Positions 1 through 28,709 of a stretch of DNA of 28,709 nucleotides are shown here, one piece after another. The stretch's first letter is position 1. The number at the start of each line of letters is the position of its first letter. The notes under the pieces were generated by a model. That model was not told the DNA's origin. It was given only the letters and a program-made list of their open reading frames with translations, and ran no database searches. The stretch spans positions 1-28,709 of the IMG/VR virus record IMGVR_UViG_3300007523_000058. One strand, written 5' to 3'. This stretch comes from a virus (lineage: Duplodnaviria; Caudoviricetes). Made by a program: the position numbers and the translations under genes.

Positions 1-3000
1 AATGGTGGCTGAGTATACTGGATAGCTTCCAGTGATGTTTGTACTAGGAATCACCGCATCGATTATACCATCCCAATTTAATTGTTCTCCAGTTGCAACT
101 AATAAGTCGGATTCCACTTCAACTGTGTCGGTATACGTTGGAAAGTCTCCAACTAATATAAAATCAGTAGCCAAATCGACGTTATTTGATTCATATGTTG
201 GATATTCGCTTTGAACCGATGCCGTCATTGACGCATCTATCGTTCCGTCCCAAAATAGATTTTCCTTTGTAGGTCGTTTATGTTGAACCTTATTTCTTTC
301 TAATATATGAGGTTCTATCAATAATCCCTTTACCAATTTCACCCGCGCAGGTTTTACATCATCTAAGTAATCAAAAACCGTTTTATCAAACTGTCTGGCA
401 AGTGTAATATAATCATATATGTTCATACCGGCTGAATGGCGAGACCAATAATGTTCATTTATAGTATCAAGGGATGAGTAAGATGATGAATAGTAAGCCG
501 CAGGGTCTCCGATTTCATTCATAAAATCAAGGCCACCAAATGCTCTAACAATATCACGATTAACTTCATCAACTGGTGATATGAAAACTCCAAGTTTATT
601 AGAATCAACAGGAGCATCATCAAATTGCTTTTTAGTGATACGAGTTGATACACTCAGAGCGGCTGTATCAATTAAAGATTGCGATTCAAACCGTATCTTA
701 TCCGTATCTGCCCTGAATCCGATCGATGGTATTTCGGTAGCGGAATTAATGTCTATGTATTCAAACTGATATGGATCAGCTGTGATGGATGCAAAATTAG
801 ATGCGGTAGCGGCCGCTACCATATAACCATTTGAACCCGTCAATGCGAAGTTTGTGAGTATAGTATTTGTATTTAGATTCTGAGGCCGTTCGAACGGAAT
901 CCTAATCAATAAATCATTAAGAGACGATGTATAATGATCTCCGCTAGTGGATTCATTATATAATACATGTCTATCATATGCAGTTTCGCTTAGAGGACGT
1001 TTCCATGCTCTGAATTCGCTAACGCTTCCATAAAAATCATTTCCAATTTGCATCAGAGATGAAGATTCCCACATCGATCTCGCAACTGATATTGAAGCTG
1101 ATGTTTCGTGTGTGAATAATTCATATATGGATTTCTTCACATACATATCAATTACATCTGTAGTTCCTGCTCTTGAACGTATCAATCCAACTGTATATAA
1201 ATCATTATCAAATATAGGGAATTTGGATGATGTCACATGAGTTACGCCAGCGGATCCAGATACAACCAATCTAAGTTTGCCATTGAAATCAGATCCAGGA
1301 ACAGAATCAACGTTAAGTGTAACGTATGAATTACTCAAATCCTTCGCTGTTAATAATTGATACGATCCGGATGTGGCGTCACCATGCCCAGCTGGTTTGT
1401 TGGCGGTTCTGAACGTTATTTCAAACGAATCAGGTTTTCTATTTAAATCACTAGCAATGATATCCAACTGTACTTGATTCGACCCGCTCATATTAAGAAT
1501 CTGAGTGGAATCATCAAATGTGTAATATCTGATAGCATCCGTTGTTAATTTGGGGCCTCCGAATTCATACAATCTAATTATAGATGAAGGAATTCCATAC
1601 ATATTAAACAATGCTCTAATTGAAGCACGAGTACCCTTTGCCTTTAAAACATATGGAAGGTTATTTAAAAATCTGCGATGTAATTCTTCTTCTCTAGCCT
1701 TAGCACTTGTTGATGATAGTGCATCACCATTGCGTTTTTTACCAAGAAGATAATTTACTAAATCTTCTTGTGCTCCCCGCGTTCGTATCTGCCAACCAAA
1801 TGATTCAAGAAGTTTCTTTACAAGTTTAGTCGGAGTACCTACGTTTGGATCGTGTGACCTTACAAATAATCTATTAATCGCATCTATATGAACTTTGATT
1901 AGGTCAAAATGGTGCCCTATCATAGAAATGAACAATAGGAAGTCTGTATTGGATGGATCCCTGCGAATGTGTTCTGGCAAATCCTTATGTAAATTGTATT
2001 GATTGGCGTCATCATACAATTCAGATACTCCGGATTGGCTTACATAATAATTAACTGCTAGAGACGCAGTGGTCGCTTCTAATCTACCATTAATCTTCGG
2101 CCAGCTGGTACTTCCTGTTTCAAAATATAAGAATTTTTCATAACCATCAAATGTGGTTGTGACTTCATTGATTTGTACATTATATTGGTTAATTTCATCT
2201 CTAACTGCAATTGAAGCTGATACGGACGATGAATTTATAAAATTACGAGATGTAGTTTTTGATTCTATTAATCCAAGTTTATATTTGAAATTTGCTAACC
2301 GTTCCAGTGCTGAACTATAGAATACAAAGTTGCCATAGTTGGTGAAATCTATACCAAGCCCATCATCCGTTACTAAACGACCCGAAATTATATCATTTAA
2401 AATATCAGTTGTAATGCTTCCTGATAATATATAACCAGATCCATCAAGGTCGGTGTCTGATATTGTTAATAGCGAATTTTCAGTTTTAAAGTTTAGTAAT
2501 TCGTCATATCGTAATAACCCAGTTGAACCGGCGCTTGAAATATCAATCAAGTTGATATTACTAATTGGCATACCCAAGTCGGTTTGATCATCTATATTGA
2601 AATTCGCCCCTCTAAGGCTGAAATTAGATGTAGTCACATTATTTTTCAATTCAACGTTCGTAATGAATGGATCTATCAATTCGTACGCAATATAATGTCG
2701 CCCATTAGTTACTTCTGATTGGTCAAGCGGATCATATAATTTCAATATAACAGATGAATCTACATCTTTAATATAGTTTGTAATCAGGTATTCACGCCTG
2801 GAATCTTCACTTACTAATAAGTTTCTAAGTATTTTTCTATCATTGATTACGTTTGTAAATGAATCTCCTATGCCAAGCTGATCATTAATAACCGGTACAA
2901 GTGCATTGATTATATCATCTATAGTCAATGGAGGAGGAGGAGGCGGAGTAGCTTGTGGTAATATGCTTAAAATTGTATTAGCGAACAATCTAGTATCAAT

Positions 3001-5688
3001 AGAATCTCTAGCCCCGATCGGGAATGTCCTATTTTCTATTTCAGCAAATACCGTATATGATCCCTCCGGTAAGGTTATATTTATCTTTCGAGTTTTAAGA
3101 GTCGGTATGTTCGAACTCAATATAACCGAATTGCCTGCAGGTGTCACAACTCCCACATGCACATTAGCCAATCTATCATTCCCGGTTCCGTCTGATAGAA
3201 TTAATTGTCCAACATTTCGTATGTCATAATCAACTGTGAGAGTATGCCCGTTTTCAATTGCAGGTTGACTTATGCGAACGTCCGTTATGTACGGACCATA
3301 TACTATACCAGCTGCCGGAATTTCAGGTCGTTCTGGTCTACCGGTAGTTGGCGGCGGTTCTGTTACTGCAATAAAATTAATAGTCACCGGTGCTTGTGAT
3401 ATTAATCCATCTCGATTCGACGCTATGACATTTACTGTGAACGCGCCGTATGAATTATCAAATAAATTCCAAGGTAAATATTCTGTTATGTATTGATTTT
3501 TAGTAGAATATTGTACATCAAATTCATAAGCTTCCGAATTATTAAATCCAATTCCAACAATTTGAATTTTTGTTGCATTTGAATACGTAATATTTATATC
3601 AGGAGAAGCAGGCGGTATTTGTCCATTCCGTATGTTTATATTTTCAGGGCTAAAGTTTGCCGAAACGTTTGGCCCGATTGCGTTTACTTCATAATCTATG
3701 GTATATTGCGTGGTGTTTGGTCCGACGATAAAATCATACACAAATCTGCCATTGACACTGCTGGGCATGATGTTGCCATTGATACCCGCAACCGATTGAA
3801 TATTGAATACTTTATTATCAAACGTAGTAGATGCAATGGGAATGATCCGTATTCTAGTTCCACGTGTCCAAGAGCGCCGGAGCTGTCCATTTGAAATCAA
3901 TATTACATCGACAGGAGTTCCCTGAGAATCTAGTTCCTGTACTTCAACTAAATTGGAAATGGTATGCGCTATTGTTGGTGTTATGTTAAAACTAACATCA
4001 AATTGAGTAGGAGCAGGTGTGGCGACTATTGCTTTTACATATATTGGAACTTGTACTGTAACTGTTTTAGTTGTAGAATTTGATCCGTCGACTAGAGAAA
4101 CTAAAACTTCAACCGATATAGTTGTTCCTCCCTTTGCAAGATCGAAGTTTTGTACCCCTACATCTATATAAACCTTTCCGCTGTCCACTCTAGGAATAAC
4201 AGACATTCCAGGTGTACCTGCAATTGGAAGAACTTGAATACCACTTACCACATTACTCTTCGGACTTACAATAAGCTTGGATGTTTGAGTTTCTCCCTTT
4301 GATTCGTCTATATTGATTATCGAATTATTAATTTCAACATAAAACGTTACGGGTTCAAATATATGTGGCCCTGGAATTTGAGTAGTAGTAATTGTCCCTG
4401 TGTTTGATATATAAAACACTTCATCTGAATTATTATACCGAACTCCCATTCTAGCAATGAATGATACTGGCCGAGTGCCCGTTACATTATCGACTACTAC
4501 TCCGATGGTATCATCAATCCGGTATGTATCATGGAATATTACTTGATCCGATTCACTATCTACATCAACCGATTCGACAATTATATCTGGTGAATTTATT
4601 TGAAATAATTCAATATTTCCACGCGTTCCATTTTCTAAATCAATTACAGCGGTCTTGGTTTGAATTAGGTTTAATATATTACGTTTTGGGCTGAATATGA
4701 ATTCATCCGTAATGGTCTGCACCTCAACTGTATTCGTTTTCCCAGTTACAGTCAATGTTCCCGATATTGGATCTTGCCCATGTCTGAAATCTTCAGCGGT
4801 TACGTTGAATGAAAACGAATTCGAAATTCTAGTTGCTGAAAATCGCTTATCTAAAAACTCTGGTGGATTGTATAGTGGATCAATAATATCTAAACTAACG
4901 CTCAATATTTCAAAATCGGGCAATGTGTTTGTAATATTGGTATTTATTTGGAACGCATTGATTCTAGTAGATCCCTCTTCTGCCAATTCAAATTGATTGG
5001 TTGAAATCTGAACCACACTTCTCAATGGTATAACGGTTCCCGTTCCTCCACCTCCTCCTGCGTTAGAATCCTGGAGGGAAATTTTACCATATATATTTAA
5101 TATACTAGATTTCAGCGGCTCATTATCTACTCCAACTGTATGAGCCGTTACATCTATTCTAAAGTTTCCAGTTGTCGTCCCCCGAGACTCGATGGTATAC
5201 GACGCAATTACAGAACCATTTGTTTCTGTGAACAAAAACGGAGCGCTTATTGTAATATCGGCGTCACCTGCCGCTTTGATTGCTTGGACTGTTATGTTAC
5301 CGACTAATGATGAGCGATCAACACGGACAGAAAAAGAAGTACGATTTCCTAATAGTAAGTTTATTCGTTTTTCAGGTGTACCTCCGTTTGCAGATGAAAG
5401 GGAAACAGATGGTATATTTCCAATTACCCTCGCAATTACAGGAGGTTCGTATACACCCTTACCCTCCGTCGCTCCATCTGTGTCCTGGTCTTCCCGTTCT
5501 TCGTCTACATCTTCAGTCTGAGTTTCAACCAGCTCCGTAAATCCTGGAGTTACAGTAACTTGACCAGTTGATGATACGTTTATGGACGGCGGAGTAAATT
5601 CAGTTGTTGGGCGTGTGAATCCACCCCCGGTGTCTTGACCGTCGCCGTCTAAATCATTTCCTTCCGGTAGTTCTCTTTCTATAGCCAT
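1..5688 (-). CDS. Very large virion structural protein (baseplate/tail-associated), >1896 aa, runs off the window edge
   Basis: Translated by hand from ATG at 5688 (MAIERELPEGNDLDGDG...) with no stop down to base 1. It is absent from the ORF track, presumably because it has no stop in the window. The N-terminal half is beta-rich with GGGGG and PPPPP linkers. The C-terminal half has NFVFYSSALERLANFKYKL, LNNLPYVLKAKGTRASIRALFNVYGIP...EFGGP (baseplate wedge/tail-protein-like) and a LamG-like GSVSEFRAWKRPLSE. It lies in the baseplate cluster. Confidence 0.85.
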   Translation of the reverse strand, partial: MAIERELPEGNDLDGDGQDTGGGFTRPTTEFTPPSINVSSTGQVTVTPGFTELVETQTEDVDEEREDQDTDGATEGKGVYEPPVIARVIGNIPSVSLSSANGGTPEKRINLLLGNRTSFSVRVDRSSLVGNITVQAIKAAGDADITISAPFLFTETNGSVIASYTIESRGTTTGNFRIDVTAHTVGVDNEPLKSSILNIYGKISLQDSNAGGGGGTGTVIPLRSVVQISTNQFELAEEGSTRINAFQINTNITNTLPDFEILSVSLDIIDPLYNPPEFLDKRFSATRISNSFSFNVTAEDFRHGQDPISGTLTVTGKTNTVEVQTITDEFIFSPKRNILNLIQTKTAVIDLENGTRGNIELFQINSPDIIVESVDVDSESDQVIFHDTYRIDDTIGVVVDNVTGTRPVSFIARMGVRYNNSDEVFYISNTGTITTTQIPGPHIFEPVTFYVEINNSIINIDESKGETQTSKLIVSPKSNVVSGIQVLPIAGTPGMSVIPRVDSGKVYIDVGVQNFDLAKGGTTISVEVLVSLVDGSNSTTKTVTVQVPIYVKAIVATPAPTQFDVSFNITPTIAHTISNLVEVQELDSQGTPVDVILISNGQLRRSWTRGTRIRIIPIASTTFDNKVFNIQSVAGINGNIMPSSVNGRFVYDFIVGPNTTQYTIDYEVNAIGPNVSANFSPENINIRNGQIPPASPDINITYSNATKIQIVGIGFNNSEAYEFDVQYSTKNQYITEYLPWNLFDNSYGAFTVNVIASNRDGLISQAPVTINFIAVTEPPPTTGRPERPEIPAAGIVYGPYITDVRISQPAIENGHTLTVDYDIRNVGQLILSDGTGNDRLANVHVGVVTPAGNSVILSSNIPTLKTRKINITLPEGSYTVFAEIENRTFPIGARDSIDTRLFANTILSILPQATPPPPPPLTIDDIINALVPVINDQLGIGDSFTNVINDRKILRNLLVSEDSRREYLITNYIKDVDSSVILKLYDPLDQSEVTNGRHYIAYELIDPFITNVELKNNVTTSNFSLRGANFNIDDQTDLGMPISNINLIDISSAGSTGLLRYDELLNFKTENSLLTISDTDLDGSGYILSGSITTDILNDIISGRLVTDDGLGIDFTNYGNFVFYSSALERLANFKYKLGLIESKTTSRNFINSSSVSASIAVRDEINQYNVQINEVTTTFDGYEKFLYFETGSTSWPKINGRLEATTASLAVNYYVSQSGVSELYDDANQYNLHKDLPEHIRRDPSNTDFLLFISMIGHHFDLIKVHIDAINRLFVRSHDPNVGTPTKLVKKLLESFGWQIRTRGAQEDLVNYLLGKKRNGDALSSTSAKAREEELHRRFLNNLPYVLKAKGTRASIRALFNMYGIPSSIIRLYEFGGPKLTTDAIRYYTFDDSTQILNMSGSNQVQLDIIASDLNRKPDSFEITFRTANKPAGHGDATSGSYQLLTAKDLSNSYVTLNVDSVPGSDFNGKLRLVVSGSAGVTHVTSSKFPIFDNDLYTVGLIRSRAGTTDVIDMYVKKSIYELFTHETSASISVARSMWESSSLMQIGNDFYGSVSEFRAWKRPLSETAYDRHVLYNESTSGDHYTSSLNDLLIRIPFERPQNLNTNTILTNFALTGSNGYMVAAATASNFASITADPYQFEYIDINSATEIPSIGFRADTDKIRFESQSLIDTAALSVSTRITKKQFDDAPVDSNKLGVFISPVDEVNRDIVRAFGGLDFMNEIGDPAAYYSSSYSSLDTINEHYWSRHSAGMNIYDYITLARQFDKTVFDYLDDVKPARVKLVKGLLIEPHILERNKVQHKRPTKENLFWDGTIDASMTASVQSEYPTYESNNVDLATDFILVGDFPTYTDTVEVESDLLVATGEQLNWDGIIDAVIPSTNITGSYPVYSATI

Positions 5689-5706
5689 TACTTACTTTCC
5701 ATTTAT

Positions 5707-6588
5707 TTAATACCGAGTAGCGGCATTTTGAGCATCTAATTCTTCCTGTGTTCGCTCTGCGGTGCTTATATATTCATAATTATCCGCTCCGGAATAATCC
5801 AGCGGCAAGGGAAATCCAATTGTGTTTCCATTTGCATCAGTCGTTGATGGCCCTCCTTCCACCATATATAAAGCAATAGATTCTTTCATCACAGTATCGA
5901 ACATCCGAATAAATTCATTATAGCCAACGAATCCAATTTCCAGTAATTTTAATAACATAGTTTCTTTAGCATGTATCAAAATTCTAGACAAAAGGTCGGC
6001 AAATTGAATGTCACTTATTCCAAAATCAGTTTGGAGCTTATTTAAAAATCCCAAGTCTAATTTATTTATAGTTACACCAATATCTATATCATTAAATATA
6101 TCACCGAGCAAAACATTGAATTCTTTCGAGTCCATTACCAGGTTCGCGAAGTTAAAAAATTCTGTTTTCAGCGTTAAATCCACATCTGCATTTGGATTTG
6201 GATTTTGTAGAATTCGGACTTCCGTTCTTGATGTTGAAATATCTTTAATAAAAACACCGGGAAGTTGATCAGATCCAGCCATGAATTTCCAGAAATTATA
6301 TTCTACTCTGAATGTTCCTGCTTGATACCCAAGTTCCTTTACTTCTAAATCCGGGCGGAGATAAAAATAACCAGTCGCTGGGTCAGTCGGCGGAGTAGCT
6401 TTTTCAAATTTGATATTCAATAGATTATTAGACCCATCATATATCTTTGTAACAACTACATTATTACCATCAGCGGTGAATTCCACATTCTCCAGCCCAT
6501 CTCCAAAGAAGCTTAGATCTTCATTCGATACTCGTTGTCCCCGGTAGTCTACATCATTTGTGTTATTTTTATAACTTCTAATTGCCAT
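5707..6588 (-). CDS. Hypothetical virion protein, 293 aa
   Basis: Long ORF tightly packed in the structural operon, with an IKDISTSRTEVRI motif. Confidence 0.7.
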   Translation of the reverse strand: MAIRSYKNNTNDVDYRGQRVSNEDLSFFGDGLENVEFTADGNNVVVTKIYDGSNNLLNIKFEKATPPTDPATGYFYLRPDLEVKELGYQAGTFRVEYNFWKFMAGSDQLPGVFIKDISTSRTEVRILQNPNPNADVDLTLKTEFFNFANLVMDSKEFNVLLGDIFNDIDIGVTINKLDLGFLNKLQTDFGISDIQFADLLSRILIHAKETMLLKLLEIGFVGYNEFIRMFDTVMKESIALYMVEGGPSTTDANGNTIGFPLPLDYSGADNYEYISTAERTQEELDAQNAATRY

Positions 6589-6591
6589 TTA

Positions 6592-7893
6592 TTATGCCGC
6601 ATTTATTTGAGCTTCCAATTCCGCCGCTTTTTCACGGAATTGTCTTTGATATTCTAGGTATGTCGTATACACTGGATCATTTTCAGGTCCGCCGGCGAGA
6701 GGCAATAGCCGTTCTGTAGTTATTAAATCCGCTTCTGACCTTAATGATGATACGAGAGCGCCTGCTCGTATTTTATACAGAGACAGCCAATCCGATGGGC
6801 TTGTCTGCCACCATGTCAATTGTGTATCCCATATTCCAAACGTATCTACCCTACCGATGAATGTCGACCAGCGTACCCATAGTTGATAGCTGGATACAGC
6901 GGCATTCCGGAATGCGTCTGAAAATCGCCCGGTTCCCACTAATGGATTACCATCTCCATCAAGGCCCGTTCCACCGCCACCAGATCCTCCATCATTCGAA
7001 CCTCCACCAGTCGAGCCTCCACCTTCAAGTGTCACATTTATAGTTTGAGTACCAGGAACTTCAACTACTTGAATCGCCGGCCTTGTTGCCAATTCTGTAT
7101 TTTGTCTAATCAACGCCACATTTGTTTTTTCCAATTCCGTTATGCGTTGTTCTAGATTGGCATTTTCTACAGATGCCCTAGCCAATTCATCAGCTAACCT
7201 AATAATTTCATCATTTTTAGCAGTAACAACTCGTTCCAACCTTTCCTTACAATCTTGAAGTGCTTCAACCAAATCAAGCAAATCTTCATTATCAGATATG
7301 ACTTCATCTAATTCAGCCTTTAAATCATCAATTGCTTGTTTTAAAGCGTCACAGTCTCGTAGTTGAATTTCAAGATCATCAATTTTATCTCGGAGCGAAT
7401 TTATCAGATCAATTAAATCATTGATACTTGTGTAATCACCGATTTGGTCGGATGTCGAACCAGGACCGTTGGTTCCTCCACCACTTCCACCAAACACCGT
7501 TCCATCATGTGGATGAAATACAATATCATCGACATCGGTATTATCACTCCCTCCTGGTAAAAAATTGATGGTATTGATTACTCCGCCTGTTAGTTCGGAT
7601 ATTGAAAAATCAAGAGTCCTTAGTAGGTATTCTAAGTTGTATTGAGTTGCTGTTTTTGAAAATATCCTTGCCCCTTCGACGTTTTCAACTTTCAAATCAC
7701 CAAATGTTGTCAATCCATTGAATAAGACATTACCATCCGCGTCGGTATATACTAAATTTCCATCTTGGTCTCTAATTTCATATTGAGCAGAAAGAGGCAA
7801 ACCAGTCTTAGGATCAATGTTGTACACTCGAGATGTAGCATTATCCGGTTGAAGGTCTATCCTATCGTTTCTATTTGAAAGTTGAGATGCCAT
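6592..7893 (-). CDS. Coiled-coil protein flanked by Gly-rich linkers, probable virion component, 433 aa
   Basis: Heptad-rich central segment (INDLIDLINSLRDKIDDLEIQL...) between GGSGGG-type linkers. Confidence 0.7.
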   Translation of the reverse strand: MASQLSNRNDRIDLQPDNATSRVYNIDPKTGLPLSAQYEIRDQDGNLVYTDADGNVLFNGLTTFGDLKVENVEGARIFSKTATQYNLEYLLRTLDFSISELTGGVINTINFLPGGSDNTDVDDIVFHPHDGTVFGGSGGGTNGPGSTSDQIGDYTSINDLIDLINSLRDKIDDLEIQLRDCDALKQAIDDLKAELDEVISDNEDLLDLVEALQDCKERLERVVTAKNDEIIRLADELARASVENANLEQRITELEKTNVALIRQNTELATRPAIQVVEVPGTQTINVTLEGGGSTGGGSNDGGSGGGGTGLDGDGNPLVGTGRFSDAFRNAAVSSYQLWVRWSTFIGRVDTFGIWDTQLTWWQTSPSDWLSLYKIRAGALVSSLRSEADLITTERLLPLAGGPENDPVYTTYLEYQRQFREKAAELEAQINAA

Positions 7894-7895
7894 TA

Positions 7896-8123
7896 TTAAT
7901 CATATTTTCCATTTTTCACATCCTTAACAAAATCATCAGATGCCTTAAACATATCCCACCTTCCCTTATCGTATTTACCCATAAACCACGTCGATGTTGC
8001 AGATGGGACATCTTTTATATCTCTAACCTTATCGATAAATTCTCTACCATTTTGGCTTTTTCGAGCCGCATCTAAAAACCGCTCAAATCCCTTGGGATAT
8101 TTAATTGCCTCTTTTAGTTTCAT
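7896..8123 (-). CDS. Small hypothetical protein, 75 aa
   Basis: TAATG coupling to the upstream gene. Confidence 0.65.
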   Translation of the reverse strand: MKLKEAIKYPKGFERFLDAARKSQNGREFIDKVRDIKDVPSATSTWFMGKYDKGRWDMFKASDDFVKDVKNGKYD

Positions 8124-9214
8124 TATCGCACCACTTTAAATATATCGTCTATGTCATAGTAATCAGTTAATCCGTTCTTGGTTACTTTAATTACTACTCT
8201 ATAAAATCTTTCAGGTTGAAATCCACTCAACCATTGATCAAAGAATGACCCACTTACATCCACACTTAATTTAGTGTAGTCGCTGAATGGAACAATTGTA
8301 TATTCTGTATCCGCATCCACAATAGAATAGTATGATGCTGTCGGTAGATATTTATTTGTATTATAAGGACTACCAGCCGAAAATGTTCTTGCTGGATATA
8401 ATGAACGAGCGAACACTCTAAAACGTGGTTTAGAGTCCTGTCGGTAATCTTTACGTAAATTCTTTACCTTCACTATTCTATCCTCATCAGTAATCTCTGA
8501 AAGCGAACCTGATGTGATTGTGGAACCATCCCAAGCCACTTCTAATGTTGGTGGAAATATTGTATGAGTATCCCTTGAATAAAACTTTAGAGTACCATAA
8601 TCCTGTGAATCTTCTTCAACTGCGAAGCTATGCTTTACAATCATGCCTTCATTTGGAATTGAACCGCTCAACCATTGATGTACGATTGATGAAACATCCA
8701 TCCGAATATCAGCCGATTCATAATCAAATGATTGGCTGGCTACCGATGCGGTATACCACGCACCTCCACCTGTACCGTCAATTGAGCCAGTTGTACCAAC
8801 TCCCAATGAACCTGTTATAAGCGTTGACCCGCTGACCCACTTCGTTGCGGCGTCGCCGGAGTCACGATATAACCAAGATACACCAGTCGTTGTCACGCCG
8901 TCGAATTTAGTACCAACTCCATTTTGCCAGCTTTGAGATACCGGATATATATACAGTGTATAAGTCAGCGGAATTTGATGTGCTTGGGCTATTTTTAGAT
9001 TCAAATAAAATTTATGATTTTTTGAAATCGTGCCACCTGCTATAGATGATGATATTGAAGAAATATCAAATTTAAGTAATCCACGTGCAATTTCACGAAG
9101 CGTATTATTATAATATGCCTTCTCAATTTCAATGATCTCATCTAGCCCTGTATTTTGTGTATTTTGCACCTTATACATAGTAGCGTCGCCAGATGGATAG
9201 ATAAAATGATGCAT
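8123..9214 (-). CDS. Virion structural protein with a DNRLRE-like beta-sandwich N-terminus, 363 aa
   Basis: Motifs DATMY...NTGLDEIIEI, RGLLKFD, DVSSIVHQWLSGSIPNEG, FYSRDTHTIFPPTLEV; baseplate neighbourhood. Confidence 0.65.
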   Translation of the reverse strand: MHHFIYPSGDATMYKVQNTQNTGLDEIIEIEKAYYNNTLREIARGLLKFDISSISSSIAGGTISKNHKFYLNLKIAQAHQIPLTYTLYIYPVSQSWQNGVGTKFDGVTTTGVSWLYRDSGDAATKWVSGSTLITGSLGVGTTGSIDGTGGGAWYTASVASQSFDYESADIRMDVSSIVHQWLSGSIPNEGMIVKHSFAVEEDSQDYGTLKFYSRDTHTIFPPTLEVAWDGSTITSGSLSEITDEDRIVKVKNLRKDYRQDSKPRFRVFARSLYPARTFSAGSPYNTNKYLPTASYYSIVDADTEYTIVPFSDYTKLSVDVSGSFFDQWLSGFQPERFYRVVIKVTKNGLTDYYDIDDIFKVVR

Positions 9215-9324
9215 TCAGTTAATCTCGTTTATTCATTTAATTTTTGTTTTCATCTCTATAATATCCTTGATGATTAGCGTAACTAATCTCCTTATTACAT
9301 TCAGGGCAATATCTTTTAAATTTA

Positions 9325-9558
9325 TTATACAACTACTTTCCAAAGTTTATTATTAATCGTGTGTTTTATCGCGGATTGTTTCGATCTATAAGATTTAAAC
9401 ACTCGGTCACCTATTTGTACTATAAACCAAGTTCCACTAAAACGATATGGTGCGTATTTACGAAGTTGTGTCATTCGATCAACTACCGCTTCCAACGAAA
9501 CATCCTCTATGCTGTTTTTCTTCGCTTCTTCATTCAATATGTCAATTAGTTTAATCAT
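9325..9558 (-). CDS. Small hypothetical protein, 77 aa (MIKLIDILNEE N-terminus)
   Basis: TAATG coupling to the baseplate wedge gene. Confidence 0.65.
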   Translation of the reverse strand: MIKLIDILNEEAKKNSIEDVSLEAVVDRMTQLRKYAPYRFSGTWFIVQIGDRVFKSYRSKQSAIKHTINNKLWKVVV

Positions 9559-11504
9559 TATACTACCCGCCCCCTAATGTCTTTATTAGGATATTTTACT
9601 TCGAATATACATGGATCTAATGATGGATATATAATCTTTCCCAATTGCGAAGAAGTATTCGAAGTTGTAACGTGTCGTCTTGCCGAATCAATATCATATG
9701 AAAATGCGGCGTATAATCCGCCGACTAGATTGCGAATCGTTATATTTTGAACAGACGATACACCTTCAACCGTTGCTATTTCCAATTCAAGTTCAGATAG
9801 ATTAATGGGTTGATTAAATGTCCACTTATCTATTTCAAAGAATGATTTACATTTATTAATAGCCTTTAATAATACTTCTTGCTTATTGAAAGAATTGAAT
9901 GTAGTTATTGCAAAATCAACTCCTATGTTCACTATAAATCCATCTAACATATTAATTCCATCTGTGACCATCCTGTATTCGCTTAAATATGTTTTAATGT
10001 TCTGCTTAATAGCTTGATTTATTGTAGTGAGGTGTTTATTCTTATCATACCCCAATATGTACATATTAACCGCAAACGGATTATTCTTTTCTCTTCCTGT
10101 ATTTGATATCTGGTCAACTTGTCCTGTTAAATCCAAATCACCATCTGGAACCACAAATACTTTGGATATGGAACCGAATCTAGGAGGCATCGAAAGTGCT
10201 CTTATTTCATAATCTCGTTTCGTTACCGCTCTGCCTTGAGACGAGAACCATGCCAATGCATCATTTCTAATATTATCTAGCGGTTCTTCATTTCTTCCAC
10301 CTGTGGCAGGCACCGTATTGGTGACTGATATTGTTTCTTTTAAATCATTCAGAGTTGAAGATACCGCGGTTGAAACATCTTGGTTGAAATCTTCAAATTC
10401 TATTTTTCTGATTTTGGTTAAATCATCCACTGGAACGTTTGATGATAATCCACCACCCTCAATATACTTAACAGTCAACGTTGTATTACCAGGAGCCTGT
10501 CCATATGTTTTTGTTGCAAAGAAATTCTGTGGGTCAATTGGACTTGATAAAGCCTTAGCATTTGTACCCAGTCCGATATTCTTCGGAGTCGGAATTAGAA
10601 TCTGATCATCCGATGCCGAAGTTCCAGCCCCGAATTGAATTTCCATATTTCCATCTTCTCTTAAGCGAGTAACAAATCGCTTCGGTGTTTTTAACATTCT
10701 AAGTAGGAACGGTACGGAATCTTTGAAACGAGATAACTTTTCATCGTACCTATCGACATTTGGATAATCTACATATACAAAATCTTGAGCCAAAAATGGA
10801 ACCTCGTAATATTTGTTATTCCCATCATCCGTAATTGATGTTATTTCTACTACTCTTTTATTTTCAATGGAAATTGTTTTATATGGGGTTGGGCTACCAA
10901 TTGAAAATGTAGTTGACCTTTCAGTACCAGCCAACGCATCAACTTGCTTTTTAATGAGATAGAACGATGGAGCATTTGATGAATCTCTACTGTATACCGT
11001 AACCTCAGTCGCATCAAATGAACTACTGTATCCGAAATCGACCGGGATATCTGTTCTGAATTTAACATTAGGATCTGTCTTTGATTGTACTTCCATTCCC
11101 GCCTTCACTGTAAGCGCATATGTGTAATCAGGACGAATAGTCGCACCTGCCCCTATAGATGGGATGAGTTGATAAATGCTTAATCTAGTTCTAGCTGGTG
11201 TGATTGGGTTTATTTTATATCCGAAAAACTGTGCTAAATTATATATTGATTTTCTTTCTTGCGCATATCCAAGAAGAGATTCTTTTAACGTATCATCAAG
11301 ATAATACGAAAGAACATCGCCAATATAAGCCGACATTTCAATTAGCATCATTCCAGGCGAAGCTTCATTGAAATCGTTATAGCTGTCCGGATAATACGTT
11401 TTAGCAAAATCTATTAAATTCTGTCTAAATTGACTGAAATCCTTATTGAGGTACTTCACATCCTTTTTACTATTCGGATTGCTATCTATTGATGTTAATG
11501 CCAT
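9558..11504 (-). CDS. Baseplate wedge subunit (T4 gp6 / baseplate J-like), 648 aa
   Basis: YLNKDFSQFRQNLIDFAKTYYPDSYNDFNEASPGMMLIEMSAYIGDVLSYYLD, ATGG..EE...IR, QGRAVTKRDYE; adjacent to the gp25-like gene; AGGAG upstream. Confidence 0.9.
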   Translation of the reverse strand: MALTSIDSNPNSKKDVKYLNKDFSQFRQNLIDFAKTYYPDSYNDFNEASPGMMLIEMSAYIGDVLSYYLDDTLKESLLGYAQERKSIYNLAQFFGYKINPITPARTRLSIYQLIPSIGAGATIRPDYTYALTVKAGMEVQSKTDPNVKFRTDIPVDFGYSSSFDATEVTVYSRDSSNAPSFYLIKKQVDALAGTERSTTFSIGSPTPYKTISIENKRVVEITSITDDGNNKYYEVPFLAQDFVYVDYPNVDRYDEKLSRFKDSVPFLLRMLKTPKRFVTRLREDGNMEIQFGAGTSASDDQILIPTPKNIGLGTNAKALSSPIDPQNFFATKTYGQAPGNTTLTVKYIEGGGLSSNVPVDDLTKIRKIEFEDFNQDVSTAVSSTLNDLKETISVTNTVPATGGRNEEPLDNIRNDALAWFSSQGRAVTKRDYEIRALSMPPRFGSISKVFVVPDGDLDLTGQVDQISNTGREKNNPFAVNMYILGYDKNKHLTTINQAIKQNIKTYLSEYRMVTDGINMLDGFIVNIGVDFAITTFNSFNKQEVLLKAINKCKSFFEIDKWTFNQPINLSELELEIATVEGVSSVQNITIRNLVGGLYAAFSYDIDSARRHVTTSNTSSQLGKIIYPSLDPCIFEVKYPNKDIRGRVV

Positions 11505-11514
11505 TTATATCTCC

Positions 11515-11952
11515 TTATGATTGTACCAAAAATGCTAAATCTTGATACCCTACCACATTTGGTATGTGGTATGTTATTAAAACCTTCAACCTATAAATAT
11601 TAACATCTATGTTTTCTCTAGCAGTTTGAACCGCATCAATAACAACAAATGGTAAATACTCCGCAACAGCGGTACGAACTGCCCCATCAATTTTCTCTTG
11701 AATAGAATCATCATTTTGTTCAAATACAACTTTATGCAAATTGGATCCGAATCTAGGATTCATTGGCCTCTCACCCTTATGTGTCAATAATAAATTAATA
11801 AGATTATTTCGTATCGCATGTGCCGTTGTATGTGTTTGAGCAAACCAACCTGTACTTGATCTGGTTATTGGCAAATCAATACCGACCGCCGCGCTTGCAT
11901 TATGATCAAGCGGGTGAGAAGATGCCAACGACTGAGATACGATGATAGCCAT
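11515..11952 (-). CDS. Baseplate wedge / sheath initiator, GPW/gp25 family, 145 aa
   Basis: IRNNLINLLLTHKGERPMNPRFGSNL..VFE signature. Confidence 0.92.
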   Translation of the reverse strand: MAIIVSQSLASSHPLDHNASAAVGIDLPITRSSTGWFAQTHTTAHAIRNNLINLLLTHKGERPMNPRFGSNLHKVVFEQNDDSIQEKIDGAVRTAVAEYLPFVVIDAVQTARENIDVNIYRLKVLITYHIPNVVGYQDLAFLVQS

Positions 11953-12485
11953 TATTTTTTGAATTTTTTAACTAGTTCTGAATAATCTCTATTCATAGCC
12001 GCGTCAAGCACCTTACCCATTTCAGAATTGGCGTCAATTGATCTTCCAGAATGCCCTGTAGTTTCTGCAATTGATTTCTTTTGGACGGATGGGAATTTGC
12101 CCATATCATCGGAAGTGAACGTTTCCACTCCCATTAAATTTCTGTATGATTCATTGATGGTTGCACCAGGAGCTTGAGGAATTCCCCCCCTAGTCGCGCG
12201 CAATATGGAATCGATTGCAGAATTTCCAGTATTGAAGTTCATTTGCTTCCTCGGCTTCATTGGGGCAGTATTCGCTTGTTCAATATTTTCATTAATTGGT
12301 TTTTTGCTGGTTTCCAATGCAGACCCAAGTGCATTGAGTAGCGATGAGTCCGAGTGTGAAGATTCTGTTAATGCCTTCATATGCATCCGAACTCCTTCCT
12401 CTATCAATCCGGGTAGAATTGCCTTGATACGCTCATCTATGAACCTATTCAATAGTTCAATTGTTTTGTTTTTTTTAGTTTTCAT
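11952..12485 (-). CDS. Hypothetical protein, 177 aa
   Basis: ORF coupled to the gp25-like gene (TAATG); ends in MNRDYSELVKKF. Confidence 0.7.
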   Translation of the reverse strand: MKTKKNKTIELLNRFIDERIKAILPGLIEEGVRMHMKALTESSHSDSSLLNALGSALETSKKPINENIEQANTAPMKPRKQMNFNTGNSAIDSILRATRGGIPQAPGATINESYRNLMGVETFTSDDMGKFPSVQKKSIAETTGHSGRSIDANSEMGKVLDAAMNRDYSELVKKFKK

Positions 12486-12487
12486 TG

Positions 12488-13909
12488 TTATTCACTTAAC
12501 GTTAAATTAGTTAATACTTTATTTTCCATAATAAGTATTTCAGGTCTCGATGCTTCTTCAATTTGAACATGCCGCCCAGCATCACCTGCATCGATCGCTT
12601 CTCTAAGGCTTATGCCTTTTTTATATCTACTAATAAAATCACTGCCGGTCAACTTGGTTAGATTTTGATCATCAATGTCCTTTCTATAGTTTAAATATTC
12701 AGGAATTTTATTATCATTATATTCAACACCTGCGAACCCATCTTTGGATATATTGGTAAGATTTGCTTTCTTTAATCCTTTGATAGAATCGGCCGCTTGC
12801 TTTGTTCCACTAATTGTTTCAATTATGGGTGCATTTGCAGTATCGTGTGGCGGAAAGTTTACAGATTCAAAGTCCAACACACCTACCGCGGTTTCAATGT
12901 TCGTTTTGGCTGAATCTATATTCGCTTTGGCTCTATCTATAATAGCTTGAGCACCAGGATCAGGACTATTGATATTATCTAATCCATTCACTATGGCATC
13001 TAACCTATCAACACAATCCAAATCAGCTAAGAACCTAAGGCATTCATTTTTAGTTTGAGGTGCTCTCCTATCTAATAACAATTGTATTTCACGTTCGATA
13101 TTATCTAATTCAGTATCAAGAATGGCAAGGTCGGAATCAATTTTTGATGTATCATCGATTTCATCATCCCAATCTGGATCGCAAAATTCATCTTCAACTG
13201 ATTCAACCCAGAATCTATCTTTAATACAAACCCTATTATCGGATTCTAATCCTGATAAGTCCTGCTCTGCTATTTCATACTTTTCCTTCATCCCTTCAAG
13301 TTGGTCTGATAGGTCTCTGCAAATTGCTGCGAATTGTCCAGTTGCGCGCTGGACTATCAGTAGAACATCATCGATTTGTTTCAAAAATTCCAAAGCCTTT
13401 GTAATGAGTTTTGTCCCGGCCCCGACGCCGACGATTCGCATGACAAATTTGGCTATTTTTAATGCAAATTTAACTATTTTTATTATCTTTCTGATTTTCC
13501 TTGCAAATTTAGATATTGTACCCAGCACCTTAGTACAAAGCCGTAGGATCCTATAACATCTCTTATATAACTTCCGGCCTGTTCTGAATATTTTTTCATC
13601 TAATGAAGTCAAGAATCCATTCGCTTGCGCCGACACATCATCCAGCGAACCTGCTACTGAACTAAGCCCACCTGCTACATATCCAACTGGCCCAGAAAGC
13701 GTACCGATTGCGCCTCCGATTGCCGACGCTTGAGCAGCCACAACGGATGTGCTTCCAGCTATTCTATTTATTTGGCTTATTTTTAATTTGAAGATAAATT
13801 TAAGGACTTTTCCTAATCGGCCGTCCACCTTTCCCAATAATTTACCAATCTTTCGACGTAGCCCGCCTTTGAGTACTCCTCTTAATTTTCTAATGCTACC
13901 AAGACCCAT
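12488..13909 (-). CDS. Hypothetical protein, basic helical N-half and acidic middle, 473 aa
   Basis: Long ORF abutting its neighbours in the baseplate cluster. Confidence 0.7.
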   Translation of the reverse strand: MGLGSIRKLRGVLKGGLRRKIGKLLGKVDGRLGKVLKFIFKLKISQINRIAGSTSVVAAQASAIGGAIGTLSGPVGYVAGGLSSVAGSLDDVSAQANGFLTSLDEKIFRTGRKLYKRCYRILRLCTKVLGTISKFARKIRKIIKIVKFALKIAKFVMRIVGVGAGTKLITKALEFLKQIDDVLLIVQRATGQFAAICRDLSDQLEGMKEKYEIAEQDLSGLESDNRVCIKDRFWVESVEDEFCDPDWDDEIDDTSKIDSDLAILDTELDNIEREIQLLLDRRAPQTKNECLRFLADLDCVDRLDAIVNGLDNINSPDPGAQAIIDRAKANIDSAKTNIETAVGVLDFESVNFPPHDTANAPIIETISGTKQAADSIKGLKKANLTNISKDGFAGVEYNDNKIPEYLNYRKDIDDQNLTKLTGSDFISRYKKGISLREAIDAGDAGRHVQIEEASRPEILIMENKVLTNLTLSE

Positions 13910-15298
13910 TTACTGCTCCGTTTTTTGAGTTGGCGGTGAATCTATCTGTGGATCCACTCTGTTAGACCCTATGAAAACCTTATCCGATAATAGGTTTCGT
14001 CTTAAATCTTCTGGTATTCTTCCCGTAACTAATAATTCATTCAACATATTTCTTAGATTTTCTGCTGATTCTGATTGTCCTGGAGCATCATATACAGCCC
14101 CATCGAAAATTGAACTCAAGTCCAAATACTTTTTCAATGCTCCAATAATAAGTTCCAAAAATACTAATAAATTTTCGCCCAATAAAGCCGGCTGTGATCT
14201 ATCTTCTTCCATTCCCAAGTATATGTTAGGAGAATTGATATACGTATTATTTGATTTAAGTCTAAAACTTGCCTTGTTTGTATTAATATCCATTCCACGT
14301 AACGCATCTATCGATGTAGCGTAGTTTGAAAACATTACTATATTTTTATTTGATAAATAATATGAATCACCCGATGTTGATTGATTTATTATTTCATCGG
14401 ATGATAGTATAATACGATCTCCTGTGAAGTCCGGCTTGAATGCGTATGTACCAATTTCAAACTTATCTTGAATCCAACCGCCATTCGCTCTGTTAACGTG
14501 TGAGTATTCTCTATAAGTTGTAGATGATTCAAATGCAGTTGGTGATTTTCGAATTTGATTTGAATTCACAAAATCTCTATACACTGTAGGGAAAAATTCA
14601 AAATGGCTCGGGCCCGAAGTTAAAATTATATATGAGCCTTGGTTATTTATATTTTCTTCTATGCTTGTATTAAATCCAGGAGCTATATTATTAGACAAGA
14701 TCATAGTAGGTGAAATATTAGAATCTGAATTAGGAGTCATATCAGTCATTCTAATATTAGAGCCAAATCTACTTTGCAAAATTAAATCAGATGAAAGCGG
14801 ATTGAGCTTAACTTGATTACGTATTTTAAATGTAGATGATGTAGATACTAGTGTTTCTCCATCCCGTAATGTTATATTTGAATTATTCTTAGTTTCGAGT
14901 GCTAAGCGGGAAGTGTTTCCATTATAATTGACAAGGCCTGACGTTGTTATTAGTTCATAAAATACCTTTTCAGAATCGCCACCAAGAGAGCCCACCTTTA
15001 CATATTCACCTTCGGCTGGGTATTGTATGATATTCACATTCAATGGGTATGCTTTTATATACCCAGCTGAATTTTTATTTATTGGTTTGCATAAAATAGC
15101 CCCAATATCAGAAGCTATATTTCCGGATTTTGAATTAGTACCGATATCTTTTTCATTTCTCAATACTTGTATAACGACTGCGGTGTCAAACTGATTATAT
15201 TTATTTATAATATCATAATCAGTATTCGCTGCCGTTTTTATTTTAACATTTTTCCCTGTGCTACGTGTACGGGAATCATACCAACCAATTCCACTCAT
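13910..15298 (-). CDS. Putative baseplate hub/spike (gp5-like) protein, 462 aa
   Basis: OB-fold-like N-terminus (AYPLNVNIIQYPAEGEYV), DLILQSRFGSNIRM, beta-helix-like C-terminus (INSPNIYLG...QPALLGENL); lies upstream of the gp25- and gp6-like genes. Confidence 0.6.
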   Translation of the reverse strand: MSGIGWYDSRTRSTGKNVKIKTAANTDYDIINKYNQFDTAVVIQVLRNEKDIGTNSKSGNIASDIGAILCKPINKNSAGYIKAYPLNVNIIQYPAEGEYVKVGSLGGDSEKVFYELITTSGLVNYNGNTSRLALETKNNSNITLRDGETLVSTSSTFKIRNQVKLNPLSSDLILQSRFGSNIRMTDMTPNSDSNISPTMILSNNIAPGFNTSIEENINNQGSYIILTSGPSHFEFFPTVYRDFVNSNQIRKSPTAFESSTTYREYSHVNRANGGWIQDKFEIGTYAFKPDFTGDRIILSSDEIINQSTSGDSYYLSNKNIVMFSNYATSIDALRGMDINTNKASFRLKSNNTYINSPNIYLGMEEDRSQPALLGENLLVFLELIIGALKKYLDLSSIFDGAVYDAPGQSESAENLRNMLNELLVTGRIPEDLRRNLLSDKVFIGSNRVDPQIDSPPTQKTEQ

Positions 15299-15693
15299 TA
15301 TATATCCTCTACTGGCAGTGGTTTATTTAACGTAATCTTTGCTTCATCCAAAGCCTTATCCATATCTTCAATTAACTGTTGCTTTTCCTCATCACTTAGA
15401 TCCCAAGCCGCTATATCCAAATCGCCGGTGCCCGATGTCTTACTATCTGCGATCATAAACTTCTGAACTATTTCAGTTAATTTGATAAGAAGTTGGTCAT
15501 TTTTCACGGCGGTATCCATATATTCCCTTATAATGGGAGCAATAATGACTGCATCATTGATTGTTTTAATTTTACCAGTAAACAGGTCGATCGCTGAATC
15601 AATCTTTCTATTCTTAGTCCGGGTATTAACATATATGTCATTTAATAAATCACTAAATGCGATACCACTGAATATTTTTTTATCTAAATCCAT
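15298..15693 (-). CDS. Hypothetical phage protein, ~131 aa (start revised to MDLDKKIF)
   Basis: The track start (15738) lies within the terminator U-tract; the ATG at 15693 follows the ATATTTATA motif. Confidence 0.7.
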   Translation of the reverse strand: MDLDKKIFSGIAFSDLLNDIYVNTRTKNRKIDSAIDLFTGKIKTINDAVIIAPIIREYMDTAVKNDQLLIKLTEIVQKFMIADSKTSGTGDLDIAAWDLSDEEKQQLIEDMDKALDEAKITLNKPLPVEDI

Positions 15694-15719
15694 ATTATTT
15701 CTCTGTGTTGGTTCTATGT

Positions 15720-15728
15720 TATAAATAT
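15720..15728 (-). promoter_or_regulatory. Putative phage late-promoter motif ATATTTATA
   Basis: The same 9-mer occurs in three intergenic gaps (15720, 20289, 22631), each 23-28 nt upstream of an ATG. Confidence 0.5.
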
Positions 15729-15736
15729 ACGATAAC

Positions 15737-15769
15737 AAAAAAGGGATAACGAATTACCGCTATCCCTTT
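15737..15769 (-). terminator. Intrinsic terminator after the sigma-like gene
   Basis: AAAGGGATAGCG-GTAATT-CGTTATCCCTTT followed by a U-tract. Confidence 0.8.
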
Positions 15770-15794
15770 AAATATGTATATATGTATAGAACGA

Positions 15795-16634
15795 TTAAGC
15801 TTCTATATTTCTTTTACTCCAAAACATATTGTTATATTTTTCTCTTGTTTCGATTATGTCGCCGGTATCTGTGTATTCCATCAACAATTGATGAACGATT
15901 TCCTTCATCATTTTAATAACCTTTGTTATATGAGAAGTTTTACACCCAGTCATTTCTCGTATATAACAATACAATGCTTTTTTATTAAATAATTCTAGAT
16001 TATCTTTCTTTCTAAATAATTCCAATACCGCTTGAGCTATTTCAATATCTCTCTTTTTCTGAAAAATTGAATTAACGTTGGTGTTCCAAAAATCCATCAT
16101 CATTATAATAAACTCATTCGATTCAGCCTGTCTTTCCTGTATATGGAAATCCCCCTCTATATCCCAATTTTCAGGCATCGCTGATATTAATGTTTCTCGG
16201 TTTTTCCATTTTTCGTGATTTTTGTTATTCAATTGGATTAAATAGTTTTTACACACGATGCTAAAATACGAGAAAGCCTTTCCCTTGCCCTCTTTGAATT
16301 TATGAAGATTTAATAATATAAACGAAACTGAACCTGCCATTACATCAACTGGATGGGAATCGAAATATGAAAACCCAAATCTATTAAAAATGTTTTCTAC
16401 TAATTTTGCAAGTGGATATTGAATGTAGGTGTTATATATTTTATTTTTTACAATTTGATTTGTTTCTTTATTGTATAAAATAATAGCATTTTCTGTTTCA
16501 AGCGTAAAATACATATTCTTACTTACTTTCTTTTTACCCTTTCTAGCCTTCAATAATGCCTTTGCTTTTTGTTCTCTTGATTTATTTATTATTTCTTTCT
16601 CTATTATACTAGTATAATATGGCTCATTGATCAT
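15795..16634 (-). CDS. Putative phage RNA polymerase sigma factor (gp55-like late sigma), 279 aa
   Basis: YFTLETENAIILYN...KLVENIFNRFGFSY...LHKFKEGKGKAFSYFSIVCKNYLI resembles sigma region 2; the C-terminus has an HTH-like IREMTGCKTSHITKVI. Confidence 0.65.
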   Translation of the reverse strand: MINEPYYTSIIEKEIINKSREQKAKALLKARKGKKKVSKNMYFTLETENAIILYNKETNQIVKNKIYNTYIQYPLAKLVENIFNRFGFSYFDSHPVDVMAGSVSFILLNLHKFKEGKGKAFSYFSIVCKNYLIQLNNKNHEKWKNRETLISAMPENWDIEGDFHIQERQAESNEFIIMMMDFWNTNVNSIFQKKRDIEIAQAVLELFRKKDNLELFNKKALYCYIREMTGCKTSHITKVIKMMKEIVHQLLMEYTDTGDIIETREKYNNMFWSKRNIEA

Positions 16635-16875
16635 ATGTTTTTCTTAATTCAGTTACCATTTCTTTAAGTTGTCTAAAAACAACCCCTACTTCATCTTCCG
16701 CTTCAAATGCTCCGCTTGCATCGATTTCTTCCATAATTTCAATGGTTTCTGATAATTCACTTTCACGTTCTACTATATAATCTTCCGCGGCTTCCAGTTT
16801 TAACATTGTTATATAAGTTACATATATAAACCCAAGTGTTGAAAGTATAAATAATATTAATAAGAATGTTGTCAT
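16624..16875 (-). CDS. Small protein with an N-terminal transmembrane helix, 83 aa
   Basis: Hydrophobic residues 4-24 followed by an acidic segment (SGAFEAEDEVG). Confidence 0.7.
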   Translation of the reverse strand: MTTFLLILFILSTLGFIYVTYITMLKLEAAEDYIVERESELSETIEIMEEIDASGAFEAEDEVGVVFRQLKEMVTELRKTYDQ

Positions 16876-16896
16876 AACTATTTTTGTTTTAAGTAG

Positions 16897-17247
16897 TGGA
16901 CTCGGAGGGATTCGAACCCTCGTGCAGTATGATGTTCAGATAAAAGTCATTCACAAGTTTATTTAGTTTCTTCCCAACTAACAAAGCCACAGTGAATTTA
17001 TCGTTATGCGCTGTTTAACGTACCGAACATTTTAATTCTACTCGGAATTCGAATGGTTGTAGAAGTCTGGTTAAGACTCCGTTAGTTTACACTAATTCTT
17101 CTACTGGAGTCCCCACGAGTGCCATAGCATCTTCGAAGGTAAAATTAGAAATTTCTTCTGCATTTATTTGTTTTTTGATGTTTATGTCTTTTCTAGACAA
17201 CTTGCACTCTCACCCAACGGCCATCTGTCGATTACCGTTTCGAGCCC
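16897..17247 (-). ncRNA. ssrA: tmRNA (phage-encoded), 351 nt; predicted tag (A)AEEISNFTFEDAMALVGTPVEELV
   Basis: 5' end GGGCTCG-AAACGGTAATCGAC and 3' end GAGGG-TTCGAAT-CCCTC-CGAGTCC-A give an acceptor stem with the G3:U70 Ala determinant and a canonical T-arm. Helix-2 pairings are present (TTGGGTGAGAGT/ACTTTTATCTGA, GCAAGTT/AACTTGT). The resume context ATAAAT-GCA is at 17161 and the stop at 17087-17089. CCA is not encoded. Confidence 0.92.
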
Positions 17248-17256
17248 ATTTTATAT

Positions 17257-17394
17257 TTAATCATCGAGATTAGTATTATCATTGTCGAAATACCCATCCT
17301 CAATATCTTGGATAAGTTGTAATACTGATTTTACAATTTCCCAATTTTCTTCTTCTATTGCTTGTTGCAATAAATAAATTACCTTTTCTAACAT
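17257..17394 (-). CDS. Small acidic protein, 45 aa (MLEKVIYLLQQAIEEENWEIVKSVL...)
   Basis: TAATG coupling to the upstream gene; fills the gap before the tmRNA; below the track cutoff. Confidence 0.65.
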   Translation of the reverse strand: MLEKVIYLLQQAIEEENWEIVKSVLQLIQDIEDGYFDNDNTNLDD

Positions 17395-17666
17395 TAAGCT
17401 TCTCCGATTTTAGGATTCATAAATCCAGAAATATATGAAACATTCGCTGTATATGAATCATTCATATTTTTCTTATGTCTTTCGTTTTGCTTCACGATTT
17501 CAGTAAGAACTAAATGTAATTCGGTATCTGTGATTATTTCTTTTTCATTCAATAAGTATACAATTGCATCTAAATACGAACCAATGGTTTCAAATAATTG
17601 ATTTATATCTGCCATATTGTCGAATAATGTAATAATTTTCTCTTTTAAATCATCATTCGACTTCAT
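17394..17666 (-). CDS. Hypothetical protein, 90 aa
   Basis: Overlapping chain of minus-strand ORFs. Confidence 0.65.
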   Translation of the reverse strand: MKSNDDLKEKIITLFDNMADINQLFETIGSYLDAIVYLLNEKEIITDTELHLVLTEIVKQNERHKKNMNDSYTANVSYISGFMNPKIGEA

Positions 17667-18114
17667 CGTTCGTCTCGGTGTCGTCCATTGAACCCGTCGT
17701 ATTCCATTCGAGTATTCGTTTTATTTCCGCTTCTATTATATTTTCAAAATCAGAATGTAATGTTATTCCAGTATCCACACTTCCTATTTCTTTTGTTTTA
17801 AATATTTCACGAAATGCAGTATAATCATATCCATCATCCATATCATTCATCTCTTCAAGCCGTTGTTCGAATGACATATCCTCTTCCTTTGTAATAGGAA
17901 AAGCGCCCAATACACACGATGGCCCATATCCAAGTGCAAATGCCAATCGCCTTATCAATTGTTTAAATTCCCAAATATTCATATCAGTTGAAACTTCATA
18001 CTCTAATCTAGTTGGCTCACCAGCCATGGACACTTCGGTTGATTCATCTTCTATATTTTCAAAATTTCGAATATAAATAATTTTATCTTTAATTAATTTG
18101 TTCTTGTCGTTCAT
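17653..18114 (-). CDS. Hypothetical acidic protein, 153 aa
   Basis: Overlapping chain; motif DMNIWEFKQLIRRLAFALGY. Confidence 0.7.
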   Translation of the reverse strand: MNDKNKLIKDKIIYIRNFENIEDESTEVSMAGEPTRLEYEVSTDMNIWEFKQLIRRLAFALGYGPSCVLGAFPITKEEDMSFEQRLEEMNDMDDGYDYTAFREIFKTKEIGSVDTGITLHSDFENIIEAEIKRILEWNTTGSMDDTETNDEVE

Positions 18115-18397
18115 ATATCTCCAGCACTTTTTGTTTAATCAAATGAACTCTACCCAATATGGTAACATCATCCTTAAAAAACCCTTCACACATAGAAATG
18201 GCCAATGGCCAATCTCCCATATTCACTACTACTCGTATCGTTGAAAGTAAGACTGGTTTATCTATAATAGATACAACCGTATTCGAATTAACATTCAATT
18301 CTAATGCGTCTAAAATTGCAATGTGATATTTCGTTTCCGATTTTCCAATCGATTTATCAAATCCTAAAATCAAAGCTTCAGTCATAGCTTCAGTCAT
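18089..18397 (-). CDS. Hypothetical protein, ~102 aa (start probably the ATG at 18397)
   Basis: TGATG coupling to the def stop codon. Confidence 0.6.
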   Translation of the reverse strand: MTEAMTEALILGFDKSIGKSETKYHIAILDALELNVNSNTVVSIIDKPVLLSTIRVVVNMGDWPLAISMCEGFFKDDVTILGRVHLIKQKVLEIYERQEQIN

Positions 18398-19026
18398 CAC
18401 ACCATCGCCTCCCATCCCGTAGATAGTAGCGATTCTCCTTTCTTATATTTTATAAATTCCATTTCACCATCTGGGCTTTTAAACATATATTTTTTATTGC
18501 GTTCGAATTTCGATGATGTAACTGGTTGCGCGTATTGTCTGTTCTTAATTGTAATACCGTCTAAATGATCTATTTCATGTTGTATCACTACACATTCCAA
18601 AAATCCAAGATCAGACCAAAACGATTCAATATTGTTAGCCCAATTCGAATCATCATCAGGACCGAAGTCCAATTGCCCTTCAAAGTTGTCGGCTTCTACC
18701 GTGACGGATAATCTACGTAATGTTTTGATTGGCTTCCTGAGCGACCTAGGTATCGATAGACATGCTTCCATGTATGAATATTTTTCTTCGGATGCTTCAA
18801 CGATTCTTGGGTTGACTAGGTAGAAAGGTTCTTTTACATTTATCACACAGATGCGCTTGTTTATTCCGAGCTGATTTGCGGATAATCCCAAACCACCGTG
18901 ATTCTTTAATTCTGTAAATAGAGCCGCTGAAATAACTTCTGCTTCTTTTGGTTTGAATTCTGAAACGGCAACTGGTATTGCTAATTTCTTCAAATCTGTA
19001 ACTAATCTATTCTTTGATTTCTTCAT
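18397..19026 (-). CDS. def: Peptide deformylase
   Basis: All three PDF motifs are present: GLGLSANQLG, EACLS (EGCLS variant) and QHEIDHLDG. Confidence 0.93.
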   Translation of the reverse strand: MKKSKNRLVTDLKKLAIPVAVSEFKPKEAEVISAALFTELKNHGGLGLSANQLGINKRICVINVKEPFYLVNPRIVEASEEKYSYMEACLSIPRSLRKPIKTLRRLSVTVEADNFEGQLDFGPDDDSNWANNIESFWSDLGFLECVVIQHEIDHLDGITIKNRQYAQPVTSSKFERNKKYMFKSPDGEMEFIKYKKGESLLSTGWEAMV

Positions 19027-20074
19027 ATGAGATGCCGTTCTTTTTTAATTCTTCTCTGTATTTCGGTTTTAATATTAAATTACCGCCAGACGTTTTTATC
19101 TTTAACCCAACTATATCACCTTTTGTTCCATCATGTTTAACGTAATCTATTCTATTCGTTATTTCTTCAACAAATTGGTCATGTTTATCTATATCTATTT
19201 CATCATTATTTGTCGGCAAATCTGGCAATATATTTGTGGCTTCTTCTGCAACATCCCCATATACTTTATATCTATTCAATTTGATGGCACCAGAAACATC
19301 CCTTAACAGTTTAACTTTTTTATCCTCATCATATGAATTTAAAAACGCTATAACAAGAATCACTGCAAATGGATCGAATACGAAGATAAGTAACATGATG
19401 AACCATTTTACAATAGTGTCCGTATCTTGCCCGAATGCTATGGCTATAAATCTAAAGCCTCCAATTTCACGTTCAACATCAACATTTTCCATTCTCGTTT
19501 GATAAATTAATTGATCTAATGAATCGACAGTTACTCTTGCATTATCGATGCGTGTACTCAGTTGGTTAATTTCGACGTTGGCTTCATTAATAAGATTAGT
19601 AGTGGTTCTAGCATTTGTCCAATTTTCACCTTCAACCAAACTATTATATCTTACCTCTTGTCTGGTTCTATTATCAGAAAGAATTTGGATCCTGCTTTCC
19701 CATCTTGGAATATCATTCTGAACACGTTCCTTTTGACTTTCAAATAACTCAACTTTGGAATCCACTTGATTGACATTAATTTGAGTCTGTGTATACGCGT
19801 TCGAAAGGAATCCAAATATACCAGCCGATGTAATACTAATCAACACAACGACACCAATTATCATATATGTTTTCATAACATTATTTGTGGCTTTCCAATG
19901 GTTATGGAGATATGCCGCGGCTACGAGTTTCCCGAACTCTAATGCCGCTGCCATAATTATAACTTGCAATGTAGCTCCACTAAACAGGAGACCAAGACCT
20001 GTTACTGAGAAGTAGGCCGCCACACCTGCGATTAATATCGCGGCGATGCCGGTAAGGAATGTCATTAATCGCAT
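19007..20074 (-). CDS. Multi-pass membrane protein with a long coiled coil, 355 aa
   Basis: Three N-terminal hydrophobic segments (AAYFSVTGL, LEFGKLVAA, ITSAGIFGFLS), a coiled coil, then LLIFVFDPFAVILVIA. Confidence 0.75.
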   Translation of the reverse strand: MRLMTFLTGIAAILIAGVAAYFSVTGLGLLFSGATLQVIIMAAALEFGKLVAAAYLHNHWKATNNVMKTYMIIGVVVLISITSAGIFGFLSNAYTQTQINVNQVDSKVELFESQKERVQNDIPRWESRIQILSDNRTRQEVRYNSLVEGENWTNARTTTNLINEANVEINQLSTRIDNARVTVDSLDQLIYQTRMENVDVEREIGGFRFIAIAFGQDTDTIVKWFIMLLIFVFDPFAVILVIAFLNSYDEDKKVKLLRDVSGAIKLNRYKVYGDVAEEATNILPDLPTNNDEIDIDKHDQFVEEITNRIDYVKHDGTKGDIVGLKIKTSGGNLILKPKYREELKKNGISYEEIKE

Positions 20075-20087
20075 TTTGGGCTCTGAA

Positions 20088-20261
20088 TTATTTAGATAAT
20101 TCTATCAACCGACGTGCTTCTTCTACTGATTGCCGAAGCCGTTTAATTGTATCAGACACTTGCAGAGCAGTTGCTTGTACGTGTCGTTGTTCAATACGTT
20201 CAAGCATATGCACTTGCATAAGAGCTTTGTCTAATTTATTAAGAATATTTTCTTTATACAT
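20088..20261 (-). CDS. Small helical protein, ~57 aa (start revised to MYKENILNK)
   Basis: The track start lies within the terminator hairpin; the ATG at 20261 follows the ATATTTATA motif. Confidence 0.6.
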   Translation of the reverse strand: MYKENILNKLDKALMQVHMLERIEQRHVQATALQVSDTIKRLRQSVEEARRLIELSK

Positions 20262-20307
20262 CTGTACTATACCATTGTAATTTGTGGCTATAAATATATA
20301 CAAATAC

Positions 20308-20330
20308 AAAAAGGGACACGACATCCCTTT
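20308..20330 (-). terminator. Intrinsic terminator after the HD gene
   Basis: AAAGGGATGTCGTGTCCCTTTTT hairpin plus U-tract. Confidence 0.75.
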
Positions 20331-20355
20331 ATTGTATATATTATATATGTGAAAA

Positions 20356-21021
20356 TTAGATATTACTAATTTGATCCCATACTGTATGTTCTTGTCGGCA
20401 AGACATCCAATCTGCCCAATGCAAAATATATGGTAATGATGTTTTTAATTGAAAATCTTGAGAATAAGAAACCCAATATTTCTTGCGTTGTTCATTGAAT
20501 AACCCATCAGCCAACATAATACCGAGCTGTTCATTCTGAGTGAACGTAACTCCATATCGATTGAGAAGCAATATGGCACGGTCTGTAACGTCCATAAATT
20601 GTAACTTTGGATTGATTGTAAAGTATTCATTTTTCTTATCCTGTGCCCATTTATCAGATTGAGGTATATAATATGAATGCTTCCCATCACCCAGCTTTCC
20701 TAAATCATGATGAAATGCCGCGAATACTAATTCTTCATCTGCGAAGTCATGTTCTAATATTCCGCCACCGTGGAGGAATAACTTTTTAAGCATTAATGAA
20801 TTCTGAACTACTCTAAGAACATGGTCGATATATCCGCCTCTATATGCAGAGTGAAAGTGTAACTTACCACTTGCTGGAGCGATCGCTAATTCCACCCCAA
20901 GTTCATCCTCCGAATACATATGTAGGAGTTTTTCCAGGCGTACGCCTGTGAAATGTGATTTTAGTTCATCGATGAACTTTTCGTAGTTTTCTTGTAACTG
21001 TGTATCTGTGTATTGTTTCAT
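20356..21021 (-). CDS. HD-domain metal-dependent phosphohydrolase (YhaM-like HD domain)
   Basis: APAS..HFHSAYRGGYIDH, FHHDLGK, LHWADW. Confidence 0.85.
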   Translation of the reverse strand: MKQYTDTQLQENYEKFIDELKSHFTGVRLEKLLHMYSEDELGVELAIAPASGKLHFHSAYRGGYIDHVLRVVQNSLMLKKLFLHGGGILEHDFADEELVFAAFHHDLGKLGDGKHSYYIPQSDKWAQDKKNEYFTINPKLQFMDVTDRAILLLNRYGVTFTQNEQLGIMLADGLFNEQRKKYWVSYSQDFQLKTSLPYILHWADWMSCRQEHTVWDQISNI

Positions 21022-21037
21022 TTCAGTAATTTATTAT

Positions 21038-21340
21038 TTAAATTGTCCTAGTAATGTGGATGGGTTTCTTTTTCGTTCCCGTTGGTTTGATTATTTCAAG
21101 AAAAGGAAAATACATATTATTGTAATCCATCTTCTTTGCTTTCTTTAGATTGCCGCTGTTACTATGTAGTAACGATATGATTCCAGCTTGTTGGTCTCGG
21201 TTTGACCACCCGTAAAATGTGGCTTTATACCAAATTTCATACCAGACTTTAGCATTCGGATTTATTTTGAATTTATCCGATTCCTCTTTAGCAATTGCTT
21301 TTTTATTCTTCGAACCTTTCGGCCGACCGCGCTTTGCCAT
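21038..21340 (-). CDS. Basic protein with an N-terminal AT-hook-like motif, 100 aa
   Basis: MAKRGRPKGSKNKK. Confidence 0.65.
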   Translation of the reverse strand: MAKRGRPKGSKNKKAIAKEESDKFKINPNAKVWYEIWYKATFYGWSNRDQQAGIISLLHSNSGNLKKAKKMDYNNMYFPFLEIIKPTGTKKKPIHITRTI

Positions 21341-21425
21341 AATTTAAAAACTGATTTTAGTACTGTCGATAATTTTTTATGTGATGCTTCATAACATCCA
21401 AGTAACCGCTGTTCGCTTCTTTTCA

Positions 21426-21575
21426 TTAATCCTTCCAGCCATCGAACAGATTGAGTATGAATACTCCAGCGATAATTAGAGCATATGGTTCAGGTATTCC
21501 TGGGTGCCCGAAGAACGGAGTAGCCATTATCCAATACATTAAACACCCGACAGCTGCGATTATTAAAGTTTTCAT
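21426..21575 (-). CDS. Small two-helix membrane protein, 49 aa
   Basis: MKTLIIAAVGCLMYWIMATPFFGHPGIPEPYALIIAGVFILNLFDGWKD; ATGA overlap with the upstream gene. Confidence 0.6.
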   Translation of the reverse strand: MKTLIIAAVGCLMYWIMATPFFGHPGIPEPYALIIAGVFILNLFDGWKD

Positions 21576-21766
21576 ATGGAATCTCCATCAAAATCCTCGG
21601 ATTCTTCCGTTTCCCATGGATCGAGTTTCAATAATTCATCCAAATCCAATAACGTATTTGTCATATTATCATTAATGAATTGATTTTTGTATTTCACGTT
21701 CGATTCAACGTGTGGTTTGCGGCGGTTACTTGATTCTTTTTTTTCTTTTTTGTAAGTCCTTCCCAT
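21572..21766 (-). CDS. Small protein, basic N-terminus and acidic C-terminus, 64 aa
   Basis: ORF in a tight chain. Confidence 0.6.
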   Translation of the reverse strand: MGRTYKKEKKESSNRRKPHVESNVKYKNQFINDNMTNTLLDLDELLKLDPWETEESEDFDGDSI

Positions 21767-21773
21767 TGTATTA

Positions 21774-22028
21774 TTAACTAAAGATTTTTTCCAGTTCTCG
21801 GCGCTGTACCACGCCGCTTATTTGTCCAATTTCTACTCCATTTCTCAAGAATACAGTAGATGGTACGGATCTAACATTATACTGTTCGGTTAATTTCTTA
21901 TTTGAATCAATATCTATTCGTTCGATTTGAACATTTCCATTAGCTGCTAGAAATTGTTCATATATTCCTTTATATACTCTACATGGCCCACACCAAGACG
22001 CGGAGAATACAATCATTTTATTACTCAT
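21774..22028 (-). CDS. trx: Thioredoxin
   Basis: WCGPC active site and VRSVPS cis-Pro loop. Confidence 0.92.
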   Translation of the reverse strand: MSNKMIVFSASWCGPCRVYKGIYEQFLAANGNVQIERIDIDSNKKLTEQYNVRSVPSTVFLRNGVEIGQISGVVQRRELEKIFS

Positions 22029-22029
22029 A

Positions 22030-22299
22030 TTATTTTATATCATTTTTAACAGTTAAAAGCGTATCACATAATTCATATTCTTCACATTTAATTAAGTGAT
22101 CCATAATTAGTTCAAACATAGTGTCAACATCCGTTATTTTTATTTCATAGTTATTTACGTTCGAACCATCCCAATATGTTATAGTTATATCCGCGGCTTT
22201 GCCATGTGGTTTACTGGATTCAATTGCATATATTAACGATTCCAGGTATGTAACCGACAACCGACCATCATTTAAATCTATAACAAATTTATTATCCAC
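22030..22299 (-). CDS. Hypothetical protein, 89 aa (GTG start)
   Basis: ORF abutting the thioredoxin gene. Confidence 0.6.
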   Translation of the reverse strand: MDNKFVIDLNDGRLSVTYLESLIYAIESSKPHGKAADITITYWDGSNVNNYEIKITDVDTMFELIMDHLIKCEEYELCDTLLTVKNDIK

Positions 22300-22305
22300 T
22301 GTTTC

Positions 22306-22608
22306 CTAATTTTTAAAAACTACCCATTCACCATATGAAACAGCGATAGGATATTCCATATTCCCAAATCGTTGATATGCATAACTTGATGGTTTAACGA
22401 TGTATTCACTAAGCTTTTCTTTTAGTTCATATTCAACTGATTCATCGAATTCATCTAATGATCCAAAAAAATGAAATCTATGTTCATATAAGTATTCTAG
22501 AAAATCACTCATTGACATATTATTAAGATCATCGAACCCGTCGTTTCCATCCGGTTCTCCATCGAATTCCTCATCATCGAACATATTACTTCTCATATTG
22601 ATTGCCAT
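22306..22608 (-). CDS. Hypothetical acidic protein, 100 aa
   Basis: ATG downstream of the ATATTTATA motif at 22631-22639; ends in TAG. Confidence 0.65.
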   Translation of the reverse strand: MAINMRSNMFDDEEFDGEPDGNDGFDDLNNMSMSDFLEYLYEHRFHFFGSLDEFDESVEYELKEKLSEYIVKPSSYAYQRFGNMEYPIAVSYGEWVVFKN

Positions 22609-22650
22609 TCATATGACGGTTTGTATCTACTATAAATATCAATAAAATGA

Positions 22651-23673
22651 TTAAATAATTCCAAATGCGGCATTTGTTTTTTCTCTAAGTAATTCGGCAT
22701 AAACCTTGGGTATAAACTTATTCAAAGCTTTATTGTCCTCTGGTGTTAATGGATATCCATTATTTTCTTCTCGCTCAATATCTTGAACCACTTCGTTTCG
22801 AATATATTGCATGTCTTTCATTTCGTATTCAATTGGATTACCATTTTCCTCTATTTTTTCAATTGCATGTTCAATCCTAGCAATCGTGACAAACTCACAA
22901 AATGGAGAATTAATATCAGCAACAGTAACTTTTACTTTTCTATGTGCTTCTTCTGAATATCGCTCTGTTTTATGTTTGATAATCAAACGATGATCGCTAT
23001 GCCAAATAGCATTAACCAGTAATCTATCTACGGGTTTGATTACTACTCCCTCAATAAACCCGTCACCTGTAACTTCTGATTTCATTGCTTCAACGTCTAG
23101 CGCTAATGCTTCTCGTATTGTATTTTGGGTCGCTACAACCGGTACTCTTGGTACGTTAAAATAATCCATCCAATAGTACGCATCACGGTGGGCGAGATAG
23201 TGAGCATCCTCATCCCGTTCTTTAAATAGAACATCGAAGTACAATACAGACAGCCCGTCCCAAGGGTAAGTAAATCCAGTTTTCAACCCGTTGCCACATA
23301 ATTCTCCAAAGAACACAAACCCCGTGCCTGTTTCTTCGAACTTCATTACGCAAACTCCCAAAAGTTTATCAATTTTATTCCGTGCTGCACTCGTCAATTT
23401 ATTCCAATTTGGATGGGCTGATTGCCCGACCCACGTCGGTTCAGATATATCTCCAGTGTACATTACATAAAATATTTGATTCCGCTGTCCAATAAACGGA
23501 TCGCCGGTTTCGGTTACTCCGACTCTAAAGTTTTCACCGTGAATCTTTTCAGTAACTATACATTTTAAATCAAGTAATTCATTTGTAATATTAGGTCCAA
23601 GCAATTCGCAACTTTTAGAAAAGTTCCTAACATTCATAATTGAATTATATTTCTGATCTTCCTTTGTTTTCAT
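22651..23673 (-). CDS. RNA ligase, Rnl2 family
   Basis: Nucleotidyltransferase motifs: I TEKIHGENF, III FFGELCG, IIIa YFDV, IV EGVVIKP, V IIKHK; helical C-domain. Confidence 0.85.
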   Translation of the reverse strand: MKTKEDQKYNSIMNVRNFSKSCELLGPNITNELLDLKCIVTEKIHGENFRVGVTETGDPFIGQRNQIFYVMYTGDISEPTWVGQSAHPNWNKLTSAARNKIDKLLGVCVMKFEETGTGFVFFGELCGNGLKTGFTYPWDGLSVLYFDVLFKERDEDAHYLAHRDAYYWMDYFNVPRVPVVATQNTIREALALDVEAMKSEVTGDGFIEGVVIKPVDRLLVNAIWHSDHRLIIKHKTERYSEEAHRKVKVTVADINSPFCEFVTIARIEHAIEKIEENGNPIEYEMKDMQYIRNEVVQDIEREENNGYPLTPEDNKALNKFIPKVYAELLREKTNAAFGII

Positions 23674-23914
23674 TATTCATTCGTTTTACTCCCGTTTCCA
23701 ATCTAGCAACTTTCATATTGGTTGCCCTTAAATCTCTGATAAATTTATTCGATGCATTATGCAACGTGTTAAAATTACCATTGGCTGCTGTATTAGCCTT
23801 ATTTAAATCATTATTTATTTTAGTAGCCGTGTTAGTCAACGCATCTATTATTGTGTATAAATACACAACCCCTACTATTAATAATACGATTAATATTCCG
23901 AAAATCCAATTCAT
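23645..23914 (-). CDS. Small membrane-anchored coiled-coil protein, 89 aa
   Basis: Hydrophobic residues 3-23. Confidence 0.65.
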   Translation of the reverse strand: MNWIFGILIVLLIVGVVYLYTIIDALTNTATKINNDLNKANTAANGNFNTLHNASNKFIRDLRATNMKVARLETGVKRMNNENKGRSEI

Positions 23915-23924
23915 TATTTTTTAT

Positions 23925-24431
23925 TCATTTAATATTCATAGTTCTCTTTGGGTCACGAGTACCGCATATATGCACCGTCCCATCTAAATCGTATTCAAGA
24001 AACACAACTTCAACATTTGCTTCTTTAAGCATTTGTTTGGATACTCTAAAGTGTTCTTTCCATATTTCATTTGATGTTCCTGCTCCTGTCACACACACTA
24101 TTTTAGAAATACCGGCACTTATGATACCCCTTGCACAATCAGCACAGGGTAAGCCACATGTAAGGTATATGGTACAATCTTTAGTAGATACACCAGTCAA
24201 TGCTGCATTAAAAATAGAATTTCTTTCTGCGTGTTCAAACCAGAAATACTTTTCAGGTCTTTCCTGTCGTTCAGATACATTATCATCAATTCCTCTTGGA
24301 AATGAATTATATCCAGTTGATATAATTTGATGATTCGACCCAACAATAACAGCCCCGATTTGGGTGCTTTCGTCTTTCGATTTTAACTTTACTTGTTCGG
24401 CAATGTTAATAAAATATTGTGTCCAGTCCAT
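23925..24431 (-). CDS. dCMP deaminase (deoxycytidylate deaminase family)
   Basis: SKD..TQIGAVIV, GYNSFPRG, HAERN, PCADC zinc motifs. Confidence 0.92.
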   Translation of the reverse strand: MDWTQYFINIAEQVKLKSKDESTQIGAVIVGSNHQIISTGYNSFPRGIDDNVSERQERPEKYFWFEHAERNSIFNAALTGVSTKDCTIYLTCGLPCADCARGIISAGISKIVCVTGAGTSNEIWKEHFRVSKQMLKEANVEVVFLEYDLDGTVHICGTRDPKRTMNIK

Positions 24432-25226
24432 TTATACTCCTGTAAAGAATTTATTTGAAGAATTACTTCCCCACTTTTGGTAATTATGCCCAAATTCATT
24501 CATATTGAATTCTGGTTGGTCTATTTCAACATACTTTCCATTAGTTGACCTAACTTCAAATAACAAATCTCCTTCTTTTGGATTTTTATTATTGTTGTAA
24601 GCGTCATATGAATTAAGTATGCGTTTACTTTGTTTATTCAATGGGTACATATACCGAAACATTAATCCCCGGATTCTGTCAATACCCTTTGATTCACAAA
24701 AATCATGTGTTAGCCAAAATATCTTTTCTCTTTTCGAAAAGATTGCGTTTTCTTCACATAACTTTCTGGCACTTCTTGGATGTACCTTTTCCTTTGTTTT
24801 CTTATCCATATAAACATCGGTCTTAAAGTACCCCAAATATTTGAAATTGGAGGCTTGATAAACGTATCCACATTTACCCATTATTCCATCAGCCAATGTA
24901 TAGAGAAACTGAATATTCAGATTTGCCTTTATGTATTTAATAAGAAGAGCCATTGCCTGAGACCCAAAATTAGATTGGTTTTTTTCAGGCAGAAAACACA
25001 TCTTTCCAATTTCGAAGTAATCCAGTGTGGTCAGATTGTGATTTGGAAACAATTTATTAATCGTTCCAAGTGGCTGTGTGCCCCATCCTAATGTAACAAC
25101 TCCGACTAATATATCATCTTCATAAAACCCAAGATAATGTTTTGTGAGTCTAGGCAAGATCTTGGAATAATGATATTGATGTATAAACTGAATCGCTGTA
25201 CTTTTCGGAATTTGATGTATAATCAT
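24432..25226 (-). CDS. mom: Mom-family (GNAT-like) DNA adenine hypermodification protein, 264 aa
   Basis: AIQFIHQYHYSK, LGFY....LVGVVTLG, FEIGKMCF, LYTLADG..G.CGYVYQASNFKYLG and C-terminal FRYMYPL match the motif series I recognise for Mu Mom-like proteins. Confidence 0.8.
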   Translation of the reverse strand: MIIHQIPKSTAIQFIHQYHYSKILPRLTKHYLGFYEDDILVGVVTLGWGTQPLGTINKLFPNHNLTTLDYFEIGKMCFLPEKNQSNFGSQAMALLIKYIKANLNIQFLYTLADGIMGKCGYVYQASNFKYLGYFKTDVYMDKKTKEKVHPRSARKLCEENAIFSKREKIFWLTHDFCESKGIDRIRGLMFRYMYPLNKQSKRILNSYDAYNNNKNPKEGDLLFEVRSTNGKYVEIDQPEFNMNEFGHNYQKWGSNSSNKFFTGV

Positions 25227-25240
25227 TATATTTGTTTAAA

Positions 25241-25277
25241 TAGGAAAAGGTAGTAGCCCACCATAGACTACTACCTT
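25241..25277 (-). terminator. Hairpin / probable terminator between tRNA-Gly and the mom-like gene
   Basis: AAGGTAGTAG-TCTATGGTGGG-CTACTACCTT followed by TTCCTATTT (weak U-tract). Confidence 0.6.
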
Positions 25278-25279
25278 CA

Positions 25280-25369
25280 AATCAATCAAATGTTTTTCAT
25301 GAAAAATGAACCAAACCCAACATGTTATTTAACATTAATGTTAAATAATTATTTAACATTTGATTGATT
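25280..25369. repeat. Nested palindrome cassette
   Basis: 15-bp terminal inverted repeats (25280-25294 / 25355-25369), TTTTTCATGAAAAA (25293-25306) and three alternating 12-bp TTATTTAACATT units (25325-25360). Confidence 0.85.
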
Positions 25370-25372
25370 AAG

Positions 25373-25443
25373 AGCGGAAGGATGGGAGCGCGCCATCTTC
25401 TCCTAACTGGTAGCCAGGCGAGTTCTATTAACTCTTCTTCCGC
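25373..25443 (-). tRNA. Atypical tRNA-Gly (anticodon ACC), 71 nt, CCA not encoded
   Basis: GCGGAAG AA GAGT-TAATAGA-ACTC G CCTGG-CTACCAG-TTAGG AGAA GATGG-CGCGCTC-CCATC CTTCCGC T. All four stems pair. Gly identity elements G1-C72, C2-G71, G3-C70, U73 and C35/C36 are present. Confidence 0.8.
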
Positions 25444-25449
25444 AAATTG

Positions 25450-26330
25450 TATACTGAGATTACGTATATTCCATTACTACCTTTGTTCCCGTACCGAGTC
25501 GGTGCGACCCTATCGTTAAGAACGTATCCACATATTCATCGAATATGTCTAGCAACATTGCCGCCTTTTTATAAAGTGAGGCCATTCACTTGTCATAGTA
25601 ACCATTCTCGATTATCGTCCTTCTCCCTACCTTGCGAGCAGTTGGTCCCAGCGATGGGATTGGATGCAGATTTCAATCAACTTACGTCAACCTTGCGAGT
25701 TTCAATAAGCCTTCATTCCATAAATGGTGAAGGATTAGGCAATTTGATTAGTTACTACCGGTGAAGTCTTTGCGTTTCACAGATGGAATTGAACCACCGA
25801 TGTTTTCTGATAAAGAAAATGCTTAACCACTAAGCTATTTTGTGTTTCTACTAAGGCGTGCTTCACCAGTCGCTCCATATCCGTTTGAGATACAGAATAC
25901 AACACGCCTTTATACGTTTCGGGCTACCAACCCTACTGTGCGATATTTCAAGATTACTAGGATTATCTAAATAACCCGTTTACCTTTAATATTGATTTTC
26001 TGCCTTTACATTGGTGATGCTCAGACTTCAATCTACGTCTTACTCTATTAGAGTTCATATGTTGGATTATGCTAGGTGAAGTTCCCACTTCTATTCTGAA
26101 TTCCACTGTTAGCCAAATTCATATCTTTGTCAAAAGACTTAACATACATACTTTTCTCTTTACTTCCCCGTTACAGGAGAACATCTGTCGACCAGATGTA
26201 AAGCGTACGCTTGTTTAGATGAACCAAAGTAAACTCTGGCGGGATAGTGTAGACTACGCCCTTTCAACACCTTGCGATGTCATATTCTTTATCTCCGAAG
26301 AGATTGGATCCCAAACAACCCGATTATCAT
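25450..26330 (-). ncRNA. Large structured ncRNA, GOLLD-like (~880 nt; ends approximate)
   Basis: No minus-strand ORF. Many hairpins: ATCTC-TTCG-GAGAT, three GCAA-capped stems, AAGGCGTG...CACGCCTT, ACATATTC/GAATATGT. It has an internal tRNA relic and an adjacent tRNA. The segments GGCGTGTTGTATTC and 3' TAATCTCAG resemble GOLLD as I recall it. Confidence 0.65.
25778..25844 (-). pseudogene. tRNA-like element embedded in the large ncRNA (nominal anticodon TAT, eroded acceptor stem)
   Basis: TA-GCTT-AGTGGTT-AAGC D-arm, TTTTC-TTTATCA-GAAAA anticodon arm and GGTGG-TTCAATT-CCATC T-arm; the acceptor stem is only CACA/TGTG. Confidence 0.7.
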
Positions 26331-26331
26331 T

Positions 26332-26425
26332 ATTTTAAAGAACTAAAACTTTCGTTCCCTTTTGTGTATATACATATACAACTAATTTCGAAAACGTTCG
26401 TTTTTTATATGAAGTGTTAATGAAT
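26332..26425 (-). promoter_or_regulatory. Promoter/leader of the stable-RNA unit with a boxA-like element
   Basis: ATTCAT-N5-CTTCAT...TTGTATATGTATA (a degenerate copy of the 27.1/27.8 kb elements), then AGTTCTTTAAAAT immediately before the ncRNA. Confidence 0.5.
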
Positions 26426-26438
26426 CAATTGATTAATA

Positions 26439-27107
26439 TTATTCATCATCACAAGTACAGGATCCGTTGTTTGCTTCATCACAATCATGGCAACATGAAC
26501 AATAATCTTCTGATTCTCCGCAATTTTCACAATCATCACCACAAACGCAGTTGTCAACAAAATAACTGCAACTCCAGCACGTATCTTCATCTTCTTCAAT
26601 GAAAGTGATTGATACGGAAACCAGAAAATCATCTTTGTCGAAACCAAGAACACAATCGTATGAACCATCTCCATACCCAGTTGAACAAACAACTCCACCA
26701 TCCATGTTACCGAAACTTTTGTTTTCTTGTTCTTCATCGGTATTGCATGTAATATTACAACATACATCGTACCATAATGAAGAACCGAAAGAATCAAATT
26801 TATTATGGAATTTTGTGCCGGAATATTCATTCGAATCTTCCCATTTGTTAGAATCAAAAATTCCCATTTGTCCCGAATCAACTCCAACCGTAATAAATTT
26901 TTCTCGAATGCACCCGTTAAGTGCTACTGGAATATATGCGTGCAATTGTGCTACACGCCCTTCGCTTTCTTCATACTCACACCAAGCACTCCACTGTCCA
27001 TTTTTGGCTTTTTCATTGCCAACAATGTCAGCCAGTGATTCATCATTTGGTGTATAACTCGGGTCGGATATGAACAATCGGCCGGATGAAACGTTAAAAT
27101 CAATCAT
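26439..27107 (-). CDS. DUF4241-like protein with a Cys/acidic-rich tail, ~222 aa (start revised to MIDFNVSSG)
   Basis: SGRLFISDP, GVDSGQMGIFD and STGYGDGSYD motifs; the track's TTG start lies inside the promoter repeat. Confidence 0.7.
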   Translation of the reverse strand: MIDFNVSSGRLFISDPSYTPNDESLADIVGNEKAKNGQWSAWCEYEESEGRVAQLHAYIPVALNGCIREKFITVGVDSGQMGIFDSNKWEDSNEYSGTKFHNKFDSFGSSLWYDVCCNITCNTDEEQENKSFGNMDGGVVCSTGYGDGSYDCVLGFDKDDFLVSVSITFIEEDEDTCWSCSYFVDNCVCGDDCENCGESEDYCSCCHDCDEANNGSCTCDDE

Positions 27108-27123
27108 TTTCTTTATCTTTGTC

Positions 27124-27202
27124 TTTGTTACTGTTTCGTATAGATAAATATACAATAAATTTGTTAATATTCCTAATTACTTTGATGAAGATATTATGAA
27201 TT
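27124..27202 (-). promoter_or_regulatory. Repeated early-type promoter/operator element, copy 1
   Basis: AATTCATAATATCTTCATCAAA...TTATTGTATATT...GAAACAGTAACAAA shared with 27772-27851. Confidence 0.75.
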
Positions 27203-27204
27203 GA

Positions 27205-27408
27205 TTAATTCCAATCAACGTATTTATCACGAATCATTGTAACAGAAATTTCAATATCTTCGCAATAATACAGTTCAGGATCAGGTTCGGATTTCGCTGG
27301 TATATGTTCATTTATAAATGCCTGTCCCAATCTCTGGTCACCAAACTTCCCAGCTGACCATTGTGCAAAAAATGAATTGAATGTATACCACTTTATCGTT
27401 GGTTGCAT
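27205..27408 (-). CDS. Small phage protein, 67 aa
   Basis: QRLGQAFIN...DPELYY motif. Confidence 0.65.
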   Translation of the reverse strand: MQPTIKWYTFNSFFAQWSAGKFGDQRLGQAFINEHIPAKSEPDPELYYCEDIEISVTMIRDKYVDWN

Positions 27409-27458
27409 CGAATTAGTGTTTTGGATAAACTGCGAACGTGTCGGCTGACATTGTGTTG

Positions 27459-27758
27459 TTATACGTTTAATGAATCTAGTGCTTCTCGAATCTGCCTAGG
27501 TGTGTACGTTTTACCTGCGATTTCAATACCATCTCCAGTAAACCGAAAACGCAGACGTTCAGTTAAACCATTACTGCCAATCATTGAACGAACTGTGATT
27601 GCTTCATCTTCGGTAGCAATTGATACTACGGCAAATTTCGATGGTAATGGTGCAGTTTGCTTTAATTCAAACTCAACAATAGCTGTTGATTGCTGAACGT
27701 TACATTGAATCATTTCAATGGTTGTGGACTTTGTGTCTGATCTAAAAATTGATTTCAT
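27459..27758 (-). CDS. Hypothetical protein, 99 aa
   Basis: ATG after an A-rich leader downstream of promoter copy 2. Confidence 0.7.
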   Translation of the reverse strand: MKSIFRSDTKSTTIEMIQCNVQQSTAIVEFELKQTAPLPSKFAVVSIATEDEAITVRSMIGSNGLTERLRFRFTGDGIEIAGKTYTPRQIREALDSLNV

Positions 27759-27771
27759 TTTCTTCTTTTAT

Positions 27772-27851
27772 TTTGTTACTGTTTCAACTATGATCAATAT
27801 ACAATAAGATGTCGAGTAACCCAAACTAATTTGATGAAGATATTATGAATT
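27772..27851 (-). promoter_or_regulatory. Repeated early-type promoter/operator element, copy 2
   Basis: Blocks of 22, 12 and 14 bp identical to copy 1 at offset 648-649; TTTG...TATATTGA resembles the Bacteroidota -33/-7 arrangement. Confidence 0.75.
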
Positions 27852-27858
27852 CACAATT

Positions 27859-28212
27859 TTATGATATGAGCGGAATTTCATTTTTAATTCGAGAAATTTC
27901 CTGTCCATCCGAGTTCGTATGAACAACCAACCTATCACGTCCTGGATATTTGAAAAATTGTATTTGCCCTGAATCCGAAATCCATACCGCTGCTGCATCG
28001 GAAACCTTCATTCGTTTGACCCGGCGGGCAAGATCGCCGTCGGCATCAACATATTCATCTTCCAATCTGTAATATCTATCACCTATTTTCAGGTCGCCGA
28101 ATGTGAGACGTTTTGATAGTTCGGATTGTCGCTTTGTTTCAAGCAGCCGTTGTAATCCGGCTAGCGTTTTCCCGGCTAATAGTATTTCCGCTTTAATTTG
28201 TTCTACTGTCAT
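27859..28212 (-). CDS. Hypothetical protein, ~117 aa (start revised to MTVEQIKAE)
   Basis: ATG at 28212, just after the upstream stop; LTFGDLKIGDRY motif. Confidence 0.65.
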   Translation of the reverse strand: MTVEQIKAEILLAGKTLAGLQRLLETKRQSELSKRLTFGDLKIGDRYYRLEDEYVDADGDLARRVKRMKVSDAAAVWISDSGQIQFFKYPGRDRLVVHTNSDGQEISRIKNEIPLIS

Positions 28213-28217
28213 TTTAA

Positions 28218-28523
28218 TTATCGTTTTGGATAAATTGCGAACGAAGTAGCCATATGGCTGTGGCAATATGACTGTGGTCGCGAGTATACGGTTGGACCAT
28301 CGCAGTGCGTAGAACCACCACGATATTTAATATGAAACATATCAGTCACCATCAAGGCGCGGACTTCAGGTGACCACCGACATGAAATCGGTATACCCTT
28401 ATAAATTGAATTTTCAGTATCAGGCTAAAGATATACTACCAAGTCAATTCCAAATCTGGCGGAACCAAATCTGTCTCTATATTGGTTGTATTTCAAAGCT
28501 GCTACACTATGTGGATTTTTCAT
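28218..28523 (-). pseudogene. 101-codon ORF interrupted by one in-frame TAG (codon 33)
   Basis: MKNPHSVAALKYNQYRDRFGSARFGIDLVVYL*PDTENSIYKGIPISCRWSPEVRALMVTDMFHIKYRGGSTHCDGPTVYSRPQSYCHSHMATSFAIYPKR; almost exactly fills the gap between its neighbours. Confidence 0.6.
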
Positions 28524-28527
28524 TGTA

Positions 28528-28709
28528 TTATTTACCGAAGTTTTTCATCCAACATGAAAGGACTTTATGTGATATTGGTTTAGAGACTCCAAACGCTTCA
28601 CGTAGGTAAGCACCCGCGCCAAACATATTGGTTGCTCCTGATAGTCTGAGATAATCAAGGTATCGGCTCATCCGATTGAAATCTTCTGGTGAAACTCCAC
28701 CAAATTCTC
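28528..28709 (-). CDS. Small phage protein, 5'-truncated by the window edge
   Basis: ...YLDYLRLSGATNMFGAGAYLREAFGV...WMKNFGK*; the SG.TNMF motif recalls DUF5049-like small phage proteins. Confidence 0.7.
   Translation of the reverse strand, partial: EFGGVSPEDFNRMSRYLDYLRLSGATNMFGAGAYLREAFGVSKPISHKVLSCWMKNFGK

Follow-up and report, generated by a model that had tools for sequence, protein, structure and literature searches.

A conserved tRNA-Gly-like phage RNA with altered decoding features, probably a glycine carrier for Mom-type DNA modification

The Mom protein of bacteriophage Mu is described, in the accessible text of PMC13219725, as transferring glycine from Gly-tRNAGly to the N6 position of adenine in DNA, which yields 6-NcmdA and protection from restriction. 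The same text states that any of the three Escherichia coli isoacceptors can serve the enzyme, which is believed to recognize chiefly the acceptor end of the tRNA. Mu draws on host tRNAs for this reaction, and the available portions of the Mu Mom papers (PMC13219725; bioRxiv 10.1101/2023.03.24.534169; PDB 8BV8) make no mention of a phage-encoded donor tRNA. Nor was a description of a mom-linked or phage-encoded donor tRNA found in the accessible literature, although an earlier description is possible.

Non-proteogenic tRNA-Gly species have been described in staphylococci, namely NP1-NP3 in Staphylococcus aureus and Ia/Ib in S. epidermidis, which serve as donors for FmhB/FemA/FemB according to the available sections of PMC7826273. 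GOLLD RNAs, with a linker-embedded tRNA and an adjacent tRNA gene as in the locus described below, are known from phage tRNA arrays (RF02032; accessible text of bioRxiv 10.1101/2024.12.08.627333, PMC12990946 and PMC6582537).

The window analyzed here, a stretch of 28,709 nt taken as a whole, is a virus record with baseplate, RNA ligase, dCMP deaminase and tmRNA genes. Contigs of three DNA runs matched the stretch without any difference and may be its source. At 25373..25443 on the minus strand, a rewired tRNA-Gly-like RNA (hereafter the element) was recognized from its cloverleaf fold and a family alignment, scoring 78.5 bits with R1, a family model that has the element itself among its building sequences. 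Read from 25443 to 25373, it comprises an acceptor stem of 7 bp, a D stem of 4 bp, an anticodon stem of 5 bp that includes two G:U pairs, and a T stem of 5 bp, all 21 pairs being intact; the anticodon loop is CT-ACC-AG, the variable loop has 4 nt, and CCA is not encoded. The predicted fold is a cloverleaf of -26.8 kcal/mol (z -2.93) that none of 200 shuffles equaled. In a strict scan, the element was the sole mismatch-free cloverleaf with C35 and C36 in the window, and 100 shuffled windows contained none. Short plus-strand ORFs overlie the element.

Canonical tRNAs carry the invariants U8, G18, U54, U55 and A58. At these positions the element has A8, A18, C54, G55 and C58 instead, and it further combines A9, the D loop TAATAGA, the T loop CGCGCTC with C56, a U51-A63 pair and U73. 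Thus it shares with canonical bacterial tRNA-Gly (RF00005) the cloverleaf, four intact stems, acceptor identity, C35 and C36, U73, G19 and C56, but differs in A8, A18, C54, G55, C58, G38 and A34 and in having no match by ARAGORN defaults or by Rfam at E<=1; an identical copy was called tRNA-Gly(acc) by ARAGORN once the threshold was lowered. The features from which a non-ribosomal role had originally been predicted (intact stems, A8, the D and T loops, U51-A63 and the ACC anticodon) were all verified on re-reading of the minus strand. That prediction is confirmed as to the feature itself and supported as to its interpretation; the strand, the GOLLD setting and the likely Mom client were absent from it.

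The marks of glycine acceptance are retained. The acceptor stem opens with G1-C72, C2-G71 and G3-C70, and the accessible text of PMC7826273 lists acceptor pairs, U73, C35 and C36 as the determinants of glycylation by GlyRS. The GlyRS identity elements (G1-C72, the second acceptor pair, U73, C35 and C36) are all present in the element.

The element begins 7 nt past the end of a GOLLD RNA and 147 nt ahead of a Mom-family gene. The conserved 3' domain of the GOLLD RNA, at 25451..25910 on the minus strand, matched RF02032 over model positions 1-416 with 174.3 bits, above the Rfam gathering score of 150. Its 5' domain and promoter region probably occupy 25911..26400 (minus strand, approximate limits), as judged by similarity to a related phage locus, L012 (79% identity over 989 nt); no long minus-strand ORF was found from 25226 to 26417. 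Within the GOLLD linker, a degenerate tRNA with a UAU anticodon and a short acceptor stem lies at 25777..25844 on the minus strand (RF00005, 40 bits), its fold being weak (z -0.56). The anticodon of the embedded tRNA varies between GOLLD loci, with Lys, Leu, Ile and Arg calls. Downstream of the element, the 3' trailer contains AT-rich nested perfect inverted repeats (25280..25369, minus strand; trailer z -6.65), which are not conserved in L012 and may act as an operator or form another RNA hairpin. A terminator-like hairpin at 25246..25278 (minus strand), conserved in L012, ends the GOLLD-tRNA unit and stands between the element and the window mom gene. The latter encodes a GNAT protein of 264 aa (24432..25226, minus strand) and is followed by a dCMP deaminase gene recognized from database matches (23925..24431, minus strand). 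Farther along the same strand are a phage-encoded tmRNA (16894-17247; Rfam 60.3 bits), which ARAGORN missed, and genes for peptide deformylase (18397-19026) and RNA ligase (22651-23673), both near tmRNA and GOLLD loci.

In L012, the GOLLD RNA, a tRNA-Gly(UCC) and the terminator are all kept, but the dCMP deaminase gene directly follows the terminator; mom is absent from the corresponding place and from the 21%-complete L012 record, so that the adjacency of element and mom in the window may be secondary. The L012 tRNA-Gly(UCC) has A8 and G38 with a normal T loop, and substitutions separating it from the element occur in all four stems with pairing preserved. Another record, G039, likewise has a GOLLD RNA followed by two odd tRNA-Gly. 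This recurrent order, with the element only 7 nt past GOLLD, would suit a processing signal: RNase P would cut the tRNA-like fold, thereby forming the GOLLD 3' end, and the RNA set free would serve no other purpose. We regard that explanation as highly improbable, given that the DNA fetched at six other family loci contains no GOLLD, that other GOLLD genes precede different tRNAs or none, and that processing alone would not preserve glycine acceptor identity, although it may hold as a by-product. What distinguishes the window GOLLD from those described is that its flanking tRNA is a rewired, probably non-decoding tRNA-Gly whose family mostly occurs without GOLLD. A pattern combining the GOLLD 3' end with the acceptor stem matched only an identical copy and three unrelated sequences. 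At seven other GOLLD loci (L006, L007, L011, L013, L016, L019 and L033), the interval separating GOLLD from the following tRNA contains a long closing stem whose arms are conserved and whose interior varies; those searched gave no Rfam match.

A search for homologues and a test of covariation, both proposed in the original prediction, were carried out. The first homologues came from a cloverleaf scan of loci fetched with their neighboring genes. A motif limited to the D arm and anticodon arm matched 9 viral loci and at least 120 metagenome loci (∼230 estimated); among the 120 metagenome loci listed, with 127 motif matches, 77 contained 84 cloverleafs that scored at least 18.5 of 21 and were kept, the other 43 matches (scores of 15 or below) being dropped. 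Forty-eight of these cloverleafs were distinct, 30 with UCC and 18 with ACC anticodons. In the resulting alignment A1 (52 rows), 99.4% of 1092 cells were paired and both partners change in 16 of 21 pairs, figures that lie on the upper side because the filter favors paired rows and the rows are related; the covariation was matched by 0 of 500 shuffles, and slid controls were 41-51% paired. The acceptor stem and discriminator lay outside the search motif, and C35 and C36 were fixed by the search patterns. Within A1, G1-C72 was present in 52/52 rows, C2-G71 in 51/52 and G3-C70 in 52/52, and U73 in 47 of the 48 distinct metagenome members. By blastn of the ncRNA region and of one family member against annotated GenBank phages, no family member was found.

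Among the homologues all four stems covary: the family is covarying, not decaying. The one feature of the window copy that could suggest a decaying pseudogene is its atypical loops, with C54/C58 found in 1/102 members and a D loop 1 nt below the usual form. Set against this are the 21 intact pairs, the pairing-preserving changes relative to L012 in all four stems and the family-wide covariation, and we consider decay extremely improbable.

Features associated with codon reading are, by contrast, altered or lost. Among 102 distinct members taken from alignments A1 and A3, position 34 is free (U in 46, A in 29 and C in 27), as is position 33 (U in 71, G in 14, A in 12 and C in 5), even though about half of the rows came from patterns that fix U33. 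Together with the four-stem covariation, this freedom at positions 33 and 34 alongside retained glycine identity supports the earlier proposal of a non-ribosomal role rather than decay. G55 occurs in 80/102 members, C56 is kept in 100/102 and G19 is invariant in A1 and A3. In the tRNA elbow, G19 pairs with C56. With G55 common and G19 and C56 kept, the elbow appears rewired yet retains these two bases. Seven members of 66-67 nt (L624, L625, L627, L628, L629, L637 and L621), located inside the mom frame, lack the 8-9 connector and have a 6-nt anticodon loop, and so should not decode. Two odd tRNA-Gly copies occur in some carriers. In six mom-linked members (L489, L533, L545, L620, L621 and L650), the 3' strand of the T stem, an EF-Tu contact site, contains an extra or mismatched base.

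Single positions proved less informative. The U51-A63 pair is enriched in the family (61/102 members versus 1/29 canonical tRNA-Gly from the same loci), and the available text of PMC11122139 states that EF-Tu affinity is set by pairs 49-65, 50-64 and 51-63; the same pair also occurs in U8, normal-elbow phage tRNA-Gly (L359 and L361-L363), so that as a mark it is weak on its own. For the A34 anticodon, the accessible text of PMC4928997 describes GlyRS as indifferent to position 34 and a mutated E. coli tRNA-Gly(ACC) as active in elongation (citing Boren et al.); A34 by itself blocks neither charging nor elongation. Each of these two was rejected as a sufficient mark. A8 alone was also rejected as a marker because it is common in tRNA-Gly whose elbow is normal and which show no link to mom. 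Such genes, with UCC or CCC anticodons and an otherwise normal elbow and anticodon loop, lie away from mom in L364-L483 (many Solirubrobacterales, Thermoleophilia and Chloroflexi) and may represent housekeeping tRNAs in which the U8 rule does not apply.

These observations bear on whether the element could be an odd but working decoding tRNA-Gly that tops up glycine translation or evades host anticodon nucleases by way of its changed loop. The window copy retains U33, A37, a 7-nt anticodon loop, G19 and C56, and GGU makes up 138/468 Gly codons in 17 window ORFs; the elongation activity of the mutated E. coli tRNA-Gly(ACC) (PMC4928997, in its available text, citing Boren et al.) points the same way, as do the normal-elbow A8 tRNA-Gly found without mom in many Solirubrobacterales and Chloroflexi genomes and an RNA ligase gene 1.7 kb from the element. 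Decoding nevertheless seems quite unlikely, because 31/102 members have A, G or C at position 33, position 34 varies freely, 6-nt loops occur in some relatives, normal tRNA-Gly genes are often present in carrier phages (several were found to have them), and the overlap with mom would go unexplained.

The genomic link between the family and mom was seen in searches started from either side. Broad A8 tRNA-Gly patterns matched at least 120 genome loci (∼270 estimated) and at least 119 viral loci (∼400 estimated); ∼40 of the listed loci of each kind had flanks of only 300 nt. Among the matches listed, the 67 distinct genome cloverleafs had mom within 1 kb in 14/16 cases with G38 versus 2/51 with A38, and the distinct viral cloverleafs (90 of 94 with enough flank) in 23/47 versus 2/43. 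In all 41 adjacent cases among these matches, the RNA overlapped the mom frame, nearly always at its 3' end. By itself, the T-loop mark showed no association with adjacent mom among viral loci (14/40 versus 11/50 of the matches listed), which is attributable to large phages that hold the RNA apart from mom. In the converse search, 401 genomes of Planctomycetota, the phylum of the Planctomycetales record G100, gave 14 strong Mom matches, from which 13 mom genes remained after the seed and 19 weak matches were left out of the count. Twelve of these 13 genes had the element at the 3' end with a flexible scanner that was written after inspection of those loci (4/13 with a stricter scanner), as compared with 0/440 shuffles; seven of the 12 elements were 66-67 nt long and folded with a 6-nt anticodon loop. 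In a Bacteroidota sample, Mom was present in 3/401 genomes, and one of the three had the element, on the 5' side. ARAGORN at low threshold on Mom loci returned mostly noise.

A quick tree of 111 Mom domains, which carried long-branch warnings, placed overlap-type Moms in no fewer than three distant, supported clades (SH-aLRT 95-100). Six near-complete related phage records, drawn from a set in which 50 of 79 loci were submitted and 46 searched, contained both Mom and the RNA in five cases and neither in one. In a second, author-chosen set, Mom was present in 7/24 marked versus 0/24 unmarked records, and in 5/7 of the near-complete marked records, only one unmarked record being near-complete. 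All of these co-occurrence counts share ancestry and are phylogenetically non-independent. In several large phages (L204, L654-L659, L666 and L670), two or three divergent Mom paralogues stand in tandem, and every one of them has Arg111.

The siting of the RNA inside mom genes of several clades is not predicted if the element is a decoy, charged or uncharged, that titrates anticodon nucleases, tRNA-acetylating toxins or further defenses directed at tRNA-Gly. A decoy would be in keeping with glycine acceptor identity kept under a variable anticodon and with the probably high expression behind GOLLD, and TacT, a GNAT toxin, acts on Gly-tRNAGly according to the available text of PMC13219725. A decoy for anticodon nucleases should, however, mimic the normal loop rather than lose U33, and we judge this reading very unlikely; the decoy or nuclease-escape alternative raised in the original prediction is thus still a rival, but one that leaves the mom link unexplained.

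Charging marks that are kept, codon-reading marks that are changed and proximity to mom together suggest that the family supplies glycine to a Mom-type enzyme. We conclude that the element, a conserved tRNA-shaped phage RNA with GlyRS identity, probably serves a Mom-type enzyme as a non-decoding carrier of glycine, which the enzyme would transfer to adenine in phage DNA.

The identity of the client in the window phage is less clear. The adjacent gene belongs to the Mom family (PF25680, E 1e-51, 175.9 bits; phrog_1384; PDB 8BV8, E 6.5e-8), and its product keeps the equivalents of Mu H58, Y59, S124, D149 and Y159 but has Lys at Mu Arg111 and Ile at Arg151. Both arginines are essential in Mu Mom, and R111K strongly lowers activity, as stated in the accessible text of PMC13219725. 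Lys111 is common to the clade of the window Mom, which in the quick tree is sister to one overlap clade, and Arg151 is missing in most aligned homologues. The RNA was found within 1 kb of a window-type Mom at 0/79 loci fetched. R1 matched in 2/22 records of close relatives of the window Mom, one of them at 42 bits, in the range of normal tRNA-Gly, and in 0/2 near-complete records of these relatives. No such RNA lies near mom in Mu or at four other GenBank Mom loci. R1, run over the entire records of five GenBank Mom phages, produced no scored candidates. Lys111 in the adjacent Mom and the lack of the RNA in close relatives suggest that the true partner may be an unseen paralogue: the client may be either the neighboring enzyme with Lys111 or a paralogue with Arg111 encoded beyond the 28.7-kb record. 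A near-identical record is ∼18% complete. Moreover, since Mu Mom is active with each of the three E. coli isoacceptors, the reaction can proceed without a private tRNA.

The client may also be another type of enzyme. Two of the seven near-complete marked records (G066 and G073) lack PF25680. The tRNA-Gly of G073 is a more distant A8 form, and G066, a T4-like record that is 99% complete, has an ACC, G55 member and no Mom by PF25680 or by a Mom profile built for this analysis. Among 101 of 132 G066 proteins scanned, two DruA-family genes were found (L611:1803-3059 and L611:14628-15725), one of them ∼4 kb upstream of the RNA; with the Mom profile, DruA domains give weak cross-matches (E 4e-6 and 1e-5). 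These data, and the scarcity of the RNA in the Lys111 clade, would fit a non-decoding glycine carrier that serves, instead of a Mom proper, another aminoacyl-tRNA-dependent enzyme such as a DruA/DUF4338-type relative. This is an unlikely account of the element, as no DruA-type gene was present among the 34 window proteins scanned, the G066 DruA protein had no match to a five-row Mom alignment in a profile comparison, and Mom is present in most near-complete carriers.

Among described systems, the staphylococcal non-proteogenic tRNA-Gly are the closest in kind. As far as their accessible description goes, they resemble the element in keeping GlyRS identity, in being encoded by extra genes beside normal tRNA-Gly, in having G for U55 (TGC/TGT for TTC there and CGC here; PMC7826273) and in a proposed partition from EF-Tu to a GNAT-fold glycyl transferase. 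By that description, EF-Tu avoidance was measured for the staphylococcal RNAs, whereas for the element it is predicted from sequence. In addition, the element family carries G38, and A8 in place of U8; its positions 33 and 34 are free, it is linked to mom, often by overlap, and its predicted product is a DNA base modification instead of the peptidoglycan bridge. Common lineage found no support: the window is a virus record, relatives of the element occur in phages, prophage-like regions and diverse bacteria including Planctomycetota, and none of the 34 window proteins matched the Fem family. The best reading is by analogy, that the element would work like a staphylococcal non-proteogenic tRNA-Gly without being of that lineage. 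With respect to Mu, both enzymes are Mom-family GNAT proteins, and the Mu donor is exactly glycyl-tRNAGly according to the available Mu papers; the differences are that Mu uses host tRNAs, has no such RNA by mom, and does not share the Lys111 and Ile151 of the window enzyme.

The following path for the glycine carrier is proposed. The element would be co-transcribed behind GOLLD as far as the terminator-like hairpin, and RNase P together with 3' trimming would free it, the same RNase P cut also trimming the GOLLD 3' end; given the family loci that lack GOLLD and the GOLLD genes beside other tRNAs or none, this trimming would be at most a side role. The host would add CCA, the elbow face probably surviving because G19 and C56 are kept, and host GlyRS would charge the RNA with glycine. 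The altered core, elbow and T stem would keep the charged RNA off EF-Tu and the ribosome, and this avoidance would leave a free Gly-tRNA pool available to Mom late in infection. The family, its marks and its link to mom are observed; processing, charging, EF-Tu avoidance and donor use are predicted.

A broader proposal, which we hold tentatively and at somewhat less than even odds, is that Mom-superfamily GNATs (possibly extending to DruA/DUF4338) and their own glycine carrier RNA, hidden from EF-Tu as well as the ribosome, form a portable DNA-hypermodification module of phages and prophages, in which the RNA lies inside the end of the mom frame in many lineages, is a 66-nt form with a 6-nt loop in some, and is placed on the GOLLD transcript here. 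Where the RNA occupies the end of the mom frame, one transcript would yield either the enzyme or its co-substrate.

If correct, the carrier reading would assign a specific non-translational function to one class of phage tRNA genes, a point relevant to why phages carry tRNAs, and would extend the idea of a private tRNA-Gly pool from staphylococci to DNA modification and counter-defense. It would also imply that an RNA family of wide occurrence escapes standard tRNA finders or is hidden within mom coding sequences. The natural variants of this family, with free positions 33 and 34, 6-nt loops and a rewired elbow that keeps G19 and C56, would separate the needs of GlyRS and Mom from those of the ribosome, and the published coupled Mom assay makes the carrier idea directly testable.
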